From a virus (taxonomy: Duplodnaviria; Caudoviricetes), in the IMG/VR virus record IMGVR_UViG_3300037424_000434, positions 32,001-96,000 of that record: a stretch of DNA of 64,000 bases; one strand, written 5' to 3'. How positions within the stretch are numbered: position 1 is the stretch's first letter; each line of letters starts with the position of its first letter. The notes beneath the pieces are model-generated. The model was not told the DNA's origin. It was given only the letters and a program-made list of their open reading frames with translations, and searched no databases. This document shows positions 1 through 64,000 of the stretch, in pieces. The translations under genes and the position numbers were made by a program.

Positions 1-267
1 CTGTACACAGGATCGGGTATGGCAAAAAATCCTTCATTCTTTAGCCTAGTTGAAGAATGTTTTTGTGACTTTGATAATGTCAATTATGTAATCGAGAGAA
101 CAAAAGCATATAACCCGAAGGGGAGAATTCAAACGGAACCAGAAGCCCAAACATTGGATACTGTAATTGAAACCTATCTCAAAGAAAACAACCATGCATA
201 TGAAAAAGTGATTGGGGACAGGATGGCTATCAGAGGAATCACAAACAAAGTGTTGGAGCTGCTATGA
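1..267 (+). CDS. Partial (5' end outside window) AAA/NadR-kinase-like protein C-terminus
   Basis: Frame open from base 1; KAYNPKGRIQTEPEAQTLD resembles C-termini of phage AAA_28-type proteins. Confidence 0.4.
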   Translation: MYTGSGMAKNPSFFSLVEECFCDFDNVNYVIERTKAYNPKGRIQTEPEAQTLDTVIETYLKENNHAYEKVIGDRMAIRGITNKVLELL

Positions 268-464
268 AAGACGTTATGAAATACAAAGGATTCATTGGTA
301 GTGCTGAACTTGACCCGAATGGATCTGTTCACGGAAAAATTCTGTTCATCTCTGATCTTGTTACATACGAAGCGCATTCCGCAAAAGAAATCACGGTAGA
401 GTTTGAGGCGGCAGTTGAAGACTATCTAGAGACTTGTAAGTCCCTAGACAGAGACCCCGTATGA
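264..464 (+). CDS. hicB: HicB-like antitoxin, N-terminal domain only
   Basis: MKYKGFIGSAE...HGKILFISDLVTYEA...EFEAAVEDYLETC matches the HicB core; no C-terminal DNA-binding domain. Confidence 0.7.
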   Translation: MKDVMKYKGFIGSAELDPNGSVHGKILFISDLVTYEAHSAKEITVEFEAAVEDYLETCKSLDRDPV

Positions 465-871
465 AGCCATGCAAGGACTATATTGATAGCATAGTGACAA
501 CCGAATATCTAAAAGAAAACCCTACTCATATATTCGTGTATGGGGATAATATGCTAGGATGGGGCAAAAAAGGAGCAGCAATACATAGAGATGAACCCAA
601 TACTTTTGGGTTTGTCACAAAAAAACGTCCATCTTATTCGTTAGATGCATATTTCAAGCCAATGGAATATAAAGACGTTTTTGACAAAGAATTATCAAGA
701 CTCATGAGAAGAATAGAGGCAAATCCTGAACAAACATTTCTTATATCACGGCTAGGGTCGGGATTGGCTGATAGATATTTGATATGGGAGAAAGTTATCC
801 ATGACGGACTCAAAATATTACAAAAATACGATAATGTCCGGTTTTTGTTTGATTTTGACAACGAGATATAA
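461..871 (+). CDS. Phage protein of the FV[YF]GDN...G.GAA...EPN.FG..TK family, possibly macrodomain-like
   Basis: HIFVYGDNMLGWGKKGAAIHRDEPNTFGFVTKK and ISRLGSGLA glycine loops. Confidence 0.45.
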   Translation: MKPCKDYIDSIVTTEYLKENPTHIFVYGDNMLGWGKKGAAIHRDEPNTFGFVTKKRPSYSLDAYFKPMEYKDVFDKELSRLMRRIEANPEQTFLISRLGSGLADRYLIWEKVIHDGLKILQKYDNVRFLFDFDNEI

Positions 872-885
872 ACAGAAAACAAAAA

Positions 886-893
886 TATAAATA
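886..893 (+). promoter_or_regulatory. T4-type late promoter
   Basis: Exact TATAAATA followed by AGGAGG RBS and ORF 918. Confidence 0.7.
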
Positions 894-917
894 AAGATAA
901 CCAAGGAGGTTATCTTT

Positions 918-1547
918 ATGAAATTGAAAATATATGTGTGGATGTTGGTGTTGTTTGTTGTTTTAAGTGGAAATGTTTTTGCTACAGATTTTGATAATAT
1001 TGACCGTGTAATGTTTGCTGTGGCCTCTTTTTCGTTGTTGGCCGATGCGTCACAGACCATGCAGATCCAGTATCACGAGAACCATTTTGAACGGAATCGG
1101 ATGTTAGGCAAACACCCAACAAACGAGAGGGTCACCCTGTATTTTGGGTTGGTTATCCCCGCGACATTTGTCATAAGTCGATATATTTTGGATGGACCAT
1201 GGCGAAAAGTCTATCTGGGTGCAGTCACATTATACGAATTAAATACAGTAAGAAACAATAGTTTAAATGGATTAACTAATGGATTTTCATTGGATACTCA
1301 TAGCTATTTTCATTTCGGTATCAACGTTATTAGTGGGGTGGCAGTACAGAGCATTTTTCCTGAATGGAATGCCCCAACTAAAGTCATTGTGGCCACATTG
1401 CCCATGATGTATAAAGAATTTTTCATGGACGGTTACATCGATGCTGGGGATATATTTTTTAATCTTCTTGGGGCATATGTGGGAGTGGCCACTACTGGTC
1501 ATTTAACCGTCACTAAAAATATGGTTTATTATACGAAAAGGTTTTGA
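918..1547 (+). CDS. Secreted/membrane protein, late
   Basis: Signal-peptide-like N-terminus (LFVVLSGNVFA), hydrophobic segments, strong RBS. Confidence 0.7.
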   Translation: MKLKIYVWMLVLFVVLSGNVFATDFDNIDRVMFAVASFSLLADASQTMQIQYHENHFERNRMLGKHPTNERVTLYFGLVIPATFVISRYILDGPWRKVYLGAVTLYELNTVRNNSLNGLTNGFSLDTHSYFHFGINVISGVAVQSIFPEWNAPTKVIVATLPMMYKEFFMDGYIDAGDIFFNLLGAYVGVATTGHLTVTKNMVYYTKRF

Positions 1548-1637
1548 TGTTCATTGCCATTTTTGTGATTGACCTTTCATACACTATATGCTATAAAAGT
1601 GTATCTCAAAACACCCACAGCATAGAAAGGTAGCATA

Positions 1638-1778
1638 ATGCATTGGTTTATCTTGCTGATTCCCATATTAAGTGCTTGGTTCGCAAAGTTTGTATTAAAA
1701 TCAACAATTACGTGGAAAGAAATGGCCGTTCAGTATGATTTCATTTTTTCTAACCGATTTTGTTCGTTTCGTGTTTGA
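1638..1778 (+). pseudogene. 5' stub of a membrane-protein gene
   Basis: RBS and MHWFILLIPILSAWFAKFVLKSTITWKEM, then rapid loss of frame. Confidence 0.35.
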
Positions 1779-1939
1779 GTTGTTCTGGTGCGGCATCAAA
1801 TCATTACTTGACAAGATCCGCAAACGGGTTCTGGGTGTTGCCGCCCGTGATTTGGATTAACTTTTGTTGTTGACATAAACCACACAAGATGCAATACTAA
1901 ACAAAGCTGATCAATCAATTTGGTCCGACTGGAAAAGAG

Positions 1940-2176
1940 GTGAGTGAGATGTTGCATATTAAAATGGTGTCGCCGGAGATTCTTGAAGTAGAAGAGATAA
2001 TTCACGGTTGGAAGAAAACTTACCGAAAGTTCTATTACACCAATATTAAAACATGGCAAGACTTGACCAACCCCCGTGCCACAAAACAAACCGAAAATTT
2101 TAAAGTGGCAGGAAAATTGGCCGATGGCAGTATAGATTGGATTAAAAAATACCATTTACCAAAAATTACTCAGTGA
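1940..2176 (+). CDS. Hypothetical protein
   Basis: GTG after AAGAGG; TTGACA promoter upstream. Confidence 0.55.
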   Translation: MSEMLHIKMVSPEILEVEEIIHGWKKTYRKFYYTNIKTWQDLTNPRATKQTENFKVAGKLADGSIDWIKKYHLPKITQ

Positions 2177-2207
2177 CTTATACGCGTATCTCATAACAGG
2201 GAGAATT

Positions 2208-2609
2208 ATGTTAAAGAAGGCATTCAATATAGCAAATACATATCACTCAGATCAGGTGGATAAAGCTGGTCGGCCATACATCCTCCACCCCATTGCTGTT
2301 TATCTCAAAGCAATGACAGAAGACGAAAAAATTGTGGCGATACTCCATGATGTTGTCGAAGACACGATTTACACGGAAGAAATGCTTAGATCGGATTTCC
2401 CCGAGCATGTTGCCAATGCTGTAATGGCGGTGACGAAAAGAGAGGGAGAAAGTTACACTGAATTCATCTTGAGGGCCAAAGAAAACCCTATCGCAAGGGC
2501 TGTAAAGGGGTACGATATGGAGCACAACATGAGCTCTAGGGGTGTAGCCATTCCAGATAGTTTAATGGACCGATACGTCAAACACTATAAAATTCTGAAA
2601 GAGGATTGA
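2208..2609 (+). CDS. HD-domain protein, small alarmone hydrolase (SpoT/Mesh1)-like
   Basis: HSDQVDKAGRPYILHP and AILHDVVEDT motifs. Confidence 0.8.
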   Translation: MLKKAFNIANTYHSDQVDKAGRPYILHPIAVYLKAMTEDEKIVAILHDVVEDTIYTEEMLRSDFPEHVANAVMAVTKREGESYTEFILRAKENPIARAVKGYDMEHNMSSRGVAIPDSLMDRYVKHYKILKED

Positions 2610-2794
2610 TCATGAAACTCAAATGTGTTGTATGTGGTGAAGTCGTGGAAAAGCGTCATGGAGCCCAATTCCGTAATCCCTCAAAGATTAATTCTGGGGG
2701 TGGACAAATTATGTTCCCGGTTGCCCATATTAATCCCCAAACAAATGATCCATGCCACGGATTTTACATGGAAGCTTTTGAAGAAGTTGAATAA
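2606..2794 (+). CDS. Small Cys/His-containing hypothetical protein
   Basis: CVVC...HxxxxxxxPCH; coupled to the upstream gene. Confidence 0.5.
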   Translation: MIMKLKCVVCGEVVEKRHGAQFRNPSKINSGGGQIMFPVAHINPQTNDPCHGFYMEAFEEVE

Positions 2795-2878
2795 CTGTAT
2801 TTGTGTCACGGCCCCACGCGGGGTATGAGTAGTTAAAAATATATTAATATATCATAATATTTTCCGAAAGGTTATACC

Positions 2879-4105
2879 ATGACCCCAGTATTGATCGAAA
2901 GCATGTTGGACACTGATCTATACAAGCTTACTATGTGGCAAGCAATGTTCCACAAGTACACCTCAGCAAACACCAAATGGCGATTTAAAGCGCGTAAAGG
3001 AAATGGTTTCCCAAAAAACGGAACATCCGATACTGATTTCCTGTTGGCTCTAAACCAAAGCCTTGATCATCTATGCACTCTGGGGTTTCTCCCAGAAGAT
3101 CTCACATACCTACGTAACCTACGAACAAAAAATGGTACATTGTTGTTTAAGGATGATTTTCTGGAATATCTGCGATTGTTCAAATATAACAGGGAGTATA
3201 TACACGTCTCCGTTGCGGTGGATGGATCATTGGATATTGTCTTGGATGGTCCATGGATGGCTGTTACTGGGCTTGAGGTGCCTGTGCTTGCTATAGTATC
3301 CGAATTGCATAGCATGACCAAGTTTCAGGGTTCAACCCTTCCAGAAGGTAAATCAAGGCTGAAGGAGAAGATTTCTTTTCTGAAAACGAAAGACTCTATG
3401 GGTAAGTTGGCTGGATTTGCTTTTGCTGACTTTGGTACTCGTCGGAGATATAGCTTTAAGTGGCAAAACTATGTATTAGCCGAACTTGTTAAGGAGTTAT
3501 CTCTTGGTGTTCTGGTTGGCACCTCTAATGTATATTATGCCCGGAAGTATAATCTAACTCCAATTGGTACTATGGCTCATGAATTCATACAATGCTTTCA
3601 ACAGCTTGGTGGTCGGTTGGTCGATAGCCAGAAAGCCGCACTTGAGGCATGGGTGCAAGAATATAGAGGCGAATTAGGCATTGCTTTAACTGACACTGTT
3701 GGATTTGATGCTTTTCTGCGAGACTTTGACCTGTACTTTGCCAAACTCTTTGATGGGTGCCGTCATGACAGTGGTGACCCCCAAATATGGTGTGAAAAAC
3801 TTATTGCTCACTATCGAAAGATGGGTATTGACCCAAAAACCAAGACAGCGGTTTTTTCTGATGGGCTTGATTTCGAATTGGCTTATAACTTGTACTACAT
3901 GTTTCGTGACTTTATCAAGGTGAGTTTTGGTATTGGTACCAACCTCATGAATGATATGGGATGTGATGCAATCAGCATTGTGTTAAAGGTGGTCATGCTC
4001 AATGGTGCTCCGGTTGCAAAAGTATCAGATAGCAGGGGCAAGGGAATGTGTGAAGACCCCGAATATGAGTCTTACGTAAACAAAGTGTTTGGGATTGGAG
4101 GTTAG
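2879..4105 (+). CDS. pncB: Nicotinate phosphoribosyltransferase
   Basis: LDTDLYKLTM, DFGTRRRYS, GTSNV, GTMAHE, RHDSGDP, FSDGL, FGIGTNL, KVSD..GK motifs. Confidence 0.95.
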   Translation: MTPVLIESMLDTDLYKLTMWQAMFHKYTSANTKWRFKARKGNGFPKNGTSDTDFLLALNQSLDHLCTLGFLPEDLTYLRNLRTKNGTLLFKDDFLEYLRLFKYNREYIHVSVAVDGSLDIVLDGPWMAVTGLEVPVLAIVSELHSMTKFQGSTLPEGKSRLKEKISFLKTKDSMGKLAGFAFADFGTRRRYSFKWQNYVLAELVKELSLGVLVGTSNVYYARKYNLTPIGTMAHEFIQCFQQLGGRLVDSQKAALEAWVQEYRGELGIALTDTVGFDAFLRDFDLYFAKLFDGCRHDSGDPQIWCEKLIAHYRKMGIDPKTKTAVFSDGLDFELAYNLYYMFRDFIKVSFGIGTNLMNDMGCDAISIVLKVVMLNGAPVAKVSDSRGKGMCEDPEYESYVNKVFGIGG

Positions 4106-4107
4106 TC

Positions 4108-4305
4108 ATGAAAGCATTTGATGAGATGACCGAAAGTGACCTTGAGGCAATCGCGCGTCTTGCCATTAGTACCTCAACTGTGGTACAGTGGGTCTGTGAA
4201 GCATGTTTGCCTGACATTCACAAGGCATTCAATGCAGGACAACCAGAGCATCACAAATGTGAGGTCTGTTTTAAACCCCGAAAATGTTATGAGGTGTTAT
4301 GTTGA
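4108..4305 (+). CDS. Small Zn-ribbon-like hypothetical protein
   Basis: CEAC...CEVC; follows GGAGG RBS. Confidence 0.55.
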   Translation: MKAFDEMTESDLEAIARLAISTSTVVQWVCEACLPDIHKAFNAGQPEHHKCEVCFKPRKCYEVLC

Positions 4306-4529
4306 GTGAATATACTGGTGGTGTTATTGATTCGTTTACTAAAGTGGTTGTGTGCAAGGATTATTTGGATGGTACTAGTCAGGTATTATTCAGAGGTCTA
4401 GCACAAGATGTACATCAATTCATAGAAGAAAATATGAGTGTTTATTGTGATGACATAATGAATGGTCAGCTTTTTGTAATGACTCTTGAGAATTTCACAA
4501 AAGACGCTACTAACGTAACATATAATTAG
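4299..4529 (+). CDS. Hypothetical protein
   Basis: Operon position, GAGGTG RBS. Confidence 0.55.
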
Positions 4530-4543
4530 GAGATCCCAAACAA

Positions 4544-4990
4544 ATGAACATTCCAATGTATCCAAGAAATCCATACTTGACAGTTGATGCTGTTGTACTA
4601 AGATATGCACCCGATGAGTTTGGATGGTTTGCGCCCGAAATTCTATTGGTGAAACGCAAACGCGAACCCATAGGATGGGCTTTGCCCGGTGGGTTTGTTG
4701 ATTACGGGGAATCAACCAAATCAGCGATTATCAGGGAACTTAAAGAGGAAACCGGTTTAACAGTGAAAAACACTCCCGAGCTACTTTGTGTTAGATCAGA
4801 TCCTGACCGTGACCCCAGACAACACACTGTATCAGTGGTGTATCTATTTAACTACTACGAGGGAGAACTGAAAACGAACGACCCCGACGAGGTTGACGAT
4901 ATTAAGTTTTTTCCCTTATCAGAGTTGCCTGATATGGTGTTTGACCACAAAGAAATTCTGAACCTCCATTTGGACTGGATTGGTAGATGA
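4544..4990 (+). CDS. Nudix hydrolase, ADP-ribose pyrophosphatase-like
   Basis: Nudix box [24 protein letters not shown]; RDPR motif typical of ADPR-ases and NrtR-like Nudix domains. Confidence 0.9.
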
Positions 4991-5562
4991 AAATTTTAAT
5001 TTATGGCGGAGCATTTGATCCCGTACATATGGGGCACCTTTCAGTGGCGGATAATGCCCAAACAATGTTTGGATATGACAGGGTGTTGTTTGTCCCCTGT
5101 TATTCATCGATGTATGGGAAAAAAATGGCATCTTTTACGAGCAGATGGGAAATGTTAACCCGCGCTATCAATGATTATAAAAACCCAACATTTCTTGTCT
5201 CTGCCGCCGAAAGGGAACACCCAATAGAAGGAAAAACCTATACTCTCCTTGAATACTTAAAAGTGAAATTTCGGGACATAAACGCCCAAATGGACATATT
5301 GATTGGGTCTGATACCTTAAAACACATCCAGAACTGGTATGAGTTTGAGAAGATAAACGATGAATATGTGTTTATTGTGATGGAGAGATACGGATATCCC
5401 ATCGAAAGTAAGGTGTTAAAGAGAGCGTTCTATGCTTCCTTTCATAACGATTTCGAGATATCATCGACCACAACAAGACATCAACTAAAAACCGTTGGAA
5501 CCAGTTCATTGGTGCCACAAACCGTTGAAAAATATATCAAGGAAAACAACTTATATATCTAA
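4987..5562 (+). CDS. nadD: Nicotinate-nucleotide adenylyltransferase
   Basis: [11 protein letters not shown] (HxGH), [20 protein letters not shown]. Confidence 0.92.
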
Positions 5563-5638
5563 TGCACTGAATACAGATGTTATATTTGAAAAAACGGTAC
5601 TTTATATAAAGAAGTACCCAATATACGGAGGTACAAAA

Positions 5639-6487
5639 ATGCACAAAATTTCTACGGAATATGAGAAAATGTTTAACAATATCACCCAAACCTTTGCTGA
5701 ATACCTAACCAAGCATGATATCAGGACAGTGGTTCTTGGTGTTAGTGGTGGGGTAGATTCGGCGTTAATTGCTGCACTGGCGTTAAACACCAAACCATTG
5801 CTAAGTTTTCCCCTTAACATCATTGGTCGATCTATTACCATTGATAGCAATAAACCAGACGAGATTGCCCGTGCAAAGGCAATTGGTGAGTTGTTCTGTG
5901 ATGACTTCAAAGAACTTGACTTAACCTATGCTTATGGTAACCTGAAGTATTTGATTGAAGCACCAACATTTGTTTCGGTTAATGATAAATTAAATCAAAA
6001 TTTAACGGCAAAAGAGCTTGCTATTGCTAATGGGAACATAAAAGCACGGATTCGAATGATTCAATTATATCACCTTGCTGGTATAAATAAGGGCATGGTC
6101 TTAAGCACCGACAACCTCACAGAGCTTTACATGGGCTTCTGGACCTTGCACGGTGATGTGGGTGATTATGGTATGATCCAAAATCTCTGGAAGACCGAGG
6201 TTTATGGTCTTACTAAACATATAGCCGCAATTTATGACAAAACAGGTGCTAGGGAATGGGGTAGTGCCCTGAGAGCATGTGTAAGAGCCGTGCCAACAGA
6301 TGGTCTTGGTATTACTAATTCGGACCTTGACCAACTGGGAGCGAGGACATATGAAGATGTTGATAGTATCATAATCGACTATTTAAACACAAAACGCGGG
6401 AAACATCCGGTTATTGATCGATATGAAGCAACTCACTATAAGAGGACAAATCCAGTGCATATCCCTCGAAAGGAGATTTTATCATGA
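5639..6487 (+). CDS. nadE: NH3-dependent NAD+ synthetase
   Basis: VLGVSGGVDSAL, GNIKARIRM, STDNLTE..GFWTLHGD, LWKTEV; ATG at 5639 after GGAGG; no glutaminase domain. Confidence 0.93.
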   Translation: MHKISTEYEKMFNNITQTFAEYLTKHDIRTVVLGVSGGVDSALIAALALNTKPLLSFPLNIIGRSITIDSNKPDEIARAKAIGELFCDDFKELDLTYAYGNLKYLIEAPTFVSVNDKLNQNLTAKELAIANGNIKARIRMIQLYHLAGINKGMVLSTDNLTELYMGFWTLHGDVGDYGMIQNLWKTEVYGLTKHIAAIYDKTGAREWGSALRACVRAVPTDGLGITNSDLDQLGARTYEDVDSIIIDYLNTKRGKHPVIDRYEATHYKRTNPVHIPRKEILS

Positions 6488-7005
6488 AAAAAGTATTAAT
6501 TGTTGTTGATATGCTTAACGATTTTATTGACAAAGATGGGGTGCTTTCGTTGGGTCAATCAGGTTTTGATATTGTACCGGTTATCGCTAGGAAAGTTTAT
6601 CTGGCAAGACGACAAGGAGACATGGTTCTGTACCTCAATGACGCTCATGATATTAACGACAAGGAGTTCAATAGATTTCCCTCCCATGCGGTTGTGGGTA
6701 CATGGGGGGCAGAGGTTATCCCGGAACTAACGCCGGTGGCGGGAGATATCATTATACCCAAAAAACGGTATAGCGGATTCTTTGGAACATGTCTACAGGA
6801 AACACTATCAACAGAAAACCCCGATATCATTGAGGTGTGTGGATGTTGCACAAGCATTTGTGTGGCAGGTACTATCGAAGAACTCGCAAACAGGGATTAT
6901 ACAGTGGTTGTTGACAGAAAAGCAGTTGCTGACTTTGATCAAGATGCGCACGAATTCTTTTTAGAATACCAATTTCCTCGTATCTTTGGAATTAATGTTC
7001 TATAA
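6484..7005 (+). CDS. pncA: Nicotinamidase (isochorismatase family)
   Basis: VVDMLNDF, DAH, HAVVGTWGAE, KKRYSGFFGT, GCCTSICV catalytic Cys; operon context. Confidence 0.88.
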   Translation: MKKVLIVVDMLNDFIDKDGVLSLGQSGFDIVPVIARKVYLARRQGDMVLYLNDAHDINDKEFNRFPSHAVVGTWGAEVIPELTPVAGDIIIPKKRYSGFFGTCLQETLSTENPDIIEVCGCCTSICVAGTIEELANRDYTVVVDRKAVADFDQDAHEFFLEYQFPRIFGINVL

Positions 7006-7135
7006 GATTGTCGATGAAATCGAAGATTAATACATTATAATCACACTTTCTCTTTGATTAGGGGAGGTGTACTTATATATACAGAAAGGAACAGTAAACA
7101 AAAAAATACGGCCACTAGTGGTTGTCGGAGATTAA

Positions 7136-8368
7136 ATGACTGATCTAGAACAGAATATAATGAATGATGTTATGGAAAATCCTGATATAGGTAGACGTAA
7201 CTTATCAAGAAAATATGGGGTTTCTGAGAAAAAAATCAGACCCATCCTCAAGAGATGTAAATTGATATTACAAGAACAACGAGAGGAAATTGACGACCCG
7301 GACGAACGGTTAGTGGTATATCTCGCTAAACTAGAAAAACAAAAACAACGACTGATGGACCAACAACGGATTGAACGCAAGATCCGCAACCAAATAAGAG
7401 TTGACAATTCCTTGGCAGACTATGGTGCCGAGATATTAAAGATATTTAAGGAAAGAGAGGTAAACTATACTCTCCCGGTACATCAAGCCAACGACGATGT
7501 AGTTGGTATTTTCCAGATATCAGACACACATTTTAATGAACTAATAAACATTACAGGCAATCAATATGACTTTAAAATCGCAGCAAGGCGGTTACAGAAG
7601 TATGTGAATGTGGCAAAAAAACAATTCAAAACCCATAATATTCAAAAGGTTGTTGTTGCAATGACCGGGGATCTATTAAACTCTGATAGACGATTAGACG
7701 AATTGCTCAACATGGCGACCAACCGGGCAAAAGCAACATCATTGTCGGCGATATTACTGGAACAAGTAATAGTGGATTTGGCCCAAGACTTTGAGGTTAC
7801 GTTGACCTATGTTACCGGGAACGAGTCTCGTGCTGGAGAGTATATGGGTACAACAGAAATTATGATTTCTGACAACTATGATGTAACCATTTTTGAAATG
7901 TTAAAACTGATGTTCAGGGACACGAATGTAAATTTTATCGAAGGATCTGTTGGAGAAAAGGTTGTTCAAATAAAAAACAAAAATGTGTTATTGATCCATG
8001 GACATCAAATGAAAGGAAGTATATCAAAACAATCACAACAAATAAAAGGAAAATACTCCGATCTAAACATTAAAATCGATTATATATTGTTTGGCCATAT
8101 TCACGAATGTTTGATCGCTGATTTTTATGCTCGAAGTTCATCCCTGTGTGGTGCCAATGCATACTCCAACAATCTACTTCAACTGACATCAAGAGCCTCA
8201 CAAAATATCCACTTCGTATCAAACACATCTATTAACTCAATGAAAATCGATCTTCAGGAATATGAGGAGTATGAGGGATACGATATTGACGCTTCGTTGG
8301 AGGCATATAACGCCAAAAGCAGTGAAAAGGGTAAAGATAACACTTTCATTGTTGTTAACATTTTATGA
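7136..8368 (+). CDS. Calcineurin-like metallophosphoesterase with N-terminal HTH/coiled coil
   Basis: SDTH, GDLL, GNE, HGH, GHIH motifs. Confidence 0.8.
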   Translation: MTDLEQNIMNDVMENPDIGRRNLSRKYGVSEKKIRPILKRCKLILQEQREEIDDPDERLVVYLAKLEKQKQRLMDQQRIERKIRNQIRVDNSLADYGAEILKIFKEREVNYTLPVHQANDDVVGIFQISDTHFNELINITGNQYDFKIAARRLQKYVNVAKKQFKTHNIQKVVVAMTGDLLNSDRRLDELLNMATNRAKATSLSAILLEQVIVDLAQDFEVTLTYVTGNESRAGEYMGTTEIMISDNYDVTIFEMLKLMFRDTNVNFIEGSVGEKVVQIKNKNVLLIHGHQMKGSISKQSQQIKGKYSDLNIKIDYILFGHIHECLIADFYARSSSLCGANAYSNNLLQLTSRASQNIHFVSNTSINSMKIDLQEYEEYEGYDIDASLEAYNAKSSEKGKDNTFIVVNIL

Positions 8369-8482
8369 AAAATATACTGAAGAGATATTTGACTTGACAA
8401 ACTCTGATGATAATGTAATACTCACTAAGGATGAAAAATAAATAAAATTCTCCCAAAACAGAATGGACATTATAAAGGATTA

Positions 8483-9805
8483 ATGATGTACGAAATTAAC
8501 GGAAAATATACTAATGCCAAGGTGATGATCGATGATTTAGATGCGTCGGCAGTGAGTCAGATAGTCGAAATGGTAAACAACCAATGTTTCACTAATCCGA
8601 TAGCAATCATGCCCGATGCCCACGCTGGCAAGGGATGTGTTGTAGGTTTTACAATGGAATTATCGGACAAATTGATACCAAATATCATAGGTAGCGATAT
8701 TGGATGTGGTATGCTGTCGTTCAATGTCGGAAGTAACCTATTGTCCAATGAAAAGATGCCATTGTTGGATGAGGCTATTCGTGAGCGGATCCCATTTGGT
8801 GCCTCTGCTAGGGGCAAAATGTCCAAAGATGCCATGTTTGACTGGAAATCCATCAACGATGAACTACGAAAACTCTGTATGGAATACAACACTCGATACA
8901 ACATGTCAATGGCACCTGTTGTTATGGATACGGAAAAGTTACGCGCCATCTTTGATCGAGTAGGATGTGACTATCATAGGGGGATGTTATCTATAGGTTC
9001 ATTGGGGGGCGGCAACCATTTCATTGAGATTGGTAAAGACGAAAACAATGACTATTGGGTAACTATTCATTCCGGTTCGCGTAACTTTGGAAAATGTATT
9101 GCTGAATATTGGCAAAAGATCGCCCATAAGAACATGAACGAGCCTGCTTTATCAAAGACTGATTATGTCGAATTCGTTAAGGCAAATTTCGATAAAATGA
9201 AATGGCAAGACGAAATAGCAAAATACGAGACGTTAGTGGGCGGCAAATCTCGTGTGGGGAAAGGAACCGAATATCTTGAGGGCAAAGATGTTTATGGGTA
9301 TTTGGTTGATATGTTTGTTGCTCAGAAGTACGCCGAGATGAGCCGGTACGTCATGTCATGCGAATTAGTGAACTCTATCCGTGTGGTTTCTGACACGTTT
9401 AAGGGTGTAGTCCAGTGTATTGAAACTGTACACAACTTTGTAGACTTCAAAGACTGGATTATTCGTAAAGGGGCTATTCGTTCATACAAAGGGGAGTTGA
9501 TGATAATCCCCTTCAACATGGAAGATGGGTTGTTGATAGTCGAAGGCAAGTCCAACAACGACTGGAACAACTCAGCGCCTCATGGTGCCGGTCGATTATT
9601 TTCCCGATCTGCGGCAAAAGCCAACCTCGATCTTGATATGGCAACAAAATCAATGAAAGACAATGGTATATATTCTTCGTCCATTCCCTTAGATGAAGTC
9701 AAGGGTGCATATAAGCCTTGTGAAGTCATTGAAGCTTGTATTGAACCAACAGCAACCATCATCCACAGAATAAAACCCGTCATGAACCTGAAGGATGGAC
9801 AGTGA
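8483..9805 (+). CDS. rtcB: RtcB RNA ligase
   Basis: MPDAHAGKG, SDIGCGM, SLGGGNHFIE, HSGSRNFG, HN, RKGA, SAPHGAGR. Confidence 0.95.
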   Translation: MMYEINGKYTNAKVMIDDLDASAVSQIVEMVNNQCFTNPIAIMPDAHAGKGCVVGFTMELSDKLIPNIIGSDIGCGMLSFNVGSNLLSNEKMPLLDEAIRERIPFGASARGKMSKDAMFDWKSINDELRKLCMEYNTRYNMSMAPVVMDTEKLRAIFDRVGCDYHRGMLSIGSLGGGNHFIEIGKDENNDYWVTIHSGSRNFGKCIAEYWQKIAHKNMNEPALSKTDYVEFVKANFDKMKWQDEIAKYETLVGGKSRVGKGTEYLEGKDVYGYLVDMFVAQKYAEMSRYVMSCELVNSIRVVSDTFKGVVQCIETVHNFVDFKDWIIRKGAIRSYKGELMIIPFNMEDGLLIVEGKSNNDWNNSAPHGAGRLFSRSAAKANLDLDMATKSMKDNGIYSSSIPLDEVKGAYKPCEVIEACIEPTATIIHRIKPVMNLKDGQ

Positions 9806-9923
9806 ATTTTCGTATATCAAAGTTATAGAATGCCATCAGAAGACGTTAGAGGAGAGTTGAGCACAGCGGCGGTAAATCCGCTGTGTTTGATTATCCCGGT
9901 GGTTGCTACCTCAAAATATTTAC

Positions 9924-9951
9924 TTGACAACGCAACCGTTTGTGATAAGAT
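9924..9951 (+). promoter_or_regulatory. sigma70-type promoter with extended -10
   Basis: TTGACA-N16-TAAGAT with TGn. Confidence 0.6.
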
Positions 9952-10124
9952 ATAGGTAAATCAAGGCTACGGCATCCGAACAGAGATGTGCGCATTGTAT
10001 GGATAGAGGCCTACAAGTCAGAAACAGTCAACGGGCAAGAAATGGTAAGCCTCCGGTCAATCATATTTTTGATAAGGGATAACAATGAACATTCAGACTA
10101 TAACAAAAAGAGGAGATTGAGAAC

Positions 10125-10430
10125 ATGGTGAATTATCGAGTAGCACGGATGGTCATTCTGTTAGCGTTTATTTTATTATTATGTGTGTCTCTCACGGGAT
10201 GCGCGGATACAATGACATTTATTCAGGCAGCAAAAGCCGAACCGGTTGGGTTTTGGTACGGATTTTGGCACGGGACGATTGCCCCTTTTGCTTGGTTTGT
10301 TTCTCTGTTTAGCGACTCGACCGCCATCTATGCCATATACAACAACGGTGGGTGGTACGATTTTGGTTTTATGTTGGGGATAGGAGGACTATCGAGCAGC
10401 ACGTCAAGTGCGGCCTACGGGTGGCGATAG
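10125..10430 (+). CDS. Putative lipoprotein/membrane protein
   Basis: Lipobox-like SLTGC; GFWYGFWHG...YNNGGWYDFGF. Confidence 0.7.
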   Translation: MVNYRVARMVILLAFILLLCVSLTGCADTMTFIQAAKAEPVGFWYGFWHGTIAPFAWFVSLFSDSTAIYAIYNNGGWYDFGFMLGIGGLSSSTSSAAYGWR

Positions 10431-10441
10431 CAGATAACGAC

Positions 10442-10470
10442 CAAGATCAGCGGATTGTCCGCTGATCTTG
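10442..10470 (+). terminator. Hairpin, probable terminator
   Basis: Perfect 12-bp stem caagatcagcgg/ccgctgatcttg; U-tract not adjacent. Confidence 0.5.
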
Positions 10471-10505
10471 CATGATTAGCTGATTTTTATTAATGGGAGA
10501 GATAT

Positions 10506-10694
10506 ATGGTTTACGTATTTGTGTTCACTATGGCAGTGGTTGTTTTGAACTCCGTTCATCTTATTTCAATTATCGTCGGACACCAAATAAGTTGGCCGAG
10601 ACTTGGCGTAATAACGCCAACCGCTTGGTTCTTTTTTTACCCAAGTTTGTTATGGCAGATATGGTATTGGGCACCGTGCTTGATGCACAGCTAA
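10506..10694 (+). CDS. Small membrane protein
   Basis: Hydrophobic; GGAG RBS. Confidence 0.5.
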   Translation: MVYVFVFTMAVVVLNSVHLISIIVGHQISWPRLGVITPTAWFFFYPSLLWQIWYWAPCLMHS

Positions 10695-10822
10695 CGAACC
10701 AGCTCAGGGGGTGCAAGCGTAGGGTTGGGTGTTTGAAAATATACCCTCGTGCCTCAAATGTTGTGTATTTAGAAAGAGGGAAATGACCCGCCTAACATTG
10801 ATATCAAAAAAGAGGAAGAATA

Positions 10823-11101
10823 ATGGAAACGATTATTGCTTACATAACACCATTTGTCTCATGGCATGGATTAATCTTCTTATGTGTCTTATATATCACG
10901 GGAATGATAATCCAAGGATGCATTTCGTCTGCTGTTATGGTGAAACGGAGACATATTCTCCGAGAAGAATATGAATTCTCTGACTCCCAAATCATGGGAT
11001 TTTTCTGGAAAAGTGTTTTACTTTTCCCACTCACGTGGTCTTTATTTGCATCGCATGGGATGGGGATGTTTAAGAAAAAGATTTTTAACAAAAAAAGATA
11101 A
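10823..11101 (+). CDS. Membrane protein
   Basis: Two hydrophobic segments; GAGG RBS. Confidence 0.6.
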   Translation: METIIAYITPFVSWHGLIFLCVLYITGMIIQGCISSAVMVKRRHILREEYEFSDSQIMGFFWKSVLLFPLTWSLFASHGMGMFKKKIFNKKR

Positions 11102-11113
11102 CCGGAGAATTAC

Positions 11114-11656
11114 ATGCAACATGAACCACGCCAACAACCACGTAATAACGGCAGAATTTTGTACTTGTCGGGAGAAATTCACGAGATAGCAGCACAAGAC
11201 ATCAACTGTGAGATGTTGAAAATGCAGAGAGATGACCCACTCGAAGATATTACTTTGGTGGTAGACAGCTATGGGGGTAATTTGTTTGCGGCATTTGCCA
11301 TTGTAGATATGATGGATATTATCTCATGTGATATACAAACAATCTGTATCGGCAAAGCAATGTCAGCAGGACAATTTATCTTCAGTACAGGAAAGAGAGG
11401 CAAGCGTTTAATGGCACCTCATGCACGATTAATGCTTCATAATCCAGTAGCTGGATATGAAGGATCGGTGCCTGATATCGAGATAGAAATTGAGGAACTT
11501 CAACGTTGCCGAGACTTATATGTAAAACACATTTCAGGTCGATCTAATCTAAGCACAGATGAGGTAAAAGACTTGATTCAACGTAATGCCTATTTAAATG
11601 CGGAGCAAGCAATTGCCCATGGATTTGCTGACGGCATTGTAACCAAAATAAGATAA
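11114..11656 (+). CDS. clpP: ClpP-like peptidase
   Basis: DSYGG, GKAMSAG (Ser), LMLHNP (His), YLNAEQAIAHGFAD; triad Asp position reads Asn. Confidence 0.85.
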   Translation: MQHEPRQQPRNNGRILYLSGEIHEIAAQDINCEMLKMQRDDPLEDITLVVDSYGGNLFAAFAIVDMMDIISCDIQTICIGKAMSAGQFIFSTGKRGKRLMAPHARLMLHNPVAGYEGSVPDIEIEIEELQRCRDLYVKHISGRSNLSTDEVKDLIQRNAYLNAEQAIAHGFADGIVTKIR

Positions 11657-11667
11657 GGAGAAAAACG

Positions 11668-11943
11668 ATGAGCACAAAGCATATTATGGGATGGGTATTA
11701 ATCGCGCTGGGTATTTGTATGGGACTATATGTGGGGGTATGGTGGGCTTTTATCGGCGGAAAAGCTGCGGTGGCTGAAGCAATCAAAATGGACCCAATCA
11801 ATTCAATGGATGTTGCATTGGGGATTGCTAGAATCTGCTGTTCGGGGCTTGTTGGCACTATTGCTGGTTATACTGCCATTATTCCCGGTGTTGTAATGGT
11901 AACATCTTCCACAAAAACTCGCCGCTTTAAATACCGTGGATAA
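11668..11943 (+). CDS. Two-TM membrane protein
   Basis: Hydrophobic helices; AAGGAG RBS. Confidence 0.65.
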   Translation: MSTKHIMGWVLIALGICMGLYVGVWWAFIGGKAAVAEAIKMDPINSMDVALGIARICCSGLVGTIAGYTAIIPGVVMVTSSTKTRRFKYRG

Positions 11944-12061
11944 GGGCAGGCTACTCGCTATCGGCGATATCCATGGGTGTGCAAACACACTCAAAGCCCT
12001 AATCACCAAAGTCAACCCCACGGAAGAAGATCAATTGATCTTCCTTGGTGATTATCATTAA
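11936..12061 (+). pseudogene. Orphaned original 5' end of the metallophosphoesterase gene
   Basis: GTG-started 41 codons RLLAIGDIHGCANTLKALITKVNPTEEDQLIFLGDY, then stop; paralogous to the 12919 N-terminus. Confidence 0.85.
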
Positions 12062-12067
12062 AACATT

Positions 12068-12149
12068 ATAATTCTCTTAGGTGATTATTATCCACAAAGA
12101 ATCTCCCAAAAATATAAATACAAGTGTAGATATATTTAAGGAGAGTTAT
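12068..12149 (+). promoter_or_regulatory. RBS-sequestering stem with internal late promoter
   Basis: ATAATTCTCTTA (12068-79) pairs with TAAGGAGAGTTAT (12137-49); TATAAATA at 12113-20 lies between the arms. Confidence 0.75.
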
Positions 12150-12926
12150 ATGATAATCAAAATTGAGATGCCCTGTGAGTCATGCAGTACACTAAGAAAG
12201 TTCAAATACAGTACAACAACAGAGAAAATATATGGTTACAAACCTGTGTGTAAAAAATGTACACTGACCGAGAGGAACAAAAAGCAGAACTTCTCACCAA
12301 GAACATATCCAATAGTGGATATGTTTGAGAAAATAGATACCCAAGAGAAGGCGTATATATATGGATTTCTTTGGGCTGATGGGTATATGAAATTCCAGAA
12401 ACGCGCAACACGCAAATCCATAAAAAGTTTGGAGATGAACTTAAACTATAGAGACGTAGAGGTACTAGACTTCATAGTGAAACATTTTGGTGGAGCCTAT
12501 CAAGAAAGAAGTGTGCCTGACAAACGTACCGGTAAATGCTATGATATGGTTCAGTGGCAATTAAACTCCAAGGACGTGTATGATAATTTTTTTAAACTGG
12601 GATTCAGGAACCATTCAAATGCTGTACCTGATGAGCTATTCTATCATTTCCTGAGAGGATTAATAGATGGTGATGGTTATATTAGGATGAGAGGCAACTC
12701 CATTGAAATAAAGATATCATCAAACTATGAACAGGATTGGAGCTATATATCCGATAGGATAAAAAATCCATCTCATGTATCAAGATATATTGGAGAAAAA
12801 AGTAGAAGCTCTGATCTTTATATAAAAGGTGATAGAAGAGATATTCTAAGAGAATTATATAAAGATGCTTCGTTTTATTTGAAGCGAAAATATAATATAA
12901 TAAGAGAGGTAATAGAGAATGAGTAG
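12150..12926 (+). mobile_element. Free-standing double-motif LAGLIDADG homing endonuclease with N-terminal Zn finger
   Basis: YGFLWADG and LRGLIDGDG motifs; CxxC...CxxC; start at 12150 after the RBS. Confidence 0.88.
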
Positions 12927-13638
12927 ATTACTCGCTGTAGGCGATATACATGGCTGTGCTAATACCCTTAAAGCTCTCATGAGTAGAGTCAAACCCACGG
13001 AAGAAGATCAAGTGGTCTTCCTTGGTGATTTTTGTGATAGGGGAAATGGGGTGATAGAAACAATTGATTTTATGATCGACTTAAAGAATAGGTTACCTAA
13101 AACCATATTCCTTAAAGGAAATCATGAGGATTTGTTTCTGCGATATCTATTAAATGGCCCGGAAATAAACAAAAAGGATTATATTTTGAACGGGGGTGGG
13201 ATCACTCTTTTTGATTATACTCGTCTATTAGGAAAAATGCTCCCAGAAGGTCTCGACGACTTTGAGCTGGAATTTCATGAGTTACCAAAGAGACACCAAA
13301 ACTTCTATAACGAATTAAAACTCTTCCATGTTGAAGGTGGTTGTATATTTGTACATGCTGGTTTGCGTCATAATGTCCCTTTGGAAGGCCAACACGAAGA
13401 CGATGTACTGTGGTTGAGGGAGACTTTCATGTACAATCCCATTAATACATGGGGTGGTAAAACAATCGTTCACGGCCATACCCCAATGAAGGTGCCCGAT
13501 GCAGTTCGATACCACCAGAAATATCCAGACAGATATGATGTTGACAATGGATGTGTTTTCGGATATGATTTGACATGCCTTGATTTATATTCAAAGGTTA
13601 CGTGGAAGCAAAAATTAATTGATGAGAGGTTAGAATAA
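12919..13638 (+). CDS. Ser/Thr protein phosphatase-like metallophosphoesterase
   Basis: GDIHG, GDFCDRG, GNHE, HAG, HGHT. Confidence 0.9.
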   Translation: MSRLLAVGDIHGCANTLKALMSRVKPTEEDQVVFLGDFCDRGNGVIETIDFMIDLKNRLPKTIFLKGNHEDLFLRYLLNGPEINKKDYILNGGGITLFDYTRLLGKMLPEGLDDFELEFHELPKRHQNFYNELKLFHVEGGCIFVHAGLRHNVPLEGQHEDDVLWLRETFMYNPINTWGGKTIVHGHTPMKVPDAVRYHQKYPDRYDVDNGCVFGYDLTCLDLYSKVTWKQKLIDERLE

Positions 13639-13964
13639 TGTACGATGATTTTTTGGCTTATGTAAAAGAGAACGAGGTAGAAGCAGAAGAGATTTTTCGG
13701 ACATATTACACCGAAAAGGCTATTGAAGAGGGATGTGATATGCAAGGAGACGAAAGATATACTCTTGAAGCTTTTACCGATGATATGTCTCCAGAAGAGT
13801 TGTATGAAGAATTTGCTTACTGTGTGGATTACTCGGCTTCGTACGCTGGTGCGGCTGGTGTAATTTTGGAGTTTACACAAGAGTTAAATGATGATACTCT
13901 AGATCCAAACGACGTAGAACTACAAGAATTAGTATTGGATGTCCTTGAGCAAAGCGTAAATTAA
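13638..13964 (+). CDS. Highly acidic small protein (DNA-mimic candidate)
   Basis: About 31 D/E versus 4 K/R in 108 aa. Confidence 0.7.
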   Translation: MYDDFLAYVKENEVEAEEIFRTYYTEKAIEEGCDMQGDERYTLEAFTDDMSPEELYEEFAYCVDYSASYAGAAGVILEFTQELNDDTLDPNDVELQELVLDVLEQSVN

Positions 13965-13978
13965 CGAAAGGAAAATTC

Positions 13979-14407
13979 GTGACAAAAACTGACTCCCAAT
14001 TATATTTAGAACGAATGGGCATCATTGAATCTTCTACATCAACCTTTGATTCGGATTTTGATGAAGTAGATGAAGAGGATCTACACAAGCGAGAAGCCAA
14101 GTTGAGATCCGACTTGGCTGATCTGGTGTCCCGGATATCAGTAGTATCTCAGCGAGAAAATGAGGTTCGACGCAGAGAAGCCTACCTAGATGAACTGGAA
14201 CGGAACATATATGAGCGTGTACAACGCCTGTGTCGCCTAGAATCCAATGCAAAAAAGGCACCATCAGCAACAGAGATTGATAGTTCTGATAGATCTACAT
14301 CAAACGACCCTGCTGTCACTGTAGTATCAGTTGATGATTGGTCATCCATATTTGCTAACACTGCTACCGATTGGAGTAGACTGAAAACTGACAAGGAGAC
14401 TTTATGA
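13979..14407 (+). CDS. Coiled-coil hypothetical protein
   Basis: Heptad-like central region; GTG start with AAGGA. Confidence 0.6.
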   Translation: MTKTDSQLYLERMGIIESSTSTFDSDFDEVDEEDLHKREAKLRSDLADLVSRISVVSQRENEVRRREAYLDELERNIYERVQRLCRLESNAKKAPSATEIDSSDRSTSNDPAVTVVSVDDWSSIFANTATDWSRLKTDKETL

Positions 14408-15012
14408 GAAACTACGTAATGGCCGCTGTTTTGACCATTATGGTTTTTGTGGGAAGCAATACCTCTGCGAAAGTCATTGAATTAGAACAATCACAGATTA
14501 CATGCATCAACATAGCATATACGGAAGGGAACAAGATTCAATTGTTTGGTGAGGGGTGGGGAGAAACCGCCGCAGCAGTTATGTATCAAGAATCATGGTG
14601 TAATTCTAACATATGGCAAAAAAGTGGAGTGGTTGTAGGTGACCTTAACCGTAAAGGGAAACCAAAATCACTTGGACCCTCTCAAATACAAGTCGCAACC
14701 GCCAGATTCATCAACACCAAGTACCCCCGTATATTCAAAAAGAGGTATGGCAAACGTGTCCCCTCTGACGAAGAACTAACCATAGATTTGCTCATTGATA
14801 TACCATTCAACATTAAATTAGGGGTACGGTATTTTTCTTACCTGTTGGAGCTGAAAAGGGGAGATGTTGATGCTGCTATATTAGCATACAACAGGGGACC
14901 ACATGGATTAATTGATGTTAATAATTATGTTCAAAAAGTCAAAAAATGGCGCACAACTCATATTAGACCTTTTTTAAGAGGTCACTATAAAATTGTAAAG
15001 AGAGAAATTTAA
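14404..15012 (+). CDS. Lytic transglycosylase (SLT domain) with signal peptide
   Basis: AVMYQES (catalytic Glu), GPSQI, NIKLGVRY, AILAYNRG. Confidence 0.85.
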   Translation: MRNYVMAAVLTIMVFVGSNTSAKVIELEQSQITCINIAYTEGNKIQLFGEGWGETAAAVMYQESWCNSNIWQKSGVVVGDLNRKGKPKSLGPSQIQVATARFINTKYPRIFKKRYGKRVPSDEELTIDLLIDIPFNIKLGVRYFSYLLELKRGDVDAAILAYNRGPHGLIDVNNYVQKVKKWRTTHIRPFLRGHYKIVKREI

Positions 15013-15149
15013 TGACGACCAAAAGATGTTGCATGTCTTGTACTGCACCACAATGATGATTAATATGCACAATTATAGTAATATCTCATATACTTATGTA
15101 TATTGGAAACAAGTTTGGTGGACTAAAAAACTAAGGAGAAATGTGGTAA

Positions 15150-16049
15150 ATGGGTAAGACGAATAAACGTGACATTCCAGTGCTTGTGATTCATCACACC
15201 GACGCCGATGGACATTGTTCAGCCGCAATTGTGGATTATTTCGAACAAGATTGTCTCCTACACGGCATCAACCATGGTCATAATGTTCCATGGGGATTGA
15301 TCAAAAGAGCCCGTAAAATTTATATGGTTGATTTTTGTTTTCAACCATTCTCAGACATGATCAAAGCTCGGAATCTGGTCGGCAGGGAGAATTTTATCTG
15401 GATAGATCATCACAAAACCGCGATACAAGACAAATCCAATTCGGGTCAGACGTTCATTGGACTTCAAGTGATCGGTAAAGCTGGGTGTGAATTGGCATGG
15501 GATTGGTTTACTGGTGCTGATTGTGACTCATCAATGCCAAAGGTAGTAAGGATGCTCGGGCGATATGATGTATGGGATTTGGACCACCACCAAGACATTA
15601 TGCCTGTCCAGTTCGGAATTAAATACTATAACCCAACCGCTGAGTCAAAGCTGTTTTGGAAACATCTGTTTAATCCCGAAGATTCAGAGAAATATTACAA
15701 TGAACTGAAAGAAAAGGGATCAACGTGTTATAATTATCAAACAGCTATGTACACAAATTATTGCAAATCCCATTCCTTCGATCTGGATTGGGAGAATCAT
15801 CGATTTTTGTGTGCAAATGCTCTACATGTTAGCTCTCAGTTGTTTGATGATAAATGGGATCATGATGAATATGATGCTATGTTGGTTTTTGGGTTTACAA
15901 ATGGGGTTTGGTCATGTAGTATGTATACAGACAAACCCGGTATTGATGTAGGGGAAATAGCAAAGCGATATGGGGGTGGCGGTCACAAGGGAGCCGCTGG
16001 AATGAGTTTTGATAAACTACCCTTTGATCTACAAAAAAAGAGAGGATAA
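15150..16049 (+). CDS. DHH/DHHA1 phosphoesterase
   Basis: HHTDADG, VDF, IDHH, GGGHKGAAG. Confidence 0.88.
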   Translation: MGKTNKRDIPVLVIHHTDADGHCSAAIVDYFEQDCLLHGINHGHNVPWGLIKRARKIYMVDFCFQPFSDMIKARNLVGRENFIWIDHHKTAIQDKSNSGQTFIGLQVIGKAGCELAWDWFTGADCDSSMPKVVRMLGRYDVWDLDHHQDIMPVQFGIKYYNPTAESKLFWKHLFNPEDSEKYYNELKEKGSTCYNYQTAMYTNYCKSHSFDLDWENHRFLCANALHVSSQLFDDKWDHDEYDAMLVFGFTNGVWSCSMYTDKPGIDVGEIAKRYGGGGHKGAAGMSFDKLPFDLQKKRG

Positions 16050-16052
16050 ATT

Positions 16053-16637
16053 ATGGGCACCCGAGGAAGCTATGGTTTTAGAGTAAATGATAGAGATAAA
16101 CTGACATATAACCACTTTGACAGTTATCCCAGTGGACTAGGCAATACTATAATCGCCTTCATCAAAGAAACGTCAGACGAAGAGCTAACAGATATAGCTA
16201 ATCGATTGGTTTTGGTGGATGGAGAAAGTATCCCAACCCCACAACAAATAGAAGATCTTCGACAATATTTCAACGGAGAAGTATCAACACAAAACATTGA
16301 TGATTGGTATTGTCTTTTAAGAGAAGCGCAAGGAAATCCCTTTGAATACAAAAACGGTCTTAATGTTATGCTGGAGGACTCTGGTTTTGTTTTGAATTCG
16401 TTGTTTTGTGAATATGCCTACATCATCAATGTTGACAAAAAGGTTCTCGAATTTTATGAAGGATTCAACAAAAATATTCTAGCAGAAGGCCGGTATGCAA
16501 TCTTTTCTGTCGGACAGCGGTGTTCTGTGGATGATTATTATGGGGTAGCATTGGTGTATGAGTTCGATTTTGCGGATATCCGCAAAAGAGAAGTCGATAG
16601 TATTGTGGAAGAAATGGAACTTCTGAATACATGGTAA
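16053..16637 (+). CDS. Conserved phage hypothetical protein
   Basis: MGTR...YNHFDSYPSGLG pattern. Confidence 0.7.
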   Translation: MGTRGSYGFRVNDRDKLTYNHFDSYPSGLGNTIIAFIKETSDEELTDIANRLVLVDGESIPTPQQIEDLRQYFNGEVSTQNIDDWYCLLREAQGNPFEYKNGLNVMLEDSGFVLNSLFCEYAYIINVDKKVLEFYEGFNKNILAEGRYAIFSVGQRCSVDDYYGVALVYEFDFADIRKREVDSIVEEMELLNTW

Positions 16638-16700
16638 TAAAAAAGGGGCGGTCCGAAGATCTTTTCTTGCTTTATTCTCAAATTGGGTATGATATAACAA

Positions 16701-16730
16701 ATGAGGTTAATGGTTAGCCATTAACCTCAT
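16701..16730. terminator. Hairpin between convergent transcription units
   Basis: Perfect 13-bp stem atgaggttaatgg/ccattaacctcat, 4-nt loop; (AG)11 at 16745-66 nearby. Confidence 0.55.
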
Positions 16731-16828
16731 TGCACAATCCCTCAAGAGAGAGAGAGAGAGAGAGAGAAAACAACGGTGACATGTGCCCATAATCCACACA
16801 GATCAGGGTTTTGCAGAAGTATTAATTA

Positions 16829-18088
16829 TTATATCGAGAGCATATACATATAAGCTTTGCCTGACTCGGAACCACCAGCATCATCTTCATTGTATGCGCC
16901 AACAATAGCATAAGAATCACTTATACCAACCGAATAACCAAAGTAATCGTAAGAAGACGTATCATAGGCATTTGGATTATCTAATGTCCATAATAAACCA
17001 CCCGTAGCAGGATTAAATATATAAGCTTTTCCTGAATCGGTGCCCCCGGCATCGTCTTCTGTATATGCCCCAACAATTGCATATGATTCACTTATAGCAA
17101 CTGAATAACCAAACCTATCAGTGGCAGACGTATCATAAGCATTTGGATCGTTTAACGTCCATAATAAACCACCTGTAGCAGGATTAAATATATAAGCTTT
17201 TCCTGACAGTGTGCCACCAGCATCATCTTCTGTATAGGCACCAACAATTGCATATGTTTCACTTATACCAACCGAATATCCAAAAAAATCATTAGCAGAG
17301 GTTGAATACGCATTTGGATTATTTAACGTCCATAATAATGCTCCAGTAGCATTATCGAATATATAAGCTTTTCCGGAAGAACCCCCACCAGCATCATCTT
17401 CGTCCCTTGCGCCAACAATTGCATAAGATTCGCTTATAGCGACAGACCACCCAAACCTATCATTGACAGGGGTTGAATAAGCATTTGGGTTATTTAATGT
17501 CCATAATAATGCTCCTGTAGCAGGATTAAATATATAAGCTTTACCTGAACTGAGGCCACCCTCATCTTCATTGTGCGCACCAACAATTGCATATGATCCA
17601 CTTATGGCAACTGAATATCCAAAAAAATCCATGGCAGAGGTGCCGTAAGCATTTGGATTATCTAATGTCCATAATAATGCTCCAGTAGTTGGATTAAATA
17701 TATAAGCTTTACCCGAATCTCCACCACCAGCATCATCTTCACTATATGCGCCAACGATTGCATATGATTCACTTATGGCGACAGAAAACCCAAAAGAGTT
17801 TCCGGCAGAGGTACCATACGCATTTGGATTATCTAATGTCCATAATAATGCTCCTGTAGCATTATTATATATGTAAGCTTTTCCTGACAGTGTGCCACCA
17901 GCATCATCTTCCCCGTCTGCACCAACTATCGCATACGAAGCACAAACACCAACAGAACGTCCAAACCAGTCAGCAAAGGAGGTATCATAAGCATTTGGAT
18001 TATCAAATGTATACACCGGCACCGTTGGATCGGCTATCGGGGGTGGGGCCAACAACAATTGGATAAAAGAAATAGTTCCTACACTCAT
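16829..18088 (-). CDS. FG-GAP repeat (integrin-alpha-like beta-propeller) protein
   Basis: About 7 repeats of FG.SVAISESYAIVGA..EDDAGG..SGKAYIFN. Confidence 0.9.
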   Translation of the reverse strand: MSVGTISFIQLLLAPPPIADPTVPVYTFDNPNAYDTSFADWFGRSVGVCASYAIVGADGEDDAGGTLSGKAYIYNNATGALLWTLDNPNAYGTSAGNSFGFSVAISESYAIVGAYSEDDAGGGDSGKAYIFNPTTGALLWTLDNPNAYGTSAMDFFGYSVAISGSYAIVGAHNEDEGGLSSGKAYIFNPATGALLWTLNNPNAYSTPVNDRFGWSVAISESYAIVGARDEDDAGGGSSGKAYIFDNATGALLWTLNNPNAYSTSANDFFGYSVGISETYAIVGAYTEDDAGGTLSGKAYIFNPATGGLLWTLNDPNAYDTSATDRFGYSVAISESYAIVGAYTEDDAGGTDSGKAYIFNPATGGLLWTLDNPNAYDTSSYDYFGYSVGISDSYAIVGAYNEDDAGGSESGKAYMYMLSI

Positions 18089-19569
18089 TAATTTTCATCC
18101 CTCTCTTCGCCGTCTTGGGGTTTATCTGTCTCTTCTAATTTTTCTGTAACCGCGTAAACTTTGCCGGGGTTAATAACAGACCCGGAGCGAATCATAAAGT
18201 CTTTATTGATCAGCACCGGGGTAGATTTGTGGCTCCTATCATTAAGATTGAATAATACTCCCTTATACTTAACCCCTTCAAACGTAACATCAAGTTTAAC
18301 AATAGGGCGTTTGTCCATTTTTTCATCTGATGTATGATTGGCTTTGATACGTACACTATCGTATTTCGTTCCTGTCATGCTTTTACCATTAGTGGTCCAC
18401 GTAACCTTGCGTCCTTTGATTTCGATGTCCTGAGCATCCAATGACGCACTCTCAGCAGCATTCCCTGTATCAAACCTTGCGGCAAAATCACCAATACCTT
18501 CAATTGTGATAGTTTCTAGAACCCCAACCTCCTGAGAGGGTCTTGTCCAATTAACGCCATTCTTGACATATTCCATTACCTCTGATATAATGTCTTTTTT
18601 TGTTAATGCCTCAATACCATCTGTGCCAGCGGAGGCATTAACCTCCAGTACATAGGGGTTACCGTCCTTGTCAAACATAATATCAACGCCAAGCCATTTG
18701 CCTCTGACCGCCTTGGCAGCACGTATGGCTAGTTTGGCAGTTGCTTTATCAGGTTCATACTCTCTTGTTGCCCCCCCAAGATGCACGTTACTTCTAAAAT
18801 CCCCTTTCACAACATCTCGTCTCATCGAAGCAATGACTTTATCCCCCAGAACATGGATTCTAACATCATGGTCTGATTGTATATATTCCTGTATCATAAG
18901 TTCTACACCGGAACCAACGGACCATAGCGCCTGTAACGTGGATCTGAGGGCTTTGGCATCTCCTGCAATAGCAACCCCCTTCCCCTGAGTTCCGCTAAGT
19001 GTTTTGATAATTACAGGAAACTGGCCACCAACCTTTTTGTGGGCATACTGGATCATATCCTCATTTGATACCAACATTGATTTGGGGGTGGGAACATTGT
19101 TTTCTGTTAACTTAAGGTAAGTTAGATATTTATCTTCGCATATTTCAAACACAGTGAGTTCGTTGAGAAAACAGAATTTATAGTGCTCCAATTGAGATAT
19201 GAGGTTGCGTGAATATCCATGGAACACAACGCCTCTTCGGGCAATAACAAAGGTTTTGTCTCTGTTAATTCTGAAACCATCGTCATCCCCTACATTGTGG
19301 ATGGTTACCTTTCCGTCTTTCTTTGTCTCCAAATAAGCGGTGTCGGCAAATGCAGTATAGTATTTTATATCATTTCTGGTACAATATGCTTCAAACTTTT
19401 TGATAGTGGGGTTCTTGGAACTTCTGTTCCCCTTGGAATCAGTGGATGATGTGAGCAAAAGAATACTAAGACCGTGAACCTCGTCGATTTTGTCGTTATC
19501 TTCCTCTGGGTCATGTTCTGTTTTTTCTTTAAGTAACCTTAATTGCTCAAACTCTTCTTTTAGTGTCAT
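18088..19569 (-). CDS. rimK: RimK-family ATP-grasp ligase fused to a retropepsin-like (RimB-type) protease
   Basis: IKTLSGTQGKGV, QEYI, DVRI, FRSN, GVDI, LEVN; C-terminal ARFDTGN. Confidence 0.85.
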   Translation of the reverse strand: MTLKEEFEQLRLLKEKTEHDPEEDNDKIDEVHGLSILLLTSSTDSKGNRSSKNPTIKKFEAYCTRNDIKYYTAFADTAYLETKKDGKVTIHNVGDDDGFRINRDKTFVIARRGVVFHGYSRNLISQLEHYKFCFLNELTVFEICEDKYLTYLKLTENNVPTPKSMLVSNEDMIQYAHKKVGGQFPVIIKTLSGTQGKGVAIAGDAKALRSTLQALWSVGSGVELMIQEYIQSDHDVRIHVLGDKVIASMRRDVVKGDFRSNVHLGGATREYEPDKATAKLAIRAAKAVRGKWLGVDIMFDKDGNPYVLEVNASAGTDGIEALTKKDIISEVMEYVKNGVNWTRPSQEVGVLETITIEGIGDFAARFDTGNAAESASLDAQDIEIKGRKVTWTTNGKSMTGTKYDSVRIKANHTSDEKMDKRPIVKLDVTFEGVKYKGVLFNLNDRSHKSTPVLINKDFMIRSGSVINPGKVYAVTEKLEETDKPQDGEERDEN

Positions 19570-19592
19570 TTAATACCTCATTAACATTTTCG

Positions 19593-19826
19593 CTATATCA
19601 AGTCTTTGTCCCAGTTTTTGTCACCACTTGTCCACTTAAGATATGCTTCGTGGTCTTTTCCTGTTAACTCGAACGGGTCATCTTCGTTTGTATGGGCTGA
19701 TTCTATCTCAAACGCTAACCGGTATCTTATTGCGCCTTTAGCCCATTTCATATCATCACCAAATCGTTGAAGTAGGTTGCCTTTCTTTTCGATCAGATAT
19801 TTATTAGCTATTTCATTTATATCCAT
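19593..19826 (-). CDS. Putative internal head protein
   Basis: MDINEIANKYLIE leader. Confidence 0.6.
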   Translation of the reverse strand: MDINEIANKYLIEKKGNLLQRFGDDMKWAKGAIRYRLAFEIESAHTNEDDPFELTGKDHEAYLKWTSGDKNWDKDLI

Positions 19827-20052
19827 TAATCTCCCCAATATCTTTGATGATGTCAAATTCCATCTGTCTCAACTCTTTCAACATTGCTTTGATTTTTGGT
19901 TTGTATTTTGCTGGCAATAACTTGTGGTCAAGAATGGTATCCAACCCAAAAGTAGCATCTTCAAACATTTGCCCATATGCCTCTTCAACAACTTCTTGTT
20001 GAGGTGATTTCTTAGACTCACCCAATAAACATTCTCTTAATGTTTTGCTCAT
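19813..20052 (-). CDS. Putative internal head protein
   Basis: MSKTLRECLLGE leader; coupled in the late operon. Confidence 0.6.
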   Translation of the reverse strand: MSKTLRECLLGESKKSPQQEVVEEAYGQMFEDATFGLDTILDHKLLPAKYKPKIKAMLKELRQMEFDIIKDIGEINGYK

Positions 20053-20768
20053 CACGCATTCCTCTCATTTCCGACTGCATCCCCAAACGCTCTGGATAAC
20101 GCAATCAGTTCGTTTATTGGTAGATCAATACGCAATACATGTACATGCATTTTGGGCTTGAGGAGCATCCCCGACAACCATCTATGGTGTCCATCAATAA
20201 TAAAATCGTCTTGACTTACAATAAATACTGACTTCCCTAGGAATGCTATAGTGCTATCAACGGTTCTGCCATCAAGAGAATCAAGTACCTTTGATACATA
20301 TATCTGTTTCTGGATCGGTTTGAGTTTCCAAATGGCTTCGTGACCCTTCGTAACCCGAACAACATCGTCTTCTTTTCTGCCATTGTCTTTCTGTGGTTCA
20401 CCGGCACTTAACCATCCTTTTGCCCTACTTCCCTTTAGGCGCTCCGGAAACAATTCATCTTGGTCGGTGTCGGGTGAGAAGGGAGCATATATATCAATCT
20501 TACCTTTGGCCAAATGATCTTGGAGACTTTTAACATCACCAGAACTTATAACAGGCATATCTTTTCGTTTAGTGTGCCCCAAACTCGCCGACTGTTTAGC
20601 TTTCTCGTATTGATCATCAAACTCTGGAATCTCTTTGTCCAGTTCTTTGTTGTTTGATTTGAACATTTTTTCAAACATCATTCGTGCTTTTTCAAGGGGG
20701 GTATTAAGGATCTCAAGCGTTCCCGGTTTCTCCCCTCCACCCTCTATCAAATATTTAATAAATCTCAT
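20052..20768 (-). CDS. ParB/Srx-like domain protein with capsid-targeting-like leader
   Basis: FIIDGHHRWL; MRFIKYLIE; late promoter at 20793-20800. Confidence 0.7.
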   Translation of the reverse strand: MRFIKYLIEGGGEKPGTLEILNTPLEKARMMFEKMFKSNNKELDKEIPEFDDQYEKAKQSASLGHTKRKDMPVISSGDVKSLQDHLAKGKIDIYAPFSPDTDQDELFPERLKGSRAKGWLSAGEPQKDNGRKEDDVVRVTKGHEAIWKLKPIQKQIYVSKVLDSLDGRTVDSTIAFLGKSVFIVSQDDFIIDGHHRWLSGMLLKPKMHVHVLRIDLPINELIALSRAFGDAVGNERNA

Positions 20769-20792
20769 AAAATCTCCCAATCCTCATGTTGG

Positions 20793-20800
20793 TATTTATA
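20793..20800 (-). promoter_or_regulatory. T4-type late promoter
   Basis: TATAAATA on the minus strand. Confidence 0.7.
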
Positions 20801-20843
20801 ACATTTTACCATACCACATCCGATACTATTTGTCTGTCTATAA

Positions 20844-21599
20844 CTAGAGTTTCACTAATGGGATTTTGTTTTTCATTACAGCCATGGCTTTTTGTGGTAT
20901 CTGATGTTTGACGCTATGCTTGACGGAAGTATATACAATAGCAAGCACCAAATTGTATGTCGCTTTACCCAACCATGGAGCAGAAATAATACCGCCAGTG
21001 GCGAACAATAACAGAAGCATCAACCCCTCCGGAGACATGAAAAGCTTTTCCAAACTATACTTTCCGGCTAATGCTAATGCTATGTTACTGAAGTCAAAAT
21101 CATAATCCATGTTTCCAATGAACGTCATATTCAACCATATAAAAAACAACAGTCCAGCCACGGCGGGGCCAGTCACTTTTGCTAAAAGGGGATGTTCGAT
21201 GATAAATTCGTCCATCTTCTTCGCACCTGATGTTGTCTGTTGAAATGCCCCTGTTTTGTGTAAATGCTTAAATACATCCAATAATCCTTGTTGCAGAAGA
21301 CCTGAGAATTTATTTATGGATTTGATCAGCTTGGTCAAACTCCATCCAATAGATTTAAACAAGTCAAACAGAGATTTGTTTTTGAGAGCATCCACAATAT
21401 CACCAACTCCAATTTGAAAATCAGTGCCTATGGAAAATAATTCGTCTTTTATGGGAGTAATTATCTTTTTTACAGCCGCGTTTTTTATGTCACGAAGAAC
21501 ATCGACCACTCCTTCGTTGGTGCCGAATACCGTGTCAACAGCATAACAATAGTCATCAAAGGTAATGTTTTGCTCTGTTATGTATCTATTAAACTGCAT
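20844..21599 (-). CDS. Hydrophobic protein with capsid-targeting-like leader
   Basis: MQFNRYITE; several TM-like segments in the C-half. Confidence 0.7.
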   Translation of the reverse strand: MQFNRYITEQNITFDDYCYAVDTVFGTNEGVVDVLRDIKNAAVKKIITPIKDELFSIGTDFQIGVGDIVDALKNKSLFDLFKSIGWSLTKLIKSINKFSGLLQQGLLDVFKHLHKTGAFQQTTSGAKKMDEFIIEHPLLAKVTGPAVAGLLFFIWLNMTFIGNMDYDFDFSNIALALAGKYSLEKLFMSPEGLMLLLLFATGGIISAPWLGKATYNLVLAIVYTSVKHSVKHQIPQKAMAVMKNKIPLVKL

Positions 21600-22101
21600 G
21601 TTCTCTCCTATTATGCCACTCTTCTAATCTAACAAATACCATATCTATAAGTTTCTTCATTATATATAGAAATATTGGGATAATTATGCTATTAACTAGT
21701 GGATTATCTACCTTTATTCCTTTGAACACGCTAACCGAGTCTTCTATTACGCTTTTTATGTAAAACTTGTCTCGCTCTAATTCCAGTTTCTCTCTTTCCA
21801 ACTCAGCAATACGAGACTCAAGTTCTTGTTTAAGAGGATCGATGGATGCGGGGGATCTTTGTGGACCCTCTTCAGCTTCCTCGATCTCCTGTTGCACCAT
21901 TTTTAGGTTACCTACTTCTATTGTGATATCTTTGGTTGTTTCGTCTATCAACGCGATATTTTTTTCAATTTTTGCTTGACCTCGTTCGGTGCTTTGAGTA
22001 TAATTGGAGTAATTATAGGACACCCATAAACCAAAACAAAATATACCAACAATCAAGTATACAGCAAATCTATACCATTTGAATCTCATAAAACGCTCCA
22101 A
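21589..22101 (-). CDS. TM-coiled coil-TM protein
   Basis: N- and C-terminal hydrophobic helices flanking a heptad region. Confidence 0.65.
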   Translation of the reverse strand: MERFMRFKWYRFAVYLIVGIFCFGLWVSYNYSNYTQSTERGQAKIEKNIALIDETTKDITIEVGNLKMVQQEIEEAEEGPQRSPASIDPLKQELESRIAELEREKLELERDKFYIKSVIEDSVSVFKGIKVDNPLVNSIIIPIFLYIMKKLIDMVFVRLEEWHNRREHAV

Positions 22102-22199
22102 ATTCTATTATATAGGTATTTATTCATTTGACGCTCATGTTTGAATTATGATAGGATATTTTTTGGGGGACACACAGAAATAGAAAGGAAAATAAGCCA

Positions 22200-22511
22200 A
22201 TGACCATCGCTTTCTGGGATCGTATTACTAGGATACATTCCAAACAGAACACGAAACTTGTGTGTCTGATATGGATAACGTCATTTCCCAATATGTTTGG
22301 AGCAAATGAGTGGGTTGCCGCTAAAAGCGTTCTGTTGGGATTTTTAATGATAGAACTCCAATTATTAGTATGCATATATACTATGGTATTCATTGTATTG
22401 GGTTTATATGGTATATGGAAAGTCAGTCAATACGAGAAAAAACAGCAGCGACAAGAAGAAGAAGCCCAGTATCGCCGGAGATCCCGTGCGGGGGGTCGAG
22501 CACGAAGCTGA
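22200..22511 (+). CDS. Membrane protein
   Basis: Hydrophobic core, basic tail. Confidence 0.5.
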   Translation: MTIAFWDRITRIHSKQNTKLVCLIWITSFPNMFGANEWVAAKSVLLGFLMIELQLLVCIYTMVFIVLGLYGIWKVSQYEKKQQRQEEEAQYRRRSRAGGRARS

Positions 22512-22551
22512 CGATTTTTTGTTAATACTGAAACCGTAGGGGATCACAAAT

Positions 22552-22848
22552 ATGGACCAAATTCAAGTAGAGCATTATCCCGTGGGTTTGTGTTGGCAAA
22601 CTGTAAACTACACCTGTACCATTGTTTCGGTTTCACTAAAAACCGGCCCGCTTGCTCGGGAGAACAGGCCAACAATAACCCACACATGGGCCTCTCATTT
22701 GGTGGAAGGCATCTCAAAAAAACATTCCATCAGGAATTACAGAAAAGAATATAGCTTCAAAAAACTACAGAAAGAGTTAAAAAGGGCTAATATTGAAATA
22801 CCCCCCAACCCGCCTACTTACTTTGACAGTGGTTTGTTTGTGGTATGA
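22552..22848 (+). CDS. Small protein with acidic LF tail
   Basis: Ends PPNPPTYFDSGLFVV. Confidence 0.65.
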   Translation: MDQIQVEHYPVGLCWQTVNYTCTIVSVSLKTGPLARENRPTITHTWASHLVEGISKKHSIRNYRKEYSFKKLQKELKRANIEIPPNPPTYFDSGLFVV

Positions 22849-22966
22849 TATTGACTCGATATCACGCTATGGTGGGCTATTGAGTATCCTATTATGGAGA
22901 TAAAACATGACAGAAGCCAACGAAACCCTCGATGACACAAAAACCCGGCTGTTTGTATTTTTCCCC

Positions 22967-22995
22967 TTGACTTAAGTAACACTCCTTGCTAGAAT
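22967..22995 (+). promoter_or_regulatory. sigma70 promoter
   Basis: TTGACT-N17-TAGAAT; spacer contains AAGTAAC. Confidence 0.7.
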
Positions 22996-23029
22996 GTTAT
23001 TACAACAAACAACGGCAAAGGAGTCTATC

Positions 23030-23338
23030 ATGGATATGGCAAAAAGAAAAGAAATCGCAGCAACAATCCTTCGGCAGATGGGTGGCACGGGTCGGCTCGT
23101 TGCCATGACCGGAGCAAAAGACTTTTGTGCCCACGAATCTGGGGTATCATTCAATTTCAAAGGATCTAAAGTGGCCAACTATATCAAGGTTATCTTGAAC
23201 TCTATGGATACCTATGACGTGGAATTCGGAAAAATCCGTGGATACACCTACCGTGTAGCAAAAGAGATGAGCGGCCTGCACTTCGATCAGCTCAAGGAGC
23301 AGTTCGAAGAGGTCACGGGATTGCATCTGACACTATGA
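23030..23338 (+). CDS. Conserved phage hypothetical protein
   Basis: IAATILRQMGG..RLVAMTGAK; AAGGAG RBS. Confidence 0.75.
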   Translation: MDMAKRKEIAATILRQMGGTGRLVAMTGAKDFCAHESGVSFNFKGSKVANYIKVILNSMDTYDVEFGKIRGYTYRVAKEMSGLHFDQLKEQFEEVTGLHLTL

Positions 23339-23348
23339 AAGGTGGTAC

Positions 23349-23714
23349 ATGTTAAAAACATATAAAGTCATTGTTGATGAGTTCCCCAGACTAGCAACCG
23401 CATTAAAGGAATTTATTGTTTTAGAGAACAATACACACGACGAGAGGCTGACAAATGTTCGCAACCAAATAAAGACTTTGGTGGGATTGTATTATCCTGA
23501 ATGGGATGTTAATATGCTGGGTCGTACAGGAACAGCCGGGAGTAGCGTCTGGATCGAAATAAAAAAAGAAATATGTATCACGGTCAAAGACAACGAGGTC
23601 AATCATCAATTGGACAACAAAAAACTACAGAAAGTGTTAAAAGGGGCTAATACTGAAATACCCCCCAACCCACCTACTTACTTTGACAGTGATATGTTTG
23701 ACTTAGAGAATTAA
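23349..23714 (+). CDS. Small protein with acidic tail
   Basis: Ends PPNPPTYFDSDMFDLEN. Confidence 0.65.
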   Translation: MLKTYKVIVDEFPRLATALKEFIVLENNTHDERLTNVRNQIKTLVGLYYPEWDVNMLGRTGTAGSSVWIEIKKEICITVKDNEVNHQLDNKKLQKVLKGANTEIPPNPPTYFDSDMFDLEN

Positions 23715-23786
23715 TTAAAGAAATTCCACAAACCCAACGACGAGTGTTGATTGACAAAAATATCTCGTTATCCTCAAAAATAAATA

Positions 23787-23815
23787 TTGACTTTCATAGG
23801 TAACCTTGTTATTAT
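23787..23815 (+). promoter_or_regulatory. sigma70 promoter with AGGTAACCT box
   Basis: TTGACT-ttcataggtaaccttgt-TATTAT. Confidence 0.75.
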
Positions 23816-23846
23816 GTAGTTGTGGTTAGGACGAACCCTTTGACGA

Positions 23847-24473
23847 ATGGAGAAAGTCATGGCATATGTATCTCAGGAAGACAAAAAGCGGTTGGCACCC
23901 GGCATCAAAGCTGTTCTAAAGAAATATGGAATGAAAGGTTCTATTGGTGTTCAGCACTATTCCACTCTGGTAGTTAAACTGAAAAGCGGGAAACTTGATC
24001 TGATCGGTAACTACAACGAGAATGCCCGTGACGAACACAAACGCCCTGACATGAAGCACTTGGACATCAACCTTTATTGGGTTGACACTAATTACAGTGG
24101 CAAGTGTCGTGACTTCATCAAAGAAATCCACAGCGCAATGAGAGGGGATGAGTATTTCGATGAATCGGATTCCATGTCTGATTATTTCCATTGCAGTCAT
24201 TACATGACGCTAACAGCCGGTGATTACAACAAGCCCTATGTCTTTGAGGGTGCCGTTGTTGAAGAAGTGGTTGAGGCTCCTGTTGTTGAAGAAGTGGTTG
24301 AGGCTCCTGTTGTTGAAGAAGTGGTTGAGGCTCCTGTTGTTGAAGAAGTGGTTGAGGCTCCTGTTCTTGATTGGCTTGATATCCTCAAACTGGAAAATGA
24401 AGAATTGCGTGATCGAGTTGCGGAGCTGGAAGCAAAACTTAAAAAAGTAAGTGAATTCGTTGCTACTTGTTAA
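23847..24473 (+). CDS. Conserved phage protein with EEVVEAPVV repeat
   Basis: MAYVSQEDKKRLAPGIKAVLKKYG pattern common in large phages. Confidence 0.8.
   Translation: MEKVMAYVSQEDKKRLAPGIKAVLKKYGMKGSIGVQHYSTLVVKLKSGKLDLIGNYNENARDEHKRPDMKHLDINLYWVDTNYSGKCRDFIKEIHSAMRGDEYFDESDSMSDYFHCSHYMTLTAGDYNKPYVFEGAVVEEVVEAPVVEEVVEAPVVEEVVEAPVVEEVVEAPVLDWLDILKLENEELRDRVAELEAKLKKVSEFVATC
24255..24362 (+). repeat. 27-bp tandem repeat, 4 copies
   Basis: gttgttgaagaagtggttgaggctcct, perfect copies. Confidence 0.95.
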
Positions 24474-24492
24474 TAAGGCACTATACCGCTCA

Positions 24493-24762
24493 ATGGATAC
24501 CGACAACCAGATGTATTCCCCAAAAACACAAAAAGGACAGTTGGTAAAATGTATATCAAAAACTCCACCTGTTGGGCTTGAGTGGGGGGAGGTATACACG
24601 GTTAAAGATGTCTGCAAATCATCGTTTCTTGACCCCCATACCAATAAACAAACATCAATGATATTATTACAGGTTGAAGGTGATTTTAGATGGCACCTGT
24701 CAGCACATTTCGCCCTACATACACCACCCCCGTTATTTGATGATGAGTTGTTCACTCTATAA
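24493..24762 (+). CDS. Small SH3-like protein with acidic LF tail
   Basis: KGQLVKCI...EVYTV; ends PPPLFDDELFTL. Confidence 0.65.
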   Translation: MDTDNQMYSPKTQKGQLVKCISKTPPVGLEWGEVYTVKDVCKSSFLDPHTNKQTSMILLQVEGDFRWHLSAHFALHTPPPLFDDELFTL

Positions 24763-24783
24763 ACAATAGACCTGCCACAAAAT

Positions 24784-24821
24784 GATAAATACTCTTGAGA
24801 CTTAATGACTTGGGAGTATTT
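24784..24821 (+). terminator. Intrinsic terminator overlapping late promoter GATAAATA
   Basis: 13-bp stem with G-U pairs, then T-run. Confidence 0.65.
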
Positions 24822-24829
24822 TTATATCT

Positions 24830-25288
24830 ATGAGACTACAACGTTACCTACAAGAAAAATATTTCAATACCATTGGTGGGTCAGGTACCGGCCAATATGA
24901 AATATTCCTCAATCCTGACCGCAAAGAATACAATGACCTGAAAATGAATTCAGCATATGGTGTTAGATTCATTCTCGACTTCAAAAACAAAAACTTTTAT
25001 GTCTTCCCTGCCGCAACCTTTCACGAGAGAGCCTTTAAGGTCATACGAGGGTTTCCCACTTTCGACAAATTCTGGGATAAAGGAGAAGGGATTGAGTGGA
25101 TATTGACCGGGGATTATTATGTTGCGGGTGATAAATACGGATCTGATGCATTAAATATGTTTGGTAAATTCCCCGGATATGACAAAAAATTAGAAATTTT
25201 GTTGAAGCAAGATTTCTCGTGGGCAAAAAGATATATTGACATACCAACGATAAAGAAATTAATAGAAGACGCTATACACAAGGAGTGA
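24830..25288 (+). CDS. Putative internal head protein, NP..E paralog family
   Basis: MRLQRYLQE; EIFLNP..E...RF..D.K.K.FY. Confidence 0.75.
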   Translation: MRLQRYLQEKYFNTIGGSGTGQYEIFLNPDRKEYNDLKMNSAYGVRFILDFKNKNFYVFPAATFHERAFKVIRGFPTFDKFWDKGEGIEWILTGDYYVAGDKYGSDALNMFGKFPGYDKKLEILLKQDFSWAKRYIDIPTIKKLIEDAIHKE

Positions 25289-25294
25289 GTAGAT

Positions 25295-26011
25295 ATGATT
25301 CAGTTAAGAGGTGGAGCACAAACAGGTTCGGTTAAAATGGACCGTATTCAAGAATTTGACGATAGAAGCAGAAATTTTCCTATTAGGCAATTAATAGGCG
25401 CAAGCACACCAAGATCTTATACTTGGCGCTGTAATGCTCAGCTTGACCAAGGGGCCGAGGGGTCGTGTGTGGGGTTTGGTGTAACACACGAACTCATTGC
25501 CCGGCCTGCCGAAGTCAAAGGTCTTGATGAGAAATATGCCAAAGAACAAATATACTGGGAAGCCCAAAAAAATGATCCATGGGATGGTGGTTCGTACCCC
25601 GGAGCAACACCTTTTTATGAGGGAACCAGTGTGTTGGCCGGAGTTAAACAGGCACACAAACTTGGATGGATGGAGTCTTATCACTGGGCATTCGGGATTG
25701 AAGACCTGAAAATGGGGGTAGGATATCATGGTCCTGCTGTTATCGGTATCAACTGGTATTCTGGCATGTTTATCCCTGACAGTAATGGATTTATTCATGC
25801 ATCGGGATATGTTGCCGGTGGGCATTGTATTCTAGTGAATTCTGTTAACATAAAAAAGCAAAGATTCACTCTTCATAACTCTTGGGGCGCAAATTGGGGT
25901 ATAAAGGGTGAGTGCTATATATCATTTGATGATATGAATCTTTTGTTGAAAGATCGAGGAGAAGCTGTATTCTTTTTGAAACGCCATAATAAACCACAAT
26001 TGGAGCAATAA
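25295..26011 (+). CDS. Papain-like C1 cysteine peptidase
   Basis: DQGAEGSCVGF, GGHCIL, HNSWG. Confidence 0.85.
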   Translation: MIQLRGGAQTGSVKMDRIQEFDDRSRNFPIRQLIGASTPRSYTWRCNAQLDQGAEGSCVGFGVTHELIARPAEVKGLDEKYAKEQIYWEAQKNDPWDGGSYPGATPFYEGTSVLAGVKQAHKLGWMESYHWAFGIEDLKMGVGYHGPAVIGINWYSGMFIPDSNGFIHASGYVAGGHCILVNSVNIKKQRFTLHNSWGANWGIKGECYISFDDMNLLLKDRGEAVFFLKRHNKPQLEQ

Positions 26012-26012
26012 T

Positions 26013-26378
26013 ATGAGGTTTGCCCAATATTTGACAGAAGAGATGAGATAGGAAACAAAGAAATATGATGGGGATTTTCCGTGGAAAAGTGATGTATATC
26101 CCGATTTGATCATTAAAGTATGGAATGAATCCAAAATTATTGCATTAATTTATGCAACAAAACTTTCAACTACAGGTATTCAGGTTGAATATGCCGTAAT
26201 ACTTGATGAAAAGATGAGAGGAAAGGGTGTCTATACAGAAATCATATCTCATTTAAACAAACAATATGAGATTGTATCGGACGAAGATAGCAATAACTCA
26301 GCAAAAGAAATATATAAAAAACTGGGAGCAGATTACCAACGAGGTAGATATGTTCTTAAAAGAGGTACAGTGAAATGA
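26013..26378 (+). pseudogene. GNAT-like protein with capsid-targeting-like leader, interrupted by an in-frame TAG
   Basis: MRFAQYLTEEMR-TAG(26049-51), frame continues to MRGKGVYT...SAKEIYKKLG. Confidence 0.65.
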
Positions 26379-26653
26379 GATTAGAAAAACTTATAAATGA
26401 GGGGCTGTTTAACAACAAGAAAAGACAGGCTCTCATTGAATCTATTCCCGAAATCAGAGAATTAGAATTCACCAAGCATCAACATCAAACCTTTGAACTG
26501 TGTCCATCGTGGATCGAACGACTTGAACAAAAGGGAATAAACGAAACCTTGTTTAAAAAGAGACAACAATTGGTTGCAACTATTCACAGGAAAATAGATG
26601 AGTCTGATCTAACAGAAAAAGACAAAGAGAACTTGAAAAAGAGGTATTCATGA
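26375..26653 (+). CDS. Putative internal head protein
   Basis: MRLEKLINE; overlaps the upstream stop. Confidence 0.7.
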   Translation: MRLEKLINEGLFNNKKRQALIESIPEIRELEFTKHQHQTFELCPSWIERLEQKGINETLFKKRQQLVATIHRKIDESDLTEKDKENLKKRYS

Positions 26654-26913
26654 AATTACGGAAATATTTAACTGAAGACAAAGAATTTGCACAATACTTG
26701 TTCGGTCAACTAGATTCCAGAGCCAATGATCTTAAAAGAGGTGTATCCAAAGGATCAATGCTTGCCGCAGAATTTGCGGATATGACGAAAAGTGATAAAT
26801 TAAAGTTTTTTAATGAAAAAGTTATACCCTTGTACCGTAAACACAGATCACCAGAGAAATGGTCGGAAGAATTGCATTTATTTATACGAAACGTTTTTGG
26901 GGAATTGTCATGA
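26650..26913 (+). CDS. Putative internal head protein
   Basis: MKLRKYLTE; ATGA coupling. Confidence 0.7.
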   Translation: MKLRKYLTEDKEFAQYLFGQLDSRANDLKRGVSKGSMLAAEFADMTKSDKLKFFNEKVIPLYRKHRSPEKWSEELHLFIRNVFGELS

Positions 26914-27410
26914 AATTTCAACGTTACCTACAAGAAGAATATGTAGATACTGTTGTATATAAACAATATCAATCAGAATTATTCGTCAATCCATCCCGGA
27001 GTGAGTTGACGGATTTAAAAGACGCTTCTCCCGGTGGATATCGGTTTGTGGTTGACACCAAATACAAAAAAATCTATATGGTTTCAAGTGAAATTTTACA
27101 TGAGGATCTGTTTGAAATAAAACCCAATTTATTGCCAAACTTCGATTTTGCCGATTATTACACCAAAGGATTGAATACTGACAGGGTTTTTACTGGAAGT
27201 GGGGAGTGGGGCAAAAAAATTATATCTGATTCATGGAGTATTCATGGGGATATACAACGATACGCAGGCAATGATAAAACTGTAAAAAAGATGACAAAAC
27301 TCTATAATACTGATATGACATGGATTAACCGATACATACCCCAAAAAGACATTAAGGAAATAATAGACAAGCTAATAAAAAGGATTGAGAGTTTTCCCAA
27401 AAAATACTGA
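26910..27410 (+). CDS. Putative internal head protein, NP..E paralog family
   Basis: MKFQRYLQEEY...ELFVNPSRSEL. Confidence 0.75.
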   Translation: MKFQRYLQEEYVDTVVYKQYQSELFVNPSRSELTDLKDASPGGYRFVVDTKYKKIYMVSSEILHEDLFEIKPNLLPNFDFADYYTKGLNTDRVFTGSGEWGKKIISDSWSIHGDIQRYAGNDKTVKKMTKLYNTDMTWINRYIPQKDIKEIIDKLIKRIESFPKKY

Positions 27411-27487
27411 AATAAAGTATTGACACCCATTCTATTTTGTTCTATGCTGTATTTGTGTTTAGACCCGAACTATAAAGGTTATGGATC

Positions 27488-27625
27488 ATGCCTCTTGTTG
27501 AAATAATATGTTGTGATTGTCAATGTCATTTGGGCTGGCTGGTCGATACGGGCCATGACAGCATGTCTTTTTGTGACGAATGCGTAGAAGAAGACGAAAC
27601 CATTCAGGATGAAGAGGAAAGATAA
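27488..27625 (+). CDS. Small acidic Zn-ribbon peptide
   Basis: CCDC...FCDEC; below the ORF-track size cutoff. Confidence 0.45.
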   Translation: MPLVEIICCDCQCHLGWLVDTGHDSMSFCDECVEEDETIQDEEER

Positions 27626-27631
27626 GGAAAG

Positions 27632-27925
27632 ATGGTAAACTATACAGACTACCATTATAGACCCACTCGACCAGATGAAAAATATACTGTATTCATGATG
27701 TATGACCAACATGGCCACAAAACAGAATATTATGCAGTGAAAGAATGTACCAGTCCACCGCTCAAACCGCTATTACTAGCACATTTATGTGTCATGGTCA
27801 CATATGATCACGAAAAGGAGACACATATACTTATAAAAAACCGAATGAGTGTTAGAGTGCCCAATATTGTGTACCACAGAAAACCCGAACAACATAACCT
27901 ACCCGAAGAATTGTTCATTATATAA
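27632..27925 (+). CDS. Small protein with acidic LF tail
   Basis: Ends HNLPEELFII. Confidence 0.65.
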   Translation: MVNYTDYHYRPTRPDEKYTVFMMYDQHGHKTEYYAVKECTSPPLKPLLLAHLCVMVTYDHEKETHILIKNRMSVRVPNIVYHRKPEQHNLPEELFII

Positions 27926-27929
27926 AATT

Positions 27930-27966
27930 GATAAATACTCCCGAATGGCTATGTTCGGGAGTATTT
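27930..27966 (+). terminator. Intrinsic terminator overlapping late promoter GATAAATA
   Basis: Perfect 13-bp stem aaatactcccgaa/ttcgggagtattt. Confidence 0.65.
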
Positions 27967-28041
27967 TGACTTTAAGGAAAATACCCAATCAATAAATAAA
28001 CAATTGTTCAATATTTTGACAATATAAAAAGGAGAGATACG

Positions 28042-28269
28042 ATGACAGATATTAATGAAATCACAAACAAATACCTTGGAGAAGCACTCTCGGGTGACCA
28101 AAAATCCATGCTAAAGGATCAAGATGTTATCCTTGACGCTATTATGGACATGACAGACAAATCCGAAATCAAAAAAATTAGTCAAATGATTAAAGACTTC
28201 AAATCCAAATATCCCGGCCATGGTGCTGACCTAACCAAGCTATTGGACAAAGAGGCGAGAGGTCTGTGA
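28042..28269 (+). CDS. Putative internal head protein
   Basis: MTDINEITNKYLGE; AAGGAG RBS. Confidence 0.7.
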   Translation: MTDINEITNKYLGEALSGDQKSMLKDQDVILDAIMDMTDKSEIKKISQMIKDFKSKYPGHGADLTKLLDKEARGL

Positions 28270-28595
28270 AGAAAATCACAAAAAACATTGCAACAATTGA
28301 ACACAACGGGCAGGAGTTCACTCGAACCCTATCCGAAATATACTAACCCCCTAATATCGGAATGTGTATGCTTGATAAAGAGATTGTTATTATATTCCTA
28401 ATGCGTAAATATTCCATTTCAATGGATCAAGCGTGTGAATACCTTGATGATCTAATCGAATCTTTGTATGAAGAGAAAAGGGTTACAGAATTTCGGATGG
28501 AATCATAGTAAACACTAATACTCCCTTCATATTGTCATTTAACCCTTGGCGTGTTATGTTCGTCCAATGGTTTTCTTTTCCTAAAGAGGTATTAT

Positions 28596-28907
28596 ATGTC
28601 CCATTTTACGTTATCGGCCAGAGTCAAGTCAAGTATAACAGACAGGGTTGCTGTTAGTCCAGACTACCGAATAGCAAAAATTAGCGACAGGGTTGATACA
28701 TCCTTATGTGCATGTCATGTACAAGGACAACGGGTACTGTTGAAACCCGCTGACCACAACAACGAACTATTTTATTTTGTTGACAATGACACTTACATCG
28801 TAGTACGATATGCTATGGTGTCTATCCATGACATAGACTATATTTTGGATGATGAGGCCCCCCTCATGCCTTGCATCAAATTAGATGAAGAGCTATTTAT
28901 TCTATGA
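28596..28907 (+). CDS. Small protein with acidic LF tail
   Basis: Ends IKLDEELFIL. Confidence 0.65.
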   Translation: MSHFTLSARVKSSITDRVAVSPDYRIAKISDRVDTSLCACHVQGQRVLLKPADHNNELFYFVDNDTYIVVRYAMVSIHDIDYILDDEAPLMPCIKLDEELFIL

Positions 28908-29116
28908 TATATGCACAGGGAACCGTTTTGTATAGAGACCCCGATATCCGTTGTACTGTATTGGACTATGACATGAAGACAGGAACATATTGTTTATATT
29001 GGATCAAATCGGGAGCGACGGCATATTGGGGGGCGTATACGGTCAATACTTACCTAAAACCATTACCACCACAACCAACCATTTTCGAGGACAACGAGGA
29101 GTTGTTTCTGTTATGA
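28904..29116 (+). CDS. Small SH3-like protein with acidic LF tail
   Basis: Ends PPQPTIFEDNEELFLL. Confidence 0.65.
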   Translation: MIYAQGTVLYRDPDIRCTVLDYDMKTGTYCLYWIKSGATAYWGAYTVNTYLKPLPPQPTIFEDNEELFLL

Positions 29117-29421
29117 AGAAATTCAAAAAGGGAGATAGAGTTGTTTTAAATACACCCAATAACGTGGGATCATTTGGTGCCTACAGTGTTTTGTGGAAAA
29201 AGTTTTGGCGGGACAACAAATCAACCATATTTATCATCGATACAGTTCACCCGAAACGCCCTTCGTACACTATAAAAACAGAAAGTGGTTCATCTGTATA
29301 CTACCAAGATTTCCCCGAAACCGGTACTGTCGCCCATTTTTGGGAAAATGAGATTATAGCAACACCAACACTTCCAGCAATACAACCAATCACGTTTGAT
29401 GAGGAATTGTTCCTACTATGA
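29113..29421 (+). CDS. Small SH3/KOW-like protein with acidic LF tail
   Basis: MKKFKKGDRVVL; ends ITFDEELFLL. Confidence 0.7.
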   Translation: MKKFKKGDRVVLNTPNNVGSFGAYSVLWKKFWRDNKSTIFIIDTVHPKRPSYTIKTESGSSVYYQDFPETGTVAHFWENEIIATPTLPAIQPITFDEELFLL

Positions 29422-29441
29422 TGTTCTGAAAAAAGTTCAAC

Positions 29442-29723
29442 TTGAAACCACGAATTGTCGTTATTACAGTCGAGGGAAGAGAACCCCAGTATGCAATAAA
29501 ATGTTTTTGGTTATATTTGGACATACTAGGTTACAACAAACAACGTTGGTTTACACGAAGTTCTCCTTTGTTTGGGTGTTGTTTAACAGTAAGCAAAGAT
29601 AAAATAATGCGCATACATCAACAGCTTGGCCGGAAGACAAAAAAACGTGTCCATATAGAGACACTTCTTGAATGCACCCCTCCTACACTCATAGACCCGC
29701 CCCCCGGAAGATTCCCATATTGA
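29442..29723 (+). CDS. Hypothetical protein
   Basis: ORF in operon position; start uncertain. Confidence 0.4.
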   Translation: MKPRIVVITVEGREPQYAIKCFWLYLDILGYNKQRWFTRSSPLFGCCLTVSKDKIMRIHQQLGRKTKKRVHIETLLECTPPTLIDPPPGRFPY

Positions 29724-29763
29724 TCAGTCCCTCCATCGAATGGGAATAATCAAATAACATTTG

Positions 29764-29819
29764 TTTACATCTAGTACCATATATGATACCTTCTTATAAT
29801 CAAATACAAGAAGGTATCA
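29764..29819 (+). promoter_or_regulatory. Promoter TTTACA-N14-TGn-TACCTT with a 12-bp inverted repeat joining -10 and RBS
   Basis: tgataccttctt (29784-95) / aagaaggtatca (29808-19). Confidence 0.6.
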
Positions 29820-29820
29820 C

Positions 29821-30294
29821 ATGTCAAGGACAGAAAGGTTTAAATCAAAAAAAGACACCGCAGAAGAAAAACAAATAGTATCAATACTCAACAAAAGACT
29901 CACACCTCTGTTCAACGTGATTCACAATGAAACACCCAATAACCATTACGACTTTGATCTATATAATAATCAAGGAATAAGAGTATCAATTATAGAATTC
30001 AAACGTCGATATATCAACTCTGATACATACCCAACATGGGTAATAGCCAAGATAAAACTGGAAAGACTCGTCTCCATAGCACAAGAACTGAACTGCAAAC
30101 CCATATGGATCTTTGGTTTCAACAATGAATATAGATTTGTTAATGTCTTGAAACTATCACCCGATGACCTAGGACAAGTGACGGAAATTAGAAGAGACAA
30201 ACCACGATATGGTAATAGAGTAGGGGTGTCTGATGTGGAAGACGGATACAAAGTGAAAGATTCACCTGTATGGAAGAAAATATCAATTAATTGA
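29821..30294 (+). CDS. PD-(D/E)XK nuclease-like protein
   Basis: E...HYDFDL...IIEFKRR...YPT...K. Confidence 0.65.
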   Translation: MSRTERFKSKKDTAEEKQIVSILNKRLTPLFNVIHNETPNNHYDFDLYNNQGIRVSIIEFKRRYINSDTYPTWVIAKIKLERLVSIAQELNCKPIWIFGFNNEYRFVNVLKLSPDDLGQVTEIRRDKPRYGNRVGVSDVEDGYKVKDSPVWKKISIN

Positions 30295-30313
30295 GAGGAT
30301 ATAGGTAACCACT

Positions 30314-30592
30314 ATGAGAAAACAAGACAATCTACCAACAAACCCTGTATACCAAGATACACTATACCGCATCATGATAAGAATGGGCCGGGATGAAGTG
30401 TTTAGATATAGAATATATCAAAAGAAATTCGCTTTCTGGATATTTCCTTATTGGGAGGATATTGATGATTGGGATCTTGGCTGGGACACCAAAAAAGATG
30501 CCATGAATCATATTGATTATATCCGCAAAGAAAATAAAAAATATGACGAAAGAAAAAAGAAAATAAAACAGTACAGGAAAAAAGGATATTAG
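30314..30592 (+). CDS. Hypothetical protein
   Basis: ORF with aromatic/basic composition. Confidence 0.55.
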   Translation: MRKQDNLPTNPVYQDTLYRIMIRMGRDEVFRYRIYQKKFAFWIFPYWEDIDDWDLGWDTKKDAMNHIDYIRKENKKYDERKKKIKQYRKKGY

Positions 30593-30676
30593 CCAAAATA
30601 ACCGTTGACTCCTAAATATTACTTTGATAAACTCTATTTGTAAACAAGATGACACAACAAATAAAAGGGGTCCATC

Positions 30677-30934
30677 ATGAAACGGAAGCTTTCTTTCGAA
30701 AAAGCAAAAGCTTTATATGTTTATCGGTATACCATGGACCATGTTCCAGTTTGGGCAAAAAAGCCCTGTTCTGCCGGGAAATATTACGCTCCCCAATATA
30801 AATCCGATCTTGAGTGGTTCGAGAACACTGTCTTTCCCGGTGAAAAAGGTGTTCATAGTACCAGTACGAAATGCGATACCACCAATCAATCATGGCCTCT
30901 CGGTGTCTGGCTAGATTCACCTTACTCGAAATAA
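30677..30934 (+). CDS. Conserved phage hypothetical protein
   Basis: YRYTMDHVP.WA...YAPQY.SD.EW pattern. Confidence 0.7.
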   Translation: MKRKLSFEKAKALYVYRYTMDHVPVWAKKPCSAGKYYAPQYKSDLEWFENTVFPGEKGVHSTSTKCDTTNQSWPLGVWLDSPYSK

Positions 30935-30958
30935 TAAAAAAATAACTGAAAATAATCC

Positions 30959-30987
30959 TTGACTTTTATAAGTAACCTTGATAAGAT
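30959..30987 (+). promoter_or_regulatory. sigma70 promoter with AAGTAACCT box
   Basis: TTGACT-tttataagtaaccttga-TAAGAT. Confidence 0.75.
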
Positions 30988-31035
30988 GTATATGTAAGAC
31001 GGACGGAACACTAACTCTAAAAAAGGAGAATCACC

Positions 31036-31218
31036 ATGAAATTCGGATCTGTGGTAAACGTGTCCAAGGGTAGCAACAAATCGGTGGTCGGTAAAGTTGT
31101 CGGCATGAAAGGCAAAATGGCCAAAGTCAAGCAGGAATCCTACTCCAAACAAGAAGCTCTCGAAGCCGAATTGTTCGGTGGTGTCTGGGTTCGCAAATCC
31201 CAAGTGTCTTCTCTCTAA
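31036..31218 (+). CDS. Small basic SH3-like protein
   Basis: AAGGAG RBS, own promoter and terminator. Confidence 0.7.
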   Translation: MKFGSVVNVSKGSNKSVVGKVVGMKGKMAKVKQESYSKQEALEAELFGGVWVRKSQVSSL

Positions 31219-31238
31219 AAAAGACACTTCACCAAAAC

Positions 31239-31270
31239 AAAAAGCGCAATATTCAATGATTGCGCTTTTT
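31239..31270 (+). terminator. Intrinsic terminator
   Basis: aaaaagcgcaat/attgcgcttttt. Confidence 0.75.
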
Positions 31271-31289
31271 GTTATCCAATGGGGGGCAA

Positions 31290-31499
31290 ATGAATCACTA
31301 TAAATGGCTAAACAATAACCTGAAAGAATTTTTCGACAAGCTTAATTTGAACTCAGATTATTGTGATGGCATTATTTCTGCCGATGGGGACAAATGTTAC
31401 CAATACCGGGATACTTGGGAAAAACATGGCATTCCTTTTAATCATATATCCATCCAAATGAACCCCTACAAGCAATCTTTCTCTCCAAAGATGCCATAA
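31290..31499 (+). CDS. Hypothetical protein, possibly truncated
   Basis: MNHYKWLN...GDKCYQYRDTWEKHGIPF. Confidence 0.45.
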   Translation: MNHYKWLNNNLKEFFDKLNLNSDYCDGIISADGDKCYQYRDTWEKHGIPFNHISIQMNPYKQSFSPKMP

Positions 31500-31755
31500 C
31501 CGTATTAGAAGAAATTTGTAATAAGGATTATTAATAAAACACAGTCTCTTTACATTTTCACCCCAATATGATATCCTTCTATTAATGAACCAGTAGAAGG
31601 ATATTTTTTATCCATAATCACTGACCACAAAAAACCCCAAAAACAATTCTCATGGCTGGTAATGCAATTGAACCACGCAAATGACTAGTTTAATATACAG
31701 TAAACCACTCATTGAATAATATACTAGTCATTATCATAAAAAAGGAAGGTCAAAT

Positions 31756-32022
31756 ATGTTAGAAAAAGGGGATATTGTATACTTTACATCCGAACGTATT
31801 AAGAGAGCTCAAATTGATAAAAACAACCCCAATAGAGCAGATCAATATATACTGAAAAACGCCTACAAAAAATGTATCGTTGATCGTGTCTCATATTGGG
31901 ATAATAAAAGACATATCCGATTAGTCGGTTATCGAAGAGTGTATAATGAAAACTCTTTGACCAAAATAAAACCACCATCACCCTCACAATACATGTTAAA
32001 CAAAGAATTGTTCGTTTTATGA
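31756..32022 (+). CDS. Small SH3-like protein with LF tail
   Basis: MLEKGDIVYF; ends YMLNKELFVL. Confidence 0.7.
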   Translation: MLEKGDIVYFTSERIKRAQIDKNNPNRADQYILKNAYKKCIVDRVSYWDNKRHIRLVGYRRVYNENSLTKIKPPSPSQYMLNKELFVL

Positions 32023-32061
32023 AAACGAATATCAAATATAATACTCCAAAGGAAACTATCC

Positions 32062-32262
32062 ATGACCGAAAATGAAAAAATTCCCCTATCTGATAAAGTA
32101 CATTACAATTGGCCAAAATCATCAACACACTGTATCGAATATGACATGTATGTCGATAGAGAACGTATGATGTCCGAATTATTAGCTCACCCAAAATCCG
32201 TCACAAGAAACAAAGCCATTAATGTGCTCAAGGAAATTATCGAAAGATATGATAATCAATGA
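32062..32262 (+). CDS. Hypothetical protein
   Basis: AAGGA RBS. Confidence 0.5.
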   Translation: MTENEKIPLSDKVHYNWPKSSTHCIEYDMYVDRERMMSELLAHPKSVTRNKAINVLKEIIERYDNQ

Positions 32263-32525
32263 TAATAACATCGATCCCCTCTGTCCACTCTCACCACGAC
32301 TTGATTAATATGTTCAAAGAAAACCCCAATAAATCCAAGTAGTTAAATGTGCGTTTATGGAATCACTATAGGTCGAACTAATAGTTATACTCACGTCTTC
32401 TATATATGTAGATAACTCCCATCACCATTCAAAAGACTTATGAGAATATAAGTCTTTTGAACTTGACAATGACTTGTTTGTGTTGTAGAATAATACCATA
32501 CACTCTTGCCCAAGGAGATATCCCT

Positions 32526-32747
32526 ATGACGCACTGTGACCCCGAGACCTTCCTCGAAAGATCTCTGAAATGCCAAGAACTCGAATTCCATGCCAATAGA
32601 TTACCAAAACTTCATGAGAATTTCTCCGGCTGGATCAATATGTACTGGGTTGAAGGCGTTGTTGTCGAAGTCTACTACGCCGGTTGGAACTCCTATGCTA
32701 TCATTAAAACTGTAGATAATAATTTCTTCAAATATTATCCTATATGA
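32526..32747 (+). CDS. Hypothetical protein
   Basis: AAGGAG RBS; TTGACA promoter upstream. Confidence 0.6.
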   Translation: MTHCDPETFLERSLKCQELEFHANRLPKLHENFSGWINMYWVEGVVVEVYYAGWNSYAIIKTVDNNFFKYYPI

Positions 32748-32795
32748 AATCAAAAAATCAATTCGATAATATCCTCTTCTCAGTGGAATAATACC

Positions 32796-33086
32796 ATGAA
32801 TACTGTTGATGAACATTTTACTAGATCCTCTATCTATAAAAATACCCCTCTGCCCCCCAATTCAAACCTCTTACTTGTGAAAATATTAATGGGTGAATCC
32901 TATAACTATTCCAAACATGTGATCGGTGAAATTTGTGTTGTTACGCCTGCGCGAGATACTGTCTATTATCGTTTTGTTGATTCACATACTCTTACCCCAC
33001 TCAATGCATATGTTCATATATCTCACTGCAATATTATCCCACAAATTATCGCCTCTCTTCTCCCCGATGATTTATTCATCTTGTAA
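32796..33086 (+). CDS. Small protein with acidic LF tail
   Basis: Ends SLLPDDLFIL. Confidence 0.6.
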   Translation: MNTVDEHFTRSSIYKNTPLPPNSNLLLVKILMGESYNYSKHVIGEICVVTPARDTVYYRFVDSHTLTPLNAYVHISHCNIIPQIIASLLPDDLFIL

Positions 33087-33135
33087 TTATTATAAATATA
33101 CATGTACTTAACCTCAATCTATTCACAGGTCTTTT

Positions 33136-33594
33136 ATGAAATTTAAACAATTTATTAATGAAAAATATCTTACCACCTTCTCCAATGCCGGAAATAACAT
33201 CGAAGTCTTCCTTAACCCCTCATCCAAAGAACTTAGAGATATTCCCTCCTTCCCCGCATATAGATTCTTGATCAATTTCAAAACTAAAGAATTCTATGCT
33301 TGGCATGTCAACACCTTCCACGATAACATTATGGACTTTGTCTCTTCCAAAAATCTTGCAAAATTTCCCAAGTTTAAAGAATATTGGTATGGTCACAAAA
33401 ATAATGACTACATCTTTACTGGTTCTGTTGACCCGGATGGCTCCGTTTACTCTGATCATATGTATACTCTGAAAAAAGATGGCGATAACCTCAAATTACT
33501 TAAACATGACTTCTCTTGGCTTAAACACTTCATTAATATCAACAAACTTAAAGATCTACTCCTTGCTGATGATATACATATTGTCGATGATTAA
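33136..33594 (+). CDS. Putative internal head protein, NP..E paralog family
   Basis: MKFKQFINE; TATAAATA at 33091-98. Confidence 0.78.
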   Translation: MKFKQFINEKYLTTFSNAGNNIEVFLNPSSKELRDIPSFPAYRFLINFKTKEFYAWHVNTFHDNIMDFVSSKNLAKFPKFKEYWYGHKNNDYIFTGSVDPDGSVYSDHMYTLKKDGDNLKLLKHDFSWLKHFININKLKDLLLADDIHIVDD

Positions 33595-33755
33595 ATAATA
33601 CACTATTTTTTTATCTCTTATTCCTTTACTTTTCATACCCAATATGATATCCTCTTAGTAATCAATAGGAAACTTTCCTTTTTACACCACTAAAAAGCTT
33701 TGTATGAGAACCTTCGAACTGATCATTAAACCATTTACCCTAATAGAGAAACAAC

Positions 33756-34034
33756 ATGAAATATTCATTCAATATTGATGATAAAGTCAAACTGACTACC
33801 ATACAATATCATGACTCTGAATATAACCCTATATGGAACGGCATTCATGGCCAAATTGAGGGAACAATATCTGAAATCTATGAGTTTGTCTGCGGCATTA
33901 GGTATAGAGTTTTATGGGATAATAACATTGCCAATTCATATTATGCAGAAGACTTGTCTCTCATTAAACCTGTCAATATATTACTCTTTAATCCTGTCAA
34001 TATGTTACTGAATGAAGATCTATTCACTTTATAA
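33756..34034 (+). CDS. Small SH3-like protein with acidic LF tail
   Basis: FNIDDKVKL...YRVLWDN; ends LLNEDLFTL. Confidence 0.7.
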   Translation: MKYSFNIDDKVKLTTIQYHDSEYNPIWNGIHGQIEGTISEIYEFVCGIRYRVLWDNNIANSYYAEDLSLIKPVNILLFNPVNMLLNEDLFTL

Positions 34035-34047
34035 AATATATTTAAAA

Positions 34048-34070
34048 TAGTGGGGCAAAATGCCCCACTA
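34048..34070 (+). terminator. Hairpin/terminator
   Basis: tagtggggca/tgccccacta. Confidence 0.55.
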
Positions 34071-34186
34071 GTTCCTTTACATGTCCCATAATATATGTTA
34101 CCCTATATATACTCTTGCTCTGTAAAAGATAAAACAGTAAATAATGTTTTTTAATATTCACTCTTTAACAAAAGGCTCTATTCCAT

Positions 34187-34471
34187 ATGAATTTTAATAT
34201 AGGCGATAAAGTGGTATTATCCAAAGATGTCCTAGATGAAATATATTCACCGGGTTGCGATTATATCGAGGAATTCGTTGCTCATGTCAAATCTCAAGAA
34301 CATCCCATTTATACTATCACGGGGTTTGATGGTGGCATGTATCGTACCGATGCCAAACGTTCCATTCTCTTCTCCATTACCTTGTTTTGGCTATTTCATG
34401 AACACGAAATTGTTCATGTGTCGAAATATTTTGACACGGTTCATCTCCCGGATCATCTGTTTACTTTATAA
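34187..34471 (+). CDS. Small SH3-like protein with LF tail
   Basis: MNFNIGDKVVL; ends HLPDHLFTL. Confidence 0.7.
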   Translation: MNFNIGDKVVLSKDVLDEIYSPGCDYIEEFVAHVKSQEHPIYTITGFDGGMYRTDAKRSILFSITLFWLFHEHEIVHVSKYFDTVHLPDHLFTL

Positions 34472-34665
34472 TTCCTATGTATCAATATGGTACCATTACT
34501 TCTCCCTTCATATATTCTTTATATAAATACAAGTAACATAAATAAACTATATACACCAAAAAATATAAATGCTCTATTATCTCAAGGTTGGATATGGACT
34601 GATAACTATCTTGTTACTAAAACTATACTAAAAAATAATCAAAATAATCAAAACAAAGGCTTAAT

Positions 34666-35118
34666 ATGAGACTATATAACTATCTATATGAACGGTACCT
34701 AACATCTGTTGAAACTAACCACAATATGGAAATATTCCTTAATCCATCTGCGGAAGAATTAAGAAGTATACCCTCCTTCCCAGAGTATAGATTCTTAATC
34801 AATTTTAAAACTAAAGAATTCTATGCTTGGCATGTCCAAATGTTCCATGTATCTGCTATGGATTGGATACGACATGAACATCTCTCCTTATTGCCAGACT
34901 TTAATCAATACTGGAATGGTAAAAATAATGACTTTTTGTTCACTGGTTCTGTTGATCCAGATAAAACAATACACTCTGATCTCATAACTAGTGTTATAGA
35001 AAATGGCGATAATCTCAAATTACTTAAATTTGACTTCAAATGGATGAAACAATATATCGATATTAAAGAACTCGAATATCTATTGCTACATGGTGATAAA
35101 AAGAAAAAATGGCGATAA
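34666..35118 (+). CDS. Putative internal head protein, close paralog of 33136
   Basis: MRLYNYLYE; shared IPSFP.YRFLINFKTKEFYAWHV; TATAAATA at 34522-29. Confidence 0.78.
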   Translation: MRLYNYLYERYLTSVETNHNMEIFLNPSAEELRSIPSFPEYRFLINFKTKEFYAWHVQMFHVSAMDWIRHEHLSLLPDFNQYWNGKNNDFLFTGSVDPDKTIHSDLITSVIENGDNLKLLKFDFKWMKQYIDIKELEYLLLHGDKKKKWR

Positions 35119-35174
35119 TCCCTTGTCTCTACCCCCCTTTTATGTTATCATTGTCTTTAATATAAACTATTTAC

Positions 35175-35450
35175 ATGGAGATTCCTTTGGATAACATATT
35201 CATAATAGGTGATAGAGTCATTCTTACTTCTAATACATATCCCGATAAAATTTCCAATCCCAGATGGAATGGATATTTTGGCCAAATTATTGGATCTGTA
35301 ACTCACTCTTTTACTCCAAGTATTAATGTTCTTACCGTTTTTGTTGAATGGGATAATGGAGCACATAACTCATATTATCCCTTTGACTTGTCTCTATATC
35401 AAAATATGTCCCCACCTATTCAGTTCCCTGAGGATCTATTCATTTTATAA
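35175..35450 (+). CDS. Small SH3-like protein with acidic LF tail, paralog of 33756
   Basis: IGDRVIL...NPRWNG..GQI.G...VEWDN..NSY; ends QFPEDLFIL. Confidence 0.72.
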   Translation: MEIPLDNIFIIGDRVILTSNTYPDKISNPRWNGYFGQIIGSVTHSFTPSINVLTVFVEWDNGAHNSYYPFDLSLYQNMSPPIQFPEDLFIL

Positions 35451-36277
35451 ACCCTTATTTGAAAATAATATATTCTACCTATTCCTTCTCTAGTCTACGG
35501 AACAATATTGCCCCATGTCAAAAAGTCTGTCTATACCCCCCCCCCACCTAAACCCTTTCTAATATGTCTAACTTATTAATATCATTAGAAAAATATCACA
35601 CTACATATGATATAAAATAATGGGGCATTTTGCCCCTATTCAATGAAGGTATCTATTCCTCTCCCACTCCTATGTACTCTTTGTTTATATATAACTAATA
35701 TTGTTGTATTATTTCCTGATGCCAATAAATTCTTTGATACCAAAGAATAAAATATCTGTTTTTTAATGATGATTTTATAATTCCTTTGATACCAAGGGGA
35801 AACAGTGTGTCAACTGTTATAAAGTTAAACGATCCCATCGAGTCCGAGTCATTTTGAAAAATATTTTTCTCTCAACCCTACATTTAAAACTAGACATTCA
35901 ATTTTTCATATACACTGATATTTACTGGGTCAAGTGAGGTTTTGCACCTAGGCCGGATACAACTTTTAACCATATCTGGTATATTCATATCATTAAAAAT
36001 CTAGAAAATGGAGGTAAAAATATACCATGAATGGTTGATATCATTAGAAATTATCTTAATGAAAGTATAAATTAATGAAAGGAAAGAGGGGTTAAGTGAG
36101 GTTTTCCCCTAGGGAAAGTATGATACATATATGGTATATTATAACATAGAAGGTAGAGGAAATATAAATATAGGAGAGAGAGAGAGAGAAAATTAATAGA
36201 AGTTGTGAACCTCGGAAAAGCTGGGGGCAGGAGAATTAATGAATATATAAGGGGGAAAGAGAATGCCACATAGAGAA

Positions 36278-36493
36278 ATGACCAGTATGAGGAAATATTA
36301 TGTATATTGGAAACCGATCTTATCTGAAGAAGATTGGGTAATGATACCAATACCCTTTTATACAACCCTCGAAGAAGCATGGAAACGTGCTAGACGTTGT
36401 AATGAATTATTCCCCCAGAATGAACATGTAGCAAGTTTTGCTAATGAGCCTCCTAGACGCAGCTCCTATCTGGATTTAGATATTTTTGATTAA
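36278..36493 (+). CDS. Hypothetical protein
   Basis: Ends YLDLDIFD; TATAAATA at 36163-70. Confidence 0.5.
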   Translation: MTSMRKYYVYWKPILSEEDWVMIPIPFYTTLEEAWKRARRCNELFPQNEHVASFANEPPRRSSYLDLDIFD

Positions 36494-36535
36494 AGATAAA
36501 TACATATAACATTAACACAAGGAGAACATATCCCA

Positions 36536-36703
36536 ATGAAATTCAATGAATATCTTACTGAAGGGTATAATAGAAGAACGGTTGACAAGGCGATCAACAT
36601 GTTTTTTGATATGTTGGATAAAAAGGAAACGTCAAATCAAGACATACAAGATCATATCGAATGGATAGTTGCTGAACTAAAATTACAAGCAAAACATAGA
36701 TAA
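36536..36703 (+). CDS. Putative internal head peptide (55 aa)
   Basis: MKFNEYLTE; GATAAATA at 36495 and AAGGAG RBS. Confidence 0.7.
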   Translation: MKFNEYLTEGYNRRTVDKAINMFFDMLDKKETSNQDIQDHIEWIVAELKLQAKHR

Positions 36704-37011
36704 TAAACATTCTCATAGGTCACTTATAAACCGAATGAAGTATATGTCTTCTCTAAAAGAAACATTCTCATTCGGTTTTTTCTTCTACAACCTCAAATAA
36801 GCTTTCTTAATATCAACCATACACTATATATAGTATGCCCCCCATTCTATCTAATTAATACATATAAAAAAACATATACATTGATATTTACTGGGTCAAG
36901 TGAGGTTTTGCACCTAGGCCGGATACAACTTTTAACCATATCTGGTAAATCTATATCACAGAAAATCGAGAAAATATAAATATACAAGAGAACAGAATAC
37001 AGGAGAACGCA

Positions 37012-37245
37012 ATGATTAATGAAACAGTAGAGAAGTATTTGGTCGAAGGAAATGATCCTACAGGTGATTTCCATGGAACAGCGAGAAATGGTGTGTGGAG
37101 ATATTATGGGATGAATAACCAACAAATAGAATTTAAGTCCATGAATGGGGAACATTACCCAGAGAAGATGACAGCAAAAGAATTGATTGCATTAAAAGGT
37201 AAAGTAAAGAACTGGGAGTATTCCCCTAGAGGAAGTTTGTTCTAA
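37012..37245 (+). CDS. Putative internal head protein
   Basis: MINETVEKYLVE; TATAAATA at 36975-82; AGGAG RBS. Confidence 0.72.
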   Translation: MINETVEKYLVEGNDPTGDFHGTARNGVWRYYGMNNQQIEFKSMNGEHYPEKMTAKELIALKGKVKNWEYSPRGSLF

Positions 37246-37377
37246 ACAGAACAATCATCTGACAAACAAGACATTGACCGAACAGTGTATGTATTCTCCC
37301 TAGAGGAAATACATCATTCATTCGGTCTTTTCTTTATCTCACCGAACAAAATTATTTTGATTTGTGTACGATTTTGT

Positions 37378-37767
37378 TTGACTGAGCTGGACGTTGCGTG
37401 GTATAATGGAATTGACGACCTAAAATTTTTATACCATATCTTATGTATTATCTATAGTTAGATATTACAATTATAAATCATGCCAAAAGTTATTCACACC
37501 CTATAACACATAACGTCGTATAACGTATATTATGTAAACTAGAGAAAATTAATTTAAATCACAAACCCGCATAAACACTGGGCTAGCGAGGACACATTAT
37601 ATGGTATATAATAATATACATAGCTCATATTGAATATGTTGATATCTTTTGGTGTATTATTAGAGCATTACTCTATATGGTATACTCATGATATGGTATA
37701 TACATACTATATATGGTATCAATAATCATTCACTTCCATTATAACACACAACGTCCAGCTCAGTCAA
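37378..37767. repeat. 34-bp inverted repeat (37378-37411 / 37734-37767), each arm a sigma70 promoter, enclosing ATATGGTAT repeats
   Basis: TTGACTgagctggacgttg(c/t)gtg(g/t)TATAATggaa on opposite strands; repeats at 37598, 37674, 37690, 37710. Confidence 0.85.
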
Positions 37768-38377
37768 TCATTCAATGATTATAATCCTTTAATGTGATAT
37801 CATGCCAACTATGATTAATATATAGTTATAATAATCTCATTAAGAGACTAAAGCTACGCCTTGGGGGCCAATAACATATATGAGAGAAAATACCACAAAA
37901 AACAGAGAAAATGAAGATATTTTGTATATGTGAGCTATGGTATAGACTATCATACAAGGTAATAAGATAATATATACAAGAAGTTGTATGAATATATGCA
38001 AGAAATGGACTAGACATTGAACTAGACATTACATATAGGGTAAAAACGCATCATATAGGGGTGGAAGGGGTGTATAGGGGGTATATCGTTCAAAAACGAA
38101 ACAGAACCCTGTTAATTGAGGACGAATAGGGGTCCCATGTGGTATACTCAATGTATGTCAACTTTTTTGACTTCATCTCTCAAAACTTTTTTTGATACAT
38201 CTAGAACACAAGAGGCATCCACAGGGTTTATAGGTAACCCATACTTTTTAAAAACAGATTAGTGTTCATATATAAAAACGTATTCTAATCTAGGATATTA
38301 AAAAATTTTTTGGGGGGATTTTTTTCATTGAAAACCCTAAAACTTTTTCTGGAAAAACACCAGTTTTTCTAAAAGAA

Positions 38378-38446
38378 TAACCCTATAACTACCCGGAATC
38401 ACTAGGGTTATAGGGTTAAGAAAAAAAAAAGGGGGGGGGGGGGGGG
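38378..38446. repeat. 12-bp inverted repeat followed by an A10-G16 tract
   Basis: taaccctataac/gttatagggtta; G16 at 38431-46. Confidence 0.7.
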
Positions 38447-38451
38447 AGGTT

Positions 38452-38943
38452 TTATTTCACCTTAGTCAAGACCCGAAGGTGGAGGCATTGCACGTTATAG
38501 CCGCCCGCGCGAATGGTGTTAATCGTTACGCGCTTTGTACCGGCATTGGTATTCACCTCAAACACGCCGTTGAAGCCGTCATGGGTATGCGTGAATTCTT
38601 CGCTTAAGACTTCGGTAACGCCAGCTTTGTTAAGTTTGGCGGCAATGCTGGCATTGCGTTTATTGGCAATTGCTTTGCAATTTTTGGTTACGAATTCTTC
38701 AATCATTGCGGCGTTACAACCGTTGAAAGCCTTGTACCAAGTCTTACCGCCCGCGATAGCATGAAGTTTGCTGTAATAAGACCATTGGTCGCCGCGCAAA
38801 TTTTGGCCTTCTTCCGACGCTTTGAATTCGCGAATTGCCTGAACCCGACCCTTTGCCCATTCTTGTGAAGCGGTCAAAACTTCGGCATCCATCGGGGCGA
38901 AGACTTCTGCAAGTTTAGTGATAATTTTTGTGGAAGCGGTCAT
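38452..38943 (-). CDS. Conserved phage hypothetical protein
   Basis: GAAGGAG RBS, TTGACA/TATAAT promoter at 38981-39008; visibly GC-richer than flanks. Confidence 0.75.
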   Translation of the reverse strand: MTASTKIITKLAEVFAPMDAEVLTASQEWAKGRVQAIREFKASEEGQNLRGDQWSYYSKLHAIAGGKTWYKAFNGCNAAMIEEFVTKNCKAIANKRNASIAAKLNKAGVTEVLSEEFTHTHDGFNGVFEVNTNAGTKRVTINTIRAGGYNVQCLHLRVLTKVK

Positions 38944-39405
38944 ATTCGTTTCTCCTTCGCTGTATTGTCTCGATAATTGAATTATATCATATAACGAAAC
39001 CATGTCAAGAACTTTTTAAAGTCGGGCAAAAACCCCACCCGAGTTCTGTTTCTGATTTCACCAATTGTTTATGTGTCATAATTCAAGCATCCACTGGGGA
39101 TATGGGGATATGCGGTTCCAATGAGGCTATATAGAATACCCTTATTTGTGTCACTGGAAAATTTTTCATAAGAATATTTAATATTACCAACAGTCCCCTT
39201 GAGGACAATGCCAGTTAACGAATCAGCCAAAATATGAGCAACAACAAATGAATCGACATTATATTCATATACAGGCAGGTATTTGGTTGGCAGGGTACCA
39301 GAGATCCAGAGGCAGGCGGGACTTTCAAGAAAACAAGCGTTATATGGTTAAATACTTTTTTGACACGAACAAAACTTTTTGAAAGTTTTTATGGAATATC
39401 AACAA

Positions 39406-39774
39406 TTACGTGGGTTTTTTTAATGTTTCCGTGATATGCCTTACGAGGGACCAGCGCAACCTTCCATATACAGTTTGACGACTGAAGGTTTCGCCTTTTC
39501 TAGCGGCGTCACAGAAAGAGATATTGGCTCTTTGAATCCCCGGAAATTTTATTGGATACAAATAGTTGCCTGAAAATTTATCCCAGCTTTGATAGGTACT
39601 ATCAATCATTCTCAAAACACCCCCACACGAGACAATATCAAAATACTTTTCGAGATTTCCGCAAATACCTGTATGGGGATTTGGAGAGACTTCACCGGAC
39701 AACCATGACTCTAAAATCTTGATCACAAGTGTTTTCTGTTGTATATCGAATATATCAAATGGGGATTTGCTCAT
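39406..39774 (-). CDS. Hypothetical protein
   Basis: ORF in early cassette. Confidence 0.6.
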   Translation of the reverse strand: MSKSPFDIFDIQQKTLVIKILESWLSGEVSPNPHTGICGNLEKYFDIVSCGGVLRMIDSTYQSWDKFSGNYLYPIKFPGIQRANISFCDAARKGETFSRQTVYGRLRWSLVRHITETLKKPT

Positions 39775-39899
39775 TCGTATTTTTCAGGCTCCCCGCAAAA
39801 TCTGCATTTTCGTTGTCCATGTGGGTCGAACTGGTTCTCAAAAAAGTGTCCGTATACCCAACATAATTTAGCTCTAGCCCTGCTCCATTTGCTTGCCAT
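39771..39899 (-). CDS. Small Zn-ribbon-like peptide
   Basis: AAGGAG RBS; C..GH...CRFC. Confidence 0.45.
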   Translation of the reverse strand: MASKWSRARAKLCWVYGHFFENQFDPHGQRKCRFCGEPEKYE

Positions 39900-40083
39900 C
39901 CCTATCTCCTTTGTCCGCCGCCAGCATTGACCTATTGGTTGTCTTATTGGGATCATCAGGGTGATAGTTATCATACCCGTGCCGCAAAATTTTACCGATG
40001 ATTTGTTGGGCTTCGCCCAACTCTTCGAGAAGGTGCGCCAGCCGCTCTGTTTCTGCTGGCGTCAATTTGTTGTAATGATCCAT
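39874..40083 (-). pseudogene. Truncated MazG-like pyrophosphatase
   Basis: LLEELGEAQQIIGKILRHG present; the second acidic helix is replaced after NRSML. Confidence 0.5.
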
Positions 40084-40101
40084 TTTGCTTCCTTTCGTCA
40101 T

Positions 40102-40337
40102 TTATTTAATACGAAGTTCTTCTTCCAGTAGACAGAACTGATGCTGAATTTGGTTGAAGTCCTCTGCAACATAAGCCATAAACTGGCCAGCGTGTTCACG
40201 CTGCTTGTTCTCAGCAACCATCCCCTCGCGGGTGGTGATCAACGCTTCAAATTTACAACGGAACATCAATTCTTGACGAGCGGCCTTCAACTCTTTTTCT
40301 TTTTGAAATTCAACCAGTGCCAATTCTTTTTAAGCAT
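40102..40337 (-). pseudogene. Frameshifted/deleted derivative of the 41610 cassette
   Basis: Shares RBS and first codons with 41843 but has A5 instead of A6. Confidence 0.5.
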
Positions 40338-40476
40338 GACTTTCTCCTATTGGTTGTGAGAGCAAGCTCTCTCGGTATCCTTTAACTAAAGCATACATCA
40401 ATATAAATTTAATGTCAACAAAAAATAAGAGGTTCGTCGTCCATGTTGTTTTCCCGGTGTATCAGGCTCAGTTATC

Positions 40477-40833
40477 TCAATCATTTATTTCTTGCCCATG
40501 TTCGCAGAATCTGCATGGGAACTCGTTGGTTTCTGTATTGTTATGTTTGCAGTCAATACATTGCCCCCATATCCCCTCGTCATAGGAACCCTCATTATGG
40601 AAACCAAACGGTTCGTGTCTATTTTTGTATTTAATTCTATGGTGACAACAGGGGCATTCTCTATATTGAGTTGTTTGTGGGGAGACACTGGATGTCATTG
40701 CGGTGATAGCGGCATCGGCCACAAGGGCATAGTCCTGCCATCGTTTTTCGTTGCCCCTAGCATCACCAGCGGTATCTGGTGATTCGTCACAGGCAATACA
40801 TATCGCTCTCGCCACGGCTTCTCTTGTTTCCAT
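40477..40833 (-). CDS. Cys-rich hypothetical protein
   Basis: EAVARAIC...RWQDY; CPCC, CIDC, CRFC. Confidence 0.55.
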   Translation of the reverse strand: METREAVARAICIACDESPDTAGDARGNEKRWQDYALVADAAITAMTSSVSPQTTQYRECPCCHHRIKYKNRHEPFGFHNEGSYDEGIWGQCIDCKHNNTETNEFPCRFCEHGQEIND

Positions 40834-40844
40834 TTTTCTCTCCT

Positions 40845-41126
40845 TTACATATAAGTAACAGTGGTTACTGTGCATCCGGGGAACATTTTCCTTGCAATCT
40901 TTTCAGCTTTTTTGTGGTTACATTTTTCTTTTGCGCCGTTTTTAATTTCAATCGTTATCACTTCGATATGTGATTGAACCCAATAACCATCATTCCCCCG
41001 GTAATTTAATTTGACTTCGTATGATTCACGGAGAACAATTTCTTTATGTTTTTTCATTATGGGTATATCAGTGCTCCTCTTGTGTCGGTCTATATAGCAA
41101 CTTAAAATATTGTTGAGCTTTTTCAA
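40845..41126 (-). CDS. Hypothetical protein
   Basis: ORF; start uncertain. Confidence 0.5.
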   Translation of the reverse strand: MKKLNNILSCYIDRHKRSTDIPIMKKHKEIVLRESYEVKLNYRGNDGYWVQSHIEVITIEIKNGAKEKCNHKKAEKIARKMFPGCTVTTVTYM

Positions 41127-41141
41127 GTGCTTTTAATACGG

Positions 41142-41306
41142 TCATAATTCCTTATGATTTACCGTAAAAGTAATATCTTCGAGAAATTTTTTGAATTCGG
41201 GATTGGTGAAATATTCGCGGCAAATTTCTATATTTGCTATCTGGTCCGCATTTTTCGAATTTTTTATTGCGTTGTTAAAAATTTCTTTTGCTTGTTCTGT
41301 TGTCAT
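41142..41306 (-). CDS. Small hypothetical protein (54 aa)
   Basis: GGTGAG RBS; NIEICREYFTNPEFKKFLED. Confidence 0.5.
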   Translation of the reverse strand: MTTEQAKEIFNNAIKNSKNADQIANIEICREYFTNPEFKKFLEDITFTVNHKEL

Positions 41307-41334
41307 GATTCTCACCTATTTTATGGGGGCAATG

Positions 41335-41559
41335 TTATATGATTTCGTTGTCTGCGATAAATTCCGATCCGCAAGGGGTCCATAGAAGGTCGTCCAAGTT
41401 GTTATAGTCAATCACAACAGAACCTGTCAAGCAACTATCGCAAACCCAATTCCTCAATTCCTCAACCAGTTCCACCTCGCTATCGAATCTCTTCGACCAT
41501 CCGGGGTTGGAGCATTTATGCAAACATAGTCTTTCCACTGAACCTCCAAAACACAACAA
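41335..41559 (-). CDS. Cys-containing hypothetical protein
   Basis: CDSCL...LLWTPCGSEF. Confidence 0.5.
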   Translation of the reverse strand: MLCFGGSVERLCLHKCSNPGWSKRFDSEVELVEELRNWVCDSCLTGSVVIDYNNLDDLLWTPCGSEFIADNEII

Positions 41560-41609
41560 TTACTTCTGTGGGATTGTTGACCGTTCAACCAATCCTTTAC
41601 ATGGTTATT

Positions 41610-41843
41610 CTAACTTCTGTGCAAATTTCCGTGCAACCCACAGTGATCAGCCCAGCAAGTGCAACAGCCATTACTTTGAGCGACCTTCAACGCTTTTTCG
41701 TGAAATTCAACCAGCTCCAGTTTTCCTCTTTTGAGGAGAGCGATATATTCACCGTGACCTCGTTCTGCGAGTGCTACGGCTTGGCTACGGCTCAGGTGGT
41801 TCATCACAGTAAAGATATCCAGTGCCAATTCTTTTTTAAGCAT
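41610..41843 (-). CDS. Hypothetical protein
   Basis: AGGAG RBS; TTGACA promoter. Confidence 0.6.
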   Translation of the reverse strand: MLKKELALDIFTVMNHLSRSQAVALAERGHGEYIALLKRGKLELVEFHEKALKVAQSNGCCTCWADHCGLHGNLHRS

Positions 41844-41993
41844 GTCTTTCTCCTATTGGTTGGGGGATTGTCTTGTCGTTTACTATACACAAACTATACA
41901 CCAATAACTATTTGATGTCAACACAAAACAACCAAAGTGGTTTAGATCCACGAACATCAATGATGTCCGTGATGCATTCCTCGTTATTAAAGG

Positions 41994-42335
41994 CTAGTTA
42001 TTTGGACGCGATAGTTCTATACGATCATATAGGTCTTCTAGACTGTTTGTTTGGTCTCTTAGTCTAGTAGATATATAATCAATATCCGAGGCCAGTGGTG
42101 TAAGAAAACCGTTTTCACCTGCTGCATCTTCTTCCGTAGAAACCGGAAGTGCGGGCCTAGTCACGCTTGTTAAAATGTCATTCAGGTGTCTGATAATGGT
42201 TTCATTTCGTTCCAGAGCGGAATAGAGATTGCCCATCGCCTGTGTAATTTCTGCTGTTTTGTTGTTTGTAACTTCCCCTGCCGGGGAGTGGTTTTGTTTT
42301 GTCTTCACGATGCTGTTAGGATCTAGCGTATACAT
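41994..42335 (-). CDS. Coiled-coil hypothetical protein
   Basis: GAGGAG RBS. Confidence 0.6.
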   Translation of the reverse strand: MYTLDPNSIVKTKQNHSPAGEVTNNKTAEITQAMGNLYSALERNETIIRHLNDILTSVTRPALPVSTEEDAAGENGFLTPLASDIDYISTRLRDQTNSLEDLYDRIELSRPNN

Positions 42336-42359
42336 AAAATTTTCTCCTCTCTAAATATA

Positions 42360-42560
42360 TTAATTAATTTCTTCAAAATTGTCAATAAAATATTGACGTG
42401 CGACATACCACAAATCGGAATGGTTCTTTGGATTCCGGGCTATCATTCCCATATCAGTTTCAGGGAAATCAACATCAGACACAGAAATACCGGTCATATT
42501 CTCTCCCTGAACATACTCTCTCATTTCTGCTACATTGGTCCTTCGATATTTTTTATACAT
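42360..42560 (-). CDS. Conserved phage hypothetical protein
   Basis: AEMR.Y..GE...ISVS...GMIARNPKNHSDLWYVA. Confidence 0.7.
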   Translation of the reverse strand: MYKKYRRTNVAEMREYVQGENMTGISVSDVDFPETDMGMIARNPKNHSDLWYVARQYFIDNFEEIN

Positions 42561-42648
42561 ATTTGTACCTCCTTTGTTATTTTCTTTGTCATTAAAGCAA
42601 TCCTTTTGATAACAACATTAACCAAGACACATGTTTTATTGCTATGGT

Positions 42649-42948
42649 TTATTCAGAATCGTCTTCATGTACATATAATGTTTGTTCTAGATACGATCCA
42701 ACACGGTGCTTTAGACCACATGTACAAGTTTTGTCATAATACCCAAAATCACACGAAGATGGATGTTCAAACTCAAAATGGTTAGGCATGTCCAGTATGG
42801 CTTTTTGTAGTTTTTCGTTTTGTTTTTGAAGAACGTCCAGCTCATCCAAGGCCATAGCAATAGCTTCACTTGAAGTTGCCGAATGACCTTCACCGCAGCA
42901 CACCATGGAACTTAGCATACCTATAGCCGTGCGTATTTTGTCTCTCAC
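42649..42948 (-). CDS. Hypothetical protein
   Basis: AAGGAG RBS, GTG start. Confidence 0.55.
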   Translation of the reverse strand: MRDKIRTAIGMLSSMVCCGEGHSATSSEAIAMALDELDVLQKQNEKLQKAILDMPNHFEFEHPSSCDFGYYDKTCTCGLKHRVGSYLEQTLYVHEDDSE

Positions 42949-43036
42949 GTTTCAATCTCCTTTAATGTTTTTTGATAACAATCTTTTAATAAAAAACAAA
43001 ACCTACTCTTTTTCTGTTTATCAACAAATTAGAAAC

Positions 43037-43549
43037 CTAAACTCCCGCACGGTGCTTCTCGATCCGGTCGAAAATCTCATAAACAAACGCCTCGTGTTCG
43101 TCTTTAAGATTTATTTTTGCTTTATTGAATTCATAGTATTGTTGGGCTGTATTTCCGAACTTGTAGCCCATCGCTGTCCAGTCAATAACCATATGGATAA
43201 CATCCATATAATTTTCAGCGGTTTCGTGGTGGTGGTGATTCTTCTCTTTGTGATTTTTCCACGCAGAATCAAAGCCACTGGATCTCTTGTCTTCGTCATT
43301 CACTGGGGAGAATGATGCCCTATACTGGACAAATTCTTCCTTACTGAATTTCGATAAATCGTGCGCTATCACTTCGGCCCGAAGAGTATGCCAACCACAA
43401 TCATCCCCAACCCACAACATGTCACCACAAGCGTTTGATATTTCAATAAACGCTAATCGCACATTTTCAAGATGATCTTCGAGGTAGTCTAAATACTGCC
43501 GTGTTTTGTCGATATAGTCTTGTCCTGCCATCCGATCTATAAAAGCCAT
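43037..43549 (-). CDS. HD-like (DUF5662-type) protein
   Basis: H...V, AHDLSKF..EEF..Y, AWKNHKEKNHHH, MVIDW. Confidence 0.7.
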   Translation of the reverse strand: MAFIDRMAGQDYIDKTRQYLDYLEDHLENVRLAFIEISNACGDMLWVGDDCGWHTLRAEVIAHDLSKFSKEEFVQYRASFSPVNDEDKRSSGFDSAWKNHKEKNHHHHETAENYMDVIHMVIDWTAMGYKFGNTAQQYYEFNKAKINLKDEHEAFVYEIFDRIEKHRAGV

Positions 43550-43616
43550 AATTCCTCCTTTCTGGTATCAAATATTCAGTCCATTTTCGTGTTATTGAAT
43601 TTGCTTGTCTCGGGGT

Positions 43617-43841
43617 TTATCGATCTTTTCCTTTGGTTCCCTTGATATAAGCTTCTTTGTTGAGCCTGATTTGTTCTACTGTTGCTTGTTCAGATCCGCA
43701 GTAATCACAGACAGCATAATGAAGATCCACAACAATAGGAATCCCATCAATCGTCTCATCCAATACATGTTTAGTTACCAAGTAGTCTACGTAACCTATA
43801 AAACAGATTGGGCATTTGGTTGACTCTGTTTGATTATTCAC
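43617..43841 (-). CDS. Stand-alone MqsA/YgiT-type zinc ribbon
   Basis: CPIC...IPIVVDLHYAVCDYCGSE. Confidence 0.6.
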   Translation of the reverse strand: MNNQTESTKCPICFIGYVDYLVTKHVLDETIDGIPIVVDLHYAVCDYCGSEQATVEQIRLNKEAYIKGTKGKDR

Positions 43842-43912
43842 CGAAGTTCCTTTGGGGTTTAGTTTGTCTTGCTTGGCATGGAGACGGTTGATTGTGTTGC
43901 ACCCGAGGGAAT

Positions 43913-44083
43913 TTAGATAAAGCCAAGTGACGCTACCCCGAATTCATATGCAGACCGCCATCCACACCACGCATCTTGAATTGACGGCAACACATAATCG
44001 CCATGTTCGTTGCGTCTCATTGTATGCTTGTTTCCCCTGAGATGGTACATTTCGAAATCCTCGCGAATTTTTGCTTCATCCAT
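43913..44083 (-). CDS. Small hypothetical protein
   Basis: REDFE...YV...IQDAWCGWRSA. Confidence 0.55.
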   Translation of the reverse strand: MDEAKIREDFEMYHLRGNKHTMRRNEHGDYVLPSIQDAWCGWRSAYEFGVASLGFI

Positions 44084-44093
44084 TACTATCTCC

Positions 44094-44297
44094 TTATATC
44101 TTGAACAAATCGCCATCAAAATATTCCACAACACTACTCTTTTTATGTTTGGCCAAACATCTTTTACAGGTTATATTGTCAACAACAAGCGTAAGTTTCA
44201 AGCCCTTGCCTCTTGCTCGTTTTGTTTTGCAGAGGGCTTCGTTTATGCCGTAATGTATCACCGGAACATACTCTCCGAATTTTCTCCATAAATACAT
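44094..44297 (-). CDS. Small protein with acidic LF tail
   Basis: HY...ALC...ITCKRC; ends YFDGDLFKI. Confidence 0.6.
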   Translation of the reverse strand: MYLWRKFGEYVPVIHYGINEALCKTKRARGKGLKLTLVVDNITCKRCLAKHKKSSVVEYFDGDLFKI

Positions 44298-44326
44298 AAC
44301 TCTCTCGTCTCTGTCATGAACAATGG

Positions 44327-44536
44327 CTAATCGTTTTTTCGTCTATCCCCACCAATATCTTCGGTTCTGGAATATCGGCGTTTAAACGCATAACAATCAT
44401 CCCACTCATCAAGTTCCCATTTCTGAATGACCCGAACTCCCTCCCAATGTCCTTTTGAACACCAAGCCCATGGGCTACTCAAATTATACTCAGTTAGTTC
44501 TTCGCCCATTCTATACATGCATTCATCACATTTCAC
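44327..44536 (-). CDS. Small Cys-containing protein
   Basis: CDEC...CSKGHW. Confidence 0.45.
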   Translation of the reverse strand: MKCDECMYRMGEELTEYNLSSPWAWCSKGHWEGVRVIQKWELDEWDDCYAFKRRYSRTEDIGGDRRKND

Positions 44537-44592
44537 AAATTTTTCTCCGTTGTTTGGTGATATCCAATCCTATTGTCAGCGAAAAGGGGGAA

Positions 44593-45165
44593 TCACACAA
44601 TTTGGCAATGGGAGGGCACTAAACAAACAACACCTTTCTTTTTTATAAAAAGAGCTTGTCGGTTGAAATTCCAAACAAACAATGTACTGTTATTTGGTTT
44701 ATCTGTGAGTACATCCATAACCCAAGTGTATGGCACTCCACAATCAAGATCGTCAATGTAATTATTAATATGGGCTGGTTGTGGTTCGGGGTCAGGTTCC
44801 TCTTTGTTTCCACAGGTACAATTCCCCCCACATCCCTGCCCTCCAGAATTGTTGGGTGGTGTGTTTACTTGCTCCCCTGTTGACGAGGTAAAACCTGATG
44901 GTGGGGTTTTGTGAAGAGTAGAGTCATTAGTTTCGATGTTTTTCCTATCACTTTCTGTACATGGTGATTTTATTTGTTCCTCAAAAATGTATTCTTCTTG
45001 ATTACTCGGTTCCACCTCAATCCCAAACTCTGACAATTTGCTTTTCAGTCGGGAAATATAAGATAGCTGGTCTTGCACCAAGGCATCCAGACTTTCGTTG
45101 AGTTTTCGGGATTCTTTGAGTCCGGCTAATAGTTTGCGGATTGTTGCGGTTTGGTCAATAGACAT
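44593..45165 (-). CDS. Hypothetical protein
   Basis: Coiled coil, low-complexity linker, C-terminal beta region. Confidence 0.6.
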   Translation of the reverse strand: MSIDQTATIRKLLAGLKESRKLNESLDALVQDQLSYISRLKSKLSEFGIEVEPSNQEEYIFEEQIKSPCTESDRKNIETNDSTLHKTPPSGFTSSTGEQVNTPPNNSGGQGCGGNCTCGNKEEPDPEPQPAHINNYIDDLDCGVPYTWVMDVLTDKPNNSTLFVWNFNRQALFIKKKGVVCLVPSHCQIV

Positions 45166-45277
45166 TTGTTTCTCCTAAGCAGGATTAAGGACATAGTTAA
45201 TGGTCGTAAAAATTATATCATAACATTTCCGGGTTCTACATGTCAACAAGTTTTTGTAGATTTTTCGACATATCACA

Positions 45278-45538
45278 TTAAAGAAATAAAATCAGCCAAG
45301 CTAGAAGCTTGCACACGATATATGATCCAGTCAGCGCCGTTGGCACAGAAATCAGCCACACCACCAAATCACTCCGAAACAAACGTTGAAGTTTAGAAAA
45401 AACAAATACGAAAATAGGGACTGCAATGAAAAGAAATACCAAAAATTCAAACACAGAACTATCTCCGCTCCAGAGAAGTTTGTCCAACTCCATTTCAGTA
45501 CGTGACCTATATAAAATTATCGATCCACCATTTTGCAT
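45278..45538 (-). CDS. Two-TM membrane protein
   Basis: Hydrophobic helices; AAGGAG RBS. Confidence 0.55.
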   Translation of the reverse strand: MQNGGSIILYRSRTEMELDKLLWSGDSSVFEFLVFLFIAVPIFVFVFSKLQRLFRSDLVVWLISVPTALTGSYIVCKLLAWLILFL

Positions 45539-45676
45539 TTTGTTTTCTCCTTTTCTGTCTGTGTTTGTTTGTATTGACGAAGTTCTTTTTTTAATTGTTT
45601 ACCGGCGATGCAAGGCTTTTTGCATTCTCCCCCACATGAACAATCAGATTGATAGTTCATAATAAATCCTTTCTAA

Positions 45677-45949
45677 TCAATGTAAGGTTTTCAGGAAAAC
45701 CTCTCCTTTGCCTGAGAGGTAATAATAAGGGGTAAAAGATTTATGAGCATATGACCATCTCAGATCTTCTGCCAGATATCCTTCAGAAACGGCGACATGG
45801 ATGCTAGTTGATTTGAAACCATGATATTCAAGTGCTGGTCCGAAATTACATCCACCTTTACTGATGGTTTGAAGCAAGTCAACAAGATCCCTGTATGCCT
45901 TGATTTCGGTAATATTTTCTTTCCGTTTTTCTTGACTCAGTGTATTCAT
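45677..45949 (-). CDS. Hypothetical protein, possible winged helix
   Basis: AGGAG RBS; YYLSGKGEVFL ending. Confidence 0.55.
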   Translation of the reverse strand: MNTLSQEKRKENITEIKAYRDLVDLLQTISKGGCNFGPALEYHGFKSTSIHVAVSEGYLAEDLRWSYAHKSFTPYYYLSGKGEVFLKTLH

Positions 45950-45983
45950 ATGTAGTATCTCCTACCAAAGTTGGGGCCAAAAG

Positions 45984-46190
45984 TCAAACACAATCTAAAA
46001 TTTTTGCTTGCAGCACATCAACCCATTGTTCTGTATCCATATCGTTCAACCGATACACCATGACCATGCTGTCATCTAGCATGGGAACAGATTTGTGAAG
46101 TGGGTGAAAATAAAAGTATCCACATCCACGAACCAACTCATATCCTATGTCGGCTATTCGGTCGTTGATTTTTTTGAGTGTTAATTTCAT
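45984..46190 (-). CDS. Conserved phage hypothetical protein
   Basis: IN..I...GYELVRG.GYFYF...V.RLND. Confidence 0.65.
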   Translation of the reverse strand: MKLTLKKINDRIADIGYELVRGCGYFYFHPLHKSVPMLDDSMVMVYRLNDMDTEQWVDVLQAKILDCV

Positions 46191-46258
46191 GGATACTCCA
46201 TTGTTTCCTTTCAACAATATACCACCACGCCCTCTAAAAGTCAAGCCAAAAACGAATA

Positions 46259-46290
46259 ACCCTCTCACATAAGTGGTGAGAGGGTATTTT
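46259..46290. terminator. Hairpin terminator
   Basis: accctctcac/gtgagagggt plus T-run. Confidence 0.6.
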
Positions 46291-46589
46291 TCTATTAAGT
46301 TATATGTTTATTATGTTATATTAGGGGGTTATTTAACGGGCCATCTCTGATACTATTTGTTTTTGACCGGTGTTGATGCATTTGATGTTCCTTTGGCAAA
46401 GTAAAGTTTTATTAAGTAACGTTATTGACCGTCAATACTTCAAATCATCCGCAACAAAACCACAGCTATTTGCAGAATACCCAAAATCATTATCACAAAG
46501 TCTTGCTTGTATAAAGTTGATTTGTTCCATCATGGTCTCCTATCACACGCGGGATTATATGGACACTATATCATATGTATTTTTATCAG

Positions 46590-46787
46590 TCAAGCTTTTT
46601 TGTTTGAACAAGAACGTTTTGTATTTGATTTTAATGCAATCAGTCCACGCCAAATCCCATACCAGAAACCACCAAAGATGGCTGTATCTTCAACGACAAT
46701 CTTTGTCGTGTCTGTCCTGACTACACAAACAGCTTCTCTAGATTCTGTCTGTTCGTTTAACTTTTTTAGTGTTTCAAGACCGTGCAT
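46590..46787 (-). CDS. Hypothetical protein
   Basis: AAGGA RBS; MHGLETLKKLN. Confidence 0.5.
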   Translation of the reverse strand: MHGLETLKKLNEQTESREAVCVVRTDTTKIVVEDTAIFGGFWYGIWRGLIALKSNTKRSCSNKKA

Positions 46788-46997
46788 ACTTTTATCCTTT
46801 TTTTATAAAATAGAGGGTATAGTAAAAATAGGGAGGTACTGGCCGAGTCGGCACATATACTCCACAAAATAGATGAATCAAAATGTATGGCACACAATAT
46901 CCATATTATATTGACCAAAGATGCTTTCGCCAAAAGGTTCATTTGTCGTTAAATTCGTTGTCCAGTGAGAGTCTTGTTACGGGATATTTATATTTAT

Positions 46998-47026
46998 ATG
47001 CTACCAAGGTTACCTATGAATGTCAA
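46998..47026 (-). promoter_or_regulatory. sigma70 promoter with AGGTAACCT box, abutting a late promoter at 46991-98
   Basis: TTGACA-ttcataggtaaccttgg-TAGCAT. Confidence 0.72.
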
Positions 47027-47070
47027 GCAAGTTTTTGAACTGATATCGAAACAGTAAGTTTACGAAGTAA

Positions 47071-47268
47071 TCAGTCCTTCCATTTCTGTTTATAGGTGTC
47101 TTTTATTTCTTGGATATTAGCGGTTGTCGTGGGCATCATAACAACATTTAATATGTATATTATGTGATCAATTAGACACGGACCCATACCAACATCTGGA
47201 TTAGAATCATCATATAATTTCCGGTATCTTGTGGCAACAGCCAAAGCTCTCACCAACTCATCAGTCAT
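47071..47268 (-). CDS. Hypothetical protein
   Basis: ORF with AGGA RBS. Confidence 0.5.
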   Translation of the reverse strand: MTDELVRALAVATRYRKLYDDSNPDVGMGPCLIDHIIYILNVVMMPTTTANIQEIKDTYKQKWKD

Positions 47269-47495
47269 TGTATTTCCTGTTAACTCTCATTGCTTCATAC
47301 ATTTCTTCGAGAAGTTTACGGCGAGGGCATCTATAGCACTCAGCAAAAGTTTTGTCCACACATTTATCAAATGGTCTGTTTTCCGTTGGACAAAATACTC
47401 TTCTTCGCATCGACCCCCCCCTTTTTTATTTTTGAGTCATCTTCCCGTATAGATATCTGGTACAATTTACCGCAATGCCAGATTCCACGTTATCC

Positions 47496-47843
47496 TCATT
47501 TGTCCAAAAATCTCTCAAGCTCGTGTATATCCTCGATGGACCAGTCACGAAGATTAAGTTCTTTAAACATTTTTGTCACGTGATAAATAGCCAAGTTTTT
47601 TTCTTTTTCCTTGACCAGCAATGCAACCATTGACGGCGTAACATGTTCTATGGATTCTCTAAACCAGACAGAATCGCCGATCCGTATCCCTGATGTTTTG
47701 TTGTACCGTGACGCCCCGATGATCACTTGCGTCTTTGTGGTTCGATCCACAATTTTTAGTTGTTTAGAGTTTCCCGCATTGGTTGTGACAACAACATAAT
47801 CTCCGGCCACCAAATCCTTTGTCTCTTTTTGCCCATCTTTCAT
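47496..47843 (-). CDS. SH3-like phage hypothetical protein
   Basis: LVAGDYVVV...VDRTTKTQV......Y.K.SG..IG. Confidence 0.65.
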   Translation of the reverse strand: MKDGQKETKDLVAGDYVVVTTNAGNSKQLKIVDRTTKTQVIIGASRYNKTSGIRIGDSVWFRESIEHVTPSMVALLVKEKEKNLAIYHVTKMFKELNLRDWSIEDIHELERFLDK

Positions 47844-47859
47844 AACAACTCTCCTTTGG

Positions 47860-48075
47860 TTATATTCTCTTAGATCTACATAAAAATCCACACACAACAT
47901 TACACCCGATAGACACGGTTAAATATAAAACAACAATGAATGTGGAAAACAGCATAGGAGCTCCAAAACAAGCCAACGAGGCGTTTATTATCACACACGC
48001 TACCGACCATACCCATGAGACATATGAGCCCGCCAAAAAGCCTCTCAGGAGGCTTTGGCGTATATTTGGAATCAT
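47860..48075 (-). CDS. Membrane protein
   Basis: Hydrophobic. Confidence 0.5.
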   Translation of the reverse strand: MIPNIRQSLLRGFLAGSYVSWVWSVACVIINASLACFGAPMLFSTFIVVLYLTVSIGCNVVCGFLCRSKRI

Positions 48076-48287
48076 AGTGTAAATAGATCCTCGGTTAAAC
48101 TTATTTTTCTTTGTTCCCCTACCATAACTTTCCACTCAATCCTATATGCGGATTTGTTACAATGCAAGCAAGGCATTGGTAGAAAGTCACAAGAGCTTAT
48201 ATTACCATATCGACCCATGAAATGTTTATCAAGGTCCGTTTGGGACACCGGGCGTTTACAATGCGGGCATATCACGAATTTGATCAT
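48072..48287 (-). CDS. Zn-ribbon protein with acidic LF tail
   Basis: CPHC...CLHC; ends ISLTEDLFTL. Confidence 0.65.
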   Translation of the reverse strand: MIKFVICPHCKRPVSQTDLDKHFMGRYGNISSCDFLPMPCLHCNKSAYRIEWKVMVGEQRKISLTEDLFTL

Positions 48288-48633
48288 TTATGTATCCTAC
48301 ACCAAAAATGTTAGGCGTTACTTTATCCTGAACCACTTACAGGCCAGCATCACTATAATGCACAGCACCGGCCCTCCAATGAGTGTCATAAAAATAAACC
48401 ATATTTGAAATTCGCGGCTATATTCCATAGCGTTTGTAAAACTCCATAATCGAAATCTCAGCCCTACCACCACACTCGCTATCCCGGTATCTTGCATATT
48501 TAAAATACAGTGATTTCAATTCGTCCACGCTTAAGTGTTCCATTAGTAATTAGCCCCCACTGTAAACATTATTTCATCAAACCGTTTATGCGTTCTCAAA
48601 TAGATTTTTGTTGATCTGAAAATCCGTTTTCGA

Positions 48634-48945
48634 CTAAACCTCAAACAAGTCTTCTTGGTCAACAAAAGCATTGCTGGCAACAAGCTCGAACCAATCTTCG
48701 TGCCACTTTTGGTCACATGGATCAGTGTGTAAAGTTACAACGGGAATGTCTCCCAAATCATAGCTCAATGCAGTGACTCGCATTAAACCCAGTCCTACCA
48801 TATTACAGATCCATTCTCTAGGCCCACCCCATTGACTGTACAACCTGAAGATTTGTTTGTGGTTGATGATGCGTTCTTGGAGATTGCTTTTCAGTCTAAC
48901 CAAATCTCCCACAGCAAATTTATGTTTTTTGGGTTTAGTTGTCAT
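48634..48945 (-). CDS. SH3/KOW-like protein with acidic LF tail
   Basis: KFAVGDLVRL...WHEDWFELV; ends VDQEDLFEV. Confidence 0.7.
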   Translation of the reverse strand: MTTKPKKHKFAVGDLVRLKSNLQERIINHKQIFRLYSQWGGPREWICNMVGLGLMRVTALSYDLGDIPVVTLHTDPCDQKWHEDWFELVASNAFVDQEDLFEV

Positions 48946-49012
48946 GTCGAATCCTTTGGGTGCAAAACATATAACTTACCATACACCACCTCGGCTCGGT
49001 AGTCAACAAAAA

Positions 49013-49441
49013 TTATATTAACTGTTTTTGTGGTTCAGACCTTGTTGGCGGCGTACTTTCTTTTTCCTGTCTCAACCGTTCCATAGCGTATTCATTTCTG
49101 GCATTATCAAGAAGAATTTTTACATCATTATACACTTTTTTGAGAGTGTCGTTGACCTCATCTTTCGTTGCACCCAGTTCAACCAAATGATTTGCTAACA
49201 AAGTAACGGCAGGTTCACACGGCTTTAGCGAAGAATCCAAAGAGAACTCAGTGGTGAAGCCATATGGGATATATGCTGTGGCCCACTTGATCAAACATAG
49301 ACCAAGAATATTGACATCCAATTGCAGGGATTCCGATTGTTCGGGGGTCAGATCAGGTAGAATCTCTACTTTTGCCATAACAGACTGGACAAACATGAAC
49401 GACAACACCAACAGCACAACAAAAATCTTAATGCTTTTCAT
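49013..49441 (-). CDS. Secreted hypothetical protein
   Basis: Signal peptide ending VMA; AAGGAGG RBS. Confidence 0.7.
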   Translation of the reverse strand: MKSIKIFVVLLVLSFMFVQSVMAKVEILPDLTPEQSESLQLDVNILGLCLIKWATAYIPYGFTTEFSLDSSLKPCEPAVTLLANHLVELGATKDEVNDTLKKVYNDVKILLDNARNEYAMERLRQEKESTPPTRSEPQKQLI

Positions 49442-49628
49442 ATAAACCTCCTTTAATGTTTGGTTAATGATCAGAATCAGCGGAGATTTTAATGCACTTT
49501 TTTAAGATCTGCGCCTTTTCCTTATCTGAAAGCCTAGGGAAATTTTTATTGACTAGCTCAATTATTTCGCTGAATTGCTTAACTGCTCCAAACGTAGTTT
49601 TCATATAAAACTCCTTTAATGTTTGTGT

Positions 49629-49994
49629 TTAAAATGGTATATCATCATCTAATAAAAATCTTCGTGCTTGTATTGGGGTAGGAGAGATTCTGGGTCGAGA
49701 ATTTCGCCCAGACCTAGCTGGTGTGGGCTGTCGCGCTGGTTCAGCAGAAGAACCGACCGACATGTCTTTGATCTGATTTTTCGTGAATCCAAGACGCAAC
49801 AATGCCTCATCATCAAGACCCGTATCTTCTCCCTTCTCAATAAAATCAAGATAGTCATATATTTCTTGGATATGCATAACAAGTTTGTGTATAACAGCAC
49901 CCTCGGAAGGTCTTGTTATTTTAATCTTTTCAGAAAGTTCTAATATTTTGTTGTATTTTTCGTTAGATATTCTTGTCGGTTTATCCATCACCAA
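49629..49994 (-). CDS. Protein ending in an SSB-like DDDIPF tail
   Basis: Helical N-half, disordered basic linker, FLLDDDIPF-stop. Confidence 0.7.
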   Translation of the reverse strand: MVMDKPTRISNEKYNKILELSEKIKITRPSEGAVIHKLVMHIQEIYDYLDFIEKGEDTGLDDEALLRLGFTKNQIKDMSVGSSAEPARQPTPARSGRNSRPRISPTPIQARRFLLDDDIPF

Positions 49995-50292
49995 TATTCC
50001 TCTCGGTCATCTCCTTGACCAAATGTATCTTTCTTGTGACATGCGCCAAACAACCACTAGCTGGCTTTTTTGACCTTGAGCTTGAACCCGATAGTGAACC
50101 TACCACCCGAGTTCCATTTAACCAAAGCTTTGGCTTGGGCAATCTTTATAGGAGCATCTTTGGTAGTCGTAACGGTTCCCAGAAACTCGCCTCTTGATGT
50201 TTCGACATTCCAGACCTGTAATTCCAACATAGCGTTCTCCTTTGCTGTTTAGTTAACCCACTACCACATCTTATCCCAGACAACACACAAAG

Positions 50293-50848
50293 TCAAGCCA
50301 TAAATAATTGAGATATTCTTTTCCCACAAAGTCTACAAACATAACTTGATTTACCGTTTTTGATCTTGTTGTGTTTGGTGGATGATAACACATGAACACG
50401 ACATGCGCACCGGTATTCATGTTGTTTTTTGCTTCGTATTTTGACCGGGGGTGCCTGTAATTTTACCCAATTTCATGAGAGCATTGGAAAGATCCATCGA
50501 GTGACATCGATCTGGTTTGGCCCCAAAGGATTTCATTACATTTTTCCATTCACGTCCATGGGATCTTGTTTCTCCCCAAACAAGATCTTGCACCAGATGA
50601 GCGAATTCGTGAACCACAGTTTCTTCAATATAATTCTCACTATATTCCAAAAGAGCGGCTTCGTGTAGATGCATGATGAATTTCTGTTGTTCTACTATTG
50701 TAACCGCCATTCCCGCAACCCTCGTACCCGCGAGATCATATTTTACTTCTACATTCGGAATCACAACACCGTAAATAACTGTGGTTTTTTTATTCAGTTC
50801 ATGTATACGATCCCAAACCTTCATCTTCAGATCATCAAGTCGCTTCAT
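50293..50848 (-). pseudogene. SprT-like metalloprotease split by a +1 frameshift
   Basis: HEFAH and HGREWKNVM in frame 1; YRCAC..H.LS..KHN.I..G...YVCRLC in frame 2 after the A6 run at 50425-30. Confidence 0.75.
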
Positions 50849-51062
50849 TTTGGAATCCTTTCTGTTGACGTATATACTATATCAAAAGGATGAATGAATG
50901 TCAAACAAAAAGGGATGAGCAAAAACCTATCCCCCCCCTAGTTCACTATTTGTATATCTTGAATTTTTTGAAGAATTTCCTGTTATCACCATAAAATCGG
51001 TTCTATGGCTAGTGCGGGTCGTGCTGCCGGGGGACTTCCGGTCCCCTCTCTTTTTCCGGCTT

Positions 51063-51305
51063 TCATACGTCCAACCCTCTGTTTCTGAGCCAGAGCAGTT
51101 CGTTTTCCTTTTTCTTTTCTCGGTTAGTCGGGTGGGCCATTTCGGCGGATACCAACTCGCGGCGGGCAACGGTTAGGAAGGCGTCCGCCGCCTCCCATTC
51201 CTGCAAATTTTCGTTTTTTTCGGCGATGCGTACCGCTTTTAGGGCTTCTTCGTATCTCTTTTTAGCTTGGATTCTTTGTGCGATCATTGTCTTGTCTCCT
51301 TGCAT
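51063..51305 (-). CDS. Helical hypothetical protein
   Basis: AAGGAG RBS; TTGACA promoter. Confidence 0.6.
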   Translation of the reverse strand: MQGDKTMIAQRIQAKKRYEEALKAVRIAEKNENLQEWEAADAFLTVARRELVSAEMAHPTNREKKKENELLWLRNRGLDV

Positions 51306-51613
51306 TGATTTGCCCTCAATATAGGTATACTATAAACCCCCTTTGGTTTATTGTCAATAAAAAACACAAATAAGTGATTATCAATCTTTTACTTTTTAAA
51401 AAACTTTTCTTTTAAAAGATCCACAATTTTTGTTTGAATCTCTGTTAAATTTTTTCCAAAGTTCGGAAATATCGCATAAACAACAGCCGTTCCCACGAAA
51501 CCTAATACCAGAGTACCTAAATATGATAACATAAACTACCTCCTACAAAAAAATAAGTCCAAAATTATTTATGTTTTATTTAGGTTTTTGGCTACAACAT
51601 AATCGACTTCAAC

Positions 51614-51975
<362 letters not shown>

Positions 51976-51979
<4 letters not shown>

Positions 51980-52191
51980 GAAAACACCTTCCAGTTGATT
52001 ATAGTCACATCACACACCCGTTTTAATGTTTTTCTGTCTACTACAAGTTCATCTATTATTTGTTCTTGTAACGCCCGAATATCATCCATTCCCGAAATTT
52101 CTGGGTAATATATTTCTATGTTTCCTAAAAATCTATTGCCATTGGATTCTATTGCTTCATATGAAACGAAATATTTACAATATGGCAACAT
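51976..52191 (-). CDS. Hypothetical protein
   Basis: YFVSY...GN......I..M.DI...V.IINWK pattern. Confidence 0.6.
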
Positions 52192-52378
52192 AGACGCCCT
52201 CTTCGTTTGGAGTCAATACGATGATCCCAACAGGGGCATATTCATTTCCGATAAAAGACGAATAATCAAATCCATCATATTTCAGATACAATGCAAGCTC
52301 GGGGTCAACATATCCAATAAACTCTTCCATGATAATCTCCTTTGTTTTTCGTTACGGTATCATAAATGATTCTATACG

Positions 52379-52675
52379 TCAAGGTAGTTTTCTGTTTTGG
52401 GGTTTCATCGTTTCCATGGTATCATATTGTGTTGGCCCAGTTTTCCTCTTATTCCAAGGAATGACAGCACGGGCATACAACCTAGACCACAACCTATTAA
52501 AACCTTTGCTGTAATAGGTGGGTAGTTCAACCCGAGGGCCACATGAATGACATTCGTCACATTGCACGGCATAGACTCCCCCACTATATATACCGAAATA
52601 GGCTTGTCCTCCGCAATGAGGGCATGGTTTTACTCCCTTAGTGAATCGAAACACTTTAATTCCTATCCCAAACAT
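52379..52675 (-). CDS. Lar-family restriction-alleviation-like zinc ribbon
   Basis: KPCPHCGG...VQCDECHSCG...A..PWN.R. Confidence 0.65.
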   Translation of the reverse strand: MFGIGIKVFRFTKGVKPCPHCGGQAYFGIYSGGVYAVQCDECHSCGPRVELPTYYSKGFNRLWSRLYARAVIPWNKRKTGPTQYDTMETMKPQNRKLP

Positions 52676-52789
52676 AAAATCTCCTTAATAAGGCAAATCG
52701 TCACCAGAATCAATTTCCCCAACAAACCCTTTAGGTTTATATTCTAGCTCTTCCGATTCTTCCGCTGATAATTCCTAGCTTTTTCTGGA

Positions 52790-53098
52790 TCATTCACCTT
52801 TATTCCAGAAAAAACGATCCCGGTAATCGATTTTCAAATACTCTTCATACTCTTCTAGGGTCATTTCAGTAAAACCACACCTACCGACTCTATGATAACC
52901 ATTGAACAGGATCACATCACCAATGCTAACGGAGGGCATGTCTTGGGGTTGGAAGTCATTTTGGCCAAGCTCAAAAGTCTTGTTTAAAACGACATTTAAA
53001 TCAGGTTCCATTCCATAACTCCCTGTTCCCAAATCCACAAGGCGGGTCTTCTGTTCGTTGTCAAAATCAAAGGCCAACATCTTCACAGGTACAATCAT
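52790..53098 (-). CDS. YodL-like protein
   Basis: F..GQND...PSVSIGDVI...Y.V...GF. Confidence 0.6.
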   Translation of the reverse strand: MIVPVKMLAFDFDNEQKTRLVDLGTGSYGMEPDLNVVLNKTFELGQNDFQPQDMPSVSIGDVILFNGYHRVGRCGFTEMTLEEYEEYLKIDYRDRFFWNKGE

Positions 53099-53260
53099 TG
53101 TCGTTCTCCTCTAAGAGTGGGTTATTTTCGCTACACCCATACTTTATCAAATATCGTCTCACAGTGCAAGAGAAAAATAAAGGTAACGTGAATTACTTTT
53201 TATTGACACTATATCAGGTATATGCGATACTCATATTACACCCTATCAAAGGAGTTTGTT

Positions 53261-53377
53261 ATGTTTGAAATACTGTATGTAGCATGTTTGCTTCTCTTAC
53301 CCTTGTCCATGATGCTCCCCAAAGAGAGGGCTATGGTGCCGGTTCAGATTCGAGACAATCGAAAGTCAGATATGTAA
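53261..53377 (+). CDS. 38-aa single-TM peptide
   Basis: AAGGAG RBS, TTGACA promoter; MFEILYVACLLLLPLSMM. Confidence 0.45.
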   Translation: MFEILYVACLLLLPLSMMLPKERAMVPVQIRDNRKSDM

Positions 53378-53760
53378 TAAAGAAAGCGTTCGGCGTTCGG
53401 AATAAAGATTTATTTCGAACGGGAATTATTTCTCATTTGGAAAATTAAACAAAAATAATTTATATTAAGGTTGACATCTTTTATCAGATGTGTTAGACTA
53501 TCGTTTATAAACAGCAAAAGGTAGATTAATTAATAGAAGACATTCAGTTTTTCATATATATTCTATTTTTCGAAAAAATGATAAATAATTGCATCACAGA
53601 AGAAAGGAGAAAGATTATGGGGAGATAAAAGTTGATCGAAAAAGAGAAATGGAAGAAAAATTGAAAAAATTAAAAGAGCTTGTTGAACAGAAAAATAAAA
53701 AGAAAGAACAGGAGAAGAAATTTGAAAGAAAGTAGTATAAAATTTAGAGTAGACAAATGA

Positions 53761-53790
53761 AAGGGAGATTAATAATCTCCCTTTTTTTAT
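53761..53790. terminator. Bidirectional terminator
   Basis: aaagggagatt/aatctcccttt plus T-run. Confidence 0.7.
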
Positions 53791-54200
53791 ATTATATTTT
53801 TAAAATCTTCGATAGCAACCGCAATTCCCGGTAACCATTTCTTGGTCCATAACCAATCAGTTTTCGTCCAAACAGCCAATTCCCGATCATTCATGAAAAC
53901 AAGAGAATTCAAATCGATTTCCCCTAGAAACATTTCGCCCGGCATCAACGATCCACTATAAGGAGATACCCTGCTATCACCTGATTCTTTTCTAACCAAA
54001 TCCCATATAGCATTATGCAATGCATTGTGAGCATTTGCTATGTAAATCTTTTTGGTTTTCCCGTCAGCAATAAATCGAACATCCCGTCCTATCTTTTGGA
54101 GTTCCTGTCTGGATGGATTAACCCATAAATCAAACTCATTGCCATGATATCTGGAATACCCAAACCATTCCTCTTCTAAGTAACGTTTAAATTTACTCAT
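53787..54200 (-). CDS. Putative internal head protein, NP..E paralog family
   Basis: MSKFKRYLEEEW...LWVNPSRQEL...VRFIAD.K.KKIY. Confidence 0.72.
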   Translation of the reverse strand: MSKFKRYLEEEWFGYSRYHGNEFDLWVNPSRQELQKIGRDVRFIADGKTKKIYIANAHNALHNAIWDLVRKESGDSRVSPYSGSLMPGEMFLGEIDLNSLVFMNDRELAVWTKTDWLWTKKWLPGIAVAIEDFKNII

Positions 54201-55093
54201 ATATTTTTTCCCCACTTATCAGCCAAATATAACAAGAAATCTTTAGCAGAACTAACTTTTGCCAGTTTAAACATTTTCAATAACATTGCGGTAAATTTAA
54301 CATCCGATTTATCGTTGTGTATATCAGCTTCCAATGATGACAAATAATCCTTGAAATAGAAAGCAGTAGCACTCATTCCTGCGATCTTATATGCTATATC
54401 ACTTGCTCTTTTTGAAAGCTTCTCTTTGTCTGTGGTATAAAACAGTTCTTCCCATATCTTAAAATAATTGGTACGAGGAAATTCTTTGCGATACTCCACC
54501 TTCGCTAGTGGCTTTAAATCATCTATATTCACTTTAACTGAATTTTTTTTATTCTGAATCAAAAAATCTTTTTTGTCCTCATAAAAATATATTGGGATTT
54601 TTTTAATCAAAGCATTTTTATATATTGAACGAATGTTTCTGTTTCTAGGGTCGGTTTGGTCTATCCAGCTCCAATTAAACTTAATAGGAACTAACACATG
54701 AATTTCTTTTATGTATTTTGAGGCATTGTCTATCTGAGGCGTCTTGCTGTAGATCCTATCTTCTGCTTCGAATTTCTTTGGATCAATCTTCCTAAACTCT
54801 GGTCCCCAATAATCAACTGCTTCCCCTGAATATTTGTTCGCTAATTTAGATCCATCCAATACCAACATAGCGGTACCCTCTGCTGGATCTAAGCTGAACC
54901 CACCAAGTTTATGTCTAGTTGTGGAGAAATAAAAAAATTTGCCCTTTTTGCTTAGATCAGTTTCGGTGCTCGTTCCAATTGAGGTACTTAGATTGAATTT
55001 ATCTGTCCTCAATATAGCATCCAGTTTGTATATTCCTGTTGAGTGGTATAGGATAGAACTGATACCTTCTATTAAATATTTTTGTAATCTCAT
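54197..55093 (-). CDS. Probable ADP-ribosyltransferase with capsid-targeting-like leader
   Basis: MRLQKYLIE; LYHST (strand-1 His), FYFSTTR, LVLD, EAEDRI (ExE). Confidence 0.6.
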   Translation of the reverse strand: MRLQKYLIEGISSILYHSTGIYKLDAILRTDKFNLSTSIGTSTETDLSKKGKFFYFSTTRHKLGGFSLDPAEGTAMLVLDGSKLANKYSGEAVDYWGPEFRKIDPKKFEAEDRIYSKTPQIDNASKYIKEIHVLVPIKFNWSWIDQTDPRNRNIRSIYKNALIKKIPIYFYEDKKDFLIQNKKNSVKVNIDDLKPLAKVEYRKEFPRTNYFKIWEELFYTTDKEKLSKRASDIAYKIAGMSATAFYFKDYLSSLEADIHNDKSDVKFTAMLLKMFKLAKVSSAKDFLLYLADKWGKNI

Positions 55094-55110
55094 TAATATA
55101 TCCTTTTAAC

Positions 55111-55149
55111 AAAAAAATCCCGTTAACTATATTTATAAATTAACGGGAT
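55111..55149 (-). terminator. cca terminator with a late promoter in its loop
   Basis: atcccgttaa/ttaacgggat stem and T7 on the minus strand; TATAAATA at 55130-37. Confidence 0.75.
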
Positions 55150-55172
55150 AGGTGTATTTTTTAACAAATCAT

Positions 55173-56564
55173 TCAGGAAAGTTCTTTGTGGACATCCTTT
55201 ATCAGTTTTCTGATACAAACAAACACATCAGAATCAATGAATCTATCGGTGACTTTTTTCTTGATAGCCCCAACCATCTGTCCGGGTTTGATATCAAGAA
55301 GATCCATTATATCTCTGCCATTGACCACTTCAATGGAGTTGTGGTTGGCGTCCACAAAGGCCGAGAATTCCCTCCCCAGTTCTTCAGATTTTCTAAGAAT
55401 TTCAAAATATGGTTCGAAGTCGAATCCGTTACCATTACACTTGGCATCACAGTAAACCACGTTTTTGAGAGTATCCCAGTGTTCGTGGGTAACAATTTTT
55501 GCTACCTTGGATTTTTTCATTTTGTCGATGTTGAGAACTTTCATGTGTTCCCCTGTAGTAAATTTCAGGAGAGCTTTTTCCGCCCCACTCATTTTCAATC
55601 TATTAGCGATAGATGATACAATATCCACCCCGACCACATCATGACTGAAGAACCTATGAGCTTTTTTTTCTTCATCCCATTCATGGGTGGTGGCTTTACC
55701 GAGGTCATGAAACAGAACAGCAAAGTTGGACAGAGCATCCTCTTTGGTGTTCTCTCTAACAGCACACAGCACATGATCATACACTCGACCTTTACCATGG
55801 GTATATGCTTCTGGGTGCCATCTCTGGGTTTCAAACACATCTTGAAGAGCTTTGACTTCTGGAAGAATGTGGATCAGAAGACCAACTTCATCCAACAGTT
55901 CAATTGCATCAGCAAAATGTTTGCCGTCCAGACTAGCCATTTTGAATAGTTCGTCCTTGATACGCTCAACAGAAATCTTTTTGATCAGACAAGCATCATC
56001 ATTAATTGCTTCAAATACTTCTGGGTCAAGTTTGAATCCGAACCGGACAGCGAACCGGACAGCTCGGAGCATTCTCAGATGATCCTCATTGAAACGTTCT
56101 TTGGCAACACCAACAGCGGCAACCACACCTTTATTGATTGCCTCAACCCCACCAACAAAGTCAACAAGGCGTCCATCTTTATCTAGACCCATGGCATTGA
56201 TGGTAAAGTCTCTACGCTGAACGTCCTCTTCAAAGCTCTGAGTAGCTTGAACTTCGTCAGGTCTGCGACCATCGGTATAAGCACCCTCGGTACGCCACTG
56301 GGCGATTTCGAAGTTGAACCCTTTGTGAGGAACAACCACGATACCAAAAGATTTGCCAGCACCAACATCAAAGCTGGTGAACATCTCACCAAGAGCACTC
56401 ATGGAAGCATTTGTCGCGATATCCACGTCCTTTGCTTCAACCCCAAGCAACAAATCTCTAACGCATCCACCAACAAAGTATGCCTCATATCCAGCATCAG
56501 TTAGTTGGACAAGAAGTTCGCGACCCGCTCGGAACATTTCATTTGTCATCATTTTTTTATACAT
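55173..56564 (-). CDS. cca: CCA-adding tRNA nucleotidyltransferase with HD domain
   Basis: VGGCVRDLLLG, DVDIAT, RRDFTINAM, EDHLRMLRAVRF, ERIKDEL, LFHDLGK. Confidence 0.92.
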   Translation of the reverse strand: MYKKMMTNEMFRAGRELLVQLTDAGYEAYFVGGCVRDLLLGVEAKDVDIATNASMSALGEMFTSFDVGAGKSFGIVVVPHKGFNFEIAQWRTEGAYTDGRRPDEVQATQSFEEDVQRRDFTINAMGLDKDGRLVDFVGGVEAINKGVVAAVGVAKERFNEDHLRMLRAVRFAVRFGFKLDPEVFEAINDDACLIKKISVERIKDELFKMASLDGKHFADAIELLDEVGLLIHILPEVKALQDVFETQRWHPEAYTHGKGRVYDHVLCAVRENTKEDALSNFAVLFHDLGKATTHEWDEEKKAHRFFSHDVVGVDIVSSIANRLKMSGAEKALLKFTTGEHMKVLNIDKMKKSKVAKIVTHEHWDTLKNVVYCDAKCNGNGFDFEPYFEILRKSEELGREFSAFVDANHNSIEVVNGRDIMDLLDIKPGQMVGAIKKKVTDRFIDSDVFVCIRKLIKDVHKELS

Positions 56565-56589
56565 CTTATATCCTTATTTTTGAGCTTTT

Positions 56590-56778
56590 TTATACTCTAT
56601 TGGCACTTGAGTTGCTTTTGTAGTTCTTGGAGTATAACATCCCCTCATTGTTATCTTTTGCCGAAATAAAAAACTCCCCATTTAATTCATTAACCGACAA
56701 GGATGAGTTGTCGAACCATTTGTTTATGTTTAACATATTTATTATGTCTCCATTAAGTAAGTGTTTCGTCTTAACCAC
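56590..56778 (-). CDS. Hypothetical protein
   Basis: Shares promoter/start cassette with 56811. Confidence 0.45.
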   Translation of the reverse strand: MVKTKHLLNGDIINMLNINKWFDNSSLSVNELNGEFFISAKDNNEGMLYSKNYKSNSSANRV

Positions 56779-56810
56779 AAATACTTAATATCACAGGTAA
56801 CCTATACAGA

Positions 56811-57116
56811 TCAATGTTTATTTTTCTTTCTTCCGAGTTGATCAACAAGTTCCGTTTTCGAGACTCGAAGAAGGTCAAGGAACCTGCGGTAAGTTTCTGC
56901 TAAACATTCGTTTCCTTCTGCTTCATATTTTTCTATAAGCAGAAGGATTCTTTTTTCCTCATCTCTATGTTTTTGGATATCAGCATTCAATCCTATATGT
57001 TTCCCGTACTTTCCGAAAAATAAACTCATCACATACCCCCCCGCTTTTTCTAGAATTTCTTTAACCCGATCATACTCAGCAACATACTTTTTGTGATGGG
57101 GGTTTGTCTTAACCAC
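56811..57116 (-). CDS. Helical hypothetical protein
   Basis: Promoter TTGACA-ctataggttacttatga-TAAAAT at 57123-51. Confidence 0.6.
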   Translation of the reverse strand: MVKTNPHHKKYVAEYDRVKEILEKAGGYVMSLFFGKYGKHIGLNADIQKHRDEEKRILLLIEKYEAEGNECLAETYRRFLDLLRVSKTELVDQLGRKKNKH

Positions 57117-57164
57117 AAATACATTTTATCATAAGTAACCTATAGTGTCAATAAAAATAACAAA

Positions 57165-57197
57165 AAAGGGAAGCAGGACAAAAGCCCACTTCCCTTT
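57165..57197 (-). terminator. Intrinsic terminator
   Basis: aaagggaag/cttcccttt. Confidence 0.6.
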
Positions 57198-57220
57198 GGG
57201 GATTACCAGTTAATTACTAA

Positions 57221-58945
57221 TTACTTAGGAATCTTGGTGGTAGTATTGCCTTCGTTACCTTGACGTGAATAACCGTCTCCAAAATCAGCTTTGTTGTAAC
57301 AAGTTCCTGCTACCCAAACATGTCCAGCAGCGGTACATGTTGCTTGTGTAGTCAATGTGGTTACGTCTTGAGCGGCAACACAAGTACGAAGAACTGGTTT
57401 CCAGTCATAACCCATTTGTTGACATACAGTGGCGGCATAATCTTGTGCGCTACTGTTTGTGGTGTATGCAAAATTTGCCAAGCTAAAGTTATCAGCAACT
57501 GCTTCTATGCAGCGGCTACCATTCGCGGCTTTGGGCTCGTACCAGTTACCACCTGCAACACACTGCTCACGAGCAACCTTGGATGTGATAGTTCCAGCTA
57601 ATTCGTTTGTGTTAACGGTCCCAAATGCAACGGTCACACAGTTACCACCAGAGTGAACATATCCAGCGGGGCAGTCGGCTGTTACCAATGCATCACCAGC
57701 GAGTTCAGCCGCCGTTTTCTCGCGACAGAAACCATACGATTCACGGTTTCCTGCTTGTGCTGTAGTTGTGTCCCATACAAACCGAGACGTAACACCATCG
57801 GATAGATAAACAGCCACGCAACGATATTCATCTGTGATATCCTCTGCGCGAATGGTATTACCAACAACCTCACCATAAGCGTTTACGGTAGTTGGTTCGG
57901 AGAACACAGTGATAGTTCCGTTGTCGATGGTGCGTTTTTGAACTTGAAGTTGTTGTTGATCAGCTTTGCGAACAACCGTGACGGTGGGGTCGTTGTCGGA
58001 ATTTGACCCAACATAAACACCAGTGGCGACTTGGTTCAGTTTGCGAGAAACAAATACTGTATTCTCATTTCCATCAGAATATCCTGTACCAGCACCGCCC
58101 ACGGTTAAAGTAAGAACCGTTCCAAGGGCGTCCACGGTAGCAACTACACCTGTACCAGCAACACCCCCGGAGATAGCAACAACATCGCCTACGCGATAAT
58201 TGTATCCACCATCAACAGCGGTAAGTGTGTCAATAACCCCAAGGGTTTCGGCTACAGTAACAACAAGACCATTACCTGTCTTATATTCTTCAATCACACC
58301 ACCAAGTTCATATTGGTTGTGGTTGTAGTAAGAAACTGGATCAGCTATACCAACTTCTCCTGTGCCGATATAAGTTACGGTTTCTGCATCAGCAGTTACA
58401 TAACCGGTTCCGCCATCAACAACAGTGAACGCCGAAACAACACCGCCTGTCTCGGGTGTATCACCAACCAAAGCCGAGGCAGTGACAGTACCAGTAATAC
58501 CCGACCCAAGAAGATCGGATGACGTTTCGCTAGCAGAAACAACATCACCGGTAATCCAACCGGTTCCGCCAACAGTAACAGTGGTTGTAGCGGCTTGACC
58601 GACAATAGTAGCAACTGTTGTATCAAGCGAACCTGTTCCCAGTGAAGAGAAATCCACATTTTCTACTAAAACGATTGTGTCTGTAGCAACATAACCTGTG
58701 CCAGCAGTAACAATAGAAAGTGTTGGAACTAAAAGAGCGTCAATTGTAACGGCGACGGTACATCCTGTCCCCGAACCACCACTTGTAGTTGCATAACCAA
58801 GTCCAGTGTTATCATAAGTTCCTTCTACCAGAACACCGTTTGCGTTATCCACGGTTGCTGCAAGAGTTGCTGGGATACCAGTTAACGTGGTAACCGTAAA
58901 CTCAAATGCTGTTACTGGTCTTGCTTGTTTTAATCCAAGAGCCAT
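57221..58945 (-). CDS. Thr/Gly/Val-rich virion-type protein with GGTGY repeats and a Cys-rich C-terminus
   Basis: Repeated GxGY motifs; C..[AM]G..W repeats; GGAGG RBS. Confidence 0.7.
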   Translation of the reverse strand: MALGLKQARPVTAFEFTVTTLTGIPATLAATVDNANGVLVEGTYDNTGLGYATTSGGSGTGCTVAVTIDALLVPTLSIVTAGTGYVATDTIVLVENVDFSSLGTGSLDTTVATIVGQAATTTVTVGGTGWITGDVVSASETSSDLLGSGITGTVTASALVGDTPETGGVVSAFTVVDGGTGYVTADAETVTYIGTGEVGIADPVSYYNHNQYELGGVIEEYKTGNGLVVTVAETLGVIDTLTAVDGGYNYRVGDVVAISGGVAGTGVVATVDALGTVLTLTVGGAGTGYSDGNENTVFVSRKLNQVATGVYVGSNSDNDPTVTVVRKADQQQLQVQKRTIDNGTITVFSEPTTVNAYGEVVGNTIRAEDITDEYRCVAVYLSDGVTSRFVWDTTTAQAGNRESYGFCREKTAAELAGDALVTADCPAGYVHSGGNCVTVAFGTVNTNELAGTITSKVAREQCVAGGNWYEPKAANGSRCIEAVADNFSLANFAYTTNSSAQDYAATVCQQMGYDWKPVLRTCVAAQDVTTLTTQATCTAAGHVWVAGTCYNKADFGDGYSRQGNEGNTTTKIPK

Positions 58946-59030
58946 AATTTTTCCTCCAAATATTTGTATTATATATAACCCAAAAGGGTTCTTGCTTCTA
59001 TTTATGATATGAAAAATATTTTCCAGAATT

Positions 59031-59303
59031 TTAGTTGGACAAAATCTCATATAATGTCATGGTAATATTGACGTTTTCGGGTTTCCAGCCCATTTCGTCC
59101 GAAATATAAAAGGCGATAATTTTAGGCAAAGACAAGTTTGGATTACCGAAATCTATTTTGTACACATCTTCTGGCGAAAGATTTGTCTCGTGACATGCAA
59201 TTGTTTCCGCTAACTGTATTAAAGTGATATCTTTTGGTATCTGTTTATATGAAATGTTCCATTCTTTTTTTATGATATTTTTAAGCTGTCTCATCCCAGA
59301 CAT
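59031..59303 (-). CDS. Hypothetical protein
   Basis: AGGAG RBS. Confidence 0.55.
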   Translation of the reverse strand: MSGMRQLKNIIKKEWNISYKQIPKDITLIQLAETIACHETNLSPEDVYKIDFGNPNLSLPKIIAFYISDEMGWKPENVNITMTLYEILSN

Positions 59304-59316
59304 TAAGTTCTCCTAA

Positions 59317-59347
59317 AAAAGCCCCCATGTTAACAGGAGGGGCTTTT
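59317..59347. terminator. Terminator after ro60
   Basis: aaaagcccc/ggggctttt. Confidence 0.65.
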
Positions 59348-59351
59348 GTTT

Positions 59352-60911
59352 TCAGATTTCAATACTATTAATCAGATCCAAGGCAGTTTCGCCATTATCC
59401 ATCGCATCCATTACGTCGAAAACTTTATCACTCCATCCCGAAATTAACGTAACATCATTGTCTCGCAGAGAGACCGGAACGGTACCGTATCCACAAAGAT
59501 CAAACAAATATAGTCTCGCGTTTGGGTTTTGTGTTTTATATTTTTTCCACTCTTTATTGATATCAGACCCCGTGTTACTGGTTCCGTACATTTGACAGTC
59601 GGTGAATATCAAAATTTTATCGAAATCTACCCGAGCAGCGTTTGCGTATTCAAGAACTTTATACCCCAAAGTGCTGTACCCCACTCTGCCCTCAAGTTCA
59701 TATACCTTTTCGGAATTCCGTAGAATACCTGTTTTAGGGAAAGGATACACTTCAAACTTATCCCCAAACAACCCTGTAACGGTATTTTTTGCTTTGTGGT
59801 GTACCAACATCGCAAGCACGGACCCAATATCATAATACTGAACAACCGAATGGGGGGACACTGGATGACACATGGACCCGGATACATCCGTCGCGATCAA
59901 CACATTTTCCCCATCAAACATTGGGATATTTTGTGTAGAATGTATAATGGCGGTTTCTAACGCTTCCAAAACTTTTCCGAGTTGTGGATTACCAATCACA
60001 TTGTCTTTTACTGCACAAGGCACTGTACCGCAAAGACGTCTCTTCGGAACAGGAGCAACCCCTGTTGTTAGCATACGATATGCAGACAAAAATCGGAACG
60101 GCAATTGGCGACTGCTTTTGACAGCGGTTTCGTTACTCAAATAATCACATACTTGAGTAATAGATGCACCAGAACACCCGGCATCAAGGATGTTGCGTAG
60201 GTTACGCAATAAGGCCATATACCCAACCTTTTTTGACGCGATCAATTCTTCCCATACATCTTTTTTGGATTCCCCGTTCTGTCCTGCTTCGGACAATCTG
60301 GTTTCCCATGTATAGGGAATGTCAAGAGTCCCGTTGGCTATTTTCTGAAACAAAGCTTTTTGGGCTTCATTGACGGGTTTGGGGTGTGAAAGAAATAATG
60401 CATCACGAAGACGGATTTCACTGTCACGATTATATTTTCCAAAGGCGTATTCGTCAAACTTGCCGAAAGCACCAGCAAGCCCCTTTTCCAATTGTTTAGA
60501 TAGCCTGTTTAGTTTTTTTGTACCAACACGTTGATTAGCGGTTTGGTAATATCCAAGAATTTCGGTAAGTTCGTCTGCTCGTTGAATAACACGTTGTACT
60601 AAACGACTGACAAGGTTGTCACCTTTGTGAACTCGGGCAAGCTCTACAGTCAAAACCAAAGGAATTGTACGTAGGTTCATTTTCTCACGTGCGTACACGG
60701 CGAGTTTTGCGACAAACTCGGCGTCACATATTTTCACGAGATTACGGACACGTTGAACAGTATCTTTTGGTCCCTCATAATATTTTGGATACAACGATGC
60801 TGTACAAACAGTGCTGTACAGTTCCATTTCTGGAGTAAGTGTATAAGCTACTCCCCCTTCAAGGTTTGTGGTTTTTGTGCGGTCTTTTGCTGTTTGGTTG
60901 AATCTAGTCAT
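59352..60911 (-). CDS. rsr: Ro60/TROVE-domain RNA-binding protein
   Basis: NLEGGVAY, ELYSTVCT, LAVYAREKMNLRTIP, YTWET.LS, YMALLRNLRN, PFRF, vWA DVSGSM; ATG at 60911 after GGAGG. Confidence 0.93.
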   Translation of the reverse strand: MTRFNQTAKDRTKTTNLEGGVAYTLTPEMELYSTVCTASLYPKYYEGPKDTVQRVRNLVKICDAEFVAKLAVYAREKMNLRTIPLVLTVELARVHKGDNLVSRLVQRVIQRADELTEILGYYQTANQRVGTKKLNRLSKQLEKGLAGAFGKFDEYAFGKYNRDSEIRLRDALFLSHPKPVNEAQKALFQKIANGTLDIPYTWETRLSEAGQNGESKKDVWEELIASKKVGYMALLRNLRNILDAGCSGASITQVCDYLSNETAVKSSRQLPFRFLSAYRMLTTGVAPVPKRRLCGTVPCAVKDNVIGNPQLGKVLEALETAIIHSTQNIPMFDGENVLIATDVSGSMCHPVSPHSVVQYYDIGSVLAMLVHHKAKNTVTGLFGDKFEVYPFPKTGILRNSEKVYELEGRVGYSTLGYKVLEYANAARVDFDKILIFTDCQMYGTSNTGSDINKEWKKYKTQNPNARLYLFDLCGYGTVPVSLRDNDVTLISGWSDKVFDVMDAMDNGETALDLINSIEI

Positions 60912-60960
60912 TTTGATACCTCCAAGAATTAATACGTCATTTTCGGTTAAAAGATGGATA

Positions 60961-61050
60961 AAAAGGACAACAAGCGAACAGAGCATATACGCGGGGCTAT
61001 GCCCGCAATTTTCATTTGAAGTGAAGTATCTCTATACTACGGCACCTTTT
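60961..61050 (-). ncRNA. Y-RNA-like element 2 (about 90 nt)
   Basis: AAAAGG/CCUUUU outer stem, UGCCGUAG-AUAGAG/CUCUGU helix-AUACUUC, GCGGG/CCCGC hairpin; directly upstream of ro60. Confidence 0.65.
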
Positions 61051-61063
61051 TATTATGGGTAAA

Positions 61064-61278
61064 GAAACTATTGAGAAATTGCCACCAAGAGACACCGAAG
61101 GGTATGATTTAGTTGTTGGTCAATCCTTCTGTTGTATTTAACGTGTTTCTGGGTTTATTCCAGAACACGAATATCCGTATTGTGTTTTGTGTTTTATGCT
61201 TCACGTTGGTGATTCGGGAATATTATACCACCATATCTGTAAGTAGAAGTAACTCTTAACTACGTCATCAATAGTTTC
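61064..61278 (-). ncRNA. Y-RNA-like element 1 (about 215 nt)
   Basis: 11-bp outer stem, UGACGUAG-UUAAGAG/CUCUUGG-UUACUUC, three internal hairpins. Confidence 0.65.
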
Positions 61279-61322
61279 GATTGTCAAAGATCAACACACA
61301 AGATTCCTCTTTGGTGTGGTAG

Positions 61323-61330
61323 TATTTATA
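61323..61330 (-). promoter_or_regulatory. T4-type late promoter upstream of the Y-RNA-like elements and ro60
   Basis: TATAAATA on the minus strand. Confidence 0.7.
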
Positions 61331-61459
61331 TCACTTTCAACTCATTATGTAAACATGACTTTCGGGGAAAAAATATATATTTTTGTAAAAGAAAAAACCC
61401 CTTAAACATCAAGGGGTTATATCATCGCATTAAATTATAGGGAGCTAGGGATTAATCGC

Positions 61460-61666
61460 TCACTCCACCCGGAAGTATTCTTTTAATTTTTTCTTGGGTT
61501 TCTTTTTCTTTTTTGTTATAATGTTTTTTCTTTTTTCGAGTTTTTCTATATCCATTGTATTTGTACCGGGATTGATTCCTATAACCCCGTCAGCCCCAGC
61601 ACCTGATCCAACAGTTCCTGCGCCGTCCTCATCAAGGATATAGTTTATTCTGTCCAAGATGTCCAT
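61460..61666 (-). CDS. Small internal-protein-like peptide with Lys-rich tail
   Basis: MDILDRINYILDE, Gly-rich middle, KKKKKPKKK. Confidence 0.65.
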   Translation of the reverse strand: MDILDRINYILDEDGAGTVGSGAGADGVIGINPGTNTMDIEKLEKRKNIITKKKKKPKKKLKEYFRVE

Positions 61667-62274
61667 TATAGAGCGTCCACTTTTTTGTAATCTTTATCCA
61701 ATCCCACCAGAGATATGATGCCTTTCATGTGATGTATTAATTTGTTTTTGATTTCTGGTAAGGCGTTTTTTGCAACATCAATTAAGTTTTCTATTGCTTT
61801 GGATGCTTTATCCACACTAGCTCCGGCAGCTTCTTTGACATTTGCCCACAAGTGCCATCCGGTGATAGCGTCAATGGTATGGATCGGGCCTGTAATTACA
61901 TGTAGAGTAGCCATATCCAAGTTTAACAAAAAAGCCAACACATCTTCTTTTTTTATTTCAGTATTAGCCAGTTCTTTGACTTTGGCTATCGCCTCTTTAT
62001 CCCCTGTGGCGGATTTTAGAGCATACCAAACAAACTTTGCTAATACAGTGCCACCCTTCATTGCTTGTTGGACAAGACCGTCTCCTTTATGTAGATGTAG
62101 ACCTGCTTTAGATAATAACTTCCCAGCGGTATCTGCTAGGTCTTTCAGTCCAAAAGCCTCATCCAATCGATTAATATCCGCTTCCATAAACATAGAAAGC
62201 TCCAACAAAGCGGTCATATCTCTAAGTTCTTCGATGGTATACTGGTATTGTGTTAATTTATGTATAATGTCCAT
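61666..62274 (-). CDS. Hypothetical late protein
   Basis: Coupled in the late operon; INRLDE motif. Confidence 0.65.
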   Translation of the reverse strand: MDIIHKLTQYQYTIEELRDMTALLELSMFMEADINRLDEAFGLKDLADTAGKLLSKAGLHLHKGDGLVQQAMKGGTVLAKFVWYALKSATGDKEAIAKVKELANTEIKKEDVLAFLLNLDMATLHVITGPIHTIDAITGWHLWANVKEAAGASVDKASKAIENLIDVAKNALPEIKNKLIHHMKGIISLVGLDKDYKKVDAL

Positions 62275-62297
62275 TACAATCCTCTAATTAATTATTT

Positions 62298-62783
62298 TTA
62301 TGGGTATATTTCAATGACTTTCTCGCCAGCAACATAATCTTGAGACGCAACGGCGGAATTTGTGTCGGGAATTCGGCCAACAACTCTATATGCTTCACCT
62401 GAAACCACGTCCGGGGTGTTTGTTACAAATACAGTATATAGGTTGGTGGATACGTCATAGGTAACATCCGATACTTCACAAAAAACCCCACCAATATCCA
62501 GAACAAAAATACCATGACCTGTATCCATTCTTGCTTGTCCATCAAAATTTACGGTTTTGGATGCAAACGAAGCTACCGCAGATGCTGTTTCTGATGCATA
62601 CACGTATAATCCGGCATTCTTAAACTCGGTGAATTCAAGCGGAACCGCGCCGACAACCCCCACGAACTGTACAGGAGCTATCACAGACAAGGCCGCTCCG
62701 TTTGCAATGGTTGCTCCGGTAGGGCAAATAAAAGGTTCTGTGTACCCTGTATATGAATATCCGTTCTTTGGTACTATTGCCAT
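62298..62783 (-). CDS. Putative structural protein
   Basis: GGAGG RBS; late promoter at 62824-31; beta-rich composition. Confidence 0.65.
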   Translation of the reverse strand: MAIVPKNGYSYTGYTEPFICPTGATIANGAALSVIAPVQFVGVVGAVPLEFTEFKNAGLYVYASETASAVASFASKTVNFDGQARMDTGHGIFVLDIGGVFCEVSDVTYDVSTNLYTVFVTNTPDVVSGEAYRVVGRIPDTNSAVASQDYVAGEKVIEIYP

Positions 62784-62823
62784 TATGTTAATCCTCCATC
62801 ATATATTGCATGATCTTCATATG

Positions 62824-62843
62824 TATTTATAAAAACATAAATA
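62824..62843. promoter_or_regulatory. Back-to-back late promoters
   Basis: TATAAATA on minus (62824-31) and CATAAATA on plus (62836-43). Confidence 0.65.
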
Positions 62844-62891
62844 CCAGTAACCATGACTGGTTTGAAGAAAATTAAGTAACGAGGTGGTAAT

Positions 62892-63227
62892 ATGGACATT
62901 ATAGAAAAGATAGATTTATTGGTAGGAGAAGATATCAATGAGAGTCAGGCACTGCAAGCGATGTCAAACATTTTAGCTGACATTAACTCTTCATCAACAG
63001 ATGCTCAATTGACTGCCGCAGCAATGAAAGCAGAAGACCTTATAAATAAATTTGGAAAGAAGAGTTTGAGTTTATCTATTGCTCGTTTTTTTGGTGGGAA
63101 AAAGAACAACCCAAACGCAGAAGAAATGTTTTCTAGGTTCGAAAAAGCCGTAGCACGAAGACGTGGAGACTTGGACGCAAGAGAAATGAGAAAAAATTAT
63201 GAAAAGTTCAAGTATGATAATCTATAA
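62892..63227 (+). CDS. Putative internal head protein
   Basis: MDIIEKIDLLVGEDINE; GAGGTG RBS. Confidence 0.7.
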   Translation: MDIIEKIDLLVGEDINESQALQAMSNILADINSSSTDAQLTAAAMKAEDLINKFGKKSLSLSIARFFGGKKNNPNAEEMFSRFEKAVARRRGDLDAREMRKNYEKFKYDNL

Positions 63228-63484
63228 TGGATATATTAGACCGCATTAATATGGTATTGGAGGCAGAAAATAAGCCTGACTCCCGTACCGATAAATTGAA
63301 ATTAAAGATTCAAGGTCTTCAGAAGGATCTGGTTGATCAGAACGAGCGAATGGGGTACATGAACTCAAAAAAAGAAAATGCTGATGAAAAAGAGATAAAC
63401 CATCTTGACCAAGAGATTGCAAGGATGGCACAGAAAGCGGATAGAATCAAAGAAGAGATTGCAAGACTTAAAGGAAAGCTATGA
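63227..63484 (+). CDS. Putative internal head protein, coiled coil
   Basis: MDILDRINMVLEAE. Confidence 0.7.
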   Translation: MDILDRINMVLEAENKPDSRTDKLKLKIQGLQKDLVDQNERMGYMNSKKENADEKEINHLDQEIARMAQKADRIKEEIARLKGKL

Positions 63485-63624
63485 ATCTTGATGATGTTTG
63501 TGTTCAATTGGACAAAGAAAGTGATGGGGTCATGGATATATCCGAGTGTACAAAAAAGATTCTTTTGTTATTAGCTGAACAGGATTTAATAGAAGAAGGT
63601 ACATGTGAATTGATCGATGGATAG
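63481..63624 (+). CDS. Small acidic hypothetical protein
   Basis: ATGA coupling, 47 aa. Confidence 0.4.
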   Translation: MNLDDVCVQLDKESDGVMDISECTKKILLLLAEQDLIEEGTCELIDG

Positions 63625-63717
63625 ACGTTCGATAAAAAGACATATCAGGAAATCCGATATACTATACACCCCGGTATATTATGAAAAATATGTAGGGAAA
63701 CCATTAGGAGAATGTAT

Positions 63718-64000
63718 ATGAAGTGTGAAATATGTAATCGAGATGTTAAATCTTTTGGTTCTCTTGCGCAACATGTAAACAAGACACACAACATATTATC
63801 GGAAGAATATTACAAAAAATATCTTTTGGTTGATTGTTTGTGTGTTGTTTGTTCCAATCCAACACCTTTTATAAATCTATCAAAAGGATACCAGAAAACG
63901 TGTTCCAGAAGTTGTTCGATTAAATATACTAGAAAAAAATTAAAAGAAAATCCTGAACTGCACAAAAAGTTTACCGAAAAAGTTTCATGTAATATGAAGG
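63718..64000 (+). CDS. Partial Zn-finger protein, probably the N-terminus of a homing endonuclease
   Basis: C2H2 finger CEIC..QHVNKTH, then CVVC...GY..TCSRSC; TAGGAG RBS; runs off the window. Confidence 0.55.
   Translation, partial: MKCEICNRDVKSFGSLAQHVNKTHNILSEEYYKKYLLVDCLCVVCSNPTPFINLSKGYQKTCSRSCSIKYTRKKLKENPELHKKFTEKVSCNMK

Follow-up and report, generated by a model that had tools for sequence, protein, structure and literature searches.

In the AlphaFold2 model of P0001, a protein encoded in the genome of an uncultured 236-kb T4-like phage from sediment, the N-terminal domain is an ADP-ribosyltransferase (ART) fold, and the family to which this protein belongs is essentially viral. We give somewhat more credence than doubt to the reading that P0001 is a two-domain, basic ART-fold enzyme that is packaged in the phage head, injected, and used to ADP-ribosylate a host macromolecule. 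Going by predicted structure, the family looks more like the DNA- and RNA-directed ARTs than the protein-directed ones. Positions refer to the window, i.e., the whole 64-kb stretch of DNA that was analyzed, and the features are collected in Table 1.

Table 1. Features of the P0001 gene, its product, and its immediate surroundings, by position in the window
Feature	Position	Strand	Remarks
ORF P0001	54197..55093	-	298 aa (coordinates include the stop codon); single copy in the genome
Shine-Dalgarno-like AAAGGA	55101..55106	-	7 nt 5' of the ATG; read from the sequence
TATAAATA, T4-type late-promoter motif	55130..55137	-	exact; 36 nt 5' of the P0001 ATG
Hairpin	55110..55149	-	12-bp stem, 9-nt loop, U7 run; -18.5 kcal/mol, z -2.6
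Leader MRLQKYLIE, residues 1-9	55067..55093	-	capsid-targeting-like; ends L-I-E
ART-fold domain, residues ~10-182	54548..55066	-	predicted from AF2 model, VIA-align, and Foldseek
Strand-1 motif L-Y-H17-S-T19	55037..55051	-	H17 and T19 at least 90% conserved
S57-T-T-R60, end of strand 2	54914..54925	-	aromatic Y55 just before; S57 and R60 invariant
E109-A-E111-D-R113, ExE-type, start of strand 5	54755..54769	-	E109, E111, and R113 invariant; codons checked
C-terminal helical domain, residues 183-298	54200..54547	-	conserved motif (A)DIH-N260
Downstream 137-aa gene	53787..54200	-	ATGA overlap with the P0001 ORF, translationally coupled; leader MSKFKRYLEEE

Fold and active site

Sequence comparison gave little to go on: P0001 has no match in Pfam (E up to 1), PHROGs, or NCBIfam, none of the curated ART profiles match it, and phmmer and profile searches against PDB sequences returned nothing significant. 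The AlphaFold2 model (pLDDT 91.9, pTM 0.88) was compared with 48,161 chains by VIA-align, and the best match was yeast Tpt1 (7yw4; Z 10.5, rmsd 2.6 over 111 residues), followed by DarT (7yk3, 7omv, 7omu, and 8baq; Z 9.1-7.8). About 45 of the best 50 rows are ARTs, and apart from Tpt1 and DarT nearly all of these 50 are ART toxins or PARPs. Protein-modifying ART toxins score Z 3.5-5.5 versus about 8-10.5 for DarT and Tpt1, and no NADase of the RES or TNT type rises above Z 4.1. The best 23 rows of a Foldseek search are all DarT, Tpt1/KptA, or CC0527, and the ESM Atlas neighbors of P0001 include DarT, DUF2971, and DUF952 clusters. The initial annotation, made from the sequence alone, had proposed an ART fold, and both structural searches, with DarT and Tpt1 at the top, bear this out. 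The ART fold consists of a split beta-sheet core whose strands are followed by helices, and strands 1, 2, and 5 make up its NAD+ site. Pseudo-ART domains, e.g., that of TASOR, also exist. A profile comparison by hhalign aligned the family with archaeal Tpt1 over the NAD+ lobe only, at an E value of 0.0036 but a probability of 9%. The C-terminal domain, which is specific to the family, also folds confidently on its own (pLDDT 93.3), yet its best score against the same 48,161 chains is Z 4.5, and no fold was therefore assigned to it. A likeness of residues 172-235 to RpbA, the T4 RNA polymerase-binding protein, appeared at E 0.085 and weakened to E 0.62 when the C-terminal profile was used by itself; RpbA is absent from the fold search too, and we judged the likeness to be chance.

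The motifs on which the ART assignment had originally been based are all present in the protein: MRLQKYLIE (residues 1-9), LYHST (15-19), KLDAIL (23-28), F33, FYFSTTR (54-60), AMLVLD (75-80), and EAEDRI (109-114). They had been read as following the ART order of a strand-1 His, an S/T-rich strand 2, and an ExE at strand 5, and their positions agree with the strands of the AlphaFold2 model. Strand 14-20 holds H17, strand 54-59 holds Y55 and S57, a further strand spans 74-80, and strand 111-116 opens with E111, leaving E109 in the preceding loop. Conservation was assessed in 80 homologues, whose identity to P0001 ranges over 29-65%. S57, R60, E109, E111, and R113 are invariant in all 80, and H17, T19, D94, Y95, W96, D112, and H132 are conserved in at least 90%. 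The motif pattern is not a product of chance. Position 55 is Tyr or Phe across the family. In the weak hhalign register (probability 9%), ILYHST of P0001 lies on ILYHGT of Tpt1, and Y55-F-S57 lies on H-L-S, which places Y55 opposite the strand-2 His. P0001 thus has two features of the H-Y-[EDQ] clade, a strand-1 His and a Glu (E111) at the start of strand 5, and E111 is presumed to be the catalytic Glu. Judged by these motifs, the active site would combine two ART clades, pairing the strand-1 His with STT and ExE.

A viral family with polyvalent members

The family comprises 1,573 cluster representatives at 50% identity. Cultured phages with homologues are Pseudomonas phage Lu11 (Lu11_0206), Dickeya phage JA11 (JA11_137/138), Alishewanella phage Slicko01 (WGH49661), and Vibrio phage 6E35.1a. 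The homologues in Lu11, JA11, and Slicko01 are all annotated as "hypothetical protein", and a search of 185,579 prokaryote species genomes found a single match, on a 427-kb contig in a genome bin with a gp23 gene. The proteins are uniformly basic (median pI 9.44; 9.4 for P0001). The p0068-like family, whose described members come from phages of Escherichia, Shigella, and Salmonella, was considered as a possible identity but is probably a different one, since tblastn gave no Escherichia or Shigella phage match.

Besides free-standing proteins, the family includes giant polyvalent proteins in which its domain is one module among several, in company with ART-PolyVal, Nudix, GNAT, 2H/Acb1, NT5C, deaminase, and SOD domains. 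Such polypeptides occur in phages and conjugative elements, and their delivery along with the DNA has been predicted (Iyer et al. 2017, PMC5512222). Although ART-PolyVal (PF18760) shares these multi-effector polypeptides with family members, it is a separate domain within them, as seen in P0021 (family domain at 672-953, ART-PolyVal at 971-1128), P0047, and P0048. It also differs in having an H-Y-D site where the family has H-Y/F-E with STTR and ExEDR; P0001 does not match PF18760 and, unlike the embedded ART-PolyVal, stands free. A search for related IMG/VR loci, with an alignment of six family sequences as the query, further revealed 13 loci that encode a gene of one family of Nudix and Alt-type ART fusions. 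On inspection of one of them, L046, the fusion gene lies directly upstream of the family gene.

Gene surroundings and head packaging

The initial annotation credited the gene with its own late promoter, and an exact TATAAATA is indeed found upstream of it (Table 1). The window holds 15 copies of this motif against 6.6 expected, a number reached in none of 100 shuffles, though the enrichment is only about 2.3-fold and the genome is AT-rich. Several of the copies lie 12-44 nt 5' of start codons. The copy belonging to P0001 sits in the loop of the hairpin at 55110..55149, which looks like an intrinsic terminator serving the CCA-enzyme gene that lies upstream. The coupled downstream gene encodes a member of a ~140-aa paralogue family, and in a related phage, too, the ART gene has such paralogues on its flanks; this 137-aa protein has no match in Pfam, PHROGs, or NCBIfam, and an Atlas search gave nothing usable. 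The surroundings are RNA-repair-type genes (a CCA-adding enzyme adjoining, Ro60 and RtcB elsewhere in the window) and not head genes. Among the related loci compared, the neighbors of the ART gene are conserved in the closest relative only, and a megablast of the region against cultured phages gave no match.

The leader of P0001 may link it to the phage head. The capsid-targeting sequence of T4 is MKTYQEFIAE (PMC8442874), and T4 gp21 cleaves after L/I-x-E (PMC9026906). The strict leader pattern M[RKQ][FL]xx[YFHL][LI]xE begins 13 ORFs of the genome, P0001 included, and has no internal copy in the genome's ORFs and none in the reversed genome. Both a gp23 capsid protein (PF07068, E 1e-106) and a gp21 prohead protease (PF03420) are encoded. 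In the related IMG/VR loci, such a leader is carried by 18 of 43 ART ORFs versus 36 of 422 background ORFs. The ART gene there is part of arrays in which the genes begin with a similar leader. The arrangement recalls T4 IPI-III in that a leader of ~9-10 residues (Met, basic, hydrophobic or aromatic, L/I-x-E) heads many unrelated, mostly basic proteins; it differs in that the leader sequence follows M[RK][FL]xx[YF][LI]xE and in that the putative cargo here is a predicted enzyme. The leader's last part overlaps the ART domain, and fused, internal copies of the family retain (L-x-)E/A-G-(I/L)-S before strand 1. Because these copies keep it, the L-I-E-G of P0001 is partly a feature of the domain and not solely a cleavage site. 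The proposal that P0001 is head cargo draws indirect support from the leader common to 13 ORFs, the gp23 and gp21 genes, the late-promoter motif, and the polyvalent family members. Like T4 Alt, P0001 probably travels in the virion and enters the host by injection.

Proposed mechanism and alternatives

Under our preferred reading, the P0001 gene would be transcribed late from its own TATAAATA promoter, and the nine-residue leader would direct its product to the core of the prohead, in the manner of the T4 capsid-targeting sequence (CTS). A gp21-type protease would remove the leader after L7-I8-E9, and the protein would be ejected together with the DNA. Once inside the next host cell, P0001 would bind NAD+, use H17, Y55, and E111 to free nicotinamide, and then move the ADP-ribose onto a host macromolecule during takeover or counter-defense.

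As to what that macromolecule may be, we rank a nucleic acid (a DNA base or an RNA or DNA end) slightly above a protein, on just two grounds: the closeness of the fold to Tpt1/KptA and DarT, and the basic character of the family. DarT1 and DarT2 are ARTs of DarTG toxin-antitoxin systems that modify guanine or thymine in ssDNA. P0001 matches DarT structurally over ~140-147 residues. Both are basic, and the putative H-Y-E-type arrangement of P0001 resembles that of DarT, with a strand-5 Glu as the catalytic residue, presumed in P0001. The likeness is structural only, with 8-15% identity and no match of P0001 to PF14487. STTR, ExEDR, and the C-terminal domain are features of P0001 that are absent from DarT, and the phage genome lacks a DarG, Macro, or NADAR partner. 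DarT is a host toxin, whereas P0001 is a candidate phage cargo. The specific version of our reading, in which an injected DarT- or Tpt1-like enzyme ADP-ribosylates host nucleic acid (DNA bases or RNA or DNA ends, e.g., of tRNA) at the onset of infection, is accordingly a tentative one that we put forward as a possibility well short of even.

The initial annotation saw P0001 as a divergent analogue of Alt. In its strong form, this would have P0001 carried in the head, injected, and acting as an ART on host proteins, e.g., RNA polymerase or translation factors, at Arg or another side chain and by way of its ExE, in the manner of Arg-specific ARTs, an idea that we find doubtful without thinking it far-fetched. 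Alt is a known precedent, and the likenesses are several: a probable late gene of a T4-type phage, an ART fold, a short N-terminal putative propeptide ending in L/I-x-E, STT together with ExE, and, likely for P0001 as well, a role at the start of infection in modifying host molecules. STT and ExE are the motifs found in R-S-E ARTs that modify proteins and Arg. No Alt/VIP2 homologue is encoded in the genome, which leaves the role free, and an Alt-type ART gene shares the locus with the family in the 13 cases described above. The packaging evidence serves this idea as well as it serves our preferred one. On the other hand, strand 1 carries a His where the Alt/VIP2 R-S-E clade has an Arg, P0001 does not match PF03496, the protein-modifying toxins score far below DarT and Tpt1, and the C-terminal domain is unlike Alt's, with its RpbA match at chance level. 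Since the strand-1 His, the lack of a PF03496 match, and the Tpt1/DarT folds as nearest neighbors all speak against kinship, P0001 may be a functional analogue of Alt at most.

The annotation further called the gene plausibly linked to a cycle in which ADP-ribose is written, erased, and recycled. The genome does encode a complete nicotinamide-to-NAD+ salvage operon (Preiss-Handler) and a Nudix gene, both ~48 kb from P0001 and on the other strand. Macro (PF01661), NADAR (PF08719), and ADP-ribosylglycohydrolase (ARG) genes were not found in the 236-kb genome, in a search where the controls for PF01661 and PF08719 were positive, and the "eraser" link therefore fails. A looser link to Nudix stays alive through the fusions and adjacency seen at the level of the family.

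P0001 could also be read as a small-molecule enzyme, i.e., an NADase, an NAD+ phosphorylase, or an enzyme that makes or destroys an immune signal derived from ADP-ribose. NADases and phosphorylases with an ART fold exist (PMC9503650). Among the fusion partners of the family are Nudix, 2H/Acb1, and NT5C, all of them domains with nucleotide substrates, and the phage invests in NAD+ salvage. Yet an NADase is an unlikely cargo for a phage that rebuilds NAD+, and both the basic surface, which is conserved, and the additional C-terminal domain hint at a macromolecule as partner. RES- and TNT-type NADases are also poor structural matches. We regard a small-molecule role as unlikely.

The surrounding genes would fit another role, that of a KptA/Tpt1-like, NAD+-dependent phosphotransferase that stays unpackaged in the cytoplasm and repairs cleaved tRNA with the CCA-adding enzyme, RtcB, and Ro60. 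The best solved neighbor of P0001 is, after all, the NAD+ lobe of Tpt1, and the genome has no KptA of its own. However, P0001 lacks the N-terminal RNA-binding lobe of Tpt1/KptA and its Arg-His-Arg(-Arg) residues and does not match PF01885. Tpt1 belongs to the H-H-h ART clade, and the strand-5 Glu that is invariant in the P0001 family is not a known feature of Tpt1. RtcB ligation is not known to leave a 2'-phosphate, which also counts against this role. The CCA gene is not adjacent to the ART gene in a related phage (L081), and the leader and polyvalent fusions suggest delivery, so that tRNA repair strikes us as improbable. Finally, a catalytically inert ART-fold protein that sits inside the head in a structural or DNA-binding capacity would fit the basic character that P0001 shares with T4 internal proteins and has parallels in pseudo-ARTs such as TASOR, but five charged or polar residues invariant at canonical ART positions in 80 homologues form a pattern expected of an active enzyme, and we consider inertness very improbable.

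Implications

T4 Alt is an established case of a head-packaged ART, and further ones have been predicted in polyvalent proteins. The family of P0001 is large and almost entirely viral, and it matched no model in Pfam, PHROGs, or NCBIfam. With 13 ORFs sharing it, the leader also gives an easy criterion by which this phage's probable head cargo can be listed. Should the nucleic-acid target prove true, it would mean an offensive use by phages of a chemistry known mainly from bacterial anti-phage toxins, with the phage's nicotinamide-to-NAD+ pathway recycling the by-product, and the family, with more than 1,500 cluster representatives, would be a major unrecognized group of nucleic-acid modifiers that T4-like and jumbo phages deliver from the head. 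If P0001 is active and injected, it would provide a testable handle on how T4-like and jumbo phages act in the first seconds of a host's infection and would show whether phages themselves use nucleic-acid ADP-ribosylation, besides facing it.

Predicted Fold and Active Site

The ART gene is a single ORF at window 54197-55093 (minus strand), present once in the genome and encoding 298 aa with the N-terminus MRLQKYLIEGISSILYHST. It contains, in the order claimed, all of the strings from which the initial annotation had proposed an ADP-ribosyltransferase (ART) fold, a proposal to be checked by Foldseek and now supported. The AlphaFold2 model, based on an 80-sequence alignment, has a pLDDT of 91.9 and a pTM of 0.88, and its top 23 Foldseek rows against the PDB are DarT, Tpt1/KptA, and CC0527 (DUF952), with weak E values (1e-2 and above) and a probability of ~1.0 for the first rows. 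In exhaustive VIA-align comparisons, the NAD+ lobe of yeast Tpt1 scored Z 10.5 (rmsd 2.6, 111 residues) and DarT proteins followed (M. tuberculosis, Z 9.1; Thermus, 8.6; Thermosipho DarTG, 8.3; E. coli DarT1, 7.8), with a long run of ART toxins and PARPs below them (Z 3.5-6.7). ESM Atlas neighbors belong to DarT, DUF2971, and DUF952 clusters. The modeled fold is almost certainly that of an ART. Fold matches span residues ~3-182. The remainder, residues 183-298, is confidently modeled as a helical domain (pLDDT 93.3 when modeled alone) with no fold match; its best score, Z 4.5, lies under the tool's stated noise level for helical models.

In 80 homologues that are 29-65% identical to the ART protein, S57, R60, E109, E111, and R113 are invariant, and conservation reaches 90% or more at H17, T19, F33, L35, D94, Y95, W96, D112, and H132. 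The model places H17 in strand 14-20 and both Y55 and S57 in strand 54-59; E111 is at the beginning of strand 111-116, and E109 is in the preceding loop. A profile built from 21 archaeal Tpt1 sequences aligned weakly with the family profile (hhalign, E 0.0036, probability 9%), in the same register as the fold predicts (ILYH17ST/ILYHGT, Y55-F-S57/H-L-S, LVLDG/FMIDA). Because of the conservation, the model placement, and this register, the site probably reads as H/Y(F)/E, as in ARTs of the H-Y-[EDQ] clade. The motifs S-T-T and ExE, usual in the R-S-E clade of ARTs, are also present. DarT2, a member of the H-Y-[EDQ] clade, has Y71 and E160 (PMC11543638). We predict that the protein is quite probably an active NAD+-using enzyme.

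Leader and Probable Head Packaging

The leader MRLQKYLIE resembles the T4 capsid-targeting sequence (CTS), MKTYQEFIAE (PMC8442874). In T4, gp21 cleaves after L/I-x-E and a 7-residue N-terminal propeptide is removed from Alt, and more proteins with CTS-like sequences occur in other T4-like phages (PMC9026906). Genes for a T4-type major capsid protein (PF07068, E 1e-106) and for a prohead protease of the T4 gp21 type (PF03420) are both present in the genome record (IMG/VR virus, 235,765 bp, 98% complete, 39% G+C). The 570-aa protease frame, outside the window on the whole record (genome C1:104577-106289), has its PF03420 match split in two separated pieces, which hints at a large insertion, perhaps of an intein or another element.

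The strict leader pattern M[RKQ][FL]xx[YFHL][LI]xE at ATG occurs 14 times in the six-frame translation of the genome, and 13 of these sites begin ORFs that are 50 aa or longer; within open frames the pattern is never found beyond the first 30 codons, and it does not occur at all in the reversed genome. Looser variants (MSKFKRYLEEE, MKYHTYLNE) occur as well. The leader-bearing proteins are 55-298 aa long and otherwise unrelated, and at least 13 such ORFs make up a candidate list of this phage's head cargo (see table). Except for the ART and a family of ~140-aa paralogues, these candidates look unrelated to one another, and the five that were scanned contain no Pfam family. Several small ORFs have a second common N-terminal leader, of the MDIL(D/N)(K/R)I....(L/I)xE type.

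In the 75 related IMG/VR loci compared, many homologues start with MRATEFLIER, MRINEILTEG, or MQIKELITES and sit in arrays of genes each opening MRxxE(F/L)..E. A loose leader pattern is found on 18/43 ART ORFs versus 36/422 background ORFs. Fused, internal copies still have (L-x-)E/A-G-(I/L)-S before strand 1, with L-x-E kept in 19 of 31, so the end of the leader is also the start of the domain; the retained residues could be interdomain protease sites or a structural cap. We infer packaging, cleavage, and injection of the ART protein, and consider head packaging itself fairly probable, also in view of the late-promoter motif and the polyvalent fusions described below.

Features of the phage and of related loci
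Feature	Location	Strand	Remarks
Leader ORF	window 20052-20768	-	
Leader ORF	window 20844-21599	-	
Leader ORF	window 24830-25288	+	~140-aa paralogue
Leader ORF	window 26375-26653	+	
Leader ORF	window 26650-26913	+	
Leader ORF	window 26910-27410	+	~140-aa paralogue
Leader ORF	window 33136-33594	+	~140-aa paralogue
Leader ORF	window 34666-35118	+	~140-aa paralogue
Leader ORF	window 36536-36703	+	
Leader ORF	window 53787-54200	-	~140-aa paralogue; loose leader
Leader ORF	window 54197-55093	-	ART gene
Leader ORFs outside the window	genome C1:10620, 14717, 122934		
Second-leader ORFs	window 61460-61666, 19593-19826	-	
Second-leader ORFs	genome C1:13054, 14017, 28165		
Paralogue family in L081	7546-8001, 8899-9324, 9321-9749		
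NAD+ operon	window 2879-7005	+	NAPRTase (PncB), Nudix, cytidylyltransferase-like (NadD/NMNAT-like), NAD synthase (NadE), isochorismatase-family (PncA-like nicotinamidase)
(A/T)AAATA(C/T)	just upstream of position 5001		L025-L028, L030, L033, L035, L037, L039, L068, L079

Putative Late Promoter

The gene had been credited with its own late promoter, and the motif TATAAATA does lie 36 nt 5' of its ATG; the window has 15 copies versus 6.6 expected, several of them ahead of start codons. A 12-bp hairpin at window 55110-55149 (minus strand), with TATAAATA in its 9-nt loop and followed by U7, resembles a terminator for the CCA-enzyme gene that lies upstream. By our reading, a late transcript initiating a few bases past the motif would miss the 5' arm and escape the hairpin, and this compact promoter-in-terminator layout would block read-through and restart late transcription. 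In many related phages, (A/T)AAATA(C/T) lies only 3-7 nt before the ART gene ATG, which leaves too little room for an ordinary 5' leader; it could represent another kind of promoter, or the mRNAs could be leaderless.

Gene Neighborhood and NAD+ Context

Directly 3' of the ART gene, with an ATGA overlap, is a gene for a 137-aa protein that opens with the leader MSKFKRYLEEE, one of a paralogous family with four more members in the window. These leader-tagged proteins (137-166 aa) share the conserved pattern E..(F/L/V)NP(S/D)..E along with a single invariant His, and none was matched in Pfam, PHROG, NCBIfam, or Atlas. In locus L081, the closest relative found (its ART is 64% identical), the ART gene is likewise flanked by members of this family, three in all. 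The gene order there is Ro60, 90-aa gene, 587-aa protein, 100 aa, 151 aa, ART, 141 aa, and 142 aa. L081 lacks, at the corresponding position, the CCA-adding enzyme that precedes the ART gene here, and we therefore do not take this neighbor as a sign of functional linkage.

Other observations concern nearby ORFs. A 609-aa Thr/Gly/Val-rich ORF (window 57221-59050, minus strand) is 58% identical to the 587-aa L081 protein, which has a faint Gp18_dom_I record and whose first residue corresponds to residue 36 (MALG...), so the ORF here probably has its true start at 58945, also an ATG. At window 51571-51979, a long coding repeat of the dinucleotide type reads (EP)n on the minus strand, in a 121-aa ORF whose N-terminus is rich in Cys, and (GS)n, (QN)n, or (LV)n in other frames. 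A 98-aa protein (window 52379-52675, minus strand) matches restriction alleviation protein Lar (PF14354, E 1e-6).

The initial annotation had tentatively joined the ART to the phage's NAD+, Nudix, and macro-like genes in a write/erase/recycle cycle. Nicotinamide is a by-product of every ART reaction, which makes the recycling part reasonable, and a full nicotinamide-to-NAD+ (Preiss-Handler-type) salvage operon with a Nudix gene lies ~48 kb from the ART gene. The erasing part did not hold up, as no Macro, NADAR, or ADP-ribosylglycohydrolase gene was found in the phage genome. The operon could equally serve against NAD+-depleting host defenses.

Family Distribution and Domain Fusions

Searches with the ART protein gave no match in Pfam, PHROGs, or NCBIfam (E up to 0.1-1) and none by sequence in the PDB. 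A phmmer search of 1.84 billion cluster representatives returned 1,573 relatives with a cutoff of E <= 1e-3; for 134 of these, E was 1e-30 or lower. Precomputed Pfam domains are listed for 85 relatives, in no case with a family covering the ART-fold domain, and the few of these with any name are called "hypothetical protein". The same annotation is on every cultured-phage homologue (~30% identical); carriers are Alishewanella phages Slicko01 and Slickus01, Salicola phage SCTP-2, the Dickeya JA11 group, Vibrio 6E35.1a-like phages, Pseudomonas phage Lu11, and Salmonella phage Sen-NF. A pattern-based scan of 185,579 prokaryote species, one genome each, found a single locus, on a 427-kb contig of a Thermoplasmatota archaeon MAG (JAOZSQ010000001.1; L083/G001; 40% identity). 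Since its genome bin carries a T4-type gp23 gene, this contig is most likely a mis-binned giant phage, and the family is thus, as far as these scans reach, essentially viral.

The ART-fold domain is also a module within giant multidomain proteins, alongside ART-PolyVal, Nudix, GNAT, 2H/Acb1, NT5C, deaminase, cytidylyltransferase, and Cu/Zn SOD domains. Such "polyvalent proteins" are a class predicted to travel with DNA (PMC5512222). A Nudix and ADPrib_exo_Tox fusion is encoded in locus L046, directly upstream of the ART gene, by the representative of a gene family found in 13 of the 75 related loci. One 1,140-aa polyvalent protein (L057:2757-6176) combines cytidylyltransferase-like, DUF5661, Cu/Zn superoxide dismutase, and ART-fold domains.

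Target and Classification

The ART protein would be made late, tagged by its leader, and injected to act on a host macromolecule, a joint reading to which we give slightly better than even chances. A nucleic-acid target is favored slightly, because DarT and Tpt1 score Z 8-10.5 versus 3.5-5.5 for protein-modifying toxins and because the median pI of the family is 9.44. A protein target like that of T4 Alt is a serious rival, if an unlikely one. The proposal of a divergent Alt analogue stands in the sense of probable head delivery; the protein falls outside the Alt/VIP2 family, a defining feature of which is absent. A small-molecule or NADase role is improbable, and a KptA-like repair role is less probable still. 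One defining feature each of DarT, Tpt1, and ART-PolyVal was sought and found lacking, so the protein is a member of none of them. A profile search found no Alt/VIP2, ART-PolyVal, or KptA gene in the phage. That a domain with such invariant residues is an inert scaffold is very improbable.

Packaged phage ARTs are already known as a class (PMC5512222; PMC9503650), and we therefore count this protein as a variant within it. We rate it as representing a large uncurated family of viral ARTs, marked by a hybrid site and a C-terminal domain of its own, that may already be named in the 2015 ART catalogue.

What the first reader, a model, noticed from the sequence alone, without database searches (positions are those of the whole stretch)
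59352..61330. Phage Ro60 preceded by two tandem Y-RNA-like RNAs under a late promoter
Seen on the minus strand: late TATAAATA (61323-30), then a 215-nt and a 90-nt element, then ro60. Both fold with paired ends and share UG[A/C]CGUAG, a 7-nt helix strand ending GAG, and [U/A]UACUUC. The helices need G-U pairs that only work on the minus strand (UUAAGAG/CUCUUGG; AUAGAG/CUCUGU), supporting that strand. The internal domains differ: three hairpins versus a UUCA-CUUCAAA-UGAA arm plus a GCGGG/CCCGC T-arm-like hairpin. Established: bacterial Ro60 binds adjacent Y RNAs through a GNCG-containing stem, and these RNAs tether it to effectors or mimic tRNA. Inference: two different scaffolds programme one Ro60 for different partners, possibly RtcB/CCA-based tRNA repair or nuclease decoying.
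Basis: partly seen in the sequence, partly recalled or inferred. Interest (0 to 1): 0.8.

Follow-up and report, generated by a model that had tools for sequence, protein, structure and literature searches.

The report
Phage Ro60 with tandem Y RNAs
Upstream of its Ro60 gene, a 236-kb phage from sediment encodes two structured RNAs with the stem typical of bacterial Y RNAs (the known RNA partners of Ro60); this pairing is already known in phages, but the larger RNA has a conserved pseudoknotted domain that matched no Rfam family and no other Ro60 locus I searched.

Summary
Window 59352-60911 (-) encodes a Ro60 (TROVE + vWA_Ro60). The 548-nt gap upstream holds a 215-nt RNA ("class A", 61064-61278) and a 98-nt RNA ("class B", 60957-61054) on the same strand.

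- **Shared stem:** P1, bulged U, G-C and N-N' pairs, an internal loop (5' CGUA opposite 7 nt), an 8-bp P2, then NUACUUC.
- **Family:** A covariance model built from class B found about 490 full-length matches. All listed matches in the Ro60-anchored loci were on the Ro60 strand. Covariation was strong (96-98% of cells paired against 67-76% in shuffles). These are members of the bacterial Yrl (YrlA/YrlB) Y RNA family. Two Yrl RNAs upstream of a phage Ro60 were already published for Thermus phage phiLo.
- **What is new:** Class A replaces the tRNA-like domain with a roughly 150-nt domain built on an H-type pseudoknot (7 of 7 pairs covary). I found it only in 12 related phage loci and it has no Rfam match.
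- **Whole genome:** There are four Y-like RNAs, including a canonical tRNA-like YrlA inside the tRNA array.
- **Promoter:** TATAAATA is conserved, but so is a -35 GTTTACA 17 nt upstream, so "late" is not established.
- **Not shown:** Binding to Ro60, discrete transcripts and the effector partners.

The parts
61396..61418 (-). Intrinsic-terminator-like hairpin that ends the upstream gene (68-aa ORF, 61460-61666). It marks the 5' boundary of the RNA locus.
   Evidence: 10-bp stem followed by a U run. An equivalent hairpin precedes the locus in the relatives.
61348..61354 (-). -35-like box GTTTACA, 17 nt upstream of TATAAATA.
   Evidence: The box is conserved at exactly 17-nt spacing in all 9 distinct close loci (GTTGACA in L021). 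None of the other 14 TATAAATA sites in the window has it.
61323..61330 (-). TATAAATA box, which can be read as a T4-type late promoter or as a -10 element.
   Evidence: 15 sites in the window against 6.5 expected. Conserved in 8 of 9 close loci.
61295..61318 (-). Leader hairpin between the predicted transcription start and the class A stem. It is optional: present in 4 loci and absent where the promoter abuts P1.
   Evidence: Read directly from the sequences. Not tested further.
61064..61278 (-). Class A Y-like RNA, 215 nt. Elements in order:
- P1: 61268-61278 pairs with 61064-61074
- bulged U: 61267
- GA/UC pairs: 61265-61266 with 61075-61076
- internal loop: CGUA 61261-61264 opposite GGCAAUU 61077-61083
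- P2: 61253-61260 with 61084-61091
- UUACUUC: 61246-61252
   Evidence: P1 and P2 pair in 12 of 12 loci with 10 different P1 arms. Model R1 with filters off scores 16.3 bits (E 2.4e-4) with every pair standard.
61136..61233 (-). Class A core domain:
- hairpin PX: 61207-61233
- its loop segment AAUAUUCC (61217-61224) pairs with GGAUAUU (61170-61176), forming an H-type pseudoknot across an A-rich linker (61177-61206)
- CGUG/CACG helix enclosing a hairpin with a UAA-containing loop: 61142-61169
- conserved UUAAAU: 61136-61141
   Evidence: In the pseudoknot helix 7 of 7 pairs change on both sides, 96.4% of cells pair, and 0 of 500 shuffles reach the observed values. Model R2 found L237-L239, which were not in its training set.
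61097..61129 (-). Class A hairpin P7 (GAAGG...CCUUC).
   Evidence: The stem differs among loci but always pairs: GAAGA/UCUUC, GAUAGA/UCUAUC, GAGG/CCUC, GGGG/CCCC, GGGAG/CUCCC, GUGGA/UCCAC.
60957..61054 (-). Class B Y-like RNA, 98 nt. Elements in order:
- P1: 61045-61054 with 60957-60966
- bulged U: 61044
- GC/GU pairs: 61042-61043 with 60967-60968
- internal loop: CGUA 61038-61041 opposite GCUUGUU 60969-60975
- P2: 61030-61037 with 60976-60983
- AUACUUC: 61023-61029
- hairpins: 61011-61025 and 60991-61006
   Evidence: (82.4 bits).
60917..60941 (-). Conserved element in the ro60 5' UTR, AAUGACGU-N-UAAUUCUUGGAGGUA. It repeats the UGACGU of the Y stem and ends in the Shine-Dalgarno sequence.
   Evidence: 24 invariant positions across 12 loci whose Ro60 proteins are only 56-77% identical. 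Unique in the genome. Its function is inferred only.
59352..60911 (-). ro60 gene (519 aa, TROVE + vWA_Ro60).
   Evidence: (phrog_850, 1.9e-57; best solved relative is phiLo Ro60 9KOP/9L5Y at 4.6e-23; Xenopus Ro 1YVP at 1e-7).
59031..59303 (-). Conserved 90-aa helical protein of unknown family, just downstream of ro60 (a HAD gene lies between them in two loci). It is called in 10 of the 12 related loci and cut by the contig end in the other two, and its start overlaps the ro60 stop in L237-L239.
   Evidence: AF2 pLDDT 88. No significant fold match.
55173..56564 (-). CCA-adding enzyme (PolyA_pol family), syntenic with ro60 in the six relatives whose contigs reach that far.
   Evidence: PF01743, 4.3e-34.

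Best explanation
The two elements are phage-encoded Y RNAs of the bacterial Yrl (YrlA/YrlB) family.

**Proposed mechanism**
- They are transcribed from one conserved promoter on the ro60 strand. They are most likely co-transcribed with ro60 and cut out of that transcript.
- Each uses the same conserved stem to bind the phage Ro60. The stem consists of P1, a bulged U, G-C and N-N' pairs, a CGUA/7-nt internal loop and P2.
- The variable domain beyond NUACUUC determines what the Ro60 particle then contacts.
- Class A carries a clade-specific pseudoknotted domain of about 150 nt and is the constant partner: it is present in 12 of 12 related loci. Class B and its copies number 0 to 3 per locus. Like YrlB, they have no tRNA-like or other large effector domain.
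- With a canonical tRNA-like YrlA in the tRNA array and a minimal 75-nt copy at 212 kb, the phage has four alternative RNA partners for one Ro60.

**Status of each step**
- Shown: conserved structure, family membership of the stem, and linkage to ro60.
- Inferred from the family (D. radiodurans, S. Typhimurium, phage phiLo): Ro60 binding, processing, and tethering or inhibition of an effector such as host PNPase.
For: - Ro60 is confirmed.
- The motif occurs twice in the window against 0 expected. It is present in every relative, at 1 to 4 copies per locus.
- RNAalifold on 12 class B copies gives P1, P2 and the N-N' pair (UA 5, AU 4, GC 2, CG 1).
- Model R1 gave 319 matches in 100 Ro60 loci. 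All those listed are on the Ro60 strand, and many form tandem arrays. In that set 95.7% of cells pair against 75.6% in shuffles, and 14 of 14 pairs change on both sides.
- An independent set was picked only by the 5'-strand word. It gave 173 full-length matches, with 97.9% of cells paired against 66.9% in shuffles. The N-N' pair reads CG 69, GC 32, UA 28, AU 8, UG 2.
- 96 of 150 matches carry a GGUUCGAAUCC-type T loop, so the same stem belongs to tRNA-like YrlA RNAs.
- The YrlA-like RNA of phage GiJojo (RF02553 full length, 30.7 bits, below the cut-off) begins GAUGCGUAGUUGAGAGAUACUUCUAC.
- The motif GNCGUAG is one base away from the published GNCGAAN0-1G (PMC4201824).
- Phage phiLo Yrl1 and Yrl2 lie upstream of its Ro60 and bind both it and host PNPase (PMC12135203).
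- Class A core.
- Genome inventory.
Against: - No Rfam family reaches its threshold on either RNA. YrlA RF02553 is not reported even at E <= 10.
- The motif has U where the published motif has A.
- No RNA data exist for this uncultured phage, so discrete transcripts, their ends and their processing are unknown.
- No terminator separates the RNAs from ro60, so they could act in cis.
- The 3' side of the class A internal loop (GAYNWAW) differs from the family consensus GCUUGUU. Ro60 binding is therefore less certain for class A than for class B.
- The alignments used for the large pair counts were fitted to the model.
Confidence: 0.85

Rival explanations
1. The structures are a cis-acting leader of the ro60 mRNA rather than free small RNAs. 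Ro60 would bind them, and the UGACGU element next to the Shine-Dalgarno sequence, to control its own translation or mRNA stability.
For: - There is no terminator between the RNAs and ro60.
- One conserved promoter serves the whole unit.
- A 25-nt UTR element containing UGACGU and the Shine-Dalgarno sequence is invariant in 12 loci.
Against: - The same module occurs away from ro60 in this genome, at 202.55 kb and 212.06 kb.
- It occurs downstream of Ro60 in a Cytophagaceae genome and in crAss001.
- Family members are stable processed RNAs in Salmonella and Mycobacterium (PMC4201824).
- The two roles do not exclude each other.
Confidence: 0.1
2. The RNAs are Y RNAs, but their main role is to sequester or inhibit a host nuclease such as PNPase (decoy or attenuator), not to arm Ro60 with an effector.
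For: - In phage phiLo, Ro60 with Yrl RNAs forms complexes with host PNPase and attenuates its activity (PMC12135203).
- No PNPase gene was noticed in the window. This point was not tested genome-wide.
- Class A has a long A-rich single-stranded linker (61177-61206), the kind of segment that KH/S1 domains bind. This is inference only.
Against: Nothing here distinguishes tethering from inhibition. The pseudoknot domain is far more elaborate than a single-stranded decoy would need.
Confidence: 0.3
3. The elements are degenerate tRNA-derived sequences or repeated DNA without an RNA function.
For: The family is thought to derive from tRNA, and the genome has 27 tRNAs and a tmRNA.
Against: - No tRNA signal was found by ARAGORN or Rfam.
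- Compensatory changes keep every helix in 12 loci.
- The G-U pairs are strand-specific.
Confidence: 0.02

Closest known systems
Bacterial YrlA/YrlB Y RNAs (Chen et al. 2014, RNA 20:1715, PMC4201824; Rfam RF02553)
   Same: - Encoded beside Ro60/Rsr on the same strand, often two or more per locus.
- The 5' and 3' ends pair in a stem interrupted by an asymmetric internal loop.
- The 5' strand carries GNCG(A/U)A(N)G, followed by a 7-8 bp helix and a YUAY-type word (here NUACUUC).
- The genome also holds a true tRNA-like YrlA at C1:202554-202696.
   Different: - The motif reads GNCGUAG rather than GNCGAA. This variant is the commonest form among the Ro60-adjacent matches found here (83% have U).
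- Neither ro60-adjacent RNA has T or D arms.
- Class A has a pseudoknotted domain, and the 3' side of its internal loop differs from the consensus.
- RF02553 does not score them.
Yrl1 and Yrl2 of Thermus phage phiLo (NAR 2025, PMC12135203)
   Same: Two Y-RNA-like genes lie directly upstream of a phage Ro60. These RNAs were shown to bind that Ro60 and host PNPase. phiLo Ro60 is the closest solved relative of this protein (4.6e-23).
   Different: The phiLo RNAs were identified through a CGAA motif and a stem-bulge-stem shape. No large pseudoknotted domain is described in the passages I read. I did not compare the RNA sequences directly.
YrlA-like RNA of Streptomyces phage GiJojo (PP725410.1, 9455-9569) and its downstream second module
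   Same: The 5' word is almost identical (UGCGUAGUUGAGAGAUACUUCUAC against UGACGUAGUUGAGAGAUACUUCUAC in L019 and L020). The modules are in tandem, upstream of Ro60 and among tRNA genes.
   Different: GiJojo lacks the N of GNCG, and the RNA matched by RF02553 carries canonical T and D arms. I did not examine the interior of its second module.
Metazoan and Deinococcus Y RNAs (Rfam Y_RNA, Yrn1)
   Same: They have the same modular logic: a terminal stem binds Ro60, and a variable loop or domain binds effectors or gates the Ro60 cavity.
   Different: There is no sequence or covariance-model match. The Ro-binding helix there reads GGUCCGA with a bulged C.

Membership tests
Bacterial Yrl (YrlA/YrlB) Y RNAs | Encoded next to a Ro60/Rsr (TROVE + vWA) gene, on the same strand | tested here: met
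   All listed R1 matches in the loci oriented by their Ro60 gene are on the Ro60 strand.
Bacterial Yrl (YrlA/YrlB) Y RNAs | 5' and 3' ends pair in a long stem interrupted by an internal loop or bulge | tested here: met
   95.7% of cells paired, 14 of 14 pairs with changes on both sides; 97.9% paired.
Bacterial Yrl (YrlA/YrlB) Y RNAs | GNCGAAN0-1G motif near the 5' end | tested here: inconclusive
   The motif here is GNCGUAG, with U at position 5. The same variant appears in 83% of 138 other Ro60-adjacent matches and in GiJojo's YrlA-like RNA.
Bacterial Yrl (YrlA/YrlB) Y RNAs | Retrieved reciprocally with other members by a covariance model | tested here: met
   R1, built from class B, finds RNAs that carry T loops in 96 of 150 matches. 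It also finds this genome's own YrlA at 55.2 bits. Class A scores 16.3 bits with filters off.
YrlA proper (Rfam RF02553) | tRNA-like domain with T and D arms, and a score at or above 69 bits | tested here: not met
   Neither RNA is matched, even at E <= 10. Neither has a T-loop word. A separate gene at C1:202554-202696 does have T and D arms, but RF02553 gives it only 38.1 bits.
Bacterial Yrl (YrlA/YrlB) Y RNAs | Binds Ro60 and accumulates as a discrete stable RNA | not testable with these tools
   No run on record as RNA holds this DNA. The phage is uncultured.
T4-type late promoter | TATAAATA at -10 and no -35 element | tested here: inconclusive
   TATAAATA is present and conserved. A conserved GTTTACA lies 17 nt upstream, and none of the other 14 TATAAATA sites has it.
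H-type pseudoknot (class A core) | Hairpin-loop nucleotides pair with a downstream segment, supported by covariation | tested here: met
   7 of 7 pairs change on both sides and 96.4% of cells pair, against 29-45% when the partner is slid by 1-3 columns. L238 changes CC/GG to AG/CU.

The most novel reading that the evidence does not exclude
Class A is a new subclass of Y RNA. In it, the tRNA-like effector module is replaced by a conserved pseudoknotted domain of about 150 nt that recruits a partner not yet linked to Ro60. The phage switches one Ro60 among four RNA scaffolds and controls Ro60 synthesis through a Ro60-binding operator (AAUGACGU) next to the ribosome-binding site of ro60.
Probability: 0.3. 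Interest if true: 0.7.

Novelty: new variant of a known kind. Interest (0 to 1): 0.45.

Why it matters
Ro60-Y RNA particles are understood as modular machines, in which the RNA decides what Ro60 acts on. Only two effector modules are known in bacteria: the one that binds PNPase and the tRNA-like one.

- **A candidate third module.** Class A offers a clade-conserved, covariation-supported third module on a canonical Ro60-binding stem. It sits in a phage that also carries RtcB, a CCA-adding enzyme, an RNA ligase, 27 tRNAs and a tmRNA. That gives a concrete bait for finding new Ro60 partners, and for asking what phages use Ro60 for.
- **A refined binding site.** The comparative data show that the 'N' of GNCG is always base-paired. 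The conserved core is a bulged U, two pairs and a CGUA/7-nt loop.
- **What is not new.** The general claim, a phage Ro60 with adjacent Y RNAs, was published in 2014 and 2025.

Tried and rejected
- **Rfam.** I scanned the window at gathering thresholds, the intergenic region at E <= 10, and seven relatives at E <= 1. Nothing was found on either RNA.
- **ARAGORN.** No tRNA in the window.
- **blastn against phage records.** No match for the locus.
- **Class A 5' word in viral contigs.** No hit.
- **Class A core model (R2).** It found nothing in 90 other Ro60 loci or in 80 metagenome loci that carry the stem motif.
- **First own-genome pattern search.** It returned nothing because my pattern was one base short. 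I corrected it.
- **My interim conclusion that the phage lacks a tRNA-like YrlA.** This was wrong: one lies in the tRNA array.
- **Pairing of ACUUCU with AGAAG in class A.** I dropped this in favour of hairpin P7, which covaries.
- **T-loop likeness of the PX loop (NCCGAAU).** I considered it and do not claim it.
- **Sequencing runs.** No RNA holder is listed. The three listed holders are DNA from sediment metagenomes, and I did not lay reads.
- **The 90-aa neighbour.** It has no Pfam or PHROG family. It has no significant fold match in PDB or AFDB clusters, only weak resemblance to ACP-like helical bundles at E of about 0.5. The atlas leads (HTH, ACP) are below reliability.
- **Predicted complex of Ro60 with the 90-aa protein.** No verdict, score 0.00.
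Full report
**1. The observation**

On the minus strand, ORF 59352-60911 encodes a 519-aa protein.
- It matches TROVE (3.9e-30), vWA_Ro60 (7.9e-9) and PHROG 850 "RNA-binding protein" (1.9e-57).
- Its closest solved relative is the Ro60 of Thermus phage phiLo (9KOP/9L5Y, 4.6e-23), followed by Xenopus Ro (1e-7).

The 548-nt gap upstream (60912-61459) has no plausible gene. It begins with the terminator of the preceding gene (61396-61418). Their shared 22-nt word occurs twice in the window, against none expected. Single-sequence folding is only about 2 sd better than shuffles, so I relied on comparison with relatives.

**2. Relatives**

The window is part of a 235,765-bp virus record from a sediment metagenome. 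Phage and viral-contig collections hold only distant Ro60 relatives, at 36% identity or less.

The large protein collection gave metagenomic Ro60s at 63-77% identity. I fetched eight distinct loci, and later three more at 56-58% identity.
- Gene order is conserved: small genes, an RNA gap, ro60, a 90-aa gene, a gene of about 450-600 aa, and (wherever the contig reaches that far) a CCA-adding enzyme.
- Every close locus has GUGNCGUAG-N7-NUACUUC in the gap, in 1 to 4 copies.
- The first copy is always the long "class A" form.
- The later copies are short "class B" forms (75-139 nt).

**3. The shared stem**

I aligned 12 class B copies (A1) and ran RNAalifold. The stem reads as follows:
- P1
- a bulged U
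- a G-C pair
- a pair between the N of GNCG and a 3' nucleotide (UA 5, AU 4, GC 2, CG 1)
- an internal loop of CGUA opposite 7 nt (GCUUGWW)
- an 8-bp P2

Class A has the same layout, with P1 and P2 paired in 12 of 12 loci and 10 different P1 arms. However, the 3' side of its internal loop reads GAYNWAW. The U-G pairs in P2 fix the strand.

**4. Family**

A covariance model built from A1 (R1) was run on 100 Ro60 loci from viral contigs, named phages and 73 of the 75 bacterial and archaeal genome loci fetched.
- It gave 319 matches at E <= 1. All listed matches are on the Ro60 strand, nearly all cover the full model, and they often form tandem arrays.
- Over 150 of them, 95.7% of cells pair (75.6% in shuffles; 42-61% when the partner is slid), and all 14 pairs show changes on both sides.
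- The consensus outside the phage clade is GG-U-GG-CGUA-G...NUACUUCG and C-GCUUGUU-CC-CC.
- 96 of the 150 carry a GGUUCGAAUCC-type T loop and are about 135-145 nt long, which is the tRNA-like YrlA type. Those of about 75-80 nt look like YrlB.

For an independent test I scanned metagenome contigs for the 5'-strand word alone. The scan returned 120 stretches and stopped at its limit.
- R1 found 173 full-length matches in the 80 loci returned.
- 97.9% of cells pair, against 66.9% in shuffles. The N-N' pair reads CG 69, GC 32, UA 28, AU 8, UG 2, with one unpaired.
- These alignments are fitted to the model, which inflates pairing somewhat. The slid controls and the range of pair types still argue for real structure.

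Rfam's YrlA (RF02553, cut-off 69 bits) does not match the two RNAs. It does match, at full length but only 30.7 bits, an RNA upstream of the Ro-like gene of Streptomyces phage GiJojo. That RNA begins GAUGCGUAGUUGAGAGAUACUUCUAC, which is the class A word minus one base, and continues into true T and D arms. A second module follows it.

The published Ro60-binding motif is GNCGAAN0-1G, followed by YUAY (PMC4201824). The motif here is GNCGUAG followed by NUAC. I therefore place both RNAs in the Yrl family through their stem, with the motif variant noted.

**5. Class A domain**

The interior of class A is conserved among relatives. It contains:
- a hairpin PX with a loop of about 17 nt;
- an A-rich linker;
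- GGAYRYU, which pairs with the PX loop and so forms an H-type pseudoknot;
- a CGUG/CACG helix around a hairpin with a UAA loop;
- UUAAAU;
- a hairpin P7.

A model of the core (R2) matched only the nine training loci among 100 Ro60 loci. It matched none of the 80 motif-bearing metagenome loci. It did find the three untrained loci L237-L239, at 57.8, 55.9 and 26.3 bits.

On the 12 sequences, all 7 pseudoknot pairs change on both sides and 96.4% of cells pair. In 0 of 500 shuffles were the observed pairing percentage, both-side changes or covariation score reached, and slid controls gave 29-45%. L238 even swaps CC/GG for AG/CU. PX and P7 stems differ between loci but always pair.

No Rfam family matches this domain in seven relatives. 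In L237-L239, class A is the only RNA in the gap.

**6. Whole genome**

A relaxed pattern search and a tiling of the genome with R1 and R2 gave four Y-like genes:
- class A and class B at ro60;
- a canonical YrlA at C1:202554-202696, inside the tRNA array. R1 scores it 55.2 bits. Its T arm is GCUGGUUCGAAUCCAGC and its D arm is UAGCUCAGCGGUAGAGCA. ARAGORN had called part of it an odd tRNA-Arg;
- a minimal 75-nt copy at C1:212056-212130.

[quoted passage not shown] Class A is an additional scaffold rather than a replacement.

The genome also encodes:
- RtcB (window 8558-9793);
- an Rnl2-type ligase;
- the CCA-adding enzyme (window 55173-56564);
- 27 tRNAs;
- a tmRNA.

**7. Promoter**

TATAAATA is enriched in the window (15 sites against 6.5 expected) and is conserved here in 8 of 9 close loci. 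However, GTTTACA lies exactly 17 nt upstream in all nine (GTTGACA in L021), and none of the other 14 TATAAATA sites has such a box. From my own knowledge, T4 early promoters have a GTTTAC -35 box, and T4 late promoters have no -35 element. The site may therefore be early-type or dual, and the timing is open.

In L019-L022 the predicted start abuts P1. In four loci, including the window, a leader hairpin intervenes. In L237-L239 the TATAAAT overlaps P1 itself, so a start there would remove P1. This remains unexplained.

**8. Other conserved features**

- A 25-nt element just upstream of the ro60 start is invariant in 12 loci and repeats UGACGU. Ro60 autoregulation is a reasonable but untested reading.
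- The 90-aa neighbour is conserved and folds confidently as a helical bundle, with no informative match.

**9. What is known, and verdict**

Y RNAs next to phage Ro60 genes were reported in 2014 for 22 phages. For phiLo, two Yrl RNAs upstream of Ro60 were shown to bind it and host PNPase. A Listeria phage study also proposes phage Y RNAs.

The finding is therefore a real and well-supported member of a known system. What is new is the pseudoknotted class A domain, the four-RNA repertoire, and the refined description of the binding stem. Function beyond family analogy is not shown.

Noticed in passing
Own genome, G000:C1:202554-202696 (+) = L029:1457-1599 (outside the window): A canonical tRNA-like YrlA (Y stem plus T arm, acceptor-like stem and D arm) sits inside the phage tRNA array. 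ARAGORN partly miscalls it as a second tRNA-Arg(tct) with its anticodon at position 29.
   Followed up: yes
Own genome, G000:C1:212056-212130 (+) = L028:1490-1564: A minimal 75-nt Y-stem RNA (YrlB-like) with no interior hairpin, about 1.3 kb past the tmRNA gene. It is preceded by TTGACA-N17-TAAGAT.
   Followed up: partly
Window 60917-60941 (-): The ro60 5' UTR element AAUGACGU..UAAUUCUUGGAGGUA is invariant in 12 loci. An upstream UACC could pair with the GGUA of the ribosome-binding site. It is a possible Ro60 operator.
   Followed up: partly
Window 59031-59303 (-): A 90-aa helical protein lies downstream of ro60: adjacent in most of the 12 related loci, separated by a HAD gene in two, and cut by the contig end in two. 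Its start overlaps the ro60 stop in three loci. It has no family or fold match.
   Followed up: yes
Window 8558-9793 (+) and 55173-56564 (-); own genome C1:196082-196573: RtcB, a CCA-adding enzyme and an Rnl2-type RNA ligase are all encoded by the phage, together with 27 tRNAs and a tmRNA (C1:210355-210709). This amounts to a large RNA-repair and translation toolkit.
   Followed up: partly
L099, L079, L111, L089 and many other Acidobacteria loci (Terracidiphilus and relatives): Five Y-stem RNAs lie in tandem within the 1.5 kb upstream of Ro60, mixing types of about 140 nt and about 76 nt. Metagenome contigs L147 (8 copies) and L162 (6 copies) show similar arrays.
   Followed up: partly
L033:3862-3953 (Bacteroides phage crAss001, MH675552.1): A full-length match to the Y-stem model (27.5 bits, E 1e-4) lies in the unannotated 900-nt gap just downstream of the TROVE gene gp96. 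It is a candidate crAss001 Y RNA.
   Followed up: no
L237-L239, about 2790-2810: In the more distant clade, the TATAAAT word overlaps the 5' strand of P1 of class A, so a start there would remove the stem. The promoter used in these phages is unclear.
   Followed up: no
L018 and L019, between ro60 and the 90-aa gene: A HAD_SAK_2 phosphatase-like gene is inserted in two relatives but absent from the window.
   Followed up: no
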